DNA from: Fimbriimonadales bacterium
GTDB lineage: Bacteria > Armatimonadota > Fimbriimonadia > Fimbriimonadales > ATM1
Reading direction: 5' to 3'
Assembly (NCBI GenBank): GCA_041744215.1
Contig: JBGTLG010000039.1
Span: 96,001-160,000 of the forward strand
DNA: 64,000 nucleotides
Below the pieces are notes generated by a model. That model saw only the letters and a program-made list of their open reading frames with translations. It searched no databases and was not told the DNA's origin. Of the stretch, positions 1 through 64,000 are shown in pieces. The position numbers and the translations under genes are program-made. How positions within the stretch are numbered: the first letter of the stretch is position 1; the number at the start of each line of letters is the position of its first letter.

Positions 1-1905
1 TAGTTCGACTCGTTCAGGCACCCCGCTCAACGCCCAGCCAGTCGGCAGTGTCGCAGCAATCGATGCAATTGTGTTTTCGTCGCCATTTGTGATATGCACT
101 TCTATGGGCAACTCTTTGCCTGTCATTCTACGAGTGCCAACGGCTTCGATCTCGACTGCAACTGGATCCACCATCCGAACCACGAACGGTCGTTCGACGC
201 GAGTGCCATCCGGCAGCGCAGATGTCGCTCTCAAGATGTAAGTTCCCTTCGCATCGCGTCCTAAATCGAGTGAGCCACCAGCGCCCTGCGTGATTTGAAC
301 TCCACTCCAATCTGTGATTCTGATTTGCAGATCAGCGCTGGTGCTTGACACCTCTACCCGAGGCACGTCGCTTCGGCGAGTGTCACCTCCGCCTCTAACG
401 ACTATCAGAGTGCTCTGCGCACCAAGACGGAGAATGTTAACTTCGGCCGTTGAAGGGTTGTCGAGTTTCACATCCGCTACAACCACCAACTTTCCGCCAA
501 CACCCATGTAACCCAGGATCGACGCTTCGGCGGGGTCGCCTAAGTGTGCAAACACGAAGTCCGCTGCGTCGAACCGCACAAAAACGAGGTCACGATCTCC
601 GTAGCCGATTCTCGCGATCGCTTCGCGACCGAAGCTTAGCTGGTTGTTCAGGCTATGTTCGCCCGGGGAGATTGCGGTCAACATGACGCCACGTGTGGAG
701 CCCCCTATCGGTACAAACAGCAACTCGCTATCGCCGACCACAATCTCCATCGATGTCGCGCCGATGTGGCGCGACAAATCGGACGCTGTCAAAAACGGCA
801 GCTTTGCCCAAGGATCATCTGCGACGTCGGACCAAACTCGCACAGATCCATCCCACTTCTGCGAAACCTTCAGTACCTCTTCCCAGTTGGGCTCGTCTCG
901 ATTCGTGAGTTTCGCCCACATCCCTTGACTGACGTTGTAAGTCATGAAGTCACGGATCCACGCAAACCAGCCGGTGTAGCCGACGATATCTGTTTGAAAG
1001 CCGTGCGCCTCTGCGGAATGAAGGTTTGCTAACTGCGAACCCTCTTGCATTCCATACCCAAATTTGCTCCACGTGTTCTCGACCTGATGCAGCCACTCAT
1101 GAAGCAACGCCTCGGTATGGCCTATACGAGTGTCCTGTTCTCGCCCGTTAGTAAGAATCACATACGAGAGTGTCGCATTGTTTGAGCGACCTATCGTCCC
1201 CCCAAAGCTATAACTGTTTGTTAGTCCTGGCGGATAGAAGTAGATGATCGAATCGTAGTCGCCGTAGTTGAATCTGCCTCTCAAGTAGCTCTCTGCGGCA
1301 ACGAATGGATGGAAAGACCACGTCTGCGCGCCCTCGTAGTCCCCAAAGACGGGCTCCTCCTCCACGCCATAAGTTATCTCAACATCTACGGCGCCATCTG
1401 TAAACGCTTCGACAAGAGCTTCAAAGCGCACAAACGACTCTGCGACGAATCTTACATCTTGCAAACTAAGATAGCCGCGCTGCGGCACAAGGACACCGTC
1501 TGAGCGCTTATACAGTACATCGGTGCGCCGAAAAATCTGGGCCCGAACTTTCCATACACGCGATTCGCCTTGAGCAATTCGATCTTGCGCTCTTTCCCAC
1601 CTCTCTCGAAACTCATCCCAACCGCCTGTTGCTTGATAAATTCTGCCGATGTTGCCCCATTGATTGAGCTGTATCTTCTTCTCTTTCCACCGGATGTGAG
1701 GATCAAAATCCGTCGGGGTCGCGATCAGTTGCTTTGGGAAGCGGATCGGAACGCGCATCTCAGCGAACTTGCGACTGTCAGGATCCGTCTGTCCAAACGC
1801 TATCGTCTCTCCCAATCTGAACCAATTGGGATCGTCTTGCGACCACGTAAGAGGCTGCGCGATCACGATTGCTGCAACTGCGTTGAAAAGCATTATATTC
1901 ACCAT
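1..1905 (-). CDS. Large secreted putative zinc metalloprotease (HEXXH), truncated by the window edge
   Basis: Manual translation gives an open minus frame from ATG 1905 (or 1893) to position 1 with no stop (>630 aa). Hydrophobic N-terminus MVNIMLFNAVAAIVIAQP; motif EALLHEWLHQV near 1081-1113; beta-rich C-terminal part with LPTGW. Absent from the ORF track because it has no stop in the window. Confidence 0.8.
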   Translation of the reverse strand, partial: MVNIMLFNAVAAIVIAQPLTWSQDDPNWFRLGETIAFGQTDPDSRKFAEMRVPIRFPKQLIATPTDFDPHIRWKEKKIQLNQWGNIGRIYQATGGWDEFRERWERAQDRIAQGESRVWKVRAQIFRRTDVLYKRSDGVLVPQRGYLSLQDVRFVAESFVRFEALVEAFTDGAVDVEITYGVEEEPVFGDYEGAQTWSFHPFVAAESYLRGRFNYGDYDSIIYFYPPGLTNSYSFGGTIGRSNNATLSYVILTNGREQDTRIGHTEALLHEWLHQVENTWSKFGYGMQEGSQLANLHSAEAHGFQTDIVGYTGWFAWIRDFMTYNVSQGMWAKLTNRDEPNWEEVLKVSQKWDGSVRVWSDVADDPWAKLPFLTASDLSRHIGATSMEIVVGDSELLFVPIGGSTRGVMLTAISPGEHSLNNQLSFGREAIARIGYGDRDLVFVRFDAADFVFAHLGDPAEASILGYMGVGGKLVVVADVKLDNPSTAEVNILRLGAQSTLIVVRGGGDTRRSDVPRVEVSSTSADLQIRITDWSGVQITQGAGGSLDLGRDAKGTYILRATSALPDGTRVERPFVVRMVDPVAVEIEAVGTRRMTGKELPIEVHITNGDENTIASIAATLPTGWALSGVPERVEL

Positions 1906-2750
1906 TGGAATCGGGTTTCGAAGAGTCGAACATCTTCGTCTGTTGACGCATGGCCATCTCCACGACTGAACGATAGAGCTTCCGCTGAACCGAGTGACTC
2001 GAGGTCCATGGGAAACTTTGCGATCATATCAAGCACGACCTTTCGAATTCGAACTGCGTTCTCTTGGAACACATGCAATACCTCTTGCGCGCTCACTGGC
2101 TTCGTTCCAGAGTGAACGCCGCTGTCGAAGTCGGTGATCAGCGAGATGTTTACTACAGCCATCCCTAGCTCGCGACACAAGTAAGCCTCAGGGTACTGAG
2201 TCATGTTGATCACTTCCCATCCTTGTGCATTGAACCAGCGACTTTCAGACTTCGTGCTAAATCGAGGTCCTTGGATAACGACTACCGTTCCGGCCTCGTG
2301 CACGGAGATTCCGTGGTCTCGTATCACGTCAATCGCTATCCTTCGCAACGTCGGGTCGTACAGGTCAGCAGGGCTCAAATGCGTCACGATCGGCCCGTCA
2401 TAAAATGTGTCCGCGCGGCCCCGAGTTCGGTCAACAAACTGATCGCAGACGACAAAGTCGCCCGGTTTGACATGCGGCTGCAAACTTCCTGCCGCGCACG
2501 GGCTAACAACCGCTTTCACGCCGAGAGCCCGAAATGCCCACACATTTGCGCGGTAATTCAGCTTGTGTGGTGGAATGGTGTGAAGGCGTCCATGTCGCGG
2601 CAAGAATGCCACCTTCCGCCCGGACACTTCCGCGAGAAAGACAGAGTCACTTGGTGGGCCGTACGGCGTATCCACTTTCACCTCGCGCACATGCTCCAAA
2701 AGCGAGTAGAAGCCTGAGCCCCCGAAGATTCCGATTTCGGCTCGATCCAT
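1899..2750 (-). CDS. mtnP: S-methyl-5'-thioadenosine phosphorylase
   Basis: IGIFGGSGFY, TPYGPPSD, RHGRLH, QGPRFSTKSES and INMTQYPE motifs of the MTAP/PNP family; AGGAGG RBS upstream. Confidence 0.92.
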   Translation of the reverse strand: MDRAEIGIFGGSGFYSLLEHVREVKVDTPYGPPSDSVFLAEVSGRKVAFLPRHGRLHTIPPHKLNYRANVWAFRALGVKAVVSPCAAGSLQPHVKPGDFVVCDQFVDRTRGRADTFYDGPIVTHLSPADLYDPTLRRIAIDVIRDHGISVHEAGTVVVIQGPRFSTKSESRWFNAQGWEVINMTQYPEAYLCRELGMAVVNISLITDFDSGVHSGTKPVSAQEVLHVFQENAVRIRKVVLDMIAKFPMDLESLGSAEALSFSRGDGHASTDEDVRLFETRFQW

Positions 2751-2772
2751 ACTGTTTTGTTACCCTCCTTGG

Positions 2773-3624
2773 TTAGTTGCTCGATTGCGAAAACTCATTT
2801 CGCATCGTGTCATGCATCGATCCGATCAGATCCGCCACTCGCGCACCTGGCCGCAGCAGCAGGTTTGGATGCACCCGAAAGATTCGACCGTTCCGACCCG
2901 CATTAGTTGCAGCCCACCCAGCGTTGGACAGGTAGACGTTCGGGTCGTCTGAGACGAAGACCACATCTGGGTTCCAACTTGCGATCTGTTCGATGTTGAC
3001 AGTCTCAAATCGATTGCTTGCTGGCCCGACCGAAACAGCACCAGCCTTTCGAGCGACATCTCCTTGAAAAGAGTCTACTCCTGCCACCATCGGTTGACTG
3101 CCTCCCATCGCGATAAGCACGCTGGGTTGCGGGTCAAGTTTTCCCTTATGGAGTGAGGCTGTCAGCTTGTCAATCTCTTTACTCGCGGCTACTTGCTGGG
3201 ACAAAAGATTGCCCAAATCTACAACCACGTCACGCCACTCATCCACAGAATTGATATCTACGGGGCGAATCTCCAAGCCTGCCTCTTCCAGTTTCACGAT
3301 GGCTGGATCGTCACCCGAAAACAGGCTCGCGTCGAAGATCACGATATCGGGTTGCAGCGAAATGATGAGTTCAACGTTTGGGGTCGGATTGGCGACTATC
3401 GGCCGATCCCGAATAGTCTCTGGCGCATCGCACGCCGCTGTCCTACCCACAATCTTGGTCTCCAAACCGAGGAGGGCAATGATCTCGGTGGTGCTCGGAC
3501 TTAGCGAGACGATCCGCCCATACAGCTTCTCTGGGAGCTCTCCTCCTACCTGGATCGGCTCCTTTCCACAGCCTCCCAAAAGGAGTCCAACTGACAAGAT
3601 TACGAGGACGAAGCGGCCAAGCAT
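2773..3624 (-). CDS. Helical-backbone metal/cobalamin ABC substrate-binding lipoprotein (BtuF-like)
   Basis: Lipobox LLLGGC; RIVSLSPSTTEII, PNVELIISLQPDIV and WNPDVV motifs. Start placed at ATG 3624 rather than the ORF-track start at 3990. Confidence 0.8.
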   Translation of the reverse strand: MLGRFVLVILSVGLLLGGCGKEPIQVGGELPEKLYGRIVSLSPSTTEIIALLGLETKIVGRTAACDAPETIRDRPIVANPTPNVELIISLQPDIVIFDASLFSGDDPAIVKLEEAGLEIRPVDINSVDEWRDVVVDLGNLLSQQVAASKEIDKLTASLHKGKLDPQPSVLIAMGGSQPMVAGVDSFQGDVARKAGAVSVGPASNRFETVNIEQIASWNPDVVFVSDDPNVYLSNAGWAATNAGRNGRIFRVHPNLLLRPGARVADLIGSMHDTMRNEFSQSSN

Positions 3625-3700
3625 AAGTGCTATTCTACACGTACGCACCGGCGTCAGCGCGAACCTTTTTCGGGTGCCGTCGGTCACACAGAGGTTACCT

Positions 3701-4597
3701 ATGAAAAACAAAGGATTTTTCACCTTAGCAAGCCTTACATATACGCTGACGAGTTCGGCACTGGCTGCAGACATCAACGGGACCATTATCTTCTCCACCG
3801 ATATCGGTAAGTCTGCATCCATCGTTCTGCTCGACGCCGCCAACACAAAACACGAGGCGAAGCTCGCGCAGGAGGGCGGTTTCGCCTTCAATCGGGTGGC
3901 CGTTGGCGACTCGTCCATCACCATAAAGGTAGGGCGACAGGTGTTTGAGATTCCTCGAATGTGGATTGACGAAGGCACGAACGAGATCACGCTTTACTAC
4001 CCGACCGACATGACCCCAGACGTCCGGGCGGCCGGGGCAGAGGCGGGCCACCGGAGGGGGTCGCAACTCCTACAGGCAGGCGAGTACGCGGAGGCGATCT
4101 CACAGCTCACATTGGCACTTACTCACGATACCGCTCAGTCGCCGACTTGGGGCTCCATGGCGCTCTGTTATGTTGGCCTCGGCAGGCTCGAAGATGCTGT
4201 TTTTTGCGGCAAGATGGCCATCAGGTTCGACCCTACGGAGTCCAGCTACTGGAACAATCTAGGTAGCACCTACTATCGAATGCGTCGATTCTCCGAGGCT
4301 GTCACTCTGTACGAACGCGCGGCCGATCTGAACCCCGCGGGCTCCGGCCTTTACTATTCGAACGCAGGCGCGGCGCACTTTGCCATGGACAACACAGCCG
4401 CGGCGATCTCCGCTTATGAAAAGGCCGTCAAAGCGGAAGGTTGTCCGCCCGGTAGCTGGTTCCACCTCGGGTCCCTGCTCGCGCGGACTGGCGAGAATGC
4501 CCCTGCCGCGAGCGCGCTCAGGGAGTATCTGAGCCGCCAGCCAACCGGGCAGTACGCTGAAAGCGCGAAGCGAATGCTCCAGGGAGTCTCGGGCTAG
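3701..4597 (+). CDS. Secreted tetratricopeptide-repeat protein
   Basis: Signal peptide MKNKGFFTLASL...ALA after a GAGG RBS; several TPR-like repeats (YWNNLGSTY...A...YERAADLNP). Confidence 0.8.
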   Translation: MKNKGFFTLASLTYTLTSSALAADINGTIIFSTDIGKSASIVLLDAANTKHEAKLAQEGGFAFNRVAVGDSSITIKVGRQVFEIPRMWIDEGTNEITLYYPTDMTPDVRAAGAEAGHRRGSQLLQAGEYAEAISQLTLALTHDTAQSPTWGSMALCYVGLGRLEDAVFCGKMAIRFDPTESSYWNNLGSTYYRMRRFSEAVTLYERAADLNPAGSGLYYSNAGAAHFAMDNTAAAISAYEKAVKAEGCPPGSWFHLGSLLARTGENAPAASALREYLSRQPTGQYAESAKRMLQGVSG

Positions 4598-4866
4598 TCG
4601 CCGCAAACCGGGCCGCACGACTCGCATGCGCCTGGATCCCCAGAGCAGCCGGCCTGGGCGCCCTCTGAAGCTCTGGGTTCTGATGCTGAGTAATCGTTCA
4701 CGTGGAATCCGGACCCCCGGAACATGACCGCAACGGGCTGAATCAGCCTCTTTAAGCTGGACTTACCTTCACAATTCGGGCAGTCTTGAAGCGGATCCTC
4801 AACGATTCGCTGTTCGATTTCGAACACGCGATCGCAGGACGAGCACTCGTAGGAATAGGTCGGCAT
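4594..4866 (-). CDS. FmdB-family zinc-ribbon protein
   Basis: MPTYSYECSSC...CPNC...FRGSGFHVNDY family pattern, with a Cys-rich tail. Confidence 0.85.
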   Translation of the reverse strand: MPTYSYECSSCDRVFEIEQRIVEDPLQDCPNCEGKSSLKRLIQPVAVMFRGSGFHVNDYSASEPRASEGAQAGCSGDPGACESCGPVCGD

Positions 4867-5026
4867 GGAAGTCTCTCTGTGCTTAGAATTATGCCGCTCT
4901 TGTCAAGCCCGTCCTGGATTGCTCTTCCTCGAGGGAGCGCCCGCACCAGCCCCATCTCTCGCCCCGAACAAAACAATGCAGGACTTCGCCGTAATCCCGC
5001 AGAATAGTCACCAGAGAACTGGAAGT

Positions 5027-5509
5027 ATGAGATACCTCGCCCTAATCGCTATCGCCCTCTCCTGCGCCCTAGTCGCTTGCCAAAGCCCCAAGCCAGAAAA
5101 GCGGGTTCCTGCCGGACAGCAAGTGCGCCAGGACCCCATCACAGACCAAGGTGTAGACGCCACTAAATCGAGGCTCGTCACCGCTGCAAACATTGTCCTC
5201 AAGTACGCCGAGAAGCACGGGACGTTCCCTGTGGGTACAGACAGCCTGAAACTCCGCGACACATTGCGCCCCGAGTTCGGTAACGAACCAGGGTTCGAAG
5301 AGCTTTGGGTCAGCCACAACGGCAAAGCGCTCGTCCTTTACAACCAGAACCTTCCGGGCAAGTCCCTGCCGCAGGTCGGCAACCTCGACTCGACCTGGCT
5401 CCTAAAGGACCCTGTCGGGTTTCCAGCTGTCGGGCATGTGACCACCTACTGCAGCGGACGTGTCGACACGGTAATGGAGCGACCAGCCGCTTCTGGCCAA
5501 ATGGGCTGA
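5027..5509 (+). CDS. Hypothetical lipoprotein
   Basis: MRYLALIAIALSCALVAC signal and lipobox; coherent 160-aa frame. Confidence 0.65.
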   Translation: MRYLALIAIALSCALVACQSPKPEKRVPAGQQVRQDPITDQGVDATKSRLVTAANIVLKYAEKHGTFPVGTDSLKLRDTLRPEFGNEPGFEELWVSHNGKALVLYNQNLPGKSLPQVGNLDSTWLLKDPVGFPAVGHVTTYCSGRVDTVMERPAASGQMG

Positions 5510-5572
5510 GGCCGGTTCCGGCTCACAATTCCAGTGGCGCCACCGTTGGGTCGCGAGGACGCAATTCGCTTC

Positions 5573-6649
5573 ATGCATAAACTGAAGATTGGAATCATCG
5601 GTGCCGGAGGCATCGCTCAAGGTTGCCATATGCCTGGATACGCATCGATGCCAGATCGATGCCAGATCGTCGCAGTCGCTGACATCGACCAAGCTGCTGC
5701 TAAACAAGCTTCAGAGAAGTTCGAAGTTCCCCAGGTGTTCAGCAACTATCGAGACTTGCTCGCGATTCCCGAGATAGACGCTGTCAGCATTACCACGCCA
5801 AACGCGCTCCACGCACGGCCAACTGTTGACGCATTGGAAGCAGGCAAGCATGTGCTTTGCGAGAAACCGATGGCGATGAACGCTACCGAGTGTCGAGACA
5901 TGATCCGTGCCCAGCGTGCCAGCGGAAAGTTACTCCAGATTGCGCTCCAGTGGCGATTCTCAGGTATCGCACAGTTCATGAAAAGATACATTGACTCTGG
6001 GGCGATGGGCAACATTTACTATGCGCGCGCGCAAGCGCTAAGGCGTCGAGGCGTGCCAGGTTGGGGAGTTTTCATCGACAAAGAGAAACAAGGGGGAGGA
6101 CCGCTCATTGACATTGGAGTTCACATCCTTGACTTCACCCTGTTTCTGATGGGCTACCCGAAGCCGGTTAGCGTCAGCGGCAGCGCGTATCAGGCGATGG
6201 GCCGGAACCCAAAGTACTGGAATGCTTGGGGCGATTACGATCGCAGCAGTTTTACGGTGGAGGACTTTGCCGTCGGCCAGATTCGGTTTGAAAATGGCGC
6301 AACTGTTACTCTTGAATCCAGCTTTATGGCGAACATCGAAAGGGAGACTTGGACGAGCCAGCTCTTGGGCGACGAATCTGGCGCAATGATTGACTTATCC
6401 GGTGGGAACGCAAAGCCGATTACGATTTTTACCGAGCGAGAACAGCAACTCTTTGACATGTCACCTGCCAACATCCCACAGGTGAAATCTATGCATACGG
6501 CAGAAGTCGTCGCGTTTGTAGACGCCATACTTGAGAGTAAGCCATCTCCGGTGCCTGGAGAGGAAGGTCTAATCCTGAATGCAATCTTCGATGCATTGTA
6601 CAAGAGCTCCGAGACCGGCAAGGAGGAACTCGTCGACGTCTCCATGTAG
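5573..6649 (+). CDS. Gfo/Idh/MocA family oxidoreductase
   Basis: IGIIGAGGIA Rossmann motif, GKHVLCEKP, GGGPLIDIGVH. Confidence 0.92.
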   Translation: MHKLKIGIIGAGGIAQGCHMPGYASMPDRCQIVAVADIDQAAAKQASEKFEVPQVFSNYRDLLAIPEIDAVSITTPNALHARPTVDALEAGKHVLCEKPMAMNATECRDMIRAQRASGKLLQIALQWRFSGIAQFMKRYIDSGAMGNIYYARAQALRRRGVPGWGVFIDKEKQGGGPLIDIGVHILDFTLFLMGYPKPVSVSGSAYQAMGRNPKYWNAWGDYDRSSFTVEDFAVGQIRFENGATVTLESSFMANIERETWTSQLLGDESGAMIDLSGGNAKPITIFTEREQQLFDMSPANIPQVKSMHTAEVVAFVDAILESKPSPVPGEEGLILNAIFDALYKSSETGKEELVDVSM

Positions 6650-6672
6650 CGGGATCAGCATCAGGTATTGAT

Positions 6673-7971
6673 ATGGAAAGTGACAGTTGGCGCTGGGGCG
6701 CAATCGGGTTTCTAATACTCTTCAATGCGTTTTTTGTGGCGTCGGAATACGCCCTTGTGGGCGCACGAAGGAGCCGGCTGAATGCGTTGCACTCACGCGG
6801 CAACAAAGCCGCAGGCGCGGCTGTCCACGCCCTCGACAGACTCCCTCATTACATCGCAGGGATCCAACTGGCCATCACGATGGCAGGCATTGGTCTCGGT
6901 GCGATCGGCGAGGGATTTTTAGCGCAGAAGCTCAGTCCCTACTTCGCTGGTGTTGGCCTACACTTAGTCGCTTCTGCAATCGCCTTCCTCGCCGTCACGT
7001 TTTTGCTCGTAGTCCTTGGAGAACTCGTCCCTAAATACATCATCATACGGGACCCAGACCGTGCTCTCATCGGGCTCATTTACCCCCTCAACAGCTCGCT
7101 CATGGTCATGCGTCCACTGACGTTGCTTCTTGAACTCGCAGGTTTTCTGGTCCTTCGACCATTCGGTATTGACATCCGCAAACACAGCCCAGACATCATT
7201 GCAAAAGAAGAGTTCGCAGCACTTGTTCGTGAGAGCCAATCCGCAGGAGAGTTTGCAGAGGCGCACGCAAGAGTCGTAACAAAAGCGCTGCGGCTTGCAG
7301 ACCTGCAAGCGGATGACGTGATGATTCCACGGGTCGATATCGCGGCCGTTGACGCAGATACCGCAGTCGATCAGCTCGCCGCAACCCTAAGTTCCATTCC
7401 TCACGGCAGGCTTGTCGTTGTTGAAGGTGGGAACATTGATGAGATTTTAGGGATCCTGTACCTTCAGGATGCGATGAGGTGTATCTCTGGAGAGGCCAAG
7501 AACATCAGGTCGGTTGTTCGACCGGCTGTTTTCATACCCCCTAACGTGTCGTTGGAGCGAATCATCGACATCATGAGGGCAAAGGCGACTCAGATAATCA
7601 TCGTGAGGGACGAGCATGGAGGAACGGAAGGTTTGTTGACACTTGAGGACATAGTTGAGGAGATTTTTGGAGAACTCGATGACCAGTTGGAGCGAGCACA
7701 GCCGCGAATTGAGCGTCGCGCAGGAGGTCGCATCGTTATGCGCGGAGACGTTCGAACAGACGAACTAGCCGACTTCTTAGGCCTTGATGAAAATCCCTTT
7801 GAGCGTGAGACGATCGCAACGATCGTGCTTGAAGTGCTTGACCGAACACCCAAGCTGGGTGACACGATTGACACCCCAATCGGCCGCCTACGCGTTGACA
7901 ACATGGCTCGTTCGAGAGTGACAAGGGTGAGTCTGCTAGCGAACTTTGACTCGAACAGCTCTAATACGTAG
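6673..7971 (+). CDS. HlyC/CorC family (CNNM/DUF21 + CBS + CorC) transporter
   Basis: NAFFVASEYALV, GELVPK, VMIPR and DEHGGTEGLLTLEDIVEEIFGE motifs. Confidence 0.9.
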   Translation: MESDSWRWGAIGFLILFNAFFVASEYALVGARRSRLNALHSRGNKAAGAAVHALDRLPHYIAGIQLAITMAGIGLGAIGEGFLAQKLSPYFAGVGLHLVASAIAFLAVTFLLVVLGELVPKYIIIRDPDRALIGLIYPLNSSLMVMRPLTLLLELAGFLVLRPFGIDIRKHSPDIIAKEEFAALVRESQSAGEFAEAHARVVTKALRLADLQADDVMIPRVDIAAVDADTAVDQLAATLSSIPHGRLVVVEGGNIDEILGILYLQDAMRCISGEAKNIRSVVRPAVFIPPNVSLERIIDIMRAKATQIIIVRDEHGGTEGLLTLEDIVEEIFGELDDQLERAQPRIERRAGGRIVMRGDVRTDELADFLGLDENPFERETIATIVLEVLDRTPKLGDTIDTPIGRLRVDNMARSRVTRVSLLANFDSNSSNT

Positions 7972-8632
7972 CCCGGCTAAAGCGAACGAGGTTGCCTGTC
8001 CGAAGAAACTCGATCCTCTCAGCAATCGCAACGACGTGATCGCTCGCATACTCGAGGTGATGACAAGCTTGGATAAGCTTGAACCCCGTATCCAGAAACT
8101 CTGGGTCCGTCCGAATGTGATCTTTCAGGCGACGCCTGATCTGCTTCCATATTGCATCGACTTCGGTATCCGCGGCGATGACAGAATCAAGCCGCTCCAA
8201 GTCGTCGCGCGTAAAGGCATCGAGCATGTTCATGAGCATCGAACGGGATTTCTCGCTCAGCTCTAGCAGATCCTGGCGATACTCCCGTGGAAATGCTTCA
8301 GGCAGAGAGATGGCCTTCTTCGCGATGCTGACTGCATCGTCGCCGATACGCTCCAACTCACCTGAGATCGACATAACGGCGGCGATCAGCCGAATGTCAT
8401 TTGCTACAGGTGAGTCGCGGGCAATAATCACCATGCATGTGGATTGGATTTCAAGTTCGAGCCGATCGAGCACGTCATCAGAATCGATAACCTCACGAGC
8501 CAAAGCTTCGTCCTGGTCAACCACCGCGGTCACTGCGTCGCCGAGCATACGTTCGGCGCGTGAACCCATCTCAACGATCATCGCCTTTAGGTCAGCGAGG
8601 TTGGCTTCAAAGGTTTTCCTGGATGTTTGCAT
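7961..8632 (-). CDS. phoU: Phosphate signalling protein PhoU
   Basis: Two PhoU repeats (D..D.LE..I; ELERIGDDA; LEYASDHVVAIAE). Start at ATG 8632. Confidence 0.88.
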   Translation of the reverse strand: MQTSRKTFEANLADLKAMIVEMGSRAERMLGDAVTAVVDQDEALAREVIDSDDVLDRLELEIQSTCMVIIARDSPVANDIRLIAAVMSISGELERIGDDAVSIAKKAISLPEAFPREYRQDLLELSEKSRSMLMNMLDAFTRDDLERLDSVIAADTEVDAIWKQIRRRLKDHIRTDPEFLDTGFKLIQACHHLEYASDHVVAIAERIEFLRTGNLVRFSRATY

Positions 8633-8681
8633 GGTTTCCACGTCACTTAAGACGCAGGCCCAATGAATAAAGTGCCCGGGC

Positions 8682-9962
8682 CTAACTGGCCTGCCGTTCT
8701 TCGGCAGGAATGATTGTCGGTTCGAGCCCCTTTGACAGGATCTCGCCAGGAACAACCACGCGTTCGATGCGCTCGCTGCGACTAGGAACCTCGAACATCA
8801 CATCCATCATGATTCCTTCAATGATTCCTCGAAGCGCGCGGGCTCCGGTGCCACGTTTTAGCGCTTCGTGCGCGATCTCGTTGAGCGCGCCAGCTTCGAA
8901 CTCAAGTTCGACTCCGTCCATAGCAAACAGCTTTTGGAACTGCTTGATGAGAGAGTTTCGCGGCTCGGTAAGAATCCTGACAAGCGTCTCTTCATCGAGA
9001 GCCTCCAACGTTGCGACGACTGGCAGCCGTCCGATGAACTCTGGGATCAAACCAAAGCGCAAGAGATCTTCCGGCAAGACTTCGCGAAGAATATCCTTTT
9101 TACGATCCTTCTTCGATTGCGGCTTCGTACGGAATCCCATCTGGACATCGCGCTGACGCCGCATGATGATTTCATCCAGCCCTTCGAATGCACCACCGCA
9201 GATGAACAAAATATTGCTTGTATCAAGTTGAATGTATTCCTGGTGCGGATGCTTGCGCCCTCCGCCGGGCGGCACGTTTGCGACGGTACCTTCTAAAATC
9301 TTCAAAAGCGCCTGCTGCACGCCTTCACCGCTCACGTCCCGTGTGATGCTCGGATTATCCGACTTGCGAGCTATCTTATCAATCTCATCGACATAAATGA
9401 TGCCGCGCTGCGCTGCCTGCAAAGGATTGCTTCCAAACTCACCAGAATCGGCAGCCTGATACAGCTTAAGCAAGATGTTTTCCACATCTTCGCCAACATA
9501 TCCTGCCTCTGTCAAACTTGTCGCGTCCGCAATCGCAAACGGAACATTGAGGATTCTCGCAAGGGTCTGCGCCAACAGCGTTTTGCCGCTGCCCGTTGGC
9601 CCCACCAGCAAAATGTTGCTCTTTTGCAGGTCAACGTCATCTGTACGATGCGCAGAGTTAACGCGCTTGTAGTGATTGTAAACGGCAACGCTGAGGGCGC
9701 GCTTCGCCGCCTCTTGTCCCACAACATACTGTTCCAGATAGCCAACTATCTCTTTTGGAGTCGGGATCGCATTGGAACTGGGCTTCTCTGTCGCGCGGAC
9801 TACTGGCTCATCCGGTGCACCACCGCGCAGAATCTCTGTGCAGAGATCGATGCACTCTTGACACACTCCACCGTAAAGGCCCACGATCAGCCTCTTAACC
9901 TGCGCTTTCGGTTTCCCGCACAGCGCACATTTATCGCGAAGTTCCATTCCGGTTCTGCTCAT
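8682..9962 (-). CDS. clpX: ATP-dependent Clp protease ATP-binding subunit ClpX
   Basis: C4 zinc finger, [33 protein letters not shown]. Confidence 0.98.
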
Positions 9963-9964
9963 GT

Positions 9965-10579
9965 CTACTTCGATTTCTCTGGTTTGTCTGACTTTTCTGA
10001 TCGTGGACTTGCCAAAACACTATCCACCAACCCGTACTCTTTTGCCTGCTCTGCGCTCATGAAGTAGTCGCGCTCGCAGTCTTGCGTTACTTTCTCGATC
10101 GGCTTGCCAGTGTGCTTCGCCAAGATCTTGTTTAAAGTCTGCTTGTACCGAAGAATCTCCTCTGCTTGTATCTGAATGTCCGTACCTGTGCCTTGGAAGC
10201 CTGCGCTTACCTGGTGAATCATCACCCTGGAATGCTCCAAACAAAAACGCTTCCCGGCAGTTCCGCCAGCCAGCAGCAGCGCACCCATGCTCGCCGCTTG
10301 ACCTACGCATGTCGTCGCAACATCGCAAGTGATGAACTGCATCGTGTCATAGATCGCCAGGCCGGAGCTCACAGACCCACCTGGCGAGTTTATGTACAGC
10401 TCGACGTCCTTATCGGGATCTTCTTTCCAGAGATACAAGATCTGTGCCACGATCAGGTTCGCGTAGTAATCGTCGACGGGCGTACCCAAAAAAACGATTC
10501 GGTCCTTCAAGAGCCTCGAAAAGAGATCGTACGACCTCTCGCCGCGCGCCGTTTGTTCGATTACCCAAGGTACTCCCAT
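9965..10579 (-). CDS. clpP: ATP-dependent Clp protease proteolytic subunit
   Basis: [21 protein letters not shown]. Confidence 0.98.
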
Positions 10580-10651
10580 TCACACTTCCTTTATTTGACC
10601 GTCAGAGGCAAGTCTATTATCGGCGGGACATGCCCGCTTCTTTCGGGCTGG

Positions 10652-11956
10652 CTACCCCGCACTTTCCTCCATTTTGACCTTAGCCTTTGTTACCAGGTAC
10701 TCCAGAACCTTCTTTCTCATCGCCCCGAAGTGGAGTTCGTCCACCCGGCCGGCCCGGCGAATCGCTGTCCACGCATCTTCGGGGGACATTCGCTCATGGC
10801 GGGCGATCTCCGTAACCTGGTCCATGATGTCCGCCTTGTCAAGCTTCATTTCGAGCTTGGAAAAGATCTCTGTCATGAGTAGGGCGCGCTTCACCTCCAG
10901 GGTCGCCTCGGAGTGGATTTGCTGCCCCATTTGCTCGACCGTCATGTTGTTCTGCTGGGCGACATCCTCAAGGGTCATCGAGGCATCCACAGCCTCCTTT
11001 GCCAGGCCTTGAAGCCTCTGCTCTGCCACACCTTCGATCATCGTGTCTGGCGCGTGGATCGTCGAGGACTTTACCAGGGCGTCAAGAATCTGTTCATGGA
11101 CGAGGCTCTCCGCCCACCGCTCCTTTGCCCGCTCGATGCCCTCCCGAACGCGGGCGGTGAGTTCGTCAACGGATTCTGTGTTGAACTGTTGCGCGAACTC
11201 GTCAGTGAGGTCGGGGAGTTCTGGCGCGGACAAGGATCTGAGCCTGATCTGGCAACTGAGAAGCTTGCCCGACCAGTCCTTCTCCTGAAAATTCTCGGGG
11301 AACTGGAGGTCGGCGTGCTTGATCGCGTCGAGATCCATACCTGTGAGGATCTGGTCCAGCTGAGGGAAGGTCTGGCCGACGACCGCCATGAATGTGCGAC
11401 CATCGCCCTCCTCTTCGTCGACTTTGATATTGACGACCGCGAAGTCCCCTTCTCTTGCGCCTCGGGAATCAACGGCTTTTCGCGTCGCCTGGCCCTGGCG
11501 GAGTTCAGTTAGCTGGCGCTCTACCTCTTCGTCTGAGACCTCTGCGCTTGGCTTCGTAACCTCGATCCCTTCGATTGGGCCTAGCTCAACCTGCGGGGGT
11601 AGCGGTACCTTTGCCGTGAACTCGATTTCGCCTCCCTCACCCTCGAACTTCGTGATCTCGATCTTGGGTGCCGAGTGCGGCTGGAGGTTTTGTTCTTTGA
11701 CTGCCTCGGTGTAGGCGGTCTTCACAATCTCTTCGGCTGCGACTTCGTTCAGCCAGGCCGGGTCCACATACTGCTTCACGAGGTGAAGGGGAGCGGTGCC
11801 CGGGCGAAAGCCGGGAACCTTGATCTTCTTGGAAGCCTTCCTATAGGCTCGACCGAATCCGGCTCCGACCTGTGCCGATGAACATTGCACCTTGAGGAGA
11901 ATGGTGCACGGATTGAGGTCTTCGCGGACGATTTGCATGGAGGTTGAGGTCGACAT
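10652..11956 (-). CDS. tig: Trigger factor
   Basis: Ribosome-binding motif VPGFRPGTAP, FKBP-like middle domain, canonical tig-clpP-clpX order. Start at ATG 11956 or 11938. Confidence 0.95.
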   Translation of the reverse strand: MSTSTSMQIVREDLNPCTILLKVQCSSAQVGAGFGRAYRKASKKIKVPGFRPGTAPLHLVKQYVDPAWLNEVAAEEIVKTAYTEAVKEQNLQPHSAPKIEITKFEGEGGEIEFTAKVPLPPQVELGPIEGIEVTKPSAEVSDEEVERQLTELRQGQATRKAVDSRGAREGDFAVVNIKVDEEEGDGRTFMAVVGQTFPQLDQILTGMDLDAIKHADLQFPENFQEKDWSGKLLSCQIRLRSLSAPELPDLTDEFAQQFNTESVDELTARVREGIERAKERWAESLVHEQILDALVKSSTIHAPDTMIEGVAEQRLQGLAKEAVDASMTLEDVAQQNNMTVEQMGQQIHSEATLEVKRALLMTEIFSKLEMKLDKADIMDQVTEIARHERMSPEDAWTAIRRAGRVDELHFGAMRKKVLEYLVTKAKVKMEESAG

Positions 11957-12136
11957 GTGGAGAACGAGAAGGATACCTCTTGGGTACTTGGTGAGAGGGA
12001 GTGGAGCCTCGGGGGCGGCGTCCTCTTGCAGTTTGCCGTTACATGCCGAACTCAAACAAGGAGTCGGGCGAGGCTTCGGCGACTGATGGGGCTCAGGCCG
12101 AAGACTGTCAGACTAACAGCGTTCGATCAGCCAGAT

Positions 12137-12805
12137 TCACATCTTTTCAATCAGGATTGTGAAAACAGTGTCGTCTGCCCAGTCGTGGGAAAGGTGGGGA
12201 TCGAGCGCGAAGTCAACGCTCGCGCCAGCAATGACTGTCGTGATCACCTCGAACGTTAGGCCAATGGTATCTGTCCCCTCAATGAACGCGAACCAAACTT
12301 CGTTTGAACCGACAAACATTCTGGCCACAACACCGTTGCTGAGCGGACTTCCGTTTGCCTTTCGTAGAACTCCCGTTATCCTGACCAGACCAGTCGTCTC
12401 CGCGATCCACCTTCGGACAGCCCAGATTTCTTTCGGATGCGCGCTCCCTGACGTTGTGGTTCCGTTTGAATGAATGTTCGCGGCCTGCAGCAGAGCGTAA
12501 GACGAAGCTTCGTCAAACCACCAGGTACCGGCTGAGAACTGTGGCATGAGCTGAAAGTGTCCCGGGCTGAACGGTCCAGGATAAAAGCCATACTGCCAAT
12601 TGAGGTGACCTTGTACTGAAGAGAATTCCGCCACGGAGTTGGCGATCAGGGTTGGGCTACGCGAATTGCTCGGCGGGCAACCTGAGAGTGTGAGCCCCGC
12701 CAAGCACAACCCAAAGGGCGCCGCAATGCGACGCGTTATCGTCCTCCAATTCGCATGCCCAGCCCCATAACGGTCGGTCCCCTTCAAAGTGTGCGGCGAG
12801 TCCAA
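12137..12805 (-). CDS. Hypothetical lipoprotein carrying one ~170-aa beta-rich extracytoplasmic domain
   Basis: TTG start 8 nt after GGAGGTG; signal TRRIAAPFGLCLAGLTLSGC with lipobox; the mature domain is paralogous to the C-terminal domain of 12906..13784. Confidence 0.8.
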   Translation of the reverse strand: MDSPHTLKGTDRYGAGHANWRTITRRIAAPFGLCLAGLTLSGCPPSNSRSPTLIANSVAEFSSVQGHLNWQYGFYPGPFSPGHFQLMPQFSAGTWWFDEASSYALLQAANIHSNGTTTSGSAHPKEIWAVRRWIAETTGLVRITGVLRKANGSPLSNGVVARMFVGSNEVWFAFIEGTDTIGLTFEVITTVIAGASVDFALDPHLSHDWADDTVFTILIEKM

Positions 12806-12905
12806 CTATCAAGCACCTCCGATGTTCCGCATACTGTAAAGCAAGCGGCAGGAGATTTACAAGTCGTGTTTTTTCGTACGTAACCGAGTTGAAGGCGCCG
12901 TCTGC

Positions 12906-13784
12906 TCAGCGGAGAATGCGGAACCGAGTAATTGTAGCGTCGGCGCCGTCATCAGAGAAGAGCGGATCCAGCGCGAAGTCGATCGGATCGCCCTTCTTAA
13001 CTTCCAGGCGGAGGCTGTGGCTGATTCCAATTCCGTCGACGCCGCTTATCTTGTGACGCCAGATTTCTGCGCCTCGATGGTAGACGAGCAATCCAACACC
13101 GTTGCTGGACGCGCTGAAGTTGTCCTTGCGGAATTCAAGTTGGACGATAAGAGTACCGGATACCGGGGAGACCCACCTTCGAACAGGCCATTGTTCGACT
13201 TGCAAAGTGAGCCCGGTGGTCTTTCTCCCGTTCGGATGCGCACCATCCGCCCAGAGTCTCGTGTAGAAGGTTTCGCGGTGCACCATCCACCCACCTGGAC
13301 CGAAGTCAGACATCAGTCTGAATTCGCCGGGCAGATTGGGTTCGGAGAAGTAACCGTAGAACCAGTTGCGATAGCCCTGTTCTGATCCGAAGTCGGCGGC
13401 AGAATCTGCGAGAAGCTTGGGCTTGCTGTAGATTGCTCCGGCGAGTGCGAGCACGCCTATCGCCCCGGCGAGAGTGGTTGCAATCACCATAAACGTGCGG
13501 CGTGGTCGAGGAGTCGACTCGCGTGCTTTTCCGTTCACGAAGTCGGCATCGACAGTTGCGGATCCGACTGCTTCCCGGGCGTATCGCGCGATTGCAGCCG
13601 CCGAAGTTTCGACTCTCATCTTTGCGCGGATACGCGCCAGGTGTGATTCTACAGTCCGCGAAGAGACCCCGAGTTGCGTAGCAACGCCTTTCGCATGGCC
13701 GACCTCTTGATAGTGCTCAAGGACCTCGGCCTCCCTCTCGGTCAGCCCCCACGGATTGTTTGACTCGTTTGGCCGCCGTCCCAT
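12906..13784 (-). CDS. Membrane-anchored LuxR/GerE-type HTH transcription regulator with extracytoplasmic domain
   Basis: N-terminal LTEREAEVLE...AKGVATQLGVSSRTVESHLARIRAKM (LuxR HTH); one hydrophobic helix FMVIATTLAGAIGVLALAGAIY preceded by RPRR; C-terminal ~170-aa domain. GAGG precedes ATG 13784. Confidence 0.85.
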   Translation of the reverse strand: MGRRPNESNNPWGLTEREAEVLEHYQEVGHAKGVATQLGVSSRTVESHLARIRAKMRVETSAAAIARYAREAVGSATVDADFVNGKARESTPRPRRTFMVIATTLAGAIGVLALAGAIYSKPKLLADSAADFGSEQGYRNWFYGYFSEPNLPGEFRLMSDFGPGGWMVHRETFYTRLWADGAHPNGRKTTGLTLQVEQWPVRRWVSPVSGTLIVQLEFRKDNFSASSNGVGLLVYHRGAEIWRHKISGVDGIGISHSLRLEVKKGDPIDFALDPLFSDDGADATITRFRILR

Positions 13785-13826
13785 CTCTGTCCTCAAATCG
13801 TGCTGCGCTCAGCGTCGTTCGACTGG

Positions 13827-13832
13827 ATTATA
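13827..13832 (-). promoter_or_regulatory. -10 hexamer (TATAAT) for the LuxR-TM regulator
   Basis: Perfect TATAAT on the minus strand, 42 nt upstream of ATG 13784 and downstream of the tRNA terminator. Confidence 0.5.
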
Positions 13833-13897
13833 CCGACGGATAGACTGAGGGACGAAGTTCGCTCCCGTAGGACGGCTGAAGAAGATGGGCCTCAACG

Positions 13898-13923
13898 AAA
13901 AGTGCCCCGGCAAGCCAGGGCAC
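13898..13923 (-). terminator. Intrinsic terminator after tRNA-Gly
   Basis: Minus strand GTGCCCTGG-CTTG-CCGGGGCAC followed by TTTT. Confidence 0.7.
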
Positions 13924-13932
13924 CTTCAAACA

Positions 13933-14007
13933 TGGAGCGGGAAACGAGATTCGAACTCGCGACCCTCTCGTTGGCAACGAGATGCTCTACCACTGAGCTA
14001 TTCCCGC
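13933..14007 (-). tRNA. tRNA-Gly (GCC)
   Basis: GCGGGAATAGCTCAGTGGTAGAGCATCTCGTTGCCAACGAGAGGGTCGCGAGTTCGAATCTCGTTTCCCGCTCCA: cloverleaf, anticodon GCC, encoded CCA. Confidence 0.97.
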
Positions 14008-14064
14008 GGTCGAAGCACCATTAAGGCTTATGGGGCGCTTCAGAGTCAAGGGGGATCAACTGCG

Positions 14065-14934
14065 TCAAGTTTTCAGCGCCTCAGCGCCTCCAACGATTTC
14101 AAGGATTTCTTTCGTGATCGCAGCTTGGCGGCTCCGGTTTGCTTGCAGGGTGAGCGTGCTGATCATGTCGCCCGCGCTGTCGGTGGCGCTGGTCATCGCT
14201 GTCATGCGCGCGCCGTGTTCGCTCGCCGTCGATTCAAGAAGACCTTGCTGCGTGACAGTGAGCGCGTATCTCGGGAGGAGCTGCCCGAGCAATTCGGTGG
14301 CACCAGGCTCGAATGAGTACGTCTTCGTCGAGGCTTTGCTTGGTCCAGCATCTTCGCGTTGCGGCGGCTGGATAGGCAAAAGCTGAACTGCTTCGGGCAC
14401 TTGCCTAATCGCTGAGAAGAATTTGCTATAGATCAGGTAGATCGCATCGAGTGCTTCGCTCTGGAACATCTCCTCCGCGTGTGAGAAGATCTCTTGCGCG
14501 TGGCGGTGTGTTGGGCCTGATGTCGGGATCGAGAAATGTTCTCCCATGTTGTAGCCACGCTTGCTAAAGAACTGCTCTGCCTTTTTACCGACGCTGACGA
14601 CCGTCGCATCACCGGGTGTGTTTTTGATGAACTCAACAGCGCGGCGCAGTAGGTTGCTATTGAACGAACCGCAGAGTCCACGGTCGGCTGTGATCACGAT
14701 GACGCCGTACTTTTCGATCGGGCGTCTTGCTAAGAGCGGATGCTCTGGCATATCGCCTGCCTCTGCGAGGCTCGCGATCAATTCGCGCATTTTGTCGGAG
14801 TAGGGTCGCGCTTCGAGTACGCGGTCTTGCGCGCGTCTGAGCCTCGCAGCAGCGACGAGCTTCATTGCGCGCGTTATCTGGCGAATGCTCTTCGCGCTTT
14901 TGATACGTTGTTGGAGGTTCTTTATACTCGGCAT
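14065..14934 (-). CDS. atpG: ATP synthase F1 gamma subunit
   Basis: IRQITRAMKLVAAARL, ADRGLCGSFN, RQAAITKEILEIVGGAEAL. Confidence 0.98.
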   Translation of the reverse strand: MPSIKNLQQRIKSAKSIRQITRAMKLVAAARLRRAQDRVLEARPYSDKMRELIASLAEAGDMPEHPLLARRPIEKYGVIVITADRGLCGSFNSNLLRRAVEFIKNTPGDATVVSVGKKAEQFFSKRGYNMGEHFSIPTSGPTHRHAQEIFSHAEEMFQSEALDAIYLIYSKFFSAIRQVPEAVQLLPIQPPQREDAGPSKASTKTYSFEPGATELLGQLLPRYALTVTQQGLLESTASEHGARMTAMTSATDSAGDMISTLTLQANRSRQAAITKEILEIVGGAEALKT

Positions 14935-14953
14935 TTAGGGTTCGATTATCGAG

Positions 14954-16513
14954 TTATGCTGTGACGTGTTCCGCCGCCGCAGCCTTTTGCTCAAGGAACT
15001 GTTGCTGGAACTCGCCGATCGCTTTTCTGGCGGACTCTTCGGTTTCGGTCGACCAGGCTTTGGTGCTGCGGACTCTCTCGATAAGGTCTGGATACATTTC
15101 GTGGAGATACTTCAGGAGACCCTTTTCGAATGCCTTGATGTCGGGAATATCAATCTGATCGAGGAAGCCTCCGGTTCCCGCAAACACTGAGAAGATCTGG
15201 TCTATGACGTCGTACGGCGTGTAAATGTCCTGCTTCAGCAGTTCTGTGAGTCGTTGTCCTCGAGCAAGCTGTTGCTGTGTCGCTTTGTCGAGGTCGCTCG
15301 CGAATTGTGCGAATGCCGCGACTTCGCGATACTGTGCCATTTCGAGTTTAAGTTTTCCAGCGACCGCTTTCATCGCTTTGATTTGGGCATTTCCGCCGAC
15401 GCGGCTGACTGATATGCCGACGTTGATCGCGGGTCGGACACCTGCGAAGAAGAGGTCTGGCTCGAGATAGATTTGCCCGTCGGTAATGGAGATCACGTTC
15501 GTCGGGATGTATGCAGAGACATCGCCTGCCTGCGTTTCGATGATTGGGAGCGCAGTGAGCGACCCTGCGCCATTCTCATCGCTCATTTTTGCAGCACGCT
15601 CAAGGAGGCGGCTGTGCAGATAGAAGACGTCGCCTGGGTACGCTTCGCGCCCTGGCGGCCGCCTTAGGAGAAGCGAAACGGTCCTGTATGCCTGGGCGTG
15701 CTTTGAGAGATCGTCGTAGATAGCAAGCGCGTGCATTCCGTTGTCGCGGAAGTACTCTCCCATCGTTGCACCAGCAAATGGTGCGAGGTATTGGAGCGCG
15801 TTCGATTCGGACGCGGATGCGACGACGACGATGGTGTATTCCATCGCGCCTTCCTTTTCTAGTGTCTCAACGACCCGACGGACGGACCCCATGCGCTGAC
15901 CAATTGCGACGTAGATGCAGTAAACGGGTGAGCCGCCTGGCTCATGGGTGGACTTTTGGTTAATGATTGTGTCGATACAAATCGCGGTCTTCCCAGTTTG
16001 CCGGTCACCGATAATGAGTTCACGCTGCCCCCTTCCGATTGGGATCATTGCGTCAATGGCTTTGATTCCCGTTTGTAGAGGTTCTGTAACGGGTTGTCTT
16101 GCAACGACACCCGGGGCTAGCCTTTCGATGCGCGACATCTCTTCGCTCGGAATCGGACCTTTCTCGTCAAGCGGTTGTCCGAGCGGATTGACGACGCGGC
16201 CAAGAAGTCCCTTACCAACCGGAATCGATATGATTCGTCCAGTTTCACGGACGGGGTCGCCCTCCTTGATGTTTTCGTCAGAACCGAGGAGTACCGCGCC
16301 AATCGTGTTTTCTTCGAGATTGAGCGCGAGTCCCATGACTCCTCCGGGAAACTCAAGGAGTTCGCCCATCTGCGCGTCTGGCAGACCATGAACGCGCGCT
16401 ATGCCATCGCCGACTTGGAGGACGGTCCCCATGTGTTCGGTTTTAGTGCCGGCGTCGAACGACTCTAGCTCTTTTGTTAGGATGCTTGTGATTTCTTCTG
16501 GGCGGATGGCCAT
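14954..16513 (-). CDS. atpA: ATP synthase F1 alpha subunit
   Basis: [42 protein letters not shown]. Confidence 0.99.
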
Positions 16514-16532
16514 GGTTGTTGGATTCTCCAGT

Positions 16533-17084
16533 TTATGCTTGCTTCAGGACGTCGATGTAGAGTCGTTCGCGAAGTCTTCTGAGGGCGCCGCTGACGCTTC
16601 CATCGAGGACGTTATCGGCGTACCTCGCGGTAACTCCACCAATCTTGGATGGATCGACGTCGAGGTCGTAGACGACCCGTTTCTCGGTCTCGGACTCAAT
16701 CTTTTTGACAATGCGGTCGATCTGGTCTTGCGAGAGCTGTGTCGCCGAAGAGATTTGGACATGGATGATCCCCTCGGCTTCCTCTCGCAGTCTCACGAAG
16801 TCTTTCGCGATGAGCGCGAAGTCGTCTTCTCGGTTCTTCTCGACAAGAAGTCGAAGCAGGCGGACGGTTAGTGGCCTTGCTCGATCAGAGAAGATGCGAT
16901 TGATCAGCTCGAGCTTCTTCTCGCGCGTTACCTTTGGGCTTTCGAGCAGTTGCTTGAACTCGGGCTTAGCAGCAAGGATGGCGACAATCGCATCGAGGTC
17001 CTCTTCGACCTCTTTGACAACGCCACCGTTTTGTGCTGCTGCCAGCAAAGCTCTCGCGTAGCGAACCGCGGCCCTTGCGTCCAT
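16533..17084 (-). CDS. atpH: ATP synthase F1 delta subunit
   Basis: AAVRYARAL...DPSKIGG...DGSV; lies between atpF and atpA. Confidence 0.93.
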
Positions 17085-17085
17085 G

Positions 17086-17709
17086 CTACTTGCCCACCTC
17101 AACTGTGTCGATGAACTTTTCGACAAGCTGGCGCTGTCGGTCCGGATCCATACTTTCCCCGATGAGTTTCTCGGTGGCGGTTAGTGTCATCTCGACGACT
17201 TGCGTTCGCATTTCGACGAGGGCTTTTGCTCTTTCGCGCTCAATGCTATCTTCAGCCTTTCGGCGTATGTCCTCCGCTTGCGTCCTCGCCTCAGCGATGA
17301 TTTGATTTTTCATCTGCTGGGCTTCTGCGAGCGCCTTCTGAATCTCGTCCCTGGAATCCGCTTCTGATTTCGCGAGCTTCTCCTCATATGCAGTTTTGAG
17401 GTCAGTCATTCTCGCTTTCAGGTCTTCAGCTTCCGCAAACGTCTCTTCTAGGTTGTGGTTCCTCGTATCTATCGCCTCCGTGAGCGGCTTCAGATAGAAG
17501 AAGTCCATGAGCTTGAAGAGGATGAAGAAGACGCCGATCGTTGCGATCGTCTTCCCGAGGTCGAGCGGGATTCCCTGCTCTGCCAGCGTATGCTGGAACG
17601 GGATGTCAACGTTCTTTGAGACGTACGCGCCGCCTACCATCAGAGCTGCGCCGACCACCAACATGGCGATCGTTGATCCGGCTGAGCCTTTCTTGTTCTG
17701 ATTTTCCAT
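17086..17709 (-). CDS. atpF: ATP synthase F0 b subunit with extra N-terminal hydrophobic segment
   Basis: TM helix, then KPL...R and a long coiled coil; operon position. Start at ATG 17709 or 17727. Confidence 0.9.
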   Translation of the reverse strand: MENQNKKGSAGSTIAMLVVGAALMVGGAYVSKNVDIPFQHTLAEQGIPLDLGKTIATIGVFFILFKLMDFFYLKPLTEAIDTRNHNLEETFAEAEDLKARMTDLKTAYEEKLAKSEADSRDEIQKALAEAQQMKNQIIAEARTQAEDIRRKAEDSIERERAKALVEMRTQVVEMTLTATEKLIGESMDPDRQRQLVEKFIDTVEVGK

Positions 17710-17732
17710 TTGCTCTCGCTTTGACATTGACG

Positions 17733-17767
17733 AAAAAGCCTCTGCGCGCGAACGCGCATACCGAGGC
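17733..17767 (-). terminator. Intra-operon hairpin with U-tract between atpE and atpF
   Basis: Minus strand GCCTC-ggta-TGCGCG-TTCG-CGCGCA-GAGGC-TTTTT. Confidence 0.6.
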
Positions 17768-17785
17768 CTTGCCAGCCGATAGGTT

Positions 17786-17998
<213 letters not shown>

Positions 17999-18056
17999 TT
18001 AGTGTCCTCCTAGGGGTGTCATTCCGATTCGATAGCAAACCGGGAATTCGTCGATG

Positions 18057-18866
18057 TTAGTGCGCGGGGGCGTGTGCCTCCTTCGATTCGTGCGCATCTT
18101 CTTCGTGGTGAGTGACGAGCGAAATGTAAACGCACGTCAGGAGACAAAAGATCAAAGCCTGCACGATACACGTGAGCAGTTTGATCGGCATTAGGAATGC
18201 TCCAACCGGGATGTAGTAGTCCCAGAGCATTTTGTTCATTGCGTCCGCAGCCTGGTGGCCGCCATCGATGTTTCCGTAGAGTCGCAGGCTGAGCGATACG
18301 TTTTTCATTACTTCGGAAATCAGCTCAACGACAAAGATGAGGCCTGAGATTGGGACGAGCACGAGTGGAAGTCTTGGGCCGGTGAAGTGGATCAGGTGTC
18401 TGAAGATAGCTCTCGGTACTGCGGCACCCTGGCTGACTCCTTTATGTCGAAGGTGTTCGTATTGCGAGACGACGCCCGCGTATTGAACATAGCCGACAGC
18501 AATCAGCGCCATGCCAAGGTTGAAGCTCAGGTCCGCTGTCGGCGAAGATGGGAAAAGCAACGCTGTAATGTTTCCGACGAAAATCACGATCCAGAACGTG
18601 AACATCATTGGAACAAATCGCTCGCCATGCGGACCAATGATCGAGATACAGAGGTTTTTTACGAAGATGTAAACGTGCTCGTAGAGCTTTGTTATCCGGT
18701 TGGTAAACACCCGATCCGTGAGCCCGGATTTTGCATACGCCATGGTGCCGAATATAAACGCCAGGACGAGGCCGACGTAAAACACGAGGCCCCAAAAACT
18801 CATTCCATGCCCTGCCTCCCCTGCGGCAGCAATGTTTGTCCCGGAAAAACGAAAATACGGTTCCAT
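18057..18866 (-). CDS. atpB: ATP synthase F0 a subunit
   Basis: SPTAD, SLSLRLYGNI (essential Arg), IVQALIFCLLT. Confidence 0.95.
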   Translation of the reverse strand: MEPYFRFSGTNIAAAGEAGHGMSFWGLVFYVGLVLAFIFGTMAYAKSGLTDRVFTNRITKLYEHVYIFVKNLCISIIGPHGERFVPMMFTFWIVIFVGNITALLFPSSPTADLSFNLGMALIAVGYVQYAGVVSQYEHLRHKGVSQGAAVPRAIFRHLIHFTGPRLPLVLVPISGLIFVVELISEVMKNVSLSLRLYGNIDGGHQAADAMNKMLWDYYIPVGAFLMPIKLLTCIVQALIFCLLTCVYISLVTHHEEDAHESKEAHAPAH

Positions 18867-18885
18867 ACAACAGCAAAACGGGGGC

Positions 18886-19251
18886 CTAACTCGAAGTTAG
18901 AGCCCAACCGACCAGCGCGCAGTATACCATTGCAAAAGCCAGCATAAACAGAGTTGGCGCGGGGTGTCCGAGACGATACATGACGATCACCAGCCAGATC
19001 AGGATCGGCACCTTCACAAGGAACAGTCCGACGGCGAAGAATCCTCCGAGTTTGGTGGCTCCACGGTACGTCGCCGCTTCACCCATCAAGGCCATCAGCC
19101 GGGCTGAGGTCCAGAGGCTGAAGGCACCCGCCGCAAGGCCACTGGCTGCGCTGGAGAGTCCAAGTGTGCCGGCTTTGACCACTGCAAAGATTAGGAGACC
19201 CAGGGCGGTGGCGACGGAGGCGGCAAGGAACCAGCGGCGTCTTGGTGTCAC
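18886..19251 (-). CDS. AtpI-like 4-TM membrane protein
   Basis: About four hydrophobic helices, directly upstream of atpB; GTG start overlaps the upstream TGA (GTGA). Confidence 0.65.
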   Translation of the reverse strand: MTPRRRWFLAASVATALGLLIFAVVKAGTLGLSSAASGLAAGAFSLWTSARLMALMGEAATYRGATKLGGFFAVGLFLVKVPILIWLVIVMYRLGHPAPTLFMLAFAMVYCALVGWALTSS

Positions 19252-19631
19252 AACTTGCTCTGGTGCTTCGAGAGAATTGCCAACGCCATCGCGACGCCCG
19301 CGGCGGCCATGATGATCGTGAGCCAACCGCTCCAATTGCTGCCTCCAACTCGGTCGTCAATCAGCCGTCCTATGAAGTATCCGGCGAGCGGAGCGATGAT
19401 GATGACGTATGCGACGGTTAATCCGACTCCGAGCCCTCTCGCGGACTTCCCTTCGACGAGCGATCGTTTGGCGGCGTCGCCTCTGTGATTGTCATGTTTG
19501 GCCCTCGCCGCACGCCCGCGCTCTGAAATCGTCTCTATCTCGTCGATGATTTCAGTCGAGAAGGAATCCGGAGGCGCGGTGGTCGGTGCCTCGTCCTCTT
19601 GGTCGGGGTCGCGCCCAGGAACTTCGCTCAT
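19248..19631 (-). CDS. AtpZ/AtpI family protein
   Basis: Two TM helices around GYFIGRLIDDR, typical of the ATPase gene-1 family; first gene of the atp cluster. Confidence 0.75.
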   Translation of the reverse strand: MSEVPGRDPDQEDEAPTTAPPDSFSTEIIDEIETISERGRAARAKHDNHRGDAAKRSLVEGKSARGLGVGLTVAYVIIIAPLAGYFIGRLIDDRVGGSNWSGWLTIIMAAAGVAMALAILSKHQSKL

Positions 19632-19672
19632 CCTGGCGACAGTGTACCGAAGCTCATCGTATACTTCTCGAC

Positions 19673-20680
19673 ATGCTGTTAGCAGCGACGATCCTGGCCC
19701 AGGCGTCGGCAGAGGTTCTGTCGCCGTCGCCGGCGGGCGCGCGTCTCGAGATACGGGAGTGGCCGGGAACGATCGCGAAGTGTCCGAAGTACGGCTGGGA
19801 GTTTCCGTTCGCGTACGAGGGTTGGGCTGGCTCCGGGGACGCGTCTGAGTTGCGGCTGCGAGTGTATGCGCAAAGCGTGAAGTCGGCGCCGATCGCCAAG
19901 TCTGCAACGCGGATGCTGTTGCGGCTATGGGAGATGTCGACGGTGAGGATTCGATTCGACCATCCCCTCATGTTCAAGAGTCTGATCGAGGTGTTCCTCT
20001 GCGACGGCGGAGCGGCCGGTGGTGAGCAAGGCATTTTCCACTATCCCGACGGCAGGTCGACTAGCGGCATCTATATCTATCATCTGGACTCGTTCACGGA
20101 CCCGGTCGAGCGAGCCAGAGAGATTGCCCACGAGTACGGACACGCGATACTGCCAAACACCCGCGGGTTTGAGACACCGGAAGAATTCGGAAATGGATTC
20201 CTCGGCGAGAAGCTGTTCTTGATGTGGCTGGTAGGCTCAATTGCAAAAGGCCACTTGACCATAGATGACGCGATGGGCGCTGACCTAACGGACTGGGTAA
20301 GGAAGAACGCTCATCCGCTTTCAGATTCTGTATGGCTTGGGGGTCCCAAGCAGTCGGCGTTGACCGGAAGCGGGCAGCGCGCTCTCGACGCGTACATCGG
20401 GACGCACCTATACTTCTGGGAGGCGTTTCCAAGCGCACTCGGTCGCGGGATGAAGCTTGCCGGGGGCCCAAGGGCGACAGACGTTCTCAAGGGGTTGCTC
20501 TACGCCATTGAGGAGATTGGCGACTGGGAGGTGTACGTTCCGGACCGGCTTCGCGGCAAGGAAGTTTGGCTGCCGGTCAATGGCTGGAAGGTATCGGGCG
20601 GATCGGTGGTGAGCCGAAGCGGCACTTGGGCAAAGATTCGGACTAGCAACGTCAAGCTAGAGGTCGTCAAACCTGACTAG
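19673..20680 (+). CDS. Secreted hypothetical protein with HEXXH motif
   Basis: Short signal MLLAATILAQ; REIAHEYGHAIL with a downstream Glu. Divergent from the atp cluster. Confidence 0.7.
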   Translation: MLLAATILAQASAEVLSPSPAGARLEIREWPGTIAKCPKYGWEFPFAYEGWAGSGDASELRLRVYAQSVKSAPIAKSATRMLLRLWEMSTVRIRFDHPLMFKSLIEVFLCDGGAAGGEQGIFHYPDGRSTSGIYIYHLDSFTDPVERAREIAHEYGHAILPNTRGFETPEEFGNGFLGEKLFLMWLVGSIAKGHLTIDDAMGADLTDWVRKNAHPLSDSVWLGGPKQSALTGSGQRALDAYIGTHLYFWEAFPSALGRGMKLAGGPRATDVLKGLLYAIEEIGDWEVYVPDRLRGKEVWLPVNGWKVSGGSVVSRSGTWAKIRTSNVKLEVVKPD

Positions 20681-21036
20681 CCGGTTTCTTTCGGCGTGAA
20701 ACTGGTTCCACATCCGCACCCACGGGCTGCGTTCGGATTTTCGAACTTGAACCCGCCACCAATCAGTTCGCCGGTAAAGTCCAGGGTGGCGCTCTTAAGG
20801 AACTGAGCAGATTTTGGGTCGATGACGACGCGGATGCCGTCGATCTGCGCCTCCAGGTCCCCATCTTTGTTTGTCGAATCCAGGCGCATGACGTATTCGA
20901 GCCCCGAGCATCCCCCGCCCTTCACACCAAGGCGAAGGAACTTGTCGCCGCCTGCCTTTTCGATCAGTTTACGAACTCGCGCGACGGCGGCCTCGCTGAG
21001 GCTCACAGGAAAATCAGTAAGTGATTTCGAATCCAT
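20677..21036 (-). CDS. A-type Fe-S cluster carrier (IscA/SufA/ErpA family)
   Basis: GGGCSGLEY and NPNAARGCGCGTSF. Confidence 0.93.
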   Translation of the reverse strand: MDSKSLTDFPVSLSEAAVARVRKLIEKAGGDKFLRLGVKGGGCSGLEYVMRLDSTNKDGDLEAQIDGIRVVIDPKSAQFLKSATLDFTGELIGGGFKFENPNAARGCGCGTSFTPKETG

Positions 21037-21123
21037 GTTCTTCAATTGTATTCAACGTTGAGGACTGTCCGCGCGATCCCCTGCGGGCAAGATTCCATCC
21101 TTTGGGCGTAGAATCCCGACTCA

Positions 21124-23142
21124 ATGACGGAGATTCCAACACGCGAGGAGTTCTTATTCCTCCCAGCTTGGCAAAAGACGCTGTTCTACGTCTTGATCTT
21201 CGGTTGTCTGGCGGTGCTGGCTTATCAAGTCTACATCCGCTTTAAGCTTTGGCGACAAGGCAAGCCCATTGACTGGAAACCTGATTATCTCGGCGGCGTC
21301 ATTCGTTACGTCCTGGGCCAGAAGAAGGTGAAGAGTTCGCGGCCCAAGAGTGGCGCGCCGATGCACCTGCTCATCTTCTATGGATTCTTGGCACTTTTCA
21401 TAGCGACGACGCTTCTCGCAGTCAACACTTATTCTCCGTGGAAGTTTCACCAGGGCACCTACTACCTCATCTACGAATTCACGTTCGATTGGCTGGGGCT
21501 ACTGCTCGTCATAGGGTTGGTTTGGGCACTTGGGCGGAGGTTGCTGTTCCGACCGCGCTCGGTGACCAACGATCCTGGCGATATCGCAGCTTTGCTCCTG
21601 CTGTTGGTCGTCGCCGTAACAGGGTACTTGGTAGAAGCAGCGAGAATGAGCGCGAATCCGAAGTGGTTCGACACTTCCGCTCCCGTAGGCTATTGGCTTT
21701 CAGGGTTGCTGGGCCCGATCTCTCCAGACGCTTACGTCGCGATTTGGTGGACGCACTCATTGTTAGTAATGGCGTTCATCGTGATGATTCCACGGCTAAG
21801 ACTGCGGCATATCGCATATGCGTTTTTTTCAGCTGCGGGTCGCGACCCTAACGCGAAGATGGGCGAACTAAGACCCATTTCGATGGAAGAGGTTGAGCAG
21901 ACCGGCAAAATCGGTGTAACTGACCATCGGGATTATTCGCGATGGCATCTGATGTCACTGGATGCCTGTATGGAATGCGGACGTTGCACTGATGTGTGTC
22001 CTGCGTGGAATGTTGGCAAAGTACTGAATCCGAAGCATGTCGTTCAAGACATTCGGTCGTCGATGACGGTTGGAAGGGGTGTCGCCGAAGCAGTCAGCGA
22101 GGAGGCTCTTTGGGCTTGCACGACCTGCAATGCTTGCGTTGAGGCGTGCCCTGTCTTGATTCGACACGTCGACTTGATTGTCGACGCGCGGCGGGGGCTA
22201 GTCGCAGAGGGACGATTGACGGGAACCGCCGCGACGATGTTGAGGCAAGTTCAATCGACTCACAGCGCATGGGGACAACCGAAGGAGGAGCGCGAAAAGT
22301 GGATGGGAGGACACAATGTTCCGCTCGCTCGCGATTTGGTTGCGCGCGGTGAGTCGTTTGACGTTTTGCTCTGGGTGGGGTGCGCGGGAACCACCGACCC
22401 GAACGCAATCAAGACTTATCGCAGTATTGCTGCGATGCTTCACAAATCGGGAGTTCGATTTGCATCGCTAGGGCGCGAGGAGATGTGCACCGGAGATCCG
22501 GCCCGAAGGGCTGGGGACGAATTCCTGTTTCAAGAAATGGCCGCTGCAAATATTGCCACGTTTGAAGGCTACGGTGTTAAGACCATTCTCACCGCATGTC
22601 CGCATTGCTTCAACACCATTAAGAACGAGTATCCCCAGTTTGCCGGCAACTACGAAGTGATGCACCACACCCAGTTTCTTGCGAAGTTAGTGACTGATGG
22701 TAGATTGAAATCGCCTTCGTTTGAAGCTGGATCAGTGACGATGCACGATCCCTGTTATCTTGCGCGAGTCAACAATGAAACGGATGCTCCAAGAATCGCG
22801 CTCGGAGTTCCTTCAGATCAAAACCTCTATGAGACGCCGATAGGAAAGTACTTGAACGAACCGGTGGAAGCTGGCAACGAATTGTCGGAGGTGGAGGCGC
22901 ACGGGAGGAAAACGCTTTGTTGTGGAGCGGGCGGAGCGCGGATGTGGATGGAGGAAGATGCGAATCAGCGGCCAGGGGAGCGGCGGGCGAAGCAGCTGCT
23001 GGACACAGGTGCGGAGACTGTAGCGCTCGGCTGCCCGTTCTGTCGAATCATGCTTGAGGCGAGTATGCAGAAGATTGCGCCTGAAGGCGCGCCACAGTTT
23101 AAGGACGTTGCCGAACTCCTGCACGAGGCGAATCGTGATTAG
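21124..23142 (+). CDS. Membrane-bound Fe-S oxidoreductase (FadF/HdrD-like: NarI-like TM + 2x[4Fe-4S] + two CCG domains)
   Basis: N-terminal TM helices; CMECGRCTDVCP, CTTCNACVEACP, CPHC, HDPCYL, CCGAGG, CPFC. Confidence 0.9.
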   Translation: MTEIPTREEFLFLPAWQKTLFYVLIFGCLAVLAYQVYIRFKLWRQGKPIDWKPDYLGGVIRYVLGQKKVKSSRPKSGAPMHLLIFYGFLALFIATTLLAVNTYSPWKFHQGTYYLIYEFTFDWLGLLLVIGLVWALGRRLLFRPRSVTNDPGDIAALLLLLVVAVTGYLVEAARMSANPKWFDTSAPVGYWLSGLLGPISPDAYVAIWWTHSLLVMAFIVMIPRLRLRHIAYAFFSAAGRDPNAKMGELRPISMEEVEQTGKIGVTDHRDYSRWHLMSLDACMECGRCTDVCPAWNVGKVLNPKHVVQDIRSSMTVGRGVAEAVSEEALWACTTCNACVEACPVLIRHVDLIVDARRGLVAEGRLTGTAATMLRQVQSTHSAWGQPKEEREKWMGGHNVPLARDLVARGESFDVLLWVGCAGTTDPNAIKTYRSIAAMLHKSGVRFASLGREEMCTGDPARRAGDEFLFQEMAAANIATFEGYGVKTILTACPHCFNTIKNEYPQFAGNYEVMHHTQFLAKLVTDGRLKSPSFEAGSVTMHDPCYLARVNNETDAPRIALGVPSDQNLYETPIGKYLNEPVEAGNELSEVEAHGRKTLCCGAGGARMWMEEDANQRPGERRAKQLLDTGAETVALGCPFCRIMLEASMQKIAPEGAPQFKDVAELLHEANRD

Positions 23143-23518
23143 AGGCTTAGGGATTGACGTTGTGGAGGTGCGGCGCATCGAACAGGCGATGGAAAATCCT
23201 CGATTTGTGGACCGAGTCCTGACCGCGCAGGAGCAACACCAACCGGTTACGGCGCCTTTTGTCGCTGGGCGCTGGGCGGCGAAGGAAGCCGTCGCGAAGG
23301 CGGTCACCGTTCGATTGCGATGGCACGACATTGAGATACTGAACGATGAGAATGGCAAGCCTTACGTTCGGTTTGCGACTCCCGACCACGAAGATCCGAC
23401 GATGACGCTTGCGCCTGTGCTACTCGAAGTTGGCTATCGCGTCGCTTCTCAGATTCACATATCGATATCTCATGAGCGCGGGATTGCCAGCGCGGTCGCG
23501 ATCTGGGAGGAGGACTGA
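23135..23518 (+). CDS. acpS: Holo-ACP synthase
   Basis: GLGIDVVE, AGRWAAKEAVAKA, ISISHE; GTG start overlaps the upstream gene end. Confidence 0.93.
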   Translation: MIRGLGIDVVEVRRIEQAMENPRFVDRVLTAQEQHQPVTAPFVAGRWAAKEAVAKAVTVRLRWHDIEILNDENGKPYVRFATPDHEDPTMTLAPVLLEVGYRVASQIHISISHERGIASAVAIWEED

Positions 23519-24120
23519 TGAGATTGGCTGTGATGGTCGGAGCGAAAGGCAGGGGCTCGAATATGAGCGCGATTTTGCGGGCATGCAGTTCTGGCCGTTT
23601 GGACGCAGAGTGCGGAGTCGTCATTGCACCCAGTAAGAACGTGCCGGCAATCGAAACCGCGAGCGAGATGAATGCGGAGGTTGCGGTCATTTCGCCAGAT
23701 GAATCCGCGTATGCCGATGCGCTTCTCAACATCTTGGAGTTGGAGCGAGTCGACTTACTTTGCCTTGCCGGCGTGACGCGTTTGCTTCCGCGCGAAGTCG
23801 TGCGGGCGATGCCTCGCAGGATTCTCAACATTCACCCCGCGCTGTTGCCGAAGTTTGGAGGCAAAGGGATGTATGGGTTGCGAGTTCATCAAGCTGTAAT
23901 CGACGCCGGCGAACGAGTGTCTGGATGCACAGTACACTATGTCACGGAAGAGTATGATGAGGGTGAGATATTGTTGCAAATGACGTGCCCATTGGACACC
24001 GCAGAAACGGCTGAGACGCTTGCGGCAAAGGTATTGGCGTTAGAGCACGAGTGTTATGTGAAAGCGATTCAGATGTGGATCGCGCACCGCTACAGCAGAG
24101 GTCGGAACGCGTCCTTGTAG
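23518..24120 (+). CDS. purN: Phosphoribosylglycinamide formyltransferase
   Basis: GRGSNM, LNIHPALLPKFGGKGMYG, SGCTVHYV...DEG. Confidence 0.95.
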   Translation: MRLAVMVGAKGRGSNMSAILRACSSGRLDAECGVVIAPSKNVPAIETASEMNAEVAVISPDESAYADALLNILELERVDLLCLAGVTRLLPREVVRAMPRRILNIHPALLPKFGGKGMYGLRVHQAVIDAGERVSGCTVHYVTEEYDEGEILLQMTCPLDTAETAETLAAKVLALEHECYVKAIQMWIAHRYSRGRNASL

Positions 24121-24443
24121 TGGTTTAGTTCCTCACCGTTTATCGCAACGACGTCAAAGCGACAGATGTGATCGGACTGGCCCACGTCAGCGAGGTACTG
24201 TTCCGCTGTAATCCACAATCGTTTTTGCTTTGCGGGCGTGACCGATTCCTCAGCCGTTTCCCATGCACCCTTCCTGCGTGATCGAACTTCGACGAATACG
24301 AGTTCGTCGCCGTCTTTGGCAACGATGTCGATTTCGGATGCACCCTTCTTGTAGTTGCGGGTAACGATGGAGTATCCAATTGCGAGCAGGAACTCGACTG
24401 CACGCTTCTCGCCGACGTCGCCTATCCCACGAAATCCAGACAC
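24090..24443 (-). CDS. yraN: YraN family (UPF0102) nuclease-like protein
   Basis: GE..A..FL...GY, EIDIVA, FVEVRSR, RFDVV; GTG start after GGAG; canonical rnhB-yraN pairing. Confidence 0.9.
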   Translation of the reverse strand: MSGFRGIGDVGEKRAVEFLLAIGYSIVTRNYKKGASEIDIVAKDGDELVFVEVRSRRKGAWETAEESVTPAKQKRLWITAEQYLADVGQSDHICRFDVVAINGEELNHYKDAFRPLL

Positions 24444-25036
24444 GGCTGCTCCAATACATTGCGGACTGGCGCGAAAGACGTTCTGTGTGCCGGGCATGGA
24501 CCAAACTCGCGAAGCGCCCAGAGATGCTCGGGGGTCGCGTAACCGAAATGGCGTTCAAATCCGTACTCTGGATACTCGTGCGCAAGACGGACCATCAACG
24601 CATCGCGGTAAGTCTTTGCAAGTACGCTGGCCGCTGCGATTTGTAGGAATCTGGAGTCGCCTTTGATCACGCACTCTACGGGAACCTCTAAACCTGGCGG
24701 GGGACGGTTGCCGTCGATTAGCGCTCCTCCAATCTGGCACTCCAGTCCCTCAACCGCGCGCCTCATCGCGGCCATAGTCGCCCAAAGGATGTTGAGATTG
24801 TCGATCTCGTGAGGATCAGCAAGCGAGATCGACCAGGTGCACTGAGATTGGATCGCGATCGCGGCATGCTCGCGAGCCGCCGGCGTCATCTGCTTGCTGT
24901 CCGTGAGGCCTTCGAAGCGAAAGCCGTCTGGTGCCAGCACAGCGGCAGCGACGACAGGACCAGCCAGGGGTCCCCGCCCCGCTTCATCAACTCCTGCCCA
25001 ACCAGGGCGGATCTCTAGTGCGGCTCTAGTGTGCAT
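24422..25036 (-). CDS. rnhB: Ribonuclease HII
   Basis: GVDEAGRGPLAGPV, DSK, IAAASVLAK. Confidence 0.96.
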   Translation of the reverse strand: MHTRAALEIRPGWAGVDEAGRGPLAGPVVAAAVLAPDGFRFEGLTDSKQMTPAAREHAAIAIQSQCTWSISLADPHEIDNLNILWATMAAMRRAVEGLECQIGGALIDGNRPPPGLEVPVECVIKGDSRFLQIAAASVLAKTYRDALMVRLAHEYPEYGFERHFGYATPEHLWALREFGPCPAHRTSFAPVRNVLEQPCLDFVG

Positions 25037-25094
25037 CCCGTCAAAAGACGGGCTAGTTTAGGCCGAAGCTTCGACTCCGCGCAACGGTTTGCCT

Positions 25095-25616
25095 TTAGAG
25101 TCCAGCTGCGCTTTTTGCTGAGCGCATGTCGTCCAGAAGTCTCTCGCCCTTATAGCCGACGACTTTGGAAACCTGGCTGCCATCTGGGGCTAAGAACCGG
25201 ATATCTGGAATTCCGCTGACTCCGTACTTCTGGGCAACCTTCGGCTGCTCATCGGTATCGATCTTGACAAGGATAAAGTCCTTGGCCGCTTCTTTGAACT
25301 GTTCGGTCGGGAAGACCTTGTCGACGTACATCTGGCATGGACCGCACCAGGTCGCCATGAAGTCGACCATCACCATCTTGTTCTCTGACTTTGCGAGCTT
25401 CATTGCCTCGTCCAGGTTTGTCATCCAAGCCCGGTCAGCCTGATGTTCAGCCCCGCCGCGGGCGTCCGTCCCCTCGCCGGCCTTGCCGGGCACCGTGGAT
25501 TCTGCGGTCACGACGGTAGGCTCACCGCTGTCGGCAATAGGTTCGGTTTCATCGCAGCCTCCCAGCGCGATTGAGGCGGCGACGGCGAGAGCGGAGAGGG
25601 TGAGTAAGGTCTTCAT
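25095..25616 (-). CDS. Thioredoxin-family lipoprotein
   Basis: Lipobox LGGC; WCGPC active site; cis-Pro GIP. Confidence 0.88.
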   Translation of the reverse strand: MKTLLTLSALAVAASIALGGCDETEPIADSGEPTVVTAESTVPGKAGEGTDARGGAEHQADRAWMTNLDEAMKLAKSENKMVMVDFMATWCGPCQMYVDKVFPTEQFKEAAKDFILVKIDTDEQPKVAQKYGVSGIPDIRFLAPDGSQVSKVVGYKGERLLDDMRSAKSAAGL

Positions 25617-25639
25617 AGTGTCATTCTCGGTACAAGTAG

Positions 25640-26329
25640 CTAACCTGTTCTACGGTTTTGGAGTTCCAGGCGATCCAGCGAGATGGGCCCTAGGCTCAAA
25701 TTGAAGACGTTCTCGAACGCGGCTTTAGCTTCACTCATCGCCTGGCTTCGGGTTATGTCCCGACCAGTTTCAACGGCAAGCGAGGTAACTCCACGGTCGG
25801 GAAGGCCGCAAGGGACGATCCAGTTGAATGGCGTGAGATCATTATTGCAGTTGAGGGCGATGCCATGAGTGCTGACCCATTTCGACACTTTGATTCCTAT
25901 TGCGGCGATTTTCTTTTCGCCAACCCAGACTCCAGTGTTCGGGGGGAAACGACGACCTTCCACACCGCACGCTGCAATGGTGCGAATCGTGGCTTCTTCG
26001 AGATCTCTGAGCCACTTGTGCAGGTCAGAGCCGTGGTCTCTCAGGCTGAAGATTGGATAAATCACGAGTTGGTCTGGGCCATGGTAGGTGATATCCCCAC
26101 CTCGATCAGTCGGCTGGATTGAAATGCCGCGTTCCTCGTAGTACTCTGAGTCGTAGAGAAGATTTTGCGGGTGGTAACTCGCACCGAGCGAGTAGACGGG
26201 GTCGTGCTCCACAAAGAGCAACGTGTCTCTGATATCGCCAGACGCTCTGCGAAGCGCCAGGCTCTTTTGCAATTGCCAGCACTGCGAATACTCGATTCGG
26301 CCGACGTCGATGAAATCTCCGTAACGCAA
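25640..26329 (-). CDS. lipB: Lipoyl(octanoyl) transferase
   Basis: EHDPVYSLG, RGGDITYHGP, KIAAIG, HGIALN, IVPCG; TTG start. Confidence 0.95.
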   Translation of the reverse strand: MRYGDFIDVGRIEYSQCWQLQKSLALRRASGDIRDTLLFVEHDPVYSLGASYHPQNLLYDSEYYEERGISIQPTDRGGDITYHGPDQLVIYPIFSLRDHGSDLHKWLRDLEEATIRTIAACGVEGRRFPPNTGVWVGEKKIAAIGIKVSKWVSTHGIALNCNNDLTPFNWIVPCGLPDRGVTSLAVETGRDITRSQAMSEAKAAFENVFNLSLGPISLDRLELQNRRTG

Positions 26330-26339
26330 CGTGAATCAT

Positions 26340-26415
26340 TGGCGCGCCCGAAGGGATTCGAACCCCCGACTTCCTCCTCCGGAGGGAGGCGCTCTATCCG
26401 CTGAGCTACGGGCGC
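26340..26415 (-). tRNA. tRNA-Arg (CCG)
   Basis: GCGCCCGTAGCTCAGCGGATAGAGCGCCTCCCTCCGGAGGAGGAAGTCGGGGGTTCGAATCCCTTCGGGCGCGCCA: anticodon CCG, encoded CCA. Confidence 0.96.
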
Positions 26416-26511
26416 GTCCGCGAAAAGTATGGCACAGCGGGACTTTCGGCCCCGATGCCGAATCCTGTCGACTGGGATTCTCGTGACTCCAGTAGACTCA
26501 CTGTCTAGATC

Positions 26512-28164
26512 ATGCGCAATTGCCTCATCATCTCTCTTGCCGTTGGGCTCACGTCCGTTGCTCTGTTCGCAGGTTTCCGCTGCACGCAGGCGCGCGTACA
26601 AGCGCAACTCGGCACAAAAACTCAAGAGTCAATCAAAGTCGAAAAAGGCGACATTTCGGTTACCGTTGTCGAAGGCGGAACGATCCAGGCGGCCCAAAAA
26701 GTGGAAGTGAAGAGTCGGGTTTCTGGGCGTGTGCTTCAACTCAATGTTCGGGAGGGTGACCGGGTTGAGCGGGGGCAGCTGATCGCCACCATCGACCCGC
26801 AAGAGATACGACTTCAAGTCGACCAAGCGAGCGCGCAATTGCGGGGGGCAGAAAGCGCTGCGCGGCGGGCACAACTAAGCATAGGACAGACCGAAAAAGA
26901 ATTGCGAACTCAAGTTGTCCAGAGCGAACAGCGTCTGATTCAAGCAGAGCGCGAGTGGAAGAGTCAGCCGGAATTGAGTCGCAATCAGACAGCACAGACT
27001 CGTATCGCATACGAAAACGCGGTTCGGAATCGCGAAACACTCGCAAACATCACGCATCCACAGGAGCGCGTTCGAGTCGACGCGTCGCTGCAGAGCGCAG
27101 AGATGCAGCACGCCAACGATAAGCGTGAATTGGATCGTAAGACGGCTCTATTGCAGCAAGGTTATGTTTCGCAACGAGAGGTCGACGCCGCGCGCTCGCA
27201 ACTATCTTCTTCGGAGAGCGCGCTCGTTCGGGCAAGAGACGAAGCGCGGCGGCTGACAGACAAACACGGTGCCGAATTGCGGAGTGCGGAGAACAACGTT
27301 CGCGAGGCAAAAGCCGCGCTTGATGTCGCGCTTACTCGTTCAAACCTTGACAAGAACAAGGAGCAGGTTTATCTCGACGCTAAGGCAGCCCACCAGCAGG
27401 CGAAAGCGAACCTGGCACGAGTTGAGTTAGAGCGCGCCTCATACCAGCAGGCGCTTGCTCAATCTGACCAGATTCGCGCTTCACTAGCCGAAGGACGCAG
27501 ACAGCTTGGCGAAACTGAGATACGCGCTCCCATGAGCGGCGTCGTCACAAAGCGACTTGTGGAACAGGGAGAGTTAGTTTCGGCGCTCAGCAGTTTTTCT
27601 GGTGGGACACCCATCGTCGAGATTGGGGACCTGTCCGACCTTCAAGTTGATTTAGAAGTTAATGAGATTGACGTCGCTAAACTCGCAGAGGGAATGCAGG
27701 CAGAGATTCAAGTAGATGCGCTACCCGATCGCAAGTTGAAAGGTGAAATCAAGCGGATCGCTCCGTCAAGCGCCGCAGATGCTGCTGGACAAGCAGCGGC
27801 TGTTGTCAGATTTCGGGTCGAGGTTCGCATCGAAGACGGAGACGAACGAATCAAGCCGGGAATGTCTGCGAGGTGCAGCATGAAGGCCGTTGACATTCGA
27901 GGCGTGTTGCGCGTGCCTATCGAGTATTTGGGTACGGATGACGAGGGCCGATTCGTCCTGATACAGCGTCAAGACGGCCAGGGTAAGCGGATTGACCCCG
28001 AAAAGCGCCGTGTCGATGTGGGTGCCTTCAGCGTGACCTTCGCTGAGATTCGGTCCGGCATCACCGAAGGGGAAACCATTGTCAAACCTGAATTCTCCGG
28101 CCCCCCCCGGATCGGAATGATGTCTGCCGGACCCGATTCCGGGGGCAGTGAGACGGACGAATGA
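26512..28164 (+). CDS. Efflux periplasmic adaptor subunit (MacA/HlyD family) with long coiled coil
   Basis: N-terminal anchor; lipoyl halves VKSRVSGRV...GDRVERGQ and IRAPMSGVV; VNEIDV; KPGMSA. Confidence 0.88.
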   Translation: MRNCLIISLAVGLTSVALFAGFRCTQARVQAQLGTKTQESIKVEKGDISVTVVEGGTIQAAQKVEVKSRVSGRVLQLNVREGDRVERGQLIATIDPQEIRLQVDQASAQLRGAESAARRAQLSIGQTEKELRTQVVQSEQRLIQAEREWKSQPELSRNQTAQTRIAYENAVRNRETLANITHPQERVRVDASLQSAEMQHANDKRELDRKTALLQQGYVSQREVDAARSQLSSSESALVRARDEARRLTDKHGAELRSAENNVREAKAALDVALTRSNLDKNKEQVYLDAKAAHQQAKANLARVELERASYQQALAQSDQIRASLAEGRRQLGETEIRAPMSGVVTKRLVEQGELVSALSSFSGGTPIVEIGDLSDLQVDLEVNEIDVAKLAEGMQAEIQVDALPDRKLKGEIKRIAPSSAADAAGQAAAVVRFRVEVRIEDGDERIKPGMSARCSMKAVDIRGVLRVPIEYLGTDDEGRFVLIQRQDGQGKRIDPEKRRVDVGAFSVTFAEIRSGITEGETIVKPEFSGPPRIGMMSAGPDSGGSETDE

Positions 28165-29393
28165 ACCTGACGCAGTCGTTCCTGATTGCGTTGGATATGT
28201 TACGCTTGCACAAGTTGCGGGCGTTTTTAACGATGCTGGGCGTCATCATCGGGGTGATGAGTGTCACGCTGATCGTGATGCTTTCAGAAGGCTTTAGGCA
28301 GTATCTGAATACGGAGTTTGGCAAGCTTGGGGCCGACACGATCATCATCATGTACGACCCGGGCCGGAGGATGCGGGGCCAAACGACCGGTGGTGTCGAT
28401 GGGCTCAAGTTGTCCGACATTGATTACGTTCTTCAGAGATCAAAGACAGTTGACATCGCAAGCGGCTTCAACATGTATCCAGGTCAATCTGTCACTTATC
28501 TGGATCGAGAGGTTTCGGACTCAGAGATTAATGCGATCGATGGAAACTTTCTCGCGTTGAATCGCTTCAATGTCGCCGAGGGCCGGTTGATTACTGAGAA
28601 CGATGTTTTGTTTCGGAACAACGTCGTTCTCATCGGAGAAGAGATCAAGGATCGGCTCTTTCCTAATGAAGAGGCACTCGGCAAGATGGTCAATCTGCGA
28701 GGCATCACTCTTGAGGTTGTTGGGGTGTTGGAGACCATTGAGATACTTGGGCAATCATCCAAGAAGGACGTCATGGTTCCATTGTCGACCGTTCAGGACA
28801 AATGGATGGGCGGCGACAATCTGATGATGATCATGGTTCGTCCCAGGAGCGGCTACACCGTCGATCAGACGATGGATGAGGTGTGGCAGATCATGATGCA
28901 GAAGTCGAACAATCGGCCCATTTATCGTGTCGATTCGCGGCAGTCAATTCTAGAAGTGCTGGGGAGCGTCATTGGTGTCGCTGGAATCGTGTTAGGTGCA
29001 ATCGCCGCACTGTCACTACTTGTGGGAGGAATCGGGATCATGAACATCATGCTGGTCAGCGTCACGGAGCGGACGCGAGAGATTGGTTTACGAAAGGCAG
29101 TGGGCGCGAAGCGTGCCGCGGTTTTGACGCAGTTTCTTGTGGAATCCGCGGTTCTGTCCTTGACGGGGGGAGCACTTGGCATGGTGTTTGGATGGCTAAT
29201 CGGCCAAGCCGTGTCTGCGATAACCGCGTCCGCGAATCTCCTTGGACCGGGTCAGGGATTCGACGTCGCGTTTCCAATCTGGGCAGCGATGTTCGCCCTT
29301 GCGTTCTCGGCGTTGGTCGGGATCGTCTTCGGTATCTACCCGGCGTGGAGCGCATCCAGCCTCGATCCGATTGACGCTCTGAGGTCGGAATAG
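28161..29393 (+). CDS. MacB-type ABC transporter permease
   Basis: KLRAFLTMLGVIIGV, GGIGIMNIMLVSVTERTREIGLRKAVGA, LDPIDALR; ATGA overlap with the adaptor gene. Confidence 0.93.
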   Translation: MNLTQSFLIALDMLRLHKLRAFLTMLGVIIGVMSVTLIVMLSEGFRQYLNTEFGKLGADTIIIMYDPGRRMRGQTTGGVDGLKLSDIDYVLQRSKTVDIASGFNMYPGQSVTYLDREVSDSEINAIDGNFLALNRFNVAEGRLITENDVLFRNNVVLIGEEIKDRLFPNEEALGKMVNLRGITLEVVGVLETIEILGQSSKKDVMVPLSTVQDKWMGGDNLMMIMVRPRSGYTVDQTMDEVWQIMMQKSNNRPIYRVDSRQSILEVLGSVIGVAGIVLGAIAALSLLVGGIGIMNIMLVSVTERTREIGLRKAVGAKRAAVLTQFLVESAVLSLTGGALGMVFGWLIGQAVSAITASANLLGPGQGFDVAFPIWAAMFALAFSALVGIVFGIYPAWSASSLDPIDALRSE

Positions 29394-29409
29394 ACCTCAG
29401 GGCCGCTTG

Positions 29410-29931
29410 TTAATACTCGATAAGCGCGCCGATATCGTAGCCTCGCAGCGCGTGCCGTCCGGGAAGGAAACTCAGCTCGACCATGAACGCGAAAATGGCG
29501 ACGTTCGCCCCGGACCTCTCTGTCAGTCTTGCGCAGGCAAGCGCAGTGCCTCCTGTTGCGAGCAGGTCATCGACCACCGCAACGCGGTCACCATTGCGCA
29601 ACGAATCCGAGTGCATCTCGATTGTATTCGTGCCGTACTCCAGCGAGTACTCCTCGGTTATTCGATCGTGCGGCAGCTTTCCTAACTTCCTCGCAACGAC
29701 AAGGGGAAGCTTCAGTTTTAGCGCGATGGGTGCGCCGAAAATGAAGCCGCGCGACTCGATGGCCATGATGATCGTTGGATCATATCGGGCGATCATGTCG
29801 GTCATCCGATCGACGACTTCTTGAAATGCCTCGGGATCCTGGAGGACCGGCGTTATGTCCTTGAAGAGGATTCCTGGTTTCGGAAAGTCGGGGACATCAC
29901 GGACGAGCGATGCGGCTTTGAGTTCTGACAT
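29410..29931 (-). CDS. apt: Adenine phosphoribosyltransferase
   Basis: DFPKPGILFKDIT, ESRGF, VVDDLLATGGT. Confidence 0.97.
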   Translation of the reverse strand: MSELKAASLVRDVPDFPKPGILFKDITPVLQDPEAFQEVVDRMTDMIARYDPTIIMAIESRGFIFGAPIALKLKLPLVVARKLGKLPHDRITEEYSLEYGTNTIEMHSDSLRNGDRVAVVDDLLATGGTALACARLTERSGANVAIFAFMVELSFLPGRHALRGYDIGALIEY

Positions 29932-29977
29932 GCCGAACAAAATATACCACCGCTCGTTTCATGCAGAATGAGTTCCC

Positions 29978-31252
29978 GTGCCGTTCATGTCCCGCCTTCC
30001 AGCGCTCCGGTCTCGCAACTACAGGATCTTTCTTGCGGGCAACTTTGTGAGCCAGGCGGGAAACATGGCTCAGACGTGGGCGATCATGTGGCAGGTCAAG
30101 GAATTGACCGGAGATCCGCTCAGTGTCGGGGGCATTGCGCTGGCCAGAGTCGTACCGATGCTCCTGCTCAGTCTGTTCGGCGGCGTCGTCGCGGATCAGT
30201 TCGACAGGCGGCGGGTGCTCATCGGCGTACAGGTTTTGCTTGTCATTGTGAGCGCAATGTTGGCCTTCGCAACGATCACGGACTCGATACGGCTTTGGCA
30301 GATATACGCTTTAGTAGCCGTGTGGGGCGCGGTGCGGTCCTTTGACGGGCCATCGCGTGCCGCGATGGTTCCAACGCTAGTTCCGATCGAGCATCTCCCC
30401 AGCGCGATCAGTATCAACAGCATCGCTTGGCGTCTGAGCGACGTTATCGGTCCGTTGATCGTTACATTCGCGCTCTGGTTCGCTGGATTTAACATCGCAG
30501 GGATGGACGTGAGCGGCGTTGGCCTTGTGTATGTGCTCAACACAATGTCGTTCGCGCCTGTGTTGCTCGCACTTTTCCTGCTACCGCCTTGTCGGCCAGA
30601 TTGGTCGGACGGCGAGGACCGCAAGATCGGTCGCCTGAGCGAAGTCTTCCCTTTCCTAGGCGAAGGCATCAAGTTCGTGAAAAAAACTGCGATCGTTCGG
30701 AATTGCATGGTGCTGGACTTCTGGGCTACTTTCTTTTCCTCTGCGGATGCGTTGCTGCCGTTCGTCGTCGTAAACCTGCTCGCTGAGTCGAAGGAAGCAT
30801 ATGGATTACTGGCTGCTTCGATCGCCGTCGGCTCGCTGCTCGCTTCGCTTTTGATGGCGTTTCGAGTGGTCCCAGAACGACCGGGACGTGGGATCATTCT
30901 GTCTGTCGCCGCCTATGGGGTGCTGACGGTTCTGTTCGCGTTTAGTCCGTGGCTCATTGTGTCGATGGTGCTGCTAGCGGGTACTGGTGCCGCAGACACG
31001 ATCAGCACGATTCTGCGGCAGACAGTACGCCAGTTGGCTACGCCTGACCGGGTAAGGGGCAGAATGGCGGCGGTGGGAATGCTGTTTCAGATTGGCGGCC
31101 CCCAGTTGGGCGATTTCGAGGCCGGACTGGTCGCGAAGTTTACTGGTGAGAGGTTTGCGATCTCGCTTGGCGGGGTAGCCAGTTGCGGGGTGGCCTGGCT
31201 CTATTGGCGGGTGAAATCCCTGCGGGATTACCGAATTCCGGTCCCCGGCTAA
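29978..31252 (+). CDS. MFS transporter (EntS/DHA3-like)
   Basis: About 12 TM helices; GGVVADQFDRRR; PDRVRGR. Confidence 0.9.
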   Translation: MPFMSRLPALRSRNYRIFLAGNFVSQAGNMAQTWAIMWQVKELTGDPLSVGGIALARVVPMLLLSLFGGVVADQFDRRRVLIGVQVLLVIVSAMLAFATITDSIRLWQIYALVAVWGAVRSFDGPSRAAMVPTLVPIEHLPSAISINSIAWRLSDVIGPLIVTFALWFAGFNIAGMDVSGVGLVYVLNTMSFAPVLLALFLLPPCRPDWSDGEDRKIGRLSEVFPFLGEGIKFVKKTAIVRNCMVLDFWATFFSSADALLPFVVVNLLAESKEAYGLLAASIAVGSLLASLLMAFRVVPERPGRGIILSVAAYGVLTVLFAFSPWLIVSMVLLAGTGAADTISTILRQTVRQLATPDRVRGRMAAVGMLFQIGGPQLGDFEAGLVAKFTGERFAISLGGVASCGVAWLYWRVKSLRDYRIPVPG

Positions 31253-31350
31253 GGAAAACTAGCAAGTTTCTTGAACGTTCGCAGTTCAAAACCCGACAAA
31301 TGCGTGTATATTGGTCGGTGGGCACTAAGCCCTACCTAGGTAAAAAACCG

Positions 31351-31905
31351 ATGTTTAACCTTCGCGCAGAACAAGCGGCGCTAGGGGACCCGCGAGCCGA
31401 AGAGGCTCAGCTCGTCCTCCGTACGCGCCATGGCGACGACGGTGCGCTCCGAGACCTCATAGAGCGACACCGGGTTCGGCTGATTCGAACCGCGGCCAAT
31501 ATCCTTCGAGATCCCATTGAGGCCGAAGATGTAGCCCAGGAGTCGTTTCTCAAGGCTTTTCGTGAACTTCACCGGCTTAGGGACGACCGAGCTTTCGGCA
31601 GTTTCATCTATCGGATTTGCGTCCGCCTTTGTGTGGATCGTCTGAGGTTGAAGCGTGCCGAGCCATCTCCGATGGAGCCTACCGACCGCGCCCCGACCGG
31701 ATCCATTGAAAACAAAATGCTCGTTGAGAAACTCTTGGCGAAACTCCCCCCCGAACTCCGTGCGACGCTGGTCCTTCGCGAGATGGAGCAGTTGAGCTAT
31801 GAAGAGGTCGCGCAGGTGATGCACATACCTGTCGGCACTGTTCGGTCGCGTCTTCACACGGCCAGGGAGCGTTTTCGCGCACTGTGGGTTGCTGCGAACG
31901 AGTAA
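31351..31905 (+). CDS. ECF RNA polymerase sigma-70 factor
   Basis: AEDVAQESFLKAF (region 2); LSYEEVAQVMHIPVGTVRSRLH (region 4). Confidence 0.93.
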   Translation: MFNLRAEQAALGDPRAEEAQLVLRTRHGDDGALRDLIERHRVRLIRTAANILRDPIEAEDVAQESFLKAFRELHRLRDDRAFGSFIYRICVRLCVDRLRLKRAEPSPMEPTDRAPTGSIENKMLVEKLLAKLPPELRATLVLREMEQLSYEEVAQVMHIPVGTVRSRLHTARERFRALWVAANE

Positions 31906-31913
31906 GGATAAGC

Positions 31914-32369
31914 ATGCGACTGCGACGCGACTGTAAGAAGTTCCGCAAACTTCGGATCTCTTGGCAAGATGCCACTGTAGGTCCGGAGAATTTGCGACGC
32001 ATGGACGAGCACTTGGAGTCCTGCGAACTTTGTCGCGCGTTTGATCACAGCTTGGCGGAATCTCGCGGAGCGCTTCGGCATGCAGCGATTGAGCCCATCA
32101 CGCCATCCGAGTTCACTTCCAATCTGTTGTTGCGTATTACCGGCGACAGATTGCGTCGACAACTTGCGGCGTGGAGGCCCGCGCTGATCGGGGCAGTATC
32201 GTCTGTCGTGTTGCTAAGCACGGTCGTGCAATTGCTAACGAAGGCACCCGAAATCAATCAGCCGAATGCTGGGAGCAGCGCGTGGGACATCCAGCGAACC
32301 GAATCTGGGTCGCCGGTGTTCATCACTCCGCCAGATTCTTACGACACTCCAACGCGCGTTGACGTGTAG
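31914..32369 (+). CDS. Zinc-binding (zf-HC2/ZAS) transmembrane anti-sigma factor
   Basis: HLESCELC (HxxxCxxC), single TM helix, immediately downstream of the ECF sigma. Confidence 0.8.
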   Translation: MRLRRDCKKFRKLRISWQDATVGPENLRRMDEHLESCELCRAFDHSLAESRGALRHAAIEPITPSEFTSNLLLRITGDRLRRQLAAWRPALIGAVSSVVLLSTVVQLLTKAPEINQPNAGSSAWDIQRTESGSPVFITPPDSYDTPTRVDV

Positions 32370-32378
32370 TGCGCCCAC

Positions 32379-33956
32379 ATGAACGGGCGACAACGGCTAC
32401 TCCTCGGATTCTTCGTGGGGGGGATTGCAACACTCCTTGTCATTCAGCCTAGTCGGGCCGTTTTACTTCATGTGCTTCACACAAAAGCGGTCATCAGCAA
32501 ACTGAATCAGAGCGTACTTTCGGCATCTGGCGCGCCACTCGCCGAGCCAGGCTTTGCTGGGAAGATGACACTTCCTGAAGTCAGTCAACAGATGCTGCTG
32601 ATTGCGAATCGCATCCATCGTGACAAGAGGGCGACGATTTCTGCTCGGGATTTTGAGATTGCGCGGGAGTACTTGAGTCGTGGAGAAGAGTTGGAGCCTG
32701 ATAATGCATATTGGCCCCAATTGCGCGCTGCGATTGCAAACCGCGCTGGCCGAGGCGAGCAAACCATCACGAATCTGGAACGTGCGGCGGAAAAGCGCTA
32801 TTGGAACAGCGGATCCACTCAGGAGATGCTCGATCTGTGGTCTAGCATGTCTGCGTCTGAAGGCGTTCGCCTGAGTTGGCAAGGCCTTTTTGTTCGCGAA
32901 CTTCGTGCAGATGCCCCAGCACACCTGATTCTGGAGCTTCAAACTCTGGAGCCTCCCACAAATGCCCAGGATGCAGATGCATGGCGCACACGGTATCTGA
33001 TTACTTGGAACTTCTCAATTCTTCGAGATGGCGCGAGGTCGGTTGAGGTTACTGCTTCTGCAGCCAGAGCCGTGTTGCGATTGGCCGACAGTTTCGTCGA
33101 TGCAAATCAAGATCGCACTCCCTTAGCAATTGACCAAGCGCGGTCGCTGTTTGTCACTCAGGTGTTCAATGTTGTCGGTCAAAAGGAAGGGGAGCGCACG
33201 TCGATAGCAGTTCGAAACGCAATCGCGCAAGATGTTAGTATTGAGCCAAGACCGATAATCCTCGAAAACAGAGATCGAGCAGGGTTACTTTCGCTGCTCT
33301 TTGGCTCACTTCCTTCTGTGCTGTTTTTAACGGGCGTGCTGATGTGCGGGGTGGCGGTGATTGGACTCATTACTTCAAGGTTGTTTGGCGACATCCCCCA
33401 CATTGACGCGCGGCTCATGGTTGGGACTGCGTTAGTGTTAGCCGCGGGCGCGGGGATCGCTTCAGGGGCATGGCTATTCGGCGGCTGGATACTGTTGGTC
33501 GTATCCCTACTCGGCGTACCTATAGAAGCACCATTGCCGCACCCTGTTGAATGGAGTCGAATGAATCGGCTGGCGATTGGCATCCTCACGGGCACATGCA
33601 TGGTCTTGATCGCTTTTTGGCTGTTTGCCAGCGGACCAACGTCATTGCTCGCGGAACGGTTACTTCCATTTGCGACCCCGTTGGTTGCAGACCCTACTGC
33701 TTCTGGAATCCTCGCGCTTGTCGCGATTACCTTCCTCATCCCGATATCGGTGCTGTGGGCGCACGTCAAGCGACGTACTGTCTTGCGAGTATTAGGTGAG
33801 GCTTTCGCCAGGGTGGGACTGACCGGCGCGATCGTTTCATTGAGTGCGGCAGTGATAGCCACACCCATTGCAATCTACTACGATGCCAAACTCTCGTCAG
33901 TCGTGCAGAGATGGGTTATGAACGAGACTGACGCATTCAGGATCGCCCCAAGGTGA
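32379..33956 (+). CDS. Hypothetical membrane protein (N-terminal anchor, helical/TPR-like domain, ~7 C-terminal TM helices)
   Basis: 525-aa ORF; ELEPDNAYW TPR-like turn; hydrophobic C-terminal half. Confidence 0.75.
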   Translation: MNGRQRLLLGFFVGGIATLLVIQPSRAVLLHVLHTKAVISKLNQSVLSASGAPLAEPGFAGKMTLPEVSQQMLLIANRIHRDKRATISARDFEIAREYLSRGEELEPDNAYWPQLRAAIANRAGRGEQTITNLERAAEKRYWNSGSTQEMLDLWSSMSASEGVRLSWQGLFVRELRADAPAHLILELQTLEPPTNAQDADAWRTRYLITWNFSILRDGARSVEVTASAARAVLRLADSFVDANQDRTPLAIDQARSLFVTQVFNVVGQKEGERTSIAVRNAIAQDVSIEPRPIILENRDRAGLLSLLFGSLPSVLFLTGVLMCGVAVIGLITSRLFGDIPHIDARLMVGTALVLAAGAGIASGAWLFGGWILLVVSLLGVPIEAPLPHPVEWSRMNRLAIGILTGTCMVLIAFWLFASGPTSLLAERLLPFATPLVADPTASGILALVAITFLIPISVLWAHVKRRTVLRVLGEAFARVGLTGAIVSLSAAVIATPIAIYYDAKLSSVVQRWVMNETDAFRIAPR

Positions 33957-36319
33957 GGGACTTGTCAAGCACCTTTGTCAATCACGCGCGGAGCGCAAGG
34001 TTGCGCGCTGTTGTTGCTTTTGAATCCGCACCGTCGGGCCGCAAGTTCTGCCGAAGCCTGACTCACATTGCCGACAATCTGCTTACACACCTGCTCAATG
34101 CGGCTCAGTCAAGGGCGGACGATCCGGGCATAGCGGTGGTAGCGACGGGGGGGTATGGTCGACGTGAGCTTGCTCCCTTTAGCGATCTGGACATTACTTT
34201 CATTGCGCCCTCGGGTTACGAAACTGAAAGCGAGCAAATCGTACGTGACCTGTTTCGGCTCGTCGTCGATTCCTTTTCTGCACTTGACTGGCCCGTCGGC
34301 TATGCGTTCCGCCTGCCCTCTGACTGCCCTGCTCTGGACAGCAAAACTCGAACCGGGCTGATCGATGCGCGTCTTGTCGGAGGATCAAGCGAAACGCTCT
34401 CACACTTCAACGATGAGTTTGCGCGTTCGTTTCCTGTGGCAGATTTTCTGATCGAGAAGCTAGAAGAGAGAACAGAGATGCGGAGCAAGTGGCATGATAC
34501 GCCACGGGTCGTCGAATTCAATCTCCGCGATGGCGCAGGTGGACTCCGAGATGCTCAAACACTGCGATGGCTTGCGTATGCGATGAAGAGGCCGTTAGGC
34601 GGCGCTCCTCGCGATGCCGAGGAGGCGCTACTGCTGTATCGGAATGCGCTGCACATTGCAACTCAACGCAAACAGGACGTGCTTGCACGGACCAGGCTCG
34701 GAGACGTTGCGCGAATTGTTGGGCGTGAGCCAGAGGAGATCGTCTCAGCCGTGATTCGATCCGGAGAACGAATCGACGGAGCATGGTCCCGCGGAATCGA
34801 GATCGCCAGGCAATCCTCCTTTTCGCTGGCGAGCGGAGTTTCCGCTACGAGAGGTGAAGGCCGCATTGAGGAGGACGCACCGCTGACGGAGGCTGTGATC
34901 GGTGTTTGTCGTGCCGTGCGTTTGGGTTTACGCATCAAGCCAGCCACTGGCATTGGCGATGAAGGCAATCTTGCGAGGACGGTCGGATGGATTACAAGGG
35001 GCGCATCGGAAATCCGTGCTCTAGACCGATCCGGCTTGCTTGCAAGGCTCATTCCAGAACTCTCTCTGTGCATGGACCTTCCATCGCAAGATTCGGTGCA
35101 TCGGTATAGCGTCGGTGAGCATACATTGCAAGTAATCGAGTCGCTAGATCGCCTCCGGTCGGTGAGAGAACTGGCAAGCGCATGGTCAGATGTTCCTAAC
35201 CGACGACCTCTAATCTTGGCTGCGCTCCTTCACGACGTCGGGAAGTCAGATAAAAGTGCGTCGCACTCCCAAACAGGCGCACGTATGGCGCGAGAAGTTT
35301 GCGAGCGATTAGGCGTAGCTGATGACGAGTTAGACTCGACTTCGTGGCTCGTCCTCCATCATCTGGAGTTGGCGCGCATCGCCCGTACGCACGACCTCTC
35401 GGATCCGTCAACGTACGTCGATCTGGTGCGGACCTGCGATCGCGCAGATCGCCTCGCAATGCTGTACCTGCTCACTCTTGCGGACACAGATAGTGTCGCT
35501 CCCGGTGTGCTGACACCTCACCTGGAATCATCGTTGAAGGAGCTGTATGAGCGAACCCGCTCCATACTCGGAGGAGAACCGATTCCTGACGATCCAGCAG
35601 TTTTTCGAAGTGAAGCCGAACGCAAGCTCCGATCCGGTGGCCGACCAGACGTCGAACAGCTTTTGAGGGAGATGCCGACTCACTATCTTTTGGCAACGCC
35701 GACGGAAATGTTCCCATTGCATTCGGAGTACGTGCGGCGTGCATCCGATGGCGAGACTCTTGTAGTGTTTCAACATGACCAGAACGCGCACACGACTGAG
35801 ATAACAATCTGCACTCGCGATCTTCCCGAGCCTGGGTTGCTAAGCAGGATTTTTGGTGTGATCTATGCGTTAGACATTTCCGTTCATGACGCACGGGCTG
35901 CGTCGACTGCGACTGCGCTGCCGATTGCGCTCGATACGATAACCGTTTCTTATCAGGGCAACCCTCTACCAACCGGGCTTTGCCGCGCTCTTACTTCGGA
36001 ATTGCAGAATCGCCTGGGGAGCGCAGAGGCTATAGTCGATTTCCTTCGGGCACATGGCAAGGAGCCGGATAGGCGTCAGACGATGCTGACCTACACTTTT
36101 CACGAGGGAACACCCGGGGTTCTCGAGTTCCAGACTCCTCCTGGACGCGGAATGCCCTACCGGGTGGCGAAACTGCTTGCTGAATTCGGGTGGAATGTCT
36201 ATGTGGCGAGGATGGGAGTGTACGCAGACCGAGCAGTTGCGCGCTTCTACGTCGGACGTCCAAGCGGTAAGCCTCTGAGCAGTTCCGAAGTAGACCGGAA
36301 GCTCGCATCGGCCGACTAG
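33953..36319 (+). CDS. glnD: [Protein-PII] uridylyltransferase/uridylyl-removing enzyme family
   Basis: NTase motif ATGGYGRRELAPFSDLDI, GGLRD, HRYSVGEHTL, HD motif LLHDVGK, two C-terminal ACT-like domains. Confidence 0.85.
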   Translation: MRDLSSTFVNHARSARLRAVVAFESAPSGRKFCRSLTHIADNLLTHLLNAAQSRADDPGIAVVATGGYGRRELAPFSDLDITFIAPSGYETESEQIVRDLFRLVVDSFSALDWPVGYAFRLPSDCPALDSKTRTGLIDARLVGGSSETLSHFNDEFARSFPVADFLIEKLEERTEMRSKWHDTPRVVEFNLRDGAGGLRDAQTLRWLAYAMKRPLGGAPRDAEEALLLYRNALHIATQRKQDVLARTRLGDVARIVGREPEEIVSAVIRSGERIDGAWSRGIEIARQSSFSLASGVSATRGEGRIEEDAPLTEAVIGVCRAVRLGLRIKPATGIGDEGNLARTVGWITRGASEIRALDRSGLLARLIPELSLCMDLPSQDSVHRYSVGEHTLQVIESLDRLRSVRELASAWSDVPNRRPLILAALLHDVGKSDKSASHSQTGARMAREVCERLGVADDELDSTSWLVLHHLELARIARTHDLSDPSTYVDLVRTCDRADRLAMLYLLTLADTDSVAPGVLTPHLESSLKELYERTRSILGGEPIPDDPAVFRSEAERKLRSGGRPDVEQLLREMPTHYLLATPTEMFPLHSEYVRRASDGETLVVFQHDQNAHTTEITICTRDLPEPGLLSRIFGVIYALDISVHDARAASTATALPIALDTITVSYQGNPLPTGLCRALTSELQNRLGSAEAIVDFLRAHGKEPDRRQTMLTYTFHEGTPGVLEFQTPPGRGMPYRVAKLLAEFGWNVYVARMGVYADRAVARFYVGRPSGKPLSSSEVDRKLASAD

Positions 36320-36347
36320 GTAGGTATAGTCTTGGACTCTCAGAGAT

Positions 36348-36797
36348 ATGCAAGTTCTAATCTTTGGCTGCGGGCGCACTGGCGCCGCTCTTGCGCGAAT
36401 GATGGCCCGTCGTGGCCATGGTGTTACTATTCTCGAGAAGGACCCTCAGAATCTTGCCAGGCTCGGTGACGACCACGGTTGCACCACGGTAGTGGGCGAC
36501 GGCCTCGACGATGAAGTTCTTCGTTCGGCTGGCATCGAATCCTGCGACGCGTTTGTCACCTGCACACGTGGTGACAATACGAACTTGATGGCCGCCCAGA
36601 TAGCACAGAAGCGTTACAACGTCAACATGGTTTGCGCAAAGGTAAACGATCCGCAACGCGCACACGAGTACAACAAGATCGGCGTTTTCTGTATCGTTCC
36701 CAATCTGCTGACCGCTGGGATGATGAGGTGTTGGCTAACTTCAGAGGAGTATGCGCCAATCGACACGCTCAATCAGTTGGAGGATGGTGCAGTTTAG
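36348..36797 (+). CDS. TrkA-N (RCK_N)-only protein
   Basis: IFGCGRTG, GDG, DNTNL; no RCK_C domain. Confidence 0.85.
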   Translation: MQVLIFGCGRTGAALARMMARRGHGVTILEKDPQNLARLGDDHGCTTVVGDGLDDEVLRSAGIESCDAFVTCTRGDNTNLMAAQIAQKRYNVNMVCAKVNDPQRAHEYNKIGVFCIVPNLLTAGMMRCWLTSEEYAPIDTLNQLEDGAV

Positions 36798-36799
36798 AG

Positions 36800-37450
36800 A
36801 TGTATGTAATTGTTGTCGGTGGCGGGCAAGTAGGGCTCCATCTAACAAAGCGGTTGCTCCAAGGCGGGCGTGAAGCTCTGCTAATCGAGAAGGATCCGAG
36901 TGCTGCGTCCGCGCTGAGATTGCAACTCGGCGATGTCATCATGACTGGCGACGGGTGCGAGGCGCAGGTTCAAGGAAGCGCGGGATTTCAGAGGGCCGAG
37001 GTCGTCGTCGCGGTCACCGGCGACGACGAGGACAACCTCGTGATTTGCCAAATGGCCTCCGAGACGTGGGGCGTTGGGCGGACTGTAGCGCGTGTCAATG
37101 ACCCATCTCATCTCTGGCTGTTCAGGGAACTCGGAGTTTCGAGCTGTGTCTCGGCGACCGATGTTCTTTACAACTTGATCGAGCAAGAGATTTCCGTTGG
37201 GACTGTGATTCCCCTCGCTGCTCTGAGAATGGGCAACATCGAGGTGGTCGAGGCCACGCTGACGTCGCGATCACCTTCGGTTGGCCAACTTGTCAGGGAG
37301 TTAGACATCCCTCCAAAAAGCAACATTGTTTGGCTGCTTAGAGGCGACGAAGGGATGGTCGTCGATGGAGACACGCGGCTTCAAGAGGGCGACCTTGTGG
37401 TCGCTCTTGTCCCGACCGACCGTGAAGAAGCCCTCCGAAATGTGCTGTAA
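36800..37450 (+). CDS. trkA: TrkA family potassium uptake regulatory protein (RCK_N + RCK_C)
   Basis: VVGGGQVG, TGDDEDNL, C-terminal TRLQEGDLV. Confidence 0.85.
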   Translation: MYVIVVGGGQVGLHLTKRLLQGGREALLIEKDPSAASALRLQLGDVIMTGDGCEAQVQGSAGFQRAEVVVAVTGDDEDNLVICQMASETWGVGRTVARVNDPSHLWLFRELGVSSCVSATDVLYNLIEQEISVGTVIPLAALRMGNIEVVEATLTSRSPSVGQLVRELDIPPKSNIVWLLRGDEGMVVDGDTRLQEGDLVVALVPTDREEALRNVL

Positions 37451-37553
37451 CGCTTGATTCCGGCCCCATACCTGCCAACAATACAGAGGGGCAGCTCTCG
37501 CGGCAGATGGAATACGAGTTAGGAAGAAGATCGGGTTGAGTGGGGTTTTTTTG

Positions 37554-37763
37554 ATGACAGTTAGTGAGGCAAAAGATTTCGTCGGGAAGCGAGTGTTCGT
37601 CGAGTACGTGGACCGCAACGGGAGCCCCTGCAGCGACAGCGGCATGCTCTTCGATGTCGAATACGTGCCTATGTACGGGAGCAATCTCGTCTTGGACTTC
37701 GGCGACATTCCGCTCGAAAAGGTCTGCGCCCTCGTCGAGGAATCGGCGAAGAAAGCAGCCTAG
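37554..37763 (+). CDS. Small hypothetical protein (69 aa)
   Basis: Protein-like composition, fills the intergenic gap, followed by a terminator. Confidence 0.65.
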   Translation: MTVSEAKDFVGKRVFVEYVDRNGSPCSDSGMLFDVEYVPMYGSNLVLDFGDIPLEKVCALVEESAKKAA

Positions 37764-37789
37764 GCCTCTCGAGCTCAGACGATTGCGAG

Positions 37790-37826
37790 GGTCCACCCTT
37801 CCAGAGGGTGGACCTTCGTTTGTTTT
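37790..37826 (+). terminator. Intrinsic terminator
   Basis: GGTCCACCCT-TCCAG-AGGGTGGACC 10-bp stem followed by TTCGTTTGTTTT. Confidence 0.8.
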
Positions 37827-37853
37827 GGTTCCCATGCCATACTTTTGTTTCCC

Positions 37854-39185
37854 ATGCCTGTTCATCTCGTCGGGTCCCTTCGCGTGTCGGGCTCAAGTCT
37901 GTTGATCGGAAATGAGGCGGCACATGACTTAGCATCCCAATTCGCGACTCCGCTTTACGTTTTCGACGCTTCGGCCTTCCGATCGTCCGTCGATGAATTC
38001 GTGGTAGCTGCACGGGCCGCTTATGCTAACACTCGAGTTGCCCTGGCTGCGAAAGCTAACAGCGCGGTGGCGATCCTGTCCTTTGCCGAGGAGCAAGGGC
38101 TTGATGTGGACGTGGCAAGTGAGGGTGAGTTGGAAGCTGCGCTTCGCGCTGGGTTCACAACTGACCGGATCCATGTGCACGGCAACAATAAATCAGTCGC
38201 TGAACTCGAGAGAGCGGTTCGAGAGGGCGTCCGGGCGATCGTGATCGATTGCCTTTCGGAAGTCGATCGATTGCAGAAAGTGTGTGCGCGCCATGGGCGA
38301 GCGCAGCGCGTGATGCTCAGGCTTGCGCCGGGTGTGGATCCTGTTACTCATCATGCGATCAGCACCGGACAAGAGGACACCAAATTCGGTCTGAACATCG
38401 CCGATGGTAGCGCCGATGAAGGAACGCGGCGGATTCTTGCCGCTCCGGATTTAGCTCTCGTCGGGTTTCATTGCCATGTCGGCTCGCAATTGATGGACTC
38501 TGAAGCGCAGGTCGCGGGGGCTTCGAGAGTATCCGAGTTTGCAGTTCAATACGCAAACGAGTGCGGGCCGGATATCGAAATTGGAGTTGGCGGCGGATTG
38601 GGGATCCGTTATTCAAAGGCAGACATACCCGAAGATGTAAGCACCTACTGTAGGGAGATCGCCGACGCCGCGCTAAAGCCGTTCCGCGAAGCCGGGCTGC
38701 CATTGCCGTCACTCTGCCATGAACCAGGGAGGCGGCTTGTAGGCGAAGCAGGCACAACGCTTTACACAATTGGTGTGATCAAGTCGGTTCCGGTGGGAGA
38801 CGGATTGCGAAGAACCTACGTAAGCGTAGACGGTGGGCTGGCTGACAACCCTCGACCTCAGCTATATGATGCGGTTTATACGGCCATCAATGCGTCAAGG
38901 GCCGGTGAACCGCACGACACGGAGTTTTGCGTTTCGGGGCGCCATTGCGAGACTGACACTCTGATAGCATCGGCTCTTCTCCCGAAAACTACCGCGGAAG
39001 GCGACGTGCTCGCGATCAGCTGCACGGGCGCGTACAATCAGTCGATGGCAAGCAACTACAACCGGTATCCTCGGCCTGCGTTGGCAATCGTCGGCTCAGG
39101 AGATCCCTGGGTCGCAGTCGAGCGCGAGACTGTCGGTGATCTTTTCAGGCATGAGAATGTTCGCGCTGAGGTGAAGGGTCAATGA
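37854..39185 (+). CDS. lysA: Diaminopimelate decarboxylase
   Basis: TPLYV, PLP Lys in AAKAN, HGNNKS, HCHVGSQ, EPGR, HCETD, GAY...MASNYN. Confidence 0.95.
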   Translation: MPVHLVGSLRVSGSSLLIGNEAAHDLASQFATPLYVFDASAFRSSVDEFVVAARAAYANTRVALAAKANSAVAILSFAEEQGLDVDVASEGELEAALRAGFTTDRIHVHGNNKSVAELERAVREGVRAIVIDCLSEVDRLQKVCARHGRAQRVMLRLAPGVDPVTHHAISTGQEDTKFGLNIADGSADEGTRRILAAPDLALVGFHCHVGSQLMDSEAQVAGASRVSEFAVQYANECGPDIEIGVGGGLGIRYSKADIPEDVSTYCREIADAALKPFREAGLPLPSLCHEPGRRLVGEAGTTLYTIGVIKSVPVGDGLRRTYVSVDGGLADNPRPQLYDAVYTAINASRAGEPHDTEFCVSGRHCETDTLIASALLPKTTAEGDVLAISCTGAYNQSMASNYNRYPRPALAIVGSGDPWVAVERETVGDLFRHENVRAEVKGQ

Positions 39186-39856
39186 CTGATCCAGTGATTA
39201 GCGGGATTATCTTGGTGATCCTCATCCTGTCCGTCGCGTTGCACGAGTTTGGGCACGCGAAGTCGGCCGATGCTGCTGGCGATCCGACGCCGCGATCACA
39301 GGGACGAGTCACGCTGAATCCCCTGGCACATTTGGACCCGATGGGAACACTCTTCATGTTCGTCATGGCGACAACTGGGTTTGGAATCGGTTGGGGGAGG
39401 CCCGTTATGGTCGACCCACGCAAGATGCACAACCCGCGGTGGGATCACTTCATGTCTGTGCTTTGGGGGCCGATGACGAACGTCATCTTGGCGGTCATCT
39501 TTGCGGCTCTGTTCCGATTTGCGGCGCCACATGAGAGCGGGCCCGTCTTCGGGATGGACCTCATCTCAGGCTTCTTTTTCCTCGGTGCATACATAAACAT
39601 TGCACTGTGCCTGTTTAACATGATTCCTATCGGCCCACTTGATGGGCATTGGATTCTCGGGCTGCTGCTGCCCGAAAAGGTTGGAGCGCGCTTCATGATT
39701 TGGAGCCGTACCAAGGGAATGTTCGTATTGATCGGGATCCTAGTTCTTGACCAACTGGTGCTTCGGCAGATGAACTATCCCAGCATCCTCGGAACGTTGA
39801 TTCGAGACCCCGCTATGAACATCGCGCTGCAGATAACGGGAGCTCGATTCGGCTAA
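39182..39856 (+). CDS. Site-2 protease (peptidase M50)
   Basis: HEFGH, GDPTP, FNMIPIGPLDG. Confidence 0.92.
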   Translation: MTDPVISGIILVILILSVALHEFGHAKSADAAGDPTPRSQGRVTLNPLAHLDPMGTLFMFVMATTGFGIGWGRPVMVDPRKMHNPRWDHFMSVLWGPMTNVILAVIFAALFRFAAPHESGPVFGMDLISGFFFLGAYINIALCLFNMIPIGPLDGHWILGLLLPEKVGARFMIWSRTKGMFVLIGILVLDQLVLRQMNYPSILGTLIRDPAMNIALQITGARFG

Positions 39857-40539
39857 CCTTCTTTCGCCAACACGTCTGCGAAGTACGCGTCGTCCTTCGC
39901 TCGATACACTTCGGGTAGAAGGGGCGCAAAACCGTACTTGCACTCGGTCAGACCCAAACGAACTGCCCACGCGGAGTCGCCGTAGCTATAGTGCCACCAT
40001 TCGTCGCGGCAGTTAGTGAACCCGGCGCGCACCAATGCGTCGAACAGGACTTTCCTTCCCTCCGAGATAGGTGCCGGCAATCCCGGCTTAAACGTTGGCG
40101 CATTGAGAAACCTCTCGCCTTCGCCGTGGAGATCAATGGGCTCGTTTCTCGCATCGAGTAGCCACACATCGACTGCCCCTCCTGTGGTGTGACCTGGAGG
40201 CGCCTTTTGATCGTATGGGGCATAAAATCTGTTCGTCATCCTTCTTAGCGTCGCGTAACTTCTTCGCGGGTCCTCTAACCGAAGCTTTTCAAAGTAGCGA
40301 TCATAAACAAACTTCTGGCGCTCGATCGACCGCCAGGCTTCTCGGAGGCCCAGATTGAGTCCGCGCGGTAGGTGAGATTGTGCGAGGTCGAGCATTCTCG
40401 CAACCGACTCGCGCGCGAATGGCACTGCAAAATCTCGGAGTACCGGCAGGACGCTGGCGAGTTCGACAAGTCGCTCTTGATTGTCGATCACTCGGACCCG
40501 ATTCAGCGCGGCGATTGGTTCGTTAGGAAGTCTCGTCAC
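39853..40539 (-). CDS. D-alanyl-D-alanine dipeptidase (M15D/VanX-like)
   Basis: EAWRS, GHTTGGAVD, EWWHYSYGD. Confidence 0.85.
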   Translation of the reverse strand: MTRLPNEPIAALNRVRVIDNQERLVELASVLPVLRDFAVPFARESVARMLDLAQSHLPRGLNLGLREAWRSIERQKFVYDRYFEKLRLEDPRRSYATLRRMTNRFYAPYDQKAPPGHTTGGAVDVWLLDARNEPIDLHGEGERFLNAPTFKPGLPAPISEGRKVLFDALVRAGFTNCRDEWWHYSYGDSAWAVRLGLTECKYGFAPLLPEVYRAKDDAYFADVLAKEG

Positions 40540-40540
40540 G

Positions 40541-41665
40541 TTATCGACGGAAGAACACGAAGTAGAGCAGGAGTCCGATTCCCACGAATTTCATCGTATC
40601 TTGCGTGCGGTAAGAACTCACCGGATACGGCACATCGATGGTGTCCTCTGGCTTGAGGAGCACGTCTTGCAACTTCCCTGCTTGAATCTGGCGGACGTCA
40701 TAGATGTCAACTTTGACGGCCCCCGTCGTATCGCGGCGTGATAGTCGCACCCTGTTTAGCCCTGCCGCCTCGAATGGTTGCGCGTCGAGGATCGCATCTG
40801 TGATCGTCATGCCCGGCTTGTACGGAAGCAGTCCGGGCCGCGCGACAGAACCTCGGACAAAGATGTGTTCACGGACTTCGCGGACTCCGACCACAATCTT
40901 TGTCCCGGGTTCAACTTTCATGTCAGCGTCACCGAGCAACTGGAAGTTAAACGGATCTTGGTCCGGGCCTGTGATTTCGACCCGCTCCGGGTTTGCATCG
41001 GACCGCAGCCCGCCGGAGAGTTCGATGGCCTTTCGCACCGTCATATCCTCGGCGAACTCAACGATGCCCGGCCTCATGACTGCGCCGAGCACGGACACTT
41101 GGAAGCTTGCGACTTTCAGAGGAAGGAAGATGCGATCTCCGGGCCGCAGCAAGGGGTTGCCGGCGTCATTTCCGGCTTGATACTGCGTGAAGTCGATCGT
41201 CCCAACTTCGCCGCTAAGACGCGTGATTCGGACATTCTTGAGGTCTGCGACCGTCGTCGGGTCGGCAATCGTCAACACGTCGGACAGCTTCAACCCTTCC
41301 CTAAACGCCACGTCGAGTGGATTTCTCACGGCGCCGCCTACATTGACCGGCAATGGTTGCTGTGCAGACGGACTACTCTCACCCTTGATGCGGATCGCTA
41401 CGGTCGCCTTTGGCATTACCTGTTGGCGGACCAGTTCCCTCGATACCTTTTGGGCAGCCTGCTGCGGCGTCAGCCCCTGGACCTCTACCGCCCCTATGTA
41501 CTTGATCAACAAGAGCCCTTGGGACGTAATGGTGTAGTCAGAATTGAGCGTCGCGTCTTCATCGCACGTCAGTGTAACGACATCCCCAGGCTTCAGTGCG
41601 GATTGGGCCAGCGCACCCCCGACAGAAAAGGCCGCGAGGACAAAGAGAACTGCAGCGCGCAACAT
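40541..41665 (-). CDS. Polysaccharide export/SLBB-domain protein (Wza-like)
   Basis: Signal peptide, poly_export domain (LKPGD...IGAVEVQGLT), three SLBB repeats (G.V.RPG...L.PGD), C-terminal TM + RR. Confidence 0.85.
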   Translation of the reverse strand: MLRAAVLFVLAAFSVGGALAQSALKPGDVVTLTCDEDATLNSDYTITSQGLLLIKYIGAVEVQGLTPQQAAQKVSRELVRQQVMPKATVAIRIKGESSPSAQQPLPVNVGGAVRNPLDVAFREGLKLSDVLTIADPTTVADLKNVRITRLSGEVGTIDFTQYQAGNDAGNPLLRPGDRIFLPLKVASFQVSVLGAVMRPGIVEFAEDMTVRKAIELSGGLRSDANPERVEITGPDQDPFNFQLLGDADMKVEPGTKIVVGVREVREHIFVRGSVARPGLLPYKPGMTITDAILDAQPFEAAGLNRVRLSRRDTTGAVKVDIYDVRQIQAGKLQDVLLKPEDTIDVPYPVSSYRTQDTMKFVGIGLLLYFVFFRR

Positions 41666-41722
41666 TTCGAAAGCCTACCCCGCAATTGTGCTTTGTTTTT
41701 GTTCTCGGTGTATCCTGTCGCC

Positions 41723-42223
41723 GTGGCACGCCTGCTTCCGCACCAGATATGGGTCGAGACGGACCGGCCAAAATTCCCACACAGGTGCGCGTGTTGCAAC
41801 GGGCCTGCGGAAACGGAGTACCGACCCACTCCTCCCCAGCGCGCGCGGGGGCTTCCGCCACCTGATGCTCCGCTCAGTATTCCCTACTGCGAAGCTTGCC
41901 TCAAGGCGTTTCGATTTCGGCAGTCGTTGGCTACGCGCGGTCTGGTTGCATTAAATGTCGCGGTGTGGGGTTCGTACGCTCTGCTTAGCGTGCTGCCGCT
42001 CTCAATGGCGTTCGCGATCATGATTCCAGCGGGCGCAGCGATCTACGCACCGCTATGGCTGAAAGGACGCACGATGCCGTCGCCGAGTTTTGGAGGTGTC
42101 GCCGTGAGGGCAATCTGGTATCGGAAATCAACATATGTCTTCTCGTTCGCAAATGAAGCGTACGGGAAGTCATTCGAGCACGCAAACTCGAGTGACTTGA
42201 CTCCGGATGACCTGAAGAGATAA
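41723..42223 (+). CDS. Hypothetical membrane protein with zinc-ribbon-like Cys pairs
   Basis: FPHRCACC...IPYCEAC, then two TM helices; GTG start 6 nt after TATCCT. The upstream part of the 40778 ORF is an antisense shadow. Confidence 0.7.
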   Translation: MARLLPHQIWVETDRPKFPHRCACCNGPAETEYRPTPPQRARGLPPPDAPLSIPYCEACLKAFRFRQSLATRGLVALNVAVWGSYALLSVLPLSMAFAIMIPAGAAIYAPLWLKGRTMPSPSFGGVAVRAIWYRKSTYVFSFANEAYGKSFEHANSSDLTPDDLKR

Positions 42224-42390
42224 GCACGGATACGTATCAGGTCGCTCGTTGTTCCCTATCGGAATGACAACAATGCACAGTTCCATCTGCGTGCTGTATG
42301 CGGATTCGGCACATATACGGCGGCTGTAGACCATTTACAACATTCAATTCTCATTCATCGCACACGGCTCTGACCGGTAAACTCGGAACG

Positions 42391-43803
42391 ATGGATTACC
42401 GAATTGAGAAGGACTCTTTGGGCGATGTTTCTGTCCCGAATGACGCGTATTGGGGCAGCCAGGCCGAGCGAAGTCGGCAGCTGTTTCAGATCACTGGTCT
42501 CACCGAGCACCCCCAGATGATCGACGCGTACGTGATGCTAAAGAAAGCGTGTGCCCAAGCGAACAAAGAGCTCGGGCTGGTCGACGCAAAGATTGCGGAC
42601 GCGATCATCCAGGCTGCCAATGAAACACTAGAAGGGGGGGGGATCGGAGCAACTTTGAGGAAGCAGTTTCCGGTCGACGTTTTTCACATGGGAGCGGGCA
42701 CGAGCTTTAACATGAACGTCAACGAGGTGCTGGCCAATCGAGCTGAAGAGATTTTAGGGGGCAGTAAGGGAGAGTATCAATTCGTTAACCCGAACGACCA
42801 CGTCAACTATGGACAGTCGACCAATGATACGTTTCCGACCGCGATGCGCGTGATGAGCCGCGTACTGCTCGCTCAGCTTCTCGAAGAAGCTGAGCTGCTC
42901 GCAGAGTCGTTTGAACAGAAGGGCGTCGAGTTTGACGCAATTCTTAAGTCGGCACGCACGCATTTGCAGGACGCAGTGCCGATTAGATTGGGTCAAGAAT
43001 TTGCGGCTTATGCCGCCGCGATTCGAAGATCGAACGAATGGTTGAAAAGTGCGGCGTATGAGTTAGAGGAGTTAGGGATCGGCGGTAGCGCGGCGGGAAC
43101 CGGCCTTAACACGCACCCTGATTACCGATTTCGTGTAGTGTCTCTCCTCGACGAATACACGCGGATCCCGTTTCGTCCTTCACCCGACATGCGGGAGGCG
43201 ATGCAGTCGCAATTCTGCATGAGCGCGCTCGCAGCTGGGGTCCGGCTCTTCTGCCTCGAACTGACCCGGATCACAAACGATTTACGGCTGCTTTGTTCAG
43301 GTCCATTGACAGGACTTGCAGAAATCACGCTCCCAGCAGTCCAGCCCGGAAGCAGCATCATGCCTGGAAAGGTCAACCCGTCGATGGCCGAGAACATGAA
43401 CATCGTTCTATTCCAGGTCTTGGGGCAGTGCCACGCGATCGATCTTTGCGTCCAGGCTGGCCAGTTAGAGCTGAATGTGATGATGCCGTCGATGGCGTTC
43501 TCGTCACAGTTCATGTTGCAGACACTGACAAACACGTTGCGCACCTTCCGTCAGAATTGTGTCGATGGAATCACAGCGAATGAAGCGCGATGTTTTTACT
43601 ACGCCGAAGTTTCTCCATCGCTCGCGACGGCCCTCAATGCTCACGTCGGCTATGAAAAAGCTGCAGAGGTTGTCAAGCAGGCGTTGAAGGAAAGCAAGAC
43701 GATTCCGGATGTCGTACGCGAACTGGGGCTTCTCACCGATGAGCAACTCCTAGAGGTTTTGGATCCCAAACTGCTCACAGAACCCGGGATTCCAGGCAAG
43801 TAA
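42391..43803 (+). CDS. aspA: Aspartate ammonia-lyase (fumarase/aspartase superfamily)
   Basis: RIEKDSLG, GAGTSFNMNVNEV (AspA-like rather than FumC GSGTQ), THLQDA, GSSIMPGKVNP. Confidence 0.82.
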   Translation: MDYRIEKDSLGDVSVPNDAYWGSQAERSRQLFQITGLTEHPQMIDAYVMLKKACAQANKELGLVDAKIADAIIQAANETLEGGGIGATLRKQFPVDVFHMGAGTSFNMNVNEVLANRAEEILGGSKGEYQFVNPNDHVNYGQSTNDTFPTAMRVMSRVLLAQLLEEAELLAESFEQKGVEFDAILKSARTHLQDAVPIRLGQEFAAYAAAIRRSNEWLKSAAYELEELGIGGSAAGTGLNTHPDYRFRVVSLLDEYTRIPFRPSPDMREAMQSQFCMSALAAGVRLFCLELTRITNDLRLLCSGPLTGLAEITLPAVQPGSSIMPGKVNPSMAENMNIVLFQVLGQCHAIDLCVQAGQLELNVMMPSMAFSSQFMLQTLTNTLRTFRQNCVDGITANEARCFYYAEVSPSLATALNAHVGYEKAAEVVKQALKESKTIPDVVRELGLLTDEQLLEVLDPKLLTEPGIPGK

Positions 43804-43807
43804 GGAA

Positions 43808-44293
43808 TCACGCTTCGGATTCGGCTAGGAGCGATTGGATATCAAGGTGCGCCGTGTGCATAGCCAGGTTTCCGTCCGCATCTTTAGGCCATTCGATCTG
43901 TGGCCGATCACGATACAACTCGACACCGTTTCCATCCGGATCGCGGAGATACAGCGCCTCGCTAACACCGTGATCTGCGGCGCCATCGAGCGGAAAGTTT
44001 GCGCTCATTACTCGCCGCAAAGCATCCGCGAGTTCTTTGCGAGTGGGGTAAAGGATCGCGACGTGATAAAGTCCTGTGGAGCCTGCGGGCGGCGGTGACC
44101 CGCCCGCGCTTTCCCAAGTGTTAAGCCCGATGTGATGGTGGTATCCGCCTGCACTGAGGAATGCGGCTGATCGGCCCATTCTCTGCGTGACCTGGAACCC
44201 CAACACCTCTGAGTAGAAGTGGATGGATCGCTCAAGGTCTGCTACCTTTAGGTGAACATGACCGATTGCGACGCCAGGGTGGATCGGTTTCAT
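43808..44293 (-). CDS. VOC/glyoxalase family protein
   Basis: IGHVHLKV, GGYHHHIGLNTW, DHGVSEALYLRDPDGNGVELY. Confidence 0.92.
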   Translation of the reverse strand: MKPIHPGVAIGHVHLKVADLERSIHFYSEVLGFQVTQRMGRSAAFLSAGGYHHHIGLNTWESAGGSPPPAGSTGLYHVAILYPTRKELADALRRVMSANFPLDGAADHGVSEALYLRDPDGNGVELYRDRPQIEWPKDADGNLAMHTAHLDIQSLLAESEA

Positions 44294-44341
44294 ATACCAT
44301 TCTACGCGCAGGGTATGGCCCTGCCTACAAGAGAGCGAGGC

Positions 44342-44379
44342 AAGAGAAATGCGGTCAGTGGACAGTCCACTGACCGCAT
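44342..44379 (-). terminator. Long perfect inverted repeat; terminator of the outer-membrane protein gene
   Basis: ATGCGGTCAGTGGAC-A-GTCCACTGACCGCAT (15-bp arms, 44349-44379), followed on the minus strand by TTCTCTT. Confidence 0.7.
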
Positions 44380-44404
44380 CGAGAGTCGTCGGGACGGACT
44401 CAGC

Positions 44405-44956
44405 CTAGAAGCGGAACGTCACGACGCCGTAGAGGCCCTGGTTGTTGACGCCAGAGTTGCTCGGACCCATCTGATATCCGAGTTCGACACCGAAGGGGGT
44501 GCCGCCAGCGTGCCCGTACACATCGTAGCCGAGACCGACGAAGCCTCCGAAGCCCCATCGGTCGGAACCTGGGCTGAAGGCGGTGTTGTAGATGCCACCG
44601 GCCAGCTTGACGTATAAGTCACCCGAGCGATTCATCTGGCCTTGCTGAAGTCCGAATTTCACGCCATAGTGACCACCGTAGGTCGAGACCTCGAAGCCGC
44701 TGCGGCTTCCGAACCAGCCTCGAAGACCTACGAAAGTCTTTGCGCCTTGGCCCGCCTGGGAAAGATAGTAGTCGACACCTGCGGTGAAGCCGAATGTGAA
44801 ATTGGCTAAATCCTTCAGGTCGCCGAGGAAATACATCGCGCCGGCACTGACCTCAAACGGTTTGTTTGCCTGACCAAACTGCTTCGTCGGTTCAGTAGCC
44901 GAGCCAGCCGCCACAAGGGCGACGCCCGCCACAATAGTCACGAAAGTCTTCTTCAT
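44405..44956 (-). CDS. Small outer-membrane beta-barrel protein
   Basis: Signal peptide, alternating Gly/aromatic beta strands, C-terminal YGVVTFRF (terminal Phe); GGAGGTG RBS. Confidence 0.8.
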   Translation of the reverse strand: MKKTFVTIVAGVALVAAGSATEPTKQFGQANKPFEVSAGAMYFLGDLKDLANFTFGFTAGVDYYLSQAGQGAKTFVGLRGWFGSRSGFEVSTYGGHYGVKFGLQQGQMNRSGDLYVKLAGGIYNTAFSPGSDRWGFGGFVGLGYDVYGHAGGTPFGVELGYQMGPSNSGVNNQGLYGVVTFRF

Positions 44957-45106
44957 GAAGACACCTCCATATGTTGTCGCTGGCCTGCAGGCGATCTATC
45001 CATGTTGCGATCACCCACACGCATCCATGCGTACCCCGTAGTATACCGAGGATGCGCGATACGGCTAAGAGGGCGGCCGCAGGCGCGAAACTCCACGAGA
45101 CGATAC

Positions 45107-45991
45107 TCAGATGGCGAGGCTGAGGGGCGGCGCTGGCAGGCTCTTCAACCAATCCGCCACGTCCTGACCGGTTCGGACAGGGGTCGCGCCCAATCTCACC
45201 AGAGCGTCGTTGCCGCTGCTCGGCTTTGGGCCCACGTAAACCGCCATCGGGCCGAACTTGGCCCGGCGCGCGCCAAGGGCACCGTGCCAACTTCCGCCGG
45301 CGCCAAACCTGCTGGCTACGATGATCGCACCTTCTCCAGCGGCGTAGAGCCAGCGATTTCTGGCAAAGGCGCGGATAGTGAGGAAGGTGCCCTCGTCCGG
45401 ATTCTGCGATACGGCTGACGCTCCGGGCAGATTCGGCTCGCCGCCGCCTGGGAGCATGTGCGCGACGAATCCGCCAGCCTCAATCGCCCCTTCGCCGCTG
45501 AGCCGATCCGCACCCCGAGCACCTCCAGACACGACGCCGATCCCTGCGTGGGCGCACGCGCTCCCTGCAGCCTTCGCAAACTTGATCTCGTCGGGTCGAA
45601 GATCCCGGCTGCCCACGATGGCGCAGAGACGCGCGCCCAGGGCGTCGGTTGCGCCCCGCGCCCAGAGCAGCGGCGGCGCAGCTGTGCCAAGCCGCTTGCG
45701 AAGCAGATGGGGATATCGGGCATCAAGCACCGAGATCGGCTCCCAGCCGGAGGACGCCCGTCGTTCAACGATGAGCCGCGCCTGAAGCATCGACGACTCG
45801 TCCTCCAGCAACGCAGCGGCTTCCCAAAGACCCGCACGGCGCATCCCCCGGGGTAAGCCACCCGAGCGGGGTCCGGCAACTACTGCCGCTACTCGTGGCC
45901 ACGTCCGTGACGGAGCCACGGGCACCTGCCGCCCCGGCCACTCTCCAAACAGACACACAAATTCGATCGGTATCACCACAGTTAAAATCAT
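45107..45991 (-). CDS. DprA/Smf-like SLOG-family protein
   Basis: YP..L....APPLL..RG, AIVGSR, VVSGGARGAD, ARNR, GGSW. Confidence 0.8.
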   Translation of the reverse strand: MILTVVIPIEFVCLFGEWPGRQVPVAPSRTWPRVAAVVAGPRSGGLPRGMRRAGLWEAAALLEDESSMLQARLIVERRASSGWEPISVLDARYPHLLRKRLGTAAPPLLWARGATDALGARLCAIVGSRDLRPDEIKFAKAAGSACAHAGIGVVSGGARGADRLSGEGAIEAGGFVAHMLPGGGEPNLPGASAVSQNPDEGTFLTIRAFARNRWLYAAGEGAIIVASRFGAGGSWHGALGARRAKFGPMAVYVGPKPSSGNDALVRLGATPVRTGQDVADWLKSLPAPPLSLAI

Positions 45992-46095
45992 GACATTTTA
46001 TGAATACTTTTTACATACCTATTCCAAGAAATCACGCCCCAAAGTTGTGTAACTCAGCAGATCAAGAGCGCGTTGCCGCATACTTGCGGGATCGT

Positions 46096-49000
46096 ATGCT
46101 CAAACACCCTGACCTCACCGAAAAGCGGATCGAGCAGTTCGTCTCTGAGTATCTGGAGCCCCGGTTGCTTGGCGACCCTGCCGCGCTTCGCGTCGAGTTT
46201 TGCGCGGAAGGCTGCGCGACCCAGCAGCAGGCCGCCGCAGCTGATTGGGTTGGCGTGGAGCCAGGCTTCGTCTGGGGCCCTCCGCACCGAGTCGTGTGGT
46301 TTCGGGTCTCAGGAGGCATCCCTCGCCCATGGGCCGGCAGGGATGTTGTGGCGAGTCTCGATGTCGGTGGCGAACGCACTGTTTGGAAAGGCAATAGTCC
46401 GATTGCAGGAGTCGACTGGAGCCACTCGTTCCATCGAATCACGAAGAGCGCGCGGGGTGGGGAGAGAGTCGAGCTGTATGTTCAAGCATATGGCGGCAAT
46501 CCTGACGTACGGGTCCACGGGCGACCTCCTCAGGTTCCGGCAACTCCATTTAGGTTTACCGACGCGTCTCTGCGTGTGTTTGACGGAGAGCTATGGCAGT
46601 TCTATCTGGACTGCAAGTTTGCATTGAAGCTCTTGAAATCGCTTCCTGCTGGCGATGCCGCGCGCATTCACCTGCTCACAGGGCTCAACGCGGCGGTGAC
46701 TCTGTTCGATGCGAGTCGCCGCGAGACGCTCCTACCTGCCAGCAAGGCTGTCCGAGAGGCAACTTCCCCAAAGCGGGTGGATCGATATCACACGCTGACT
46801 CCCGTTGGCCATGCGCACCTGGATACTGCTTGGCTCTGGCCGCTTGCGATTACTCAGCACAAGATGGCCCACACGGCTGCGACGCAACTCGCGCTAATGG
46901 ATGAGTATCCCGAGTACATCTTCGTTCATAGCCAGGCATCGCAGTACGAATGGCTTGAAACCCAATATCCCAAGCTATTCGAACGCGTGAAAGACAAGGT
47001 CGCGGAAGGACAGTGGGAGCCGGTAGGGAGTATGTGGGTCGAAGCCGACACTAACGTTCCGAATGGCGAATCCCTTGTGCGGCAATTCTTGTATGGCAAG
47101 CGGTACTTTTTGAAGAAGTTCAATATCGAAACTCGCGACATGTGGCTGCCAGATGTGTTTGGCTACTCGGCTGCGCTTCCTCAAATTTTGAACAAGTGCG
47201 GAGTCGATTCGTTTCTGACGCAAAAGATTTCATGGAACCAGTTCAATCGGTTTCCTCACAATACGTTTTGGTGGCAAGGGATCGATGGTTCCCGTGTCTG
47301 GTCGCACTTCCCCCCTGCGGACACTTACACCGGCAATTGCGAGCCTCAGCAGCTGCTGAAGCACCTTTCCGAGCATCGCGATCATGCTCGGTGCGATCAA
47401 GCGCTCTACGTATATGGGCACGGCGACGGAGGAGGCGGTCCGACGCCGGAAATGATCGAGTTCTTGCGCCGAGCCGCACGCGCGCCGGGGATGCCCCAAA
47501 TCGCGTGGCGGAGAGCCGCAGAGTTTTTTGAGGATGCACGGGCACGGAGCGCGGACTTACCGAGTTGGGCCGGCGAACTGTATTTTGAATTGCACCGGGG
47601 AACGTACACCACCCAGGCAAACAACAAGAAGTTTAATCGCATCTGCGAATTCTTAATGCGCGATCTCGAACTACTTGCTTGTTTTGACCCGGACTTCCCT
47701 GCTTCGTATCCGCAAGCTGAAATCGAACGTCTCTGGAAGATTGTGCTGCTGAACCAGTTTCACGACATCATTCCTGGCAGCAGCATCCGAGAAGTCTATG
47801 ATGACAGCGACCGAGATTACAAGCACATCATCGAGACCGGATCGAAGTTGATCCGCGAAAAGCTGAAGTCGATTACTGCAAACGTTGATACGACCGGAAC
47901 GCAGAGACCCGTCGCTCTGTTCCAGAACGCGGTCGTACAAGGTGAAGGAAGAGTCGCGCCAACGCGTGGCGAGACTCCCGCTTGTATCGTCTGCGACGGG
48001 GAACACTCTCCTGTCCAATTGATTGAGGAATGGGGCGAACGGTATTGGGCCTTTCGCGTTCCACAATCAGCCTTAGGCTCTGTCGCGATCGCGGACTTCC
48101 GAAGCGATCCGTGTGCGCCAGCAGCAAAGATGCGCGCGACGGCGCGGCGAATCGAGAACGATTCTTGGTCGGTTCGCTTTGACCATCATGGAAACATTTC
48201 GAGCGTCACATCGGTGGAAGATCAGAGCGAGTATGTTGCGCCGGGCAGCCTCGCAAACGTCTTCCAGCTCTTTGACGATCGCCCGACATTTTGGGACGCG
48301 TGGGACGTTGATGCATTTGCTCTAGAGACGGGGCGGGATCTCGTGCATAGTGATCGATTCGAGATTGTGGAGAATGGCCCTCTGCGGGTCGCCGCTGAGA
48401 TCGAAAAGCAGTTTGGAAAGAGCCGCATTGTACAGAGAATCAGCCTTGGGCCGACCCCGGGGATCCGCTTTGACACGATGGTCGACTGGCATGAAGAAGA
48501 CCGCATGTTGAAGGTCGCTTTCCCGCTAAATATCAACGCGACACGGGCAACATATGAGATTCAATTTGGCAGTCTCGAGCGCCCGACGCATCGCAACACG
48601 AGTTGGGATATGGCTAAGTTCGAGGTGTGCGCTCAGAAGTGGGTCGACGTCAGCGAAGGCGACCAAGGCGTTGCGCTATTGAATGATTCAAAGTATGGCC
48701 ACGACATTTTGGACAACGTTATGCGGTTGACGCTGCTTCGCTCGCCGAAGGCGCCAGACCCGGAAGCTGACATGGGCACCCACCGATTCACTTATGTGCT
48801 GCTCCCACACTTCGGAACCCACAATTGGGCAAATGTAGTTCACGCGGCCTACGCGCTAAACGCCCCGCTCCGATACCGGATGCTTGGAAAGTCGAAGGGC
48901 GAGTCTCTTCCTGAAGATCGATTCGTGTCGTGCGACGACCGAAACATCGTGATCGAGGCCGTCAAAAAAGCCGAGGACAGCAATAGCCTGATCGTGCGCC

Positions 49001-49176
49001 TCTACGAGTGCCACAACTCGCGAGGGCGCGCGGAGCTGACTTGCATGCGAAAGATCAAAGGCGCTTTTCTCTGCGACATGCTCGAAAACGAGATTGCGGA
49101 ACTAAGTCTCAACAAAAGCGGAGTCGAGTTCGATTACAAGCCTTTTGAAATCCTTACGATCAAGCTGGTGGTGTGA
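46096..49176 (+). CDS. Alpha-mannosidase, glycoside hydrolase family 38
   Basis: GHAHLDTAWLW, WLPDVFGYS, GHGDGGGGP, ELHRGTYT, LNQFHDIIPGSSI. Start at ATG 46096 or 46000. Confidence 0.95.
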   Translation: MLKHPDLTEKRIEQFVSEYLEPRLLGDPAALRVEFCAEGCATQQQAAAADWVGVEPGFVWGPPHRVVWFRVSGGIPRPWAGRDVVASLDVGGERTVWKGNSPIAGVDWSHSFHRITKSARGGERVELYVQAYGGNPDVRVHGRPPQVPATPFRFTDASLRVFDGELWQFYLDCKFALKLLKSLPAGDAARIHLLTGLNAAVTLFDASRRETLLPASKAVREATSPKRVDRYHTLTPVGHAHLDTAWLWPLAITQHKMAHTAATQLALMDEYPEYIFVHSQASQYEWLETQYPKLFERVKDKVAEGQWEPVGSMWVEADTNVPNGESLVRQFLYGKRYFLKKFNIETRDMWLPDVFGYSAALPQILNKCGVDSFLTQKISWNQFNRFPHNTFWWQGIDGSRVWSHFPPADTYTGNCEPQQLLKHLSEHRDHARCDQALYVYGHGDGGGGPTPEMIEFLRRAARAPGMPQIAWRRAAEFFEDARARSADLPSWAGELYFELHRGTYTTQANNKKFNRICEFLMRDLELLACFDPDFPASYPQAEIERLWKIVLLNQFHDIIPGSSIREVYDDSDRDYKHIIETGSKLIREKLKSITANVDTTGTQRPVALFQNAVVQGEGRVAPTRGETPACIVCDGEHSPVQLIEEWGERYWAFRVPQSALGSVAIADFRSDPCAPAAKMRATARRIENDSWSVRFDHHGNISSVTSVEDQSEYVAPGSLANVFQLFDDRPTFWDAWDVDAFALETGRDLVHSDRFEIVENGPLRVAAEIEKQFGKSRIVQRISLGPTPGIRFDTMVDWHEEDRMLKVAFPLNINATRATYEIQFGSLERPTHRNTSWDMAKFEVCAQKWVDVSEGDQGVALLNDSKYGHDILDNVMRLTLLRSPKAPDPEADMGTHRFTYVLLPHFGTHNWANVVHAAYALNAPLRYRMLGKSKGESLPEDRFVSCDDRNIVIEAVKKAEDSNSLIVRLYECHNSRGRAELTCMRKIKGAFLCDMLENEIAELSLNKSGVEFDYKPFEILTIKLVV

Positions 49177-49179
49177 ACG

Positions 49180-49743
49180 ATGAAAACACCTCCGAAGAAA
49201 AGCAACCGACGCCGAACTGCGTTGATCGTAATCGGAGTTCTTTTGCTTGCGCTCGTCATTTGGCTTTGGCCGTTCTTGCCAAAGGTACCGGCGCTGCTCA
49301 GCCACCTTTGGTACACATGGAGGAAGCCGCTGCGCGAATACAAAGGGTCCACCAGTCTTGAGAACCTTCAGCAGATGGGTGTAGCACTGCGGCTTTACAT
49401 CGATTCAGAAGGCGCGCTGCCACCAAAAGAAGTTTGGATGGATCGGTTGCTCCTGTACCTGCGTTCCGACGACATGACGAAAGAGGAGCAACTCAAAAAA
49501 TTTCGGGCACCCGGCGTAGTGCCTGGTGAATTCGGATATGCAATGAATGGAGAGTTGTCTAGCATCTTTGAATATGAGATCGAAGACACCAGCAAGGCGC
49601 CCGCGATCTACGACAGTTCGAAGACGCACCGCAATGCTTTCGACGACACCGCTTTCGAATCGCTGCCGGATCCTCCGAGAGAAGGTGGCAATCTGGTGCT
49701 ATGGGTCGACGGCGGCGTGTCGCACACCGAGCCTAAGCGATAG
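49180..49743 (+). CDS. Membrane-anchored hypothetical protein with DUF1559/H-X9-DG-like pattern
   Basis: N-terminal TM; SLENLQQMGVALRLY...LP, GYAMN, GNLVLWVDGGV. Confidence 0.65.
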   Translation: MKTPPKKSNRRRTALIVIGVLLLALVIWLWPFLPKVPALLSHLWYTWRKPLREYKGSTSLENLQQMGVALRLYIDSEGALPPKEVWMDRLLLYLRSDDMTKEEQLKKFRAPGVVPGEFGYAMNGELSSIFEYEIEDTSKAPAIYDSSKTHRNAFDDTAFESLPDPPREGGNLVLWVDGGVSHTEPKR

Positions 49744-49745
49744 AA

Positions 49746-50603
49746 CTACTTGAGTACGCGCGGCGACGAGTTGTTTCCCGGGCCCGCCGTTAGCGGTTCC
49801 TCATTCAGCGTAGTAGCGTTCATTTTGTAAATTTCAAATGAGCCTGTGCGATCGTTAGCGAATAGAACTTGCGATCCCGTTCGGCTAAACTCGGGCCACT
49901 CCGAATCGCCGGCGACCATGTAAAACGGTAGCTGATTCGTGCCGTCTTCGTTCATTATCCAGATTTCGCCATCGCGAACCCACAGTATCTTCCCACCTGC
50001 ACGGGAGTAAACCGGCATCGTATCGTCCGCAGCTGAGTCGGTCAGACGCACAACTTCTGTTCCATCGCTCTTCATCTTGTAAATTTCAGACTGACCGTCC
50101 CGCGTGGACACGAACACGATCGACCTTCCTGCCGGGCTGTATTGCGGCATCGTGTCGTCGCCCGCGCTCGTCGTTAAGCGGGCGGTTCCCGTACCGTTAA
50201 GGTTCATGCGATAGATTTGGAAGGGGCCGTCTCTATCCGATGCAAAAGCAAAGAACTCATTGTTGGGATCATAGACGGGGTCGATGTCTTCAAACGCGTT
50301 ATCTGTTACGCGGACCACATCGGTTCCGTCGACGCGCATCGTAAAGATCTCGAAATTGCCGGCTCGATCGGAAGCAAAGACAATGCGCTGCTGGTTGGGC
50401 GAGATTCCACCCAATCGATCCGTCGCCGCATTGTTAGTGAGGTTTGTTTGGCCACCGCCCTCGCCATCCATTAGGTAGATCTCGAGGTTGCCGTCGCGGT
50501 CACTAATGAAAACGATCTGCTGAACGTTTGGCAACGCGGAGCTGCATGCGGCGAACGCAAGGGCTGCGACGAGCAGGGAGGCGGCGAAAATCTGCTTGAT
50601 CAT
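49746..50603 (-). CDS. TolB-like beta-propeller (PD40 repeats) lipoprotein
   Basis: Repeated IVFxSDRDGxxEIYxMxxDG...LT units; signal ending FAAC. Confidence 0.88.
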   Translation of the reverse strand: MIKQIFAASLLVAALAFAACSSALPNVQQIVFISDRDGNLEIYLMDGEGGGQTNLTNNAATDRLGGISPNQQRIVFASDRAGNFEIFTMRVDGTDVVRVTDNAFEDIDPVYDPNNEFFAFASDRDGPFQIYRMNLNGTGTARLTTSAGDDTMPQYSPAGRSIVFVSTRDGQSEIYKMKSDGTEVVRLTDSAADDTMPVYSRAGGKILWVRDGEIWIMNEDGTNQLPFYMVAGDSEWPEFSRTGSQVLFANDRTGSFEIYKMNATTLNEEPLTAGPGNNSSPRVLK

Positions 50604-50689
50604 TCTTCTTCCTTAGACGCTCCGAGAGCGCGGCGTGTCATTCTAGCATGGCACCTCCACCCCGTTCTCGGTACAATTGACCGGCCTGC

Positions 50690-51832
50690 ATGAGGATCGC
50701 ACACATCAGCGACACGCACCTGGGCTTCCGTGCGTACTCTCGCCAAGACTCGACCGGACTGAACCAGCGTGAGGTTGACGTCATGAGGACTTTTGACCTG
50801 GCGCTCGCCTCAGTCGGCGAGGCGGATCCCGATATCGTGCTGCACACAGGTGACTTCTTCGACGTCGTCCGCCCGAGCAACCACTCCATCGTCAACGCTT
50901 TTCGGCGGGTGTCGGCGTTCCAAAAGATGCGCCGCGGAAAGCCCTTGGTGATCGTCGCCGGGAACCATGAAACCCCGAAGAGTCTTGATGCAGGCTGCAT
51001 TCTTCGACTTTTTGGGACTCCGACGGGCAGTGGTGCGATCGACGGGGTCTTTGCCGTAATCGACGACGGCACTTCGATTCGCCTTCCCGGCTTGGAGCTG
51101 CTCGTGCTGCCGACGAGAGGACTTCATCGGAAAGACGAGATCTCGCTACGACCTGAAACATCCGAGCCCGCGCGGGTGCTTGCCGCCCACGGGCTTGACG
51201 CTTCGCTAGGACTTGGGCACGCTGACTTCTCCATCGAAGAGTTCTCGCCCGATGAATGGAGCTACGTCGCCCTGGGCGACTATCATGTTCGGAAAGAGTT
51301 GGGGCCCCGCGCAGCATATTCAGGCTCGACCGACTACACCAGTTCGAACATTTGGGAAGAGATTGCTCACCCCAAGGGGTGGTATCTGATCGATACCGAA
51401 TCGGGAAGCCGCGAGTTTGTTGAGGTGCGCCCTGTTCGACCAGCGATCGACCTCGAGCCAATCGACGGGGCCGGACTCTCAGGGGCGGAGATTGGGCAAG
51501 CTATGGAGGCTCGCGCACCGGCCTCTTCCGAACCGGAGCCGATCGTGCGGCAAAAAGTGATCGGCGTGCATCCGTCCGCACGATCCGAGATTCCGTCGTC
51601 GTCCATTCGCGAGCTTCGTCTGCGTTTCGCACACTATCGCTTGGACATACAGCTCGCGGCAGACGGCGCATCGAAGGGGGTCTCGGCCGGCGGACGATCA
51701 CTGGAGCGGGAGTGGGAAGAGTTTGGCAGCGCTCGTGAGCTTGCGCCTGGAATCGACCGGGCCGCTTTCATCGCCACCGGCACCAATCTTTTGGGGGAGG
51801 CGACAGATGATCTTGAAGCGACTATCGATTAG
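50690..51832 (+). CDS. sbcD: SbcD/Mre11 nuclease subunit
   Basis: DTHLG, GDFFD, GNHE, HG and ALGDYH metallophosphoesterase motifs; upstream of the SMC ATPase. Confidence 0.88.
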   Translation: MRIAHISDTHLGFRAYSRQDSTGLNQREVDVMRTFDLALASVGEADPDIVLHTGDFFDVVRPSNHSIVNAFRRVSAFQKMRRGKPLVIVAGNHETPKSLDAGCILRLFGTPTGSGAIDGVFAVIDDGTSIRLPGLELLVLPTRGLHRKDEISLRPETSEPARVLAAHGLDASLGLGHADFSIEEFSPDEWSYVALGDYHVRKELGPRAAYSGSTDYTSSNIWEEIAHPKGWYLIDTESGSREFVEVRPVRPAIDLEPIDGAGLSGAEIGQAMEARAPASSEPEPIVRQKVIGVHPSARSEIPSSSIRELRLRFAHYRLDIQLAADGASKGVSAGGRSLEREWEEFGSARELAPGIDRAAFIATGTNLLGEATDDLEATID

Positions 51833-54218
51833 GAACTTTCGGCAGTTTCGCGAGGCCGAGATCGAGCTGTCACCAGGGCTCACAGCGATCATCGGTGCGA
51901 ATGGGAGCGGCAAGACGACCGTGATCGAGGCGATCACGTGGGCGCTATACGGCGAGCAGCGAAACACGAAAGAGACACTGCGAAGATACTGGGCTGAAGG
52001 CCGCGCGCCAACATCAGTGTCCGTCACCTTTGCGCTGGGGCGCGAGAGTTGGCGAGTGGAGAGAACGTTGACAAGCGCGTCTCTCTTTGCAGTCGAGGAT
52101 CAGGATCGACTTGTCGCGTCGTCACTTCGCGAAGTAACCAAAGCAGTCGAAAAGTTACTTGGACTCAGCTACGAGCAGTTTCGAAATAGTTTTTGCACTG
52201 AGCAGCGTGACCTATCCTTTCTAAAGTTTCGCACGCCCAACCGGCAGCAGGAAGAACTGGGACGGATGCTTGGCTTTGATCGAATTCGAACTGCGGCAAA
52301 GACGTCGAAAGATAGGTCGAAACACCTGCGCGACACAGCAGCAGGAATGGCAGCCGCAATCGGCACCGATGAGGTCGTGTCCGAGCGCGTCGAACAATTC
52401 CGATCCGCAGAGAACGAGGCTAGATTGCGGCTTCAGCAGGCACAAGCAGCGCTGGAGGCGAGTAGTGAGGCCTCCGCTGGGGCGCAGGCACAGCGAGACA
52501 GAGCGTCCGCGGCGCGCACTTTGATTGCCGAGATGAGGGTGCGCCGACAGTTGGGACAAACGCTCAAAGAACAGATGGATGCTGCTTCGGTTCAGCTAAA
52601 CAAGGCCAAGTCGGAGGCGCTTGAGCGTGACACGTTATGCGACGGCGCGAAAGAGTATGAAGCGGCGGATGCGCAACACAAACGATTCATCGCTCAATCG
52701 AAGCAAGCAGAGTCGAGATTGCGCGCAGAGGCAACAATTGCTGCTGCAATGGGCCGTGCAGACACGATCCGAAAAGAGTTTGATGCTGATGCTTCCCTCC
52801 GAGTCGAATCAGCAGTTAGCAACATGGATGGCGATGCTAAAGAACTGGCGGGTGCCGAGGAGGCTCTGCGACTCGCAACCGACGAATGGCATTCTCATCG
52901 CCAAGCTGCACAAGAGTCGCTGGCAGAGTCGAACGCACGACTGACTGAAATCTCATCGAGGGCAGAAGAGCTGGGCGCTTCCATCGCATCTGGAGTCTGC
53001 CCGATTTGCAGTCAGCCCTGGCCGTCCGAAAAAATCGATGCTGTCGAGGAAGTGCGAAGAAGGGTCGCCGATGCCGAACGCGATCTTGTGAAAAAACAGC
53101 AAGCCTTCCATGCCGTAAAGGAGACTTCGAAGGCTGTCACGGATCTAACTGAACGCGTGGCGCAGTTGCGGCAACGGCTCGAAGAGTCTCGTCAGACTCG
53201 TGATCTTGCTAAGGCAGCGATGTCTGAACAAACAAAGCGAGAAGCAGAACTGCGAAGTCTCGAACAGCAAGTGAAAGAGCAGAAAGACGCCATGCAGGAT
53301 CTGCCAGACAAGCCGGATCCGGAAGCCGTTATCGAGTGTGAACGAAAACTCGAGCTTCACCACGCGGCTTGGATTCGCTTCGGCCAATTGGCAGACGCAG
53401 TGGCAAGACTCGAAGCAGCAGAGCTTATTCTCAAGAATTCACAAGAGAAGTTTGCTGAGGAGAAGGAGTCGCAAGCTGCGGCCGACGCCAAGCTACGTGA
53501 ACTCGGATTCAGCCCAAACGAAGCTGACCGTGCGGATGCAGAAGTGGAGGAAGCGAGCAAACGGCTCGAGTCGCTGCGCGAAGCCGAAGCGAGCTTGAAA
53601 CACGCCATGGAGATTGCAGAAGAAAGAGGGCGGAATCTCACTGCTGCAGAAACTGCCCTTTCCGAGTTTCGCGAGAAGAAGCTGAAAATCGAGGAGATAG
53701 AACGGGAATCGAAACTGTACAACGAAGTTGGCACCGCGCTCGCCGAACTCCGCGAAGCACTGACGGAACGTGCGCGTCCGCTGCTTGAACAAATCGCATC
53801 GACCAACTTGGCAGCGCTGTCAGGTGGACGGTATCTCACGCTAAAGCTGTCAGACCGATTTGAGCCGACCGTCATCGATGAGAATGTCGAGAAGGATGTT
53901 ATCAGCGGTGGCGAGGAAGATATCGTCGCGCTTTCTTTGCGTCTCGCGCTCGCGCAATTGATCCAGGAACGAAGCGGTCAGCCGATGAGCCTGCTGATGA
54001 TGGACGAGGTGTTTGGGTCTTTGGACGCTGAGCGGCGGACGAACGTACTCTCCCAACTCGAGGCGATGAGGGATATGTTCGATCAGATACTTGTGATCAG
54101 CCATATCGAAGCGATCAATGACGCGGCGGACCGGTGCCTCATCGTGAGATACGACCCTCTCACGCGGGAGAGCGCCGTCGTGGAGGCGGTCGCAGACGTC
54201 GCTGAAATGGTCAGTTGA
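51807..54218 (+). CDS. sbcC: SbcC/Rad50 SMC-family ATPase
   Basis: Walker A GANGSGKT, coiled coil with central CPIC zinc hook, ISGGE signature, LMMDEVFGSLD, ISH. Confidence 0.9.
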   Translation: MILKRLSIRNFRQFREAEIELSPGLTAIIGANGSGKTTVIEAITWALYGEQRNTKETLRRYWAEGRAPTSVSVTFALGRESWRVERTLTSASLFAVEDQDRLVASSLREVTKAVEKLLGLSYEQFRNSFCTEQRDLSFLKFRTPNRQQEELGRMLGFDRIRTAAKTSKDRSKHLRDTAAGMAAAIGTDEVVSERVEQFRSAENEARLRLQQAQAALEASSEASAGAQAQRDRASAARTLIAEMRVRRQLGQTLKEQMDAASVQLNKAKSEALERDTLCDGAKEYEAADAQHKRFIAQSKQAESRLRAEATIAAAMGRADTIRKEFDADASLRVESAVSNMDGDAKELAGAEEALRLATDEWHSHRQAAQESLAESNARLTEISSRAEELGASIASGVCPICSQPWPSEKIDAVEEVRRRVADAERDLVKKQQAFHAVKETSKAVTDLTERVAQLRQRLEESRQTRDLAKAAMSEQTKREAELRSLEQQVKEQKDAMQDLPDKPDPEAVIECERKLELHHAAWIRFGQLADAVARLEAAELILKNSQEKFAEEKESQAAADAKLRELGFSPNEADRADAEVEEASKRLESLREAEASLKHAMEIAEERGRNLTAAETALSEFREKKLKIEEIERESKLYNEVGTALAELREALTERARPLLEQIASTNLAALSGGRYLTLKLSDRFEPTVIDENVEKDVISGGEEDIVALSLRLALAQLIQERSGQPMSLLMMDEVFGSLDAERRTNVLSQLEAMRDMFDQILVISHIEAINDAADRCLIVRYDPLTRESAVVEAVADVAEMVS

Positions 54219-54235
54219 TCTGCCAGAATCTGGCG

Positions 54236-54616
54236 ATGCGCGCCGTACTTCTGCTTTTCTCGCTCACGCTGTCGCTGTGCGGCTGTTCTCAGCCAGAGTC
54301 CGACGATACCGGCAGTATCAAAGAGATCGACGTCACAACTCCAGCCCCGGCATCGACGGTCTCAAACCCTGAGATCGAGGCTGCGATTCGTAATGTGGCT
54401 GACCTACGAGATCATAACATGCGCCTGACCTCCGTCGATATTCGGGGCGACTTTGCGCTCGTAACCGCAGAGTCCAACTCAGCCAACTTGGATCCGCTGA
54501 CCCTGCTCTTGGGGCGGAAAGACGGGTGGCGGGTTCTGGATTTCGGGACTGCGCTCGAAGGCGTCGGGGAACAGTTTGGAGTTCCAGCCGACACAATCAA
54601 GGAATGGGGACTTTAG
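54236..54616 (+). CDS. Hypothetical lipoprotein
   Basis: MRAVLLLFSLTLSLCGC lipobox. Confidence 0.7.
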   Translation: MRAVLLLFSLTLSLCGCSQPESDDTGSIKEIDVTTPAPASTVSNPEIEAAIRNVADLRDHNMRLTSVDIRGDFALVTAESNSANLDPLTLLLGRKDGWRVLDFGTALEGVGEQFGVPADTIKEWGL

Positions 54617-54619
54617 GGC

Positions 54620-54647
54620 TAAGAGTGAACGCTTGTCTCTCCGATAA
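54620..54647 (+). promoter_or_regulatory. Putative sigma28 (FliA/SigD)-type promoter
   Basis: TAAG-N16-TCCGATAA versus consensus TAAA-N15/16-GCCGATAA, 18 nt before ATG 54666. Confidence 0.55.
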
Positions 54648-54665
54648 TCCTAGACGGGGGTAAGC

Positions 54666-55901
54666 ATGCCTACATCGTCTGACAACGCAACGCTGTTTGA
54701 AATCTCGATGGCCCGGCAGCCGATTTATGATCGAGGGCTGGCCATCTACGGATTCGAACTGCTTTATCGCGGCTCCCAATCGACACCTGGCGTACTCGAT
54801 GGAACCGAGTCGGCGCGCGCGATCCTAAATGCGTTGGTGGGGTTCGGAATCTCTGAACTCGCCGGTTCTAAGCCCGCATTCATCAACCTTTCTGAGGAGC
54901 TCATCGTCAATGGACAAGTCGACTTGCTTCCCAAAGAATCTGTCGTCCTAGAAGTCTTGGAAACAGTAAAGCCGACCGCGGCAGTCGTACAGATACTTCG
55001 GGACCTCCGAGAGAGCGGATACAAGATCGCGATAGATGACTTTGTAGCAGGAGATGGCAGGGACGAGCTCTTAAGTATTGCCGACATCGTTAAGATCGAT
55101 GTGCTCGCACATACGACTGCAACTGAGCTCCAGCGACAGGTGCGGTTGTGCGCACGGCCTGGGCGGCAACTCCTTGCGGAGAAGGTTGAAGACTACAAGT
55201 CACTGAGACTCTGCCGCAGTCTCGGGTTTGACTTTTTCCAGGGCTACTTTCTCTGTCAGCCGGATGTATTACGCGCACGAGAAGTGCGCGCAAATCGCGC
55301 AACACTTTTGGCATTGCTCCAAAAACTCCAAGACCCTGCGGTTCGCTATTCAGATTTGGAAGAGATTGTCAACCATGACCTCGGGATGGCACATCGGCTT
55401 CTGCGATTCATTCGGAGCGCACACCTTGGACTGGAGGCGCCTATCGCATCCATCCGTCAGGCGTTGCTCTTCTTGGGAGTCCGGCGCGTCGCCGCGCTAG
55501 GCTGTTTAATGGCCATGGCTGAGAAATCCGAAAAGCCGTCGCACCTGCTCCGCATGGCCATCGAGCGGGCGAAGATGTGTGAACTGCTTGCTGTGGCAGC
55601 CAACGAAGTTCAGCAAGAACGTTTCTTCACAGTTGGGCTGTTCTCTGTTCTTGACGCGTTGATGGACTCCCCGATGGAAAAGGTGCTCAGTGACTTACCT
55701 CTGGAAGCTGAGACCAAGGGCGCCCTGATGGGCACCGACACGGAATCTCCGCTCTATCTCGCGCTCAATTGTGTCCGCAATCTCGAACGCGGCAACTTCT
55801 CCGATGCCAAGTTTCGACATCTGACGGGTGTTGATATATCTGCGGCATATCGGTTGGCTGTCGCCTGGGCGGTGGAAACAGAGTTCGAGTCAGCGGCGTA
55901 G
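54666..55901 (+). CDS. EAL + HDOD domain protein (YuxH/PdeH-like c-di-GMP phosphodiesterase)
   Basis: ARQPI, ELLYR, FINL, LEVLE, IDDF, KID, AEKVE, QGYF; C-terminal HDOD (FTVGLFSVLDA). Confidence 0.9.
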   Translation: MPTSSDNATLFEISMARQPIYDRGLAIYGFELLYRGSQSTPGVLDGTESARAILNALVGFGISELAGSKPAFINLSEELIVNGQVDLLPKESVVLEVLETVKPTAAVVQILRDLRESGYKIAIDDFVAGDGRDELLSIADIVKIDVLAHTTATELQRQVRLCARPGRQLLAEKVEDYKSLRLCRSLGFDFFQGYFLCQPDVLRAREVRANRATLLALLQKLQDPAVRYSDLEEIVNHDLGMAHRLLRFIRSAHLGLEAPIASIRQALLFLGVRRVAALGCLMAMAEKSEKPSHLLRMAIERAKMCELLAVAANEVQQERFFTVGLFSVLDALMDSPMEKVLSDLPLEAETKGALMGTDTESPLYLALNCVRNLERGNFSDAKFRHLTGVDISAAYRLAVAWAVETEFESAA

Positions 55902-56636
55902 CCGATCCGGCGCAATCCCGATGACATGGATTCTGTCGCTTGTCTTCTTTGGCGGATTCAGAGTGTACGCGTCATACAGTTGCACGCGAATAAACCCTGC
56001 ATCGGACATTGCCTGTCGCACTTCGTCGTCGGAGTATGCGCGCTGAACGTGCGTCTCGTGGAAGTGCTCACTGCCTTTCCAGAAATCCATCTCAATAGTG
56101 CACGTCTTCGCGGCGGCGTTCCACTTACCAACCCAGTTGTACCGCAGATCCTCGGATCGCTTCATGTTGGATTGGTCAAACATGTTTTTTTCAAAAGCGT
56201 AAGCAGTATTGAGATCGAAGAGAAATGGCGCTCCGGGATAAAGATGCTTGCAGACTGAAGCAAGAGCAGTTCGAAATCGCTCCAGATCAAGAATGTTGTT
56301 GAGACTATCGAAGAACGAGATAGCGGCGTCAAACTCTTCATCTATGTTCAGATCCGCGGCATCTTGAACTAGAAACTTGATGTCAAGTTTTCTGTCGATC
56401 GCAATCGATTTGGCTACTTCAATCATCGGTGCCGAGGCATCTACCCCAGTCACCAAAATGCCGTCGGCAGCGAGCATCCGGCACAGCTTTCCTGTTCCAC
56501 AAGCTACTTCGAGAACTGACTTTGGCTCCACCTCGAGCTTTGTCCATATCAGGCGAAGATAGCTCAGCCACATGCTGTACGGAACGCCCTGCATCAGATG
56601 CTCGTAGTGCGGCGCTATCTTGGTAAACGCGTCCAT
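55890..56636 (-). CDS. Class I SAM-dependent methyltransferase
   Basis: VLEVACGTG, GVDAS, FDSLN, PGAPFLFD. Start at ATG 56636. Confidence 0.9.
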   Translation of the reverse strand: MDAFTKIAPHYEHLMQGVPYSMWLSYLRLIWTKLEVEPKSVLEVACGTGKLCRMLAADGILVTGVDASAPMIEVAKSIAIDRKLDIKFLVQDAADLNIDEEFDAAISFFDSLNNILDLERFRTALASVCKHLYPGAPFLFDLNTAYAFEKNMFDQSNMKRSEDLRYNWVGKWNAAAKTCTIEMDFWKGSEHFHETHVQRAYSDDEVRQAMSDAGFIRVQLYDAYTLNPPKKTSDRIHVIGIAPDRLRR

Positions 56637-56709
56637 CCGAAACGTGAGTCTATCGCTATTCGCCGCCAGTTTCCCACTTTCGGCCTTCTCTGCGCGTCTA
56701 ACGTAGTCC

Positions 56710-58101
56710 GTGGTCCACATAGCTCTGTTCGCGGTAGCCTTCGGCCAACTCGGCTGGAAGTCAGGCACTCCTGAGCCGATTCTTGAAGCCGACCCCGAGT
56801 TTGTCGCCATGTATTGGCACGCGTGGGAGACACATCGGGCGGGAATCCACGAGGAGGCTCCGGGCGGATTGCCATCGCCGCTTTTCGCTCCTAGCGGAAG
56901 GCTATCTGCGTCCGAGGCCGTCACCGGCACTCTCTTCACCCGATGGGCTTGGCGAGCATCAGGAGCCTATGAAACGCTTGATTCCTACCTTCTGTTAGTC
57001 GACCGAGCGGGTCAGGCACCCGCCTTTTGGATCCTCGAGGACGGCACTCGAACAGGCCCCCAGCAGCGCCCCCTGTTTGGAGGCTGGGCAGCGTGGAGCC
57101 TCTACCGGATTACGGGCGACAAGTCTATGGTGGAGCGCGTCTTTTCGCCGCTCGCGCGCATTCACGCTGTGCAGGCAGCCCGGTACACAAACGAGGAAGG
57201 TCTTCGGAGCGTGACGCCCGAGACAAGCCTGGTGCCGGAATCCGGGCCGGCTGAGCTTTCTGACTCAAGCGAGGTTGCCGCGATTCTCCTGCTTGAGTCC
57301 CATTATCTCGCGCTGTGCGCTCAAGCGATCGGGCTAGGGTCCGCAGCGAATGTCTATCAACGAGCGGCGGCAGATGAAGCAAAGCGACTCGCGGCGATGT
57401 GGCTTGACAAAGAGGGCGCTTTCCGTGCAAAAAACGACGATGGCGAACCGGGTGAAAGCGCAACTCTGATCCCGATGCTGAGCATTGCGGCCAAACGGTC
57501 GCCCATGCCAACTTCCAAACGTATTCTGGAGTCGCTCGCCGATTCCACTTCGTTTCGTACTCCGCTTCTTTATCCCTCTCTCCCGCGCACAGATTCTGCG
57601 TTTCGGGGCGACAGCGGCGTGAGGCCGCTGTTGCAGTACTTGATAGTGAGAGCCCTAATCGAAGCAGGAGAGCGTGGGGCGGCCGCGATCGCCTGCGAGT
57701 CGATGCTGCGAGGAATTGCGAGATCTTGGCGGCGCGAACAGCAACTCTACACAGAATACGGGCCGCTCACAATGATGCCAAGCCCTCAAGCCCGACCGTC
57801 GGGATTCGATGCAGGGTATGTAGCGGTAGCGGGGTTAATCGAGGCCGTTCTTGGATTCGATGTCGATGCACCAAACAAGACAATTGACTGGTTTATGACT
57901 CGTCGCGACCGCCATGGCATCTCACGCCTCAGAATGGGGTCAAACACCATCACATTGATTGCGCGTGAGAGGAAGTCGAGCACCGAGAATCCGGTCATAG
58001 AGGTTAAAGCGGAAAGCCCATTTACGCTGCGAGTCACCTCCACTGGACGAACCTTCACGAGGCGTTTCTCGGCCGGCGAGTCGACTTGGGAGATTCGTTA
58101 G
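56710..58101 (+). CDS. Secreted (alpha/alpha)6 glycoside-hydrolase-like protein (GH63/MGH1-like, divergent)
   Basis: Signal-like N-terminus; PLFGGWAAWSLYRITGDK, MWLDKEGAF, PSLPR, EYGP resemble six-hairpin glycosidases. Confidence 0.6.
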   Translation: MVHIALFAVAFGQLGWKSGTPEPILEADPEFVAMYWHAWETHRAGIHEEAPGGLPSPLFAPSGRLSASEAVTGTLFTRWAWRASGAYETLDSYLLLVDRAGQAPAFWILEDGTRTGPQQRPLFGGWAAWSLYRITGDKSMVERVFSPLARIHAVQAARYTNEEGLRSVTPETSLVPESGPAELSDSSEVAAILLLESHYLALCAQAIGLGSAANVYQRAAADEAKRLAAMWLDKEGAFRAKNDDGEPGESATLIPMLSIAAKRSPMPTSKRILESLADSTSFRTPLLYPSLPRTDSAFRGDSGVRPLLQYLIVRALIEAGERGAAAIACESMLRGIARSWRREQQLYTEYGPLTMMPSPQARPSGFDAGYVAVAGLIEAVLGFDVDAPNKTIDWFMTRRDRHGISRLRMGSNTITLIARERKSSTENPVIEVKAESPFTLRVTSTGRTFTRRFSAGESTWEIR

Positions 58102-58625
58102 TGCAGCGCGCCGAGATCAATTCGCTCGCCAGCACCGATTCCTTTATTTTCAAACCACCCGGCTTTCATCTCGATTGCGTACTGGGCTGGACCTTCAGAC
58201 GCATACTTCGTGTCCACGTCGAGCGGACGCATTGTAAGAATGTTTAGAATTCGGCCGGACTTATCAAGATAGGCGATGTCGAGCGGGATAATCGTGTTCC
58301 TCATCCAAAAAGACAACGGCTCCTCCCTTTCAAAAACAAAAATCATTCCATGATTCTCTTCGAGCTCATCATCGGAAACGAACATGAGCCCTTCGTTGCG
58401 GGTTGAGTCGTTGTCTGCGACGTATAGATCGACTCGCTCGGCGCCGATCAACAGGGTCACGCGACGCAAAGATTCGAGCGGGTGTTCGCGACGGACTGAC
58501 GGCTTTATTGGGGGCCCGGGCTTTTGCTCAGACGGTGGACTCGGCTGAGGCTGGATTGAGGGTTCGGCGTGCTGCTGCGCGCAGCCGACGAGCAAGGCGA
58601 GAAAGGCAGCGAGAATCCACTTCAC
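58098..58625 (-). CDS. DUF192 family lipoprotein
   Basis: Lipobox LVGC; GLMF, GMIFVF, FWMRNTIIPLDIAY, AIEMKAG. Confidence 0.9.
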   Translation of the reverse strand: MKWILAAFLALLVGCAQQHAEPSIQPQPSPPSEQKPGPPIKPSVRREHPLESLRRVTLLIGAERVDLYVADNDSTRNEGLMFVSDDELEENHGMIFVFEREEPLSFWMRNTIIPLDIAYLDKSGRILNILTMRPLDVDTKYASEGPAQYAIEMKAGWFENKGIGAGERIDLGALH

Positions 58626-58662
58626 GGAACTATTCTATCTCCTGATACGTCTCGCCCATTGG

Positions 58663-59331
58663 ATGACCCCCATGTTTTTGCCGCTGCTAGCCTTTACGAC
58701 CATTTCCCTTTCCTCGCCTGTAGCGCTCAATGCAGACGTCGAGGAATTGCTCGCACGAATGCGCACGATGTATTCATCGCCAACCACAGCGAGGCTTGAG
58801 GTATCTGTGCGCCAGGCTGTCGAAGGCGGGTTTGGCGAATACATCTTAAAGTTCGATTACGCGAAGTCGAACAAGGTTCGCGCAGAAGTCGTTCGCAACA
58901 ATAAAGTCGAGTTCTCATCGGTCAGCGATGGGTCGAAGATCGCGATTCTCGATGCGAACGGGGCCGCGGTCGAGACGAAAGATTGGGACTTCGAAGCGAT
59001 GGCTCAGGCGGTACCGGGAAATCTGGAGACACTCTCATTCTTTGACTGGAATAGGCAGCTTAGCACCGCCGAAGGTGCGAACATGCACGACAACACTTTG
59101 ACCATCACGAAGGACGAGTTTTGGAATGACAAGACGTGGATGGTTCTCGAAGAGATTGCTCCAAGGTCCGGAGTGATTGTCAAGTACTTTATCGAGAAGG
59201 AGACATCCTTGATTTGGCGTACGCTTGTTCGCAGCATCGAAGGAAGCCGTCTGTTGCAAGACTGCCAGGTTTTGCGCATGGAGCGGGGAATCGAGATCGA
59301 TCCTAATCGCTTTGTCGTTCCAAAATCATGA
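58663..59331 (+). CDS. Secreted hypothetical protein, LolA-like fold candidate
   Basis: Signal peptide; SVSDGSKI and C-terminal IDPNRFVVP resemble LolA-like/DUF2092 proteins. Confidence 0.6.
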   Translation: MTPMFLPLLAFTTISLSSPVALNADVEELLARMRTMYSSPTTARLEVSVRQAVEGGFGEYILKFDYAKSNKVRAEVVRNNKVEFSSVSDGSKIAILDANGAAVETKDWDFEAMAQAVPGNLETLSFFDWNRQLSTAEGANMHDNTLTITKDEFWNDKTWMVLEEIAPRSGVIVKYFIEKETSLIWRTLVRSIEGSRLLQDCQVLRMERGIEIDPNRFVVPKS

Positions 59332-60447
59332 AGTCGCAGCTGACTTAACGATCTCAATCGCCAATCTCGTCAAGTCAACCAGATCTTTCTGAGACACATG
59401 TTCGTCGTGGGTGTGTATGTCCTTCATTCCGGTCCCGCACACAATTGTCGGCACACCCTTTGTGTTGAAGGCATTTGCGTCGCTTCCCCCTAGTGTCGAG
59501 CGCAATGGAAACTCAAACCCGAGTGCTTTCGCGGCGTGCAAGCCAACGCGAACGACGCGTGCGTCTTCTGCAACATGATAGCCGCCGTACGCGGTTTCAT
59601 GGTTTATCTCGACTTTTGCGCCGAATTGAGTGGCCGCATCGCTGAAACACTGCTTCATGTGTGCAGTTTGGGCGTCGAGTTTTGCTTTGTCGAAACTCCG
59701 CGCTTCACAGAGCATCCTTGCTTCTGCGGGCACGACGTTTCGTCCCGTTCCTCCTTCGATGACGCCAATGTTGCTGGTCGTCTCTTCATCGATTCGCCCG
59801 ACGCGCATCTTTGCGACGGCAGTCGCTGCCACTTGAATGGCATTGATGCCCTCTTCGGGATGCTTGCCGGCATGCGCGGGCCTGCCAATGACGCGAACGT
59901 CAAGTTTATCGTGGTGTCCTACGACATTTACGAATGACCCTACCGGCGGTCCAGTGTCGAAAACGTATCCAAAATCGACACCAACGCCCTGGATGTCACA
60001 AGCGAATGCGCCCTTTAGGCCGATTTCCTCCGCACAGCATAGGATTAGGTAGACATCCCCTCGGGGATCGTCCGACTCAGCGAGTGCATTCACCGCTTCG
60101 ATCGCCGGTGCCATTCCGGCTTTGTCATCTGCGCCGAGAATCGTGTCGGTGTCGCTGAAGTACACGCCATCGCGCAATCCGATTCGCAGTCCAGCGGTCG
60201 GTTCTACGGTGTCAAAATGAGCTGAGAAGAAAATTGACGGTGCATCCGGGAGGGTGCCCGGCAGTTTCGCGATTACGTTGTTCGCATTGCCCCCTATCTT
60301 TCCCCCAGCGTCGTCCTCCCAAACCTCCAATCCAATTCCCGTAAGATAGTTCTTGGTCCAATCGACGCACTCACGCTCTTGCAACGCCGGAGCATCGATC
60401 AGGCAAAGGTCTTCGAACAGTTTGAATAGTCTCGTCTCGTTGATCAT
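59326..60447 (-). CDS. M20 family peptidase (PepT-like tripeptidase)
   Basis: AHFDTV, LGADDKAG, EEIGL, GGSDAN, IHTHDE. Confidence 0.9.
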   Translation of the reverse strand: MINETRLFKLFEDLCLIDAPALQERECVDWTKNYLTGIGLEVWEDDAGGKIGGNANNVIAKLPGTLPDAPSIFFSAHFDTVEPTAGLRIGLRDGVYFSDTDTILGADDKAGMAPAIEAVNALAESDDPRGDVYLILCCAEEIGLKGAFACDIQGVGVDFGYVFDTGPPVGSFVNVVGHHDKLDVRVIGRPAHAGKHPEEGINAIQVAATAVAKMRVGRIDEETTSNIGVIEGGTGRNVVPAEARMLCEARSFDKAKLDAQTAHMKQCFSDAATQFGAKVEINHETAYGGYHVAEDARVVRVGLHAAKALGFEFPLRSTLGGSDANAFNTKGVPTIVCGTGMKDIHTHDEHVSQKDLVDLTRLAIEIVKSAATS

Positions 60448-60480
60448 TTGTATTCAAATCTCCATCGGTGAACAGCGAAC

Positions 60481-62262
60481 TCAAGCAACAGCCTCCACGA
60501 ACGCATTGACGTCGGACTCAATCACGGCCAAGCTCGATCTCCAAAACTCTGGACTTCGAACATCAATCCCGAAGCCCTCGGCCAACTCGGCCGCGGACCC
60601 CATACCGGTGGATGACAGCAGGTCATCGTATCTGCCTTTGAAGTCGTCGGGGGACTCAAGATAACGGGCATACAGCCCAAGCCCAAAGAGAAGCCCGAAC
60701 ATGTATGGGAAGTTGTAGAATGAGAATCCGTAGTAGTGAGGCTTTGCTGCCCACATATATGGATGCAATTGCTCAGAATCGAGTCCGTCGCCATACGTAT
60801 TCAGTTGCGCCTCTCTCATGATCTCGCAGAATTCCGTTGACGAGAGTTCGCGCTCAACTCTGCGCCCGAACACCGCTTTCTCAAACTCAAATCGACTTGT
60901 GATGTCAACTACTACCTGGCAGGCGCCCTGCAGCGATGCCTCTAGGATCGCGATTCGATCGCCGGGGCCGCACTCTTCGAGCGCAGCCTGTCGTGTTATT
61001 GTCTCGCAAAAAATGCTGGCAGTTTCAGCAAGCGTCATCGGTGTCGCGCGTTGCATTTTAGTGCGTCCGTTCAAGCAAAGATTGTGATACCCATGCCCGA
61101 GCTCATGGGCGAGCGTGCTCACTGCTCCGAAAGATGGCTTGAAGTTCATCATGATTCTGCTCTCGTCTTTTCGAATCCCTGAGCAAAATGCTCCATCCCG
61201 TTTACCGTCGCGCGGCTCGGCGTCGATCCATTCCTCGCGAAACGCGCGGATTGCGAAGTCTGCCATTTTGTCCGAGTAGGTGGCGAACGTTCTGAGGACC
61301 AGCTTCTTCCCTTCCTCGTAATCCCAGACCTTCGATTCGCTGCCGAGCGGGGCGAAGATGTCGTACCATGCGAGTTTTGGGATACCGAGTGCGCGCGCCT
61401 TTGCCCCAAGGTATCGGCGGAATGCCGGAAAAGCCTCCCTGGAAGCCGCCATCATTGCCTCCAAAGTTTCCAGATCAATGTTTGCCCTGAAGATCGCCTC
61501 CTCAAGCGGAGACTTCCAGCCTCTACGGCGATTTAGGGCGATAGCCTGGCCCTTTACTCCGTTGAGAGCGGACGCAATGACAAACTCGTTTCTGCTCCAC
61601 GCGTCAAGCTCCGCTTCGTAAGCCTCACGGCGCACGGTACGGTCATCGGAGTAGGCTAAGTTTCGCACTGCGCTCATAGGCAGCGACTCGCCTTGGAAAG
61701 TGACAGAGAGTCTGCTTGTGAAGTTTCCATGCAGCTTGCCCCAAGCCTGTGATCCGCTCGGCGCGAGATCTGCTGCCAAGTCTTCTTCGTTGGGGGTCAT
61801 CTGATGACTTGCCAAGACCTGCGCCTTCTTCAGTGCGAAGGAGTGGTTTCGCGCGACATCTGAAAGCTCGATCAATTCCTCAATGGGCAGGCAGCCGATC
61901 CACGCGTTGAGACGTGTTTCGAGTTTCCAGAAGTCAACCATTCGAGTTTGAAGTTCGCTGAGTTTCTGCTGAGCTGCGTCATGGCGGGAATCGACAGCGA
62001 CCAAACAACCGAGGTACGCGAAGATTGTCTGAGCTTCATCATAGCAACCGTTGAACTCGTCTGTAATAGCCTCAAAAGTCCCCTTGACTTCGGCGGCATT
62101 TGGACGCGACTTGATTTCCCCTACGCCATGTTTATCAAAAGAGTCTCGAAGCGCATCGACGCGGCCAGAGAGAGATCCGACCGCCTCAAGAAACTCAGGC
62201 GAGTCAACACCGGGAAAGACCGAGCGCATATCCCAGCGAGGCAAAGTGGTGGCGGCTAACAT
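60481..62262 (-). CDS. pepF: M3 family oligoendopeptidase F
   Basis: GKRDGAFC, TLAHELGHGYH, LAETASIFCE, FYNFPYMFG. Confidence 0.9.
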   Translation of the reverse strand: MLAATTLPRWDMRSVFPGVDSPEFLEAVGSLSGRVDALRDSFDKHGVGEIKSRPNAAEVKGTFEAITDEFNGCYDEAQTIFAYLGCLVAVDSRHDAAQQKLSELQTRMVDFWKLETRLNAWIGCLPIEELIELSDVARNHSFALKKAQVLASHQMTPNEEDLAADLAPSGSQAWGKLHGNFTSRLSVTFQGESLPMSAVRNLAYSDDRTVRREAYEAELDAWSRNEFVIASALNGVKGQAIALNRRRGWKSPLEEAIFRANIDLETLEAMMAASREAFPAFRRYLGAKARALGIPKLAWYDIFAPLGSESKVWDYEEGKKLVLRTFATYSDKMADFAIRAFREEWIDAEPRDGKRDGAFCSGIRKDESRIMMNFKPSFGAVSTLAHELGHGYHNLCLNGRTKMQRATPMTLAETASIFCETITRQAALEECGPGDRIAILEASLQGACQVVVDITSRFEFEKAVFGRRVERELSSTEFCEIMREAQLNTYGDGLDSEQLHPYMWAAKPHYYGFSFYNFPYMFGLLFGLGLYARYLESPDDFKGRYDDLLSSTGMGSAAELAEGFGIDVRSPEFWRSSLAVIESDVNAFVEAVA

Positions 62263-62473
62263 GGCTCAATTCTGCATTGTCCGAAGCCCTTATCGCCCAG
62301 GAACTCACAATAGCTGAATTGCTAAAGCAGATAAAGAACATTGTTTTCCGCCAAACTTATACTCTGAAAGCTCCGTGAATTTTCTACGATCGGCACAGAA
62401 CGGCCGTTCTCGTCGTCTTAGGTGTGGGCTCTCTCCCCTTACTCATCCGGAGGAAGCCCGTCAGGAGGAAACT

Positions 62474-62755
62474 ATGAAAACTGTACTTTGTGTGGCGCTG
62501 TTCGCTTGTTCGGCATTTGCACTCTCTGGGTGCTCCGGTGATGATCCGTCACCTGAACAGGGGCCCGCTCCGGAAATCACGACCGAGCAGAAAAACAACT
62601 CGGCCGCGACCAACGCACCTTCGACAACGACGAACGACGGGCCGCAGGCAGTCGAGGCGCAGTGCGCCGACTGCATGATTAGCTTCGACAAGGCTCGCAT
62701 GAAGGAGATCGAAGGCCGTTGGTACTGTGAGTCCTGCGCTGCGAAAAAAGGGTAG
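62474..62755 (+). CDS. Small lipoprotein with C-terminal CxxC...CxxC
   Basis: AGGAGG RBS; lipobox LSGC; low-complexity linker; CADC...YCESC. Confidence 0.75.
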   Translation: MKTVLCVALFACSAFALSGCSGDDPSPEQGPAPEITTEQKNNSAATNAPSTTTNDGPQAVEAQCADCMISFDKARMKEIEGRWYCESCAAKKG

Positions 62756-62849
62756 CGGCAACAGCCCTTTTGCCTTTTAGGAGATTGGGGCTTTGTCCTC
62801 AATCTCCGAACGTGGGCTAGTCAACGGCTATACTCCTCTTTATTCGCCT

Positions 62850-63764
62850 ATGCCAGTTGCTCAGGTCAGCGGCCTAACGGTCACGTACGGAAAAAAGGTC
62901 GCGGTTCAAAATCTTACTTGCGACATTCCCGAAGGTTGCGTGGGGCTGCTCGGACCAAATGGTGCGGGCAAAACGACCCTCATCAAGGCCCTCCTGGGAT
63001 TCGTCACACCGGTGACGGGCACGGGAAACGTGTTGGGCCACGACATCTACACTGAGCCCCTCCAAATCCGAATGAACGTCGGACTAATGCCAGAGTTAGA
63101 CTGTCACATTCCGGGACTAACAGCCGTCGAGTACGTGGCCTACGCCGGCGAACTGAGTGGGATGCCTCGGTCGCACGCGATCCGGCGATCTCACGAAGTG
63201 TTGGACTACTGCGCGCTTGGCGAAGCGAGATATCGCAATCTGGAAACTTATTCGACGGGGATGAAGCAACGCGCCAAGCTGGCGCAAGCGCTCGTACATG
63301 GGCCCAAACTCCTATTCTTAGACGAACCGACAAACGGGCTTGACCCTGAGGGTCGAGACGAAATGCTCGATCTTATTCGCGACATCTCTCATGACAAGGG
63401 CGTGAACGTAATCGTCTCTTCGCATCTGCTACCTGATATTGAAAAAACTTGCGACTACGTCATCGTCATGCAAGAAGGGACTGTTCGACGACAAGAAACC
63501 GTCGCAGGGATTCGTGCGATTAGTGCGACACAGTGGGACGTCGAACTGCGGGAACCCTCCGAAGCTTTCGTCAGCGCAGTTTCGACGGAAGGGGGAAGTT
63601 TGTTGCGGTCCTTGTCCAATTTCTACCGCCTCGAAATGTCCGCAGATGAGGTTCCAGCTTCGCTGCGCATCTTCCGCTCGGCGCGTGCAGCCGGGGCGCA
63701 AGTGAGGTCGCTTCGGGCGGCGCAGCGCTCGCTCGAAGATGCGTTCTTGGAGGCAATTCAGTGA
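62850..63764 (+). CDS. ABC transporter ATP-binding protein
   Basis: GPNGAGKT, YSTGMKQR, LDEPTNGLDP, SSH. Confidence 0.93.
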   Translation: MPVAQVSGLTVTYGKKVAVQNLTCDIPEGCVGLLGPNGAGKTTLIKALLGFVTPVTGTGNVLGHDIYTEPLQIRMNVGLMPELDCHIPGLTAVEYVAYAGELSGMPRSHAIRRSHEVLDYCALGEARYRNLETYSTGMKQRAKLAQALVHGPKLLFLDEPTNGLDPEGRDEMLDLIRDISHDKGVNVIVSSHLLPDIEKTCDYVIVMQEGTVRRQETVAGIRAISATQWDVELREPSEAFVSAVSTEGGSLLRSLSNFYRLEMSADEVPASLRIFRSARAAGAQVRSLRAAQRSLEDAFLEAIQ

Positions 63765-64000
63765 GTGCCCCGGGCGGACCGATCGCGGACCTCAGCTATC
63801 GCAATTACGACGGCCCAAAATCCGTTGACGGCTTTCGCTGGTGGTCGATCGCGAAGAACGGCATAAGGGGCGCTATGCGCAAAAAGTTCTTTTGGGTGCT
63901 CGTGGCCTTGGCGATGTTGCCGTACCTCTTCTTGATCATCCAGATGATTCTGCTTTCGACAATAACAAGCGTTAATGAGGCGGCATCAGAGAACATGCCG
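63761..64000 (+). CDS. ABC transporter permease, N-terminal part (runs off the window)
   Basis: GTG overlaps the ATPase stop (GTGA); MSAPGGPIADLSYRNYDGP...RKKFFWVLVALAMLPYLFLII; frame open to the window end. Confidence 0.7.
   Translation, partial: MSAPGGPIADLSYRNYDGPKSVDGFRWWSIAKNGIRGAMRKKFFWVLVALAMLPYLFLIIQMILLSTITSVNEAASENMP

Follow-up and report, generated by a model that had tools for sequence, protein, structure and literature searches.

The window analysed here is a 64,000-nucleotide stretch of a contig from a Fimbriimonadales bacterium (JBGTLG010000039.1, positions 96,001 to 160,000). Two minus-strand genes in this window, one for a predicted single-pass transmembrane regulator and one for a predicted lipoprotein, lie 100 bp apart next to a tRNA gene. 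The features are listed below; regulator residues are counted from a TTG at position 13796 throughout.

13933..14007, minus strand: tRNA-Gly(GCC), called by ARAGORN, directly upstream of the regulator
13898..13927, minus strand: terminator-like hairpin after the tRNA, a 13-bp inverted repeat followed by UUUUCGUU
12906..13784, minus strand: single-pass transmembrane GerE/LuxR regulator gene, 292 aa from the ATG at 13784
13590..13745, minus strand: GerE/LuxR helix-turn-helix (PF00196), regulator residues 18-69
13431..13505, minus strand: predicted single TM helix, regulator residues ~98-122, preceded by RPRR (Kyte-Doolittle and AlphaFold2)
12909..13421, minus strand: predicted extracytoplasmic beta-jelly-roll domain, regulator residues 126-296 (pLDDT >95)
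12806..12905, minus strand: 100-bp spacer between the two genes, with no terminator-like hairpin and U-run
12137..12805, minus strand: lipoprotein gene, 222 aa from a TTG start (open reading frame, GGAGGT, lipobox)
12677-12679, minus strand: Cys43 of the lipobox LSGC, after a predicted signal peptide at lipoprotein residues 1-42
12143-12655, minus strand: lipoprotein domain, residues 51-221

The regulator reading frame is open from the TTG (12906..13796, minus strand). We favour the ATG at 13784 (MGRRPNES...) as the start, since the one regulator orthologue that we found (P0005, 71% identical) starts exactly there and since GAGGA lies 5 nt upstream. The spacer had an unremarkable fold z-score (-0.35), the terminator scan listed nothing inside it, and the lipoprotein gene is probably co-transcribed with the regulator gene. 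Upstream of the regulator, the hairpin at 13898..13927 (MFE -21.8 kcal/mol, z -2.2) parts the tRNA from the regulator unit, so that transcription of the regulator probably starts from a separate promoter within 13785-13897. A scan for sigma-70 promoters returned 0 sites, and no LuxR-box-like palindromes common to the upstream regions of both genes were found. A weak sigma-70-like motif (8/12 positions) was read by eye in the spacer, which speaks against co-transcription. Gene content varies in the slot that the tRNA-Gly flags, which lies between the atp operon and tig; in the same-genus genome G001, this slot reads atpG, tRNA-Gly, an AAA_25 gene, and then tig. We also searched the surroundings of the pair for att-like copies of the tRNA end, where the best candidate was an unconvincing 13-nt match at 85%.

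Residues 18-69 of the regulator were assigned to GerE (PF00196; E 5.5e-10, 39.2 bits against a cut-off of 23.5). Two other families stayed under their cut-offs, namely Sigma70_r4_2 (23.2 bits, cut-off 25.7) and the OmpR-type winged helix Trans_reg_C (E 0.14, 12.7 bits, cut-off 26.2). Structural matches of the helix-turn-helix (HTH) included DesR (Z 8.5, 32% identity) and EsrB (Z 8.4). At a Kyte-Doolittle threshold of at least 1.6, one hydrophobic segment passed (residues 104-122, 2.18), and the AlphaFold2 model (mean pLDDT 85) has a helix at residues 98-119, preceded by a poorly conserved linker with pLDDT <50 (residues 83-97). The 15 residues before the TM segment hold five K/R (including RPRR) and those after it two. 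This charge bias, together with the need of the HTH to reach DNA, supports a predicted topology in which the HTH is cytoplasmic and the C-terminal domain lies outside. These results agree with the architecture proposed in the first-pass annotation (HTH inside, one TM segment, a ~170-aa domain outside). As it combines a DNA-binding domain and one predicted TM segment in a single polypeptide, the regulator counts as a transmembrane transcription regulator (TTR). A possible Tat signal (RRTFMV before the TM; UCR_Fe-S_N, E 0.0062, below cut-off) was considered and rejected, since a twin-arginine motif does not recur consistently in the rest of the family.

The start of the lipoprotein must be a TTG, because the first in-frame ATG lies at residue 87 while domain homology runs from residue ~51; the TTG at 12805 has GGAGGT 9-10 nt upstream. 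The public gene call (P0003) is a shortened 136-aa version from M87. Bacterial lipoboxes follow the consensus [LVI][ASTVI][GAS]C. Here, L40-S41-G42-C43 comes after a charged n-region and a hydrophobic h-region (TRRIAAPFGLCLAG), and both Lgt (PF01790) and LspA (PF01252) are encoded in the same genome. With lipobox and processing enzymes both present, the protein is a predicted Lgt/LspA substrate. Neither the regulator nor the lipoprotein has a PEP-CTERM tail, both ending with the domain itself; the genome of the pair does encode an exosortase.

BLASTP aligned the two proteins at 74/194 identities (38%; E 3e-38), a similarity far beyond chance, and the next gene is thus, as had been noted, a predicted lipoprotein made of the regulator's own outside domain alone. 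The identity of about 38% estimated earlier by hand was reproduced; the claim of a fully gap-free alignment was not, as the domain part is ungapped save for one 2-residue gap near the C-terminus. No other copies of the domain were found in the 2.68-Mb assembly. The lipoprotein nevertheless shares more with a PEP-CTERM member of the family (46-48% identity) than with the regulator domain, and the tree gives neither support for nor rejection of a recent or local duplication of the sensor domain.

The close relation of neighbouring genes led the first-pass annotation to propose a new co-component system, in which the lipoprotein would be an obligate or regulatory partner of the ectodomain (as heterodimer, ligand shuttle or decoy), by analogy with ToxR/ToxS or VtrA/VtrC, with a homologous partner. 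The adjacency and the homology behind this proposal stand: the genes lie on one strand with no terminator between them, and the predicted tethers place both domains no more than about 5-8 residues from one membrane face. Neighbouring but separate genes for the domain are also unusual, being seen at 0/35 other loci. The Trp that the family conserves in its YWT motif is missing from both proteins, both fall in the subgroup with a longer RK.N.S..SNGV loop, and a common origin as sisters was not rejected (AU test, p 0.33). The same 0/35 count, however, means that the repeated adjacency of same-domain genes expected of such a system did not appear. Our genome search for a recurrent same-domain lipoprotein showed no conserved pairing, with one regulator orthologue found in the databases searched and the pair not found at the syntenic, tRNA-Gly-flanked site of G001. 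Sequence searches gave no close orthologue of the lipoprotein, the best match being a PEP-CTERM protein (46% identical), and its greater closeness to such a protein (47-48%) than to the regulator (38%) points away from a dedicated partner. Neither FastTree nor IQ-TREE (ML) made the regulator domain and the lipoprotein sisters. Around an analogous regulator in genome G062 of the same phylum, described below, no ectodomain paralogue lies within +/-5 kb. Complex prediction for regulator residues 124-296 with the mature lipoprotein (44-222), with alignments given, returned an ipSAE of 0.00 in two runs made without controls, a result that weighs neither for nor against a complex. We regard a co-component arrangement as unlikely. 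The more specific version, in which the CBM-like domain senses and the homologous lipoprotein, as co-receptor or decoy, would set the dimerisation state of the regulator, appears less likely again.

The regulator domain was modelled as a confident beta-sandwich (pLDDT >95, AlphaFold2). Fold matches included CBM51 (Z 10.6 and 10.5; best rmsd 2.6 over 119 aligned residues), CBM36, CBM35, MAM and a gingipain adhesin. Over all of these, Z ranged from 8.1 to 10.6 (111-133 residues aligned, rmsd 2.6-3.5, 4-13% identity), which is modestly higher than the tool's stated background of 7-8 and implies no function. Profile searches gave no sequence match of the domain to Pfam, NCBIfam or PDB chains. Matches in the ESM Atlas were unnamed 'hypothetical protein' clusters and nothing else, and we found no paper on the sequence motifs of the family.

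Relatives of the domain are nonetheless numerous (519 cluster representatives at E<=1e-10; 1,442 at E<=1e-3), and the family spans Planctomycetota, Acidobacteriota, Myxococcota and others, with hundreds of clusters. The domain occurs in PEP-CTERM proteins, giant surface proteins, glycosidase-like proteins and one Ser/Thr kinase, and also in dockerin, T9SS-tail, RHS, cadherin and beta-helix contexts. A crude regular expression found PEP-CTERM-like tails in 33/161 domain proteins, one of which was confirmed by Pfam. In the Ser/Thr kinase (P0053), Pkinase lies at 242-495, the TM segment at 654-672 and the domain match at 641-843. The domain thus follows a TM segment there too, which argues that signalling proteins have taken it up as their outside part on two or more occasions. 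Carbohydrate-related neighbours were present at 5 of the 35 family loci (GH16, a fucosidase, CBM9, a pectate-lyase-like ORF and a BT_3987-like/DUF5013 ORF), and TonB-type barrel ORFs lay near domain genes at two more; these neighbours are a circumstantial hint to the ligand of the domain. The earlier suggestion of a beta-rich, carbohydrate-type domain agrees with the predicted CBM51/CBM36/CBM35 fold, the glycosidase-like relatives and the carbohydrate-active neighbours. Taken together, the observations fit a widespread and so far unnamed exported family with a predicted CBM-like fold and possible glycan binding.

In contrast to the family, the fusion of GerE, a TM segment and this domain is extremely rare. 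Two such sequences are known from the databases searched, the window protein (P0001) and its orthologue P0005. Searches of 400 further genomes from the phylum, of 27 metagenome loci and 5 species-representative loci, and of two same-genus genomes did not find the fusion. The domain itself was present in only 4/60 related genomes searched, and there was no GerE among 78 neighbour ORFs of domain genes at other loci. In the literature, none of the matches listed dealt, by title or abstract, with the pairing of a transmembrane GerE regulator and a lipoprotein. This sparse distribution, and the position beside a tRNA-Gly where a same-genus genome has a mobile-element-like AAA_25 gene, could be explained if a small LuxR gene had fused by accident, in this lineage, to the first of two secreted-domain genes and had been carried into a tRNA-flanked slot, leaving a neutral or decaying product. 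However, P0005 is an independent orthologue whose frame is intact, whose recognition helix is near-invariant and whose ectodomain keeps the invariant residues of the family. Between P0005 and the window protein the HTH is nearly invariant and the ectodomain conserved, with the linker diverged; this conservation argues for purifying selection on both halves of the regulator. There are no frameshifts or stops, and three more runs of a single study contain contig fragments with the identical sequence, although these runs are not mutually independent. An accidental fusion is the least probable of the explanations that we considered.

We consider it somewhat more probable than an even chance would give that the locus encodes a GerE/LuxR bitopic TTR with a new sensor, and that the lipoprotein is a second member of the sensor family, acting as output or accessory more likely than as obligate co-receptor. 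The TM helix of the regulator aligns with the signal peptides of secreted members of the domain family. Because it holds the signal-peptide position, the regulator most likely arose when a small LuxR gene was fused before a secreted-domain gene. In the resulting protein, the jelly-roll would sit ~5 residues outside the membrane, after the cytoplasmic N-terminal HTH and the TM helix. The ectodomain would change its self-association on meeting a ligand outside the cytoplasm, which is probably a glycan or a surface polymer. This could in turn shift how the membrane-anchored GerE HTH binds DNA as a dimer at promoters close to the membrane, the most plausible target being the promoter that drives the two genes themselves. 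The lipoprotein domain, beginning ~8 residues past the lipidated Cys, would be tethered at a height similar to that of the regulator domain, and may serve as a regulated output or as an accessory that shares the ligand, roles that we hold more likely than that of an obligate co-receptor.

The same layout of a short cytoplasmic HTH, a poorly conserved, low-confidence linker (residues 83-97), one TM segment and an outside domain would also be compatible with regulated proteolysis, in which a tethered, inactive factor is released in an anti-sigma-like manner, an ectodomain signal triggering site-1 and site-2 cleavage that frees the GerE HTH. However, the unit contains no protease gene and the protein no recognisable cleavage motif, and the characterised TTRs ToxR and CadC act while membrane-bound (PMC10269533). 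We thus think release by proteolysis improbable, if a little less so than an accidental fusion, and prefer signalling by the membrane-bound regulator.

If the regulator is functional, it would tie to signalling a large, still uncharacterised group of exported domains for which neither Pfam nor NCBIfam has a model. It would also add a form with N-terminal GerE and a CBM-like sensor to the ~57% of TTRs that, according to the census (PMC10269533), have no recognisable second domain. With the domain behind a TM helix twice, in the regulator and in the Ser/Thr kinase, we think that it could reasonably be put forward as a sensor or binding domain with a name of its own. A partnership with a paralogous lipoprotein, if true, would be a new design principle, unlike ToxR/ToxS-type co-component systems, with one locus as its basis.

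Regulators that join GerE to a TM segment form a known class, and what is new here is the unnamed CBM-like sensor domain outside. The first-pass annotation had treated a membrane-spanning LuxR protein as unusual, a view that the TTR census contradicts: in its supplementary Table 1A, GerE is the DNA-binding domain of 4,943 TTRs (9.8%; PMC10269533). In that census, single-pass forms predominate among TTRs, and one catalogued example (GerE,2CSK_N; 1 TM; 248 aa) likewise has GerE before the sensor domain. Our regulator resembles these GerE TTRs in its DNA-binding domain and TM segment but differs in that its outside domain is not a named family, so that it would fall among the ~57% without a recognisable second domain. 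The passages of the census consulted make no mention of adjacent paralogous lipoproteins.

The second contradiction to this view is BguR, a characterised GerE membrane one-component regulator from Bacteroidota that activates transcription of adjacent genes (bioRxiv 10.64898/2026.01.10.698779). Like BguR/SusR, our regulator has a GerE HTH, one TM helix and an outside, presumably glycan-sensing domain, without a phosphorelay. The polarity is opposite, as BguR (940 aa) runs from a signal peptide through an N-terminal beta-propeller and Y_Y_Y sensor and a TM segment to a C-terminal GerE. Our protein, from a different phylum, has an N-terminal GerE, no Y_Y_Y match and a single jelly-roll as predicted sensor.

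With ToxR/ToxS and VtrA/VtrC, the locus shares a bitopic, N-in transcription factor followed by the gene for an exported partner (PMC9214523). Those systems use OmpR-type winged helices where ours uses GerE, and their ToxS/VtrC partner is lipocalin-like and not homologous to the periplasmic part of its own regulator. The window lipoprotein is instead 38% identical to the regulator's jelly-roll, and its predicted fold is that of CBM/MAM/adhesin sandwiches, not lipocalin-like. In ToxR/ToxS and VtrA/VtrC, the heterodimer is experimentally established and the pairing conserved across many genomes, whereas no second instance of the pair described here was found in the genomes and databases searched. 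Compared with CBM51, CBM35/36, the gingipain K1 adhesin and MAM, the domain has a similar predicted fold and a similar use as a module appended to large secreted proteins, but sequence identity to them is 4-13% and there is no sequence-profile match to Pfam or PDB.

The nearest parallel comes from the same phylum. The regulator of G062 (L053:349-1854, minus strand) also carries its GerE HTH at the N-terminus (52% identity across 73 residues), followed by one TM-like segment and a domain outside. Its ectodomain differs, being beta-propeller-like with weak matches to PQQ_2, Vgb_lyase and DUF6923, and its gene lies directly upstream of one for a 1,596-aa CARDB/CBM96/dockerin surface protein. This layout makes it plausible that ectodomains have been swapped within this TTR lineage, and that such regulators control an adjacent surface-protein gene.

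We lean, by a modest degree, towards reading the regulator P0001 as a functional bitopic GerE protein whose CBM-like domain would sense an extracytoplasmic, probably glycan-like, ligand, with the neighbouring lipoprotein P0002 as a co-transcribed output or accessory. Every gene between 8 and 18 kb of the window lies on the minus strand, and the order in the direction of transcription is atp operon, tRNA-Gly(GCC), regulator, lipoprotein, tig, clpP, clpX and a phoU-like gene.

Features at the locus in the window
13933-14007, minus strand, tRNA-Gly(GCC), between the atp operon and the regulator gene
12906..13784, minus strand, regulator P0001
12137..12805, minus strand, lipoprotein P0002

A 13-bp hairpin followed by UUUUCGUU lies 3' of the tRNA-Gly (-21.8 kcal/mol, z -2.2), and the regulator gene is therefore probably transcribed from a promoter of its own. 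The 100-bp regulator-lipoprotein spacer folds unremarkably (z -0.35), no terminator-like site was found in it by terminator scan and folding, and from its sequence co-transcription of the two genes is plausible. Three further runs of the study from which this DNA probably came contain contig fragments identical to the pair, which give no independent support. The tig ORF as listed (10652-12055) starts at an upstream TTG and has 467 aa; comparison with the same-genus genome G001 (MSTSTSMN...) suggests that the real start is an ATG ~32 codons downstream, so that ~180 bp would separate tig from the stop codon of the lipoprotein gene.

The regulator ORF spans 12906..13796 when opened at a TTG, from which residues are numbered here. 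The first-pass annotation placed the start correctly at the ATG at 13784, because the sole orthologue, P0005, begins at a Met matching that ATG and GAGGA precedes it. Pfam identified GerE at residues 18-69 (E 5.5e-10; 39.2 bits vs. a cut-off of 23.5) and nothing in the other 220 residues; NCBIfam gave sub-threshold HTH matches only. Exactly one hydrophobic segment reached at least 1.6 in a Kyte-Doolittle scan (residues 104-122, score 2.18), with five K/R in the preceding 15 residues and two after it. The AlphaFold2 model (30-row alignment, mean pLDDT 85) has three helices within residues 20-81 in the HTH region, a low-confidence linker (83-97), a TM helix (98-119) and a beta-sandwich (128-295, pLDDT >95). 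With this layout the regulator could also be released by proteolysis, which we consider very unlikely. A twin-arginine-like RRxF[LM] precedes the TM helix in both regulator orthologues (13497-13508 in the window, residues 97-100 RPRR, then TFMV). The Tat-signal model UCR_Fe-S_N matches the regulator weakly (E 0.0062, below the cut-off), the lipoprotein carries TRRIAAPF, and the motif is inconsistent among other members of the domain family.

The lipoprotein must start at a TTG, since its first in-frame ATG does not come before residue 87 while homology with its relatives already sets in at residue ~51; GGAGGT stands 9-10 nt upstream of this TTG (12805). Its public gene call, P0003, begins only at Met87 (136 aa) and so lacks the signal peptide, the lipobox (L40-S41-G42-C43) and the domain's first third. 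Lgt and LspA are encoded in the same genome. BLASTP bore out the similarity of regulator and lipoprotein (74/194 identities, 38%; E 3e-38), which hold the only copies of the shared domain in the assembly (2.68 Mb, 42 contigs, 93% complete).

When 1.84 billion cluster representatives were searched exhaustively by phmmer with P0001 as the query, E<=1e-3 was reached by 1,442 proteins, E<=1e-10 by 519 and E<=1e-30 by 30. Among the best 150 of the 1,442, only P0005 (292 aa, 71% identity) matched in full length; the rest, except P0121, matched from residue ~91 on (TM/signal region plus domain). P0121 (3,836 aa) owes its match to nine tandem GerE HTH repeats and lacks the shared domain; together with an HATPase_c_2 and an N-terminal WXG100-like domain these make an odd architecture, or possibly a gene-calling artefact. 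The relatives form three groups: proteins of ~200-260 aa in which a signal peptide precedes the domain and a PEP-CTERM-type tail follows it (a tail flagged by a crude regex in 33/161 fetched proteins and confirmed by Pfam in P0130), proteins ending in dockerin-like or T9SS tails, and very large secreted proteins with 1-7 domain copies beside RHS, cadherin, beta-helix, RCC1, TSP3, Ig and FGE-sulfatase domains. In several members from metagenomes the fusion partner is a glycosidase-like region (Glyco_hydro_cc, CHB_HEX_C). P0144 (286 aa) joins an ARPP-1 domain (PF20208, residues 8-151) to the C-terminal two thirds of the shared domain and may be chimeric or truncated.

A 30-member alignment gave the signature ADSxxDFSxxQGxxNWxYGYY, GGHPNG, EQWAVRRWxS, GNGV and DFAxDPxxSxDxxD, with 10 columns invariant and 16 nearly so; P0001 and P0002 retain the invariant positions. 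The ~170-aa domain lies at 12143-12655 and 12909-13421 in the window (relatives P0004-P0161), and 297 near-full copies occur across 156 fetched proteins. Pfam, NCBIfam and PDB hold no sequence match to it, the ESM Atlas returned unnamed clusters only, and no paper on its motifs was found; this large family is worth its own family model. Foldseek gave weak jelly-roll matches (CBM35, CBM6, Eph ligand-binding domain, MAM, C1q; TM ~0.5 on the target). An independent structure search returned CBM51 (Z 10.6 and 10.5), the gingipain K1 adhesin domain (10.3) and MAM, CBM36, CBM35 and CBM61 (Z 8-9), values modestly above the 7-8 that the tool gives as its background. The predicted structure is clear as to fold class, a jelly-roll, and points to no specific family or ligand.

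The fusion itself is very rare, and in these searches P0005 alone shared the regulator's architecture. A word-indexed search with full P0001 gave 8 matches, two of them full-length (P0001 itself and P0005), and residues 1-125 alone matched these two only. The five species-representative loci were all domain-only, no match at 27 metagenome loci (found via an alignment of the two orthologues) started before residue 79, and 400 other genomes of the phylum held no full-length match, with partial ones (domain or HTH) in 12. P0005 has a diverged linker and retains an HTH nearly unchanged (GHAKGVA, GVSSRTVESHLA.IRAKM), the membrane-proximal YSKP and the ectodomain residues that are invariant across the family, which argues against a neutral fusion, the least probable of the readings we weighed.

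The domain is present in 4/60 close-relative genomes and in 0/2 same-genus genomes. In G001 (AtpG 91% identical) the syntenic order is atpG, tRNA-Gly, a 447-aa AAA_25 protein and tig. The slot 3' of the tRNA-Gly is therefore variable and the regulator-lipoprotein pair a lineage-specific occupant; it resembles a hot spot of integration. The G001 gene in place of the pair (L017:1730-3073) is RepA/DnaB-like.

The first-pass annotation had read the two genes as a candidate co-component signalling system. Its observation of both genes and their shared domain stands; the interpretation is only partly supported, and the adjacency of a second same-domain gene did not recur. Among 35 other domain-holding loci (three near-duplicates among them), none had two separate domain-bearing ORFs, and GerE was found in 0/78 flanking ORFs. 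We regard it as unlikely that the lipoprotein is an obligate paralogue co-receptor. The flanking ORFs included other regulators (AraC, GntR or LacI-type at two loci, a receiver domain) as well as proteins related to carbohydrates (GH16, alpha-L-fucosidase, CBM9 at three loci, an ORF resembling pectate lyase, BT_3987-like/DUF5013, TonB-type barrels at two loci).

By identity the lipoprotein is nearest to the PEP-CTERM protein P0004 (46%; 47-48% over the domain) and about equidistant from P0001 (38%), P0005 (39%) and the domain relative P0156 (37%). In both FastTree (297 domain copies with an HMM coverage of at least 80%, after removal of two entries that duplicated the window's proteins) and IQ-TREE (34 rows, made up of the 28 closest to each query), P0001 and P0005 form a long-stemmed pair (100/99 support) and P0002 falls elsewhere, within an unresolved star. 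A tree constrained to unite P0001, P0005 and P0002 is worse by 5.5 log-likelihood units (AU p 0.33), so that local duplication is neither supported nor rejected by these sequences. The regulator's TM helix aligns with the signal peptides of secreted members, which suggests that a LuxR gene was fused 5' of a secreted-domain gene and that the former signal peptide became a signal anchor.

A second signalling architecture with the shared domain is P0053 (856 aa), a Ser/Thr kinase (Pkinase 242-495) with one strongly hydrophobic TM helix preceded by 9 K/R and followed, on the outer side, by the domain only ~8 residues past the membrane. A related regulator was found in another genome of the phylum, G062.

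Features at the G062 locus
L061:5081-6586, minus strand, regulator with HTH homologous to P0001, one TM and a beta-propeller-like outside part
L061:140-4930, minus strand, CARDB/CBM96/dockerin surface protein of 1,596 aa, directly downstream of the regulator

The GerE HTH of this 501-aa regulator is 52% identical to that of P0001 over 73 residues; one TM-like segment and the beta-propeller-like C-terminal part follow, and no paralogue of that part lies within +/-5 kb. These loci point to a small lineage of N-terminal-GerE transmembrane transcription regulators (TTRs) with exchangeable outside domains and genes adjoining surface-protein genes.

In a TTR census, GerE occurs in 4,943 (9.8%) of 50,302 TTRs, and ~57% are without a recognisable second domain (PMC10269533). 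BguR of marine Bacteroidota, a characterised one-component GerE protein of the membrane, activates a glycan-utilisation locus; compared with P0001 its polarity is reversed, and its sensor is of the beta-propeller/Y_Y_Y type (bioRxiv 10.64898/2026.01.10.698779). ToxR/ToxS and VtrA/VtrC differ from our pair in both DNA-binding and partner fold, and their pairing is conserved and experimentally established (PMC9214523). P0001 is thus a TTR-class member with a new sensor domain, and its sole unusual feature is the adjacent paralogous lipoprotein, a single occurrence.
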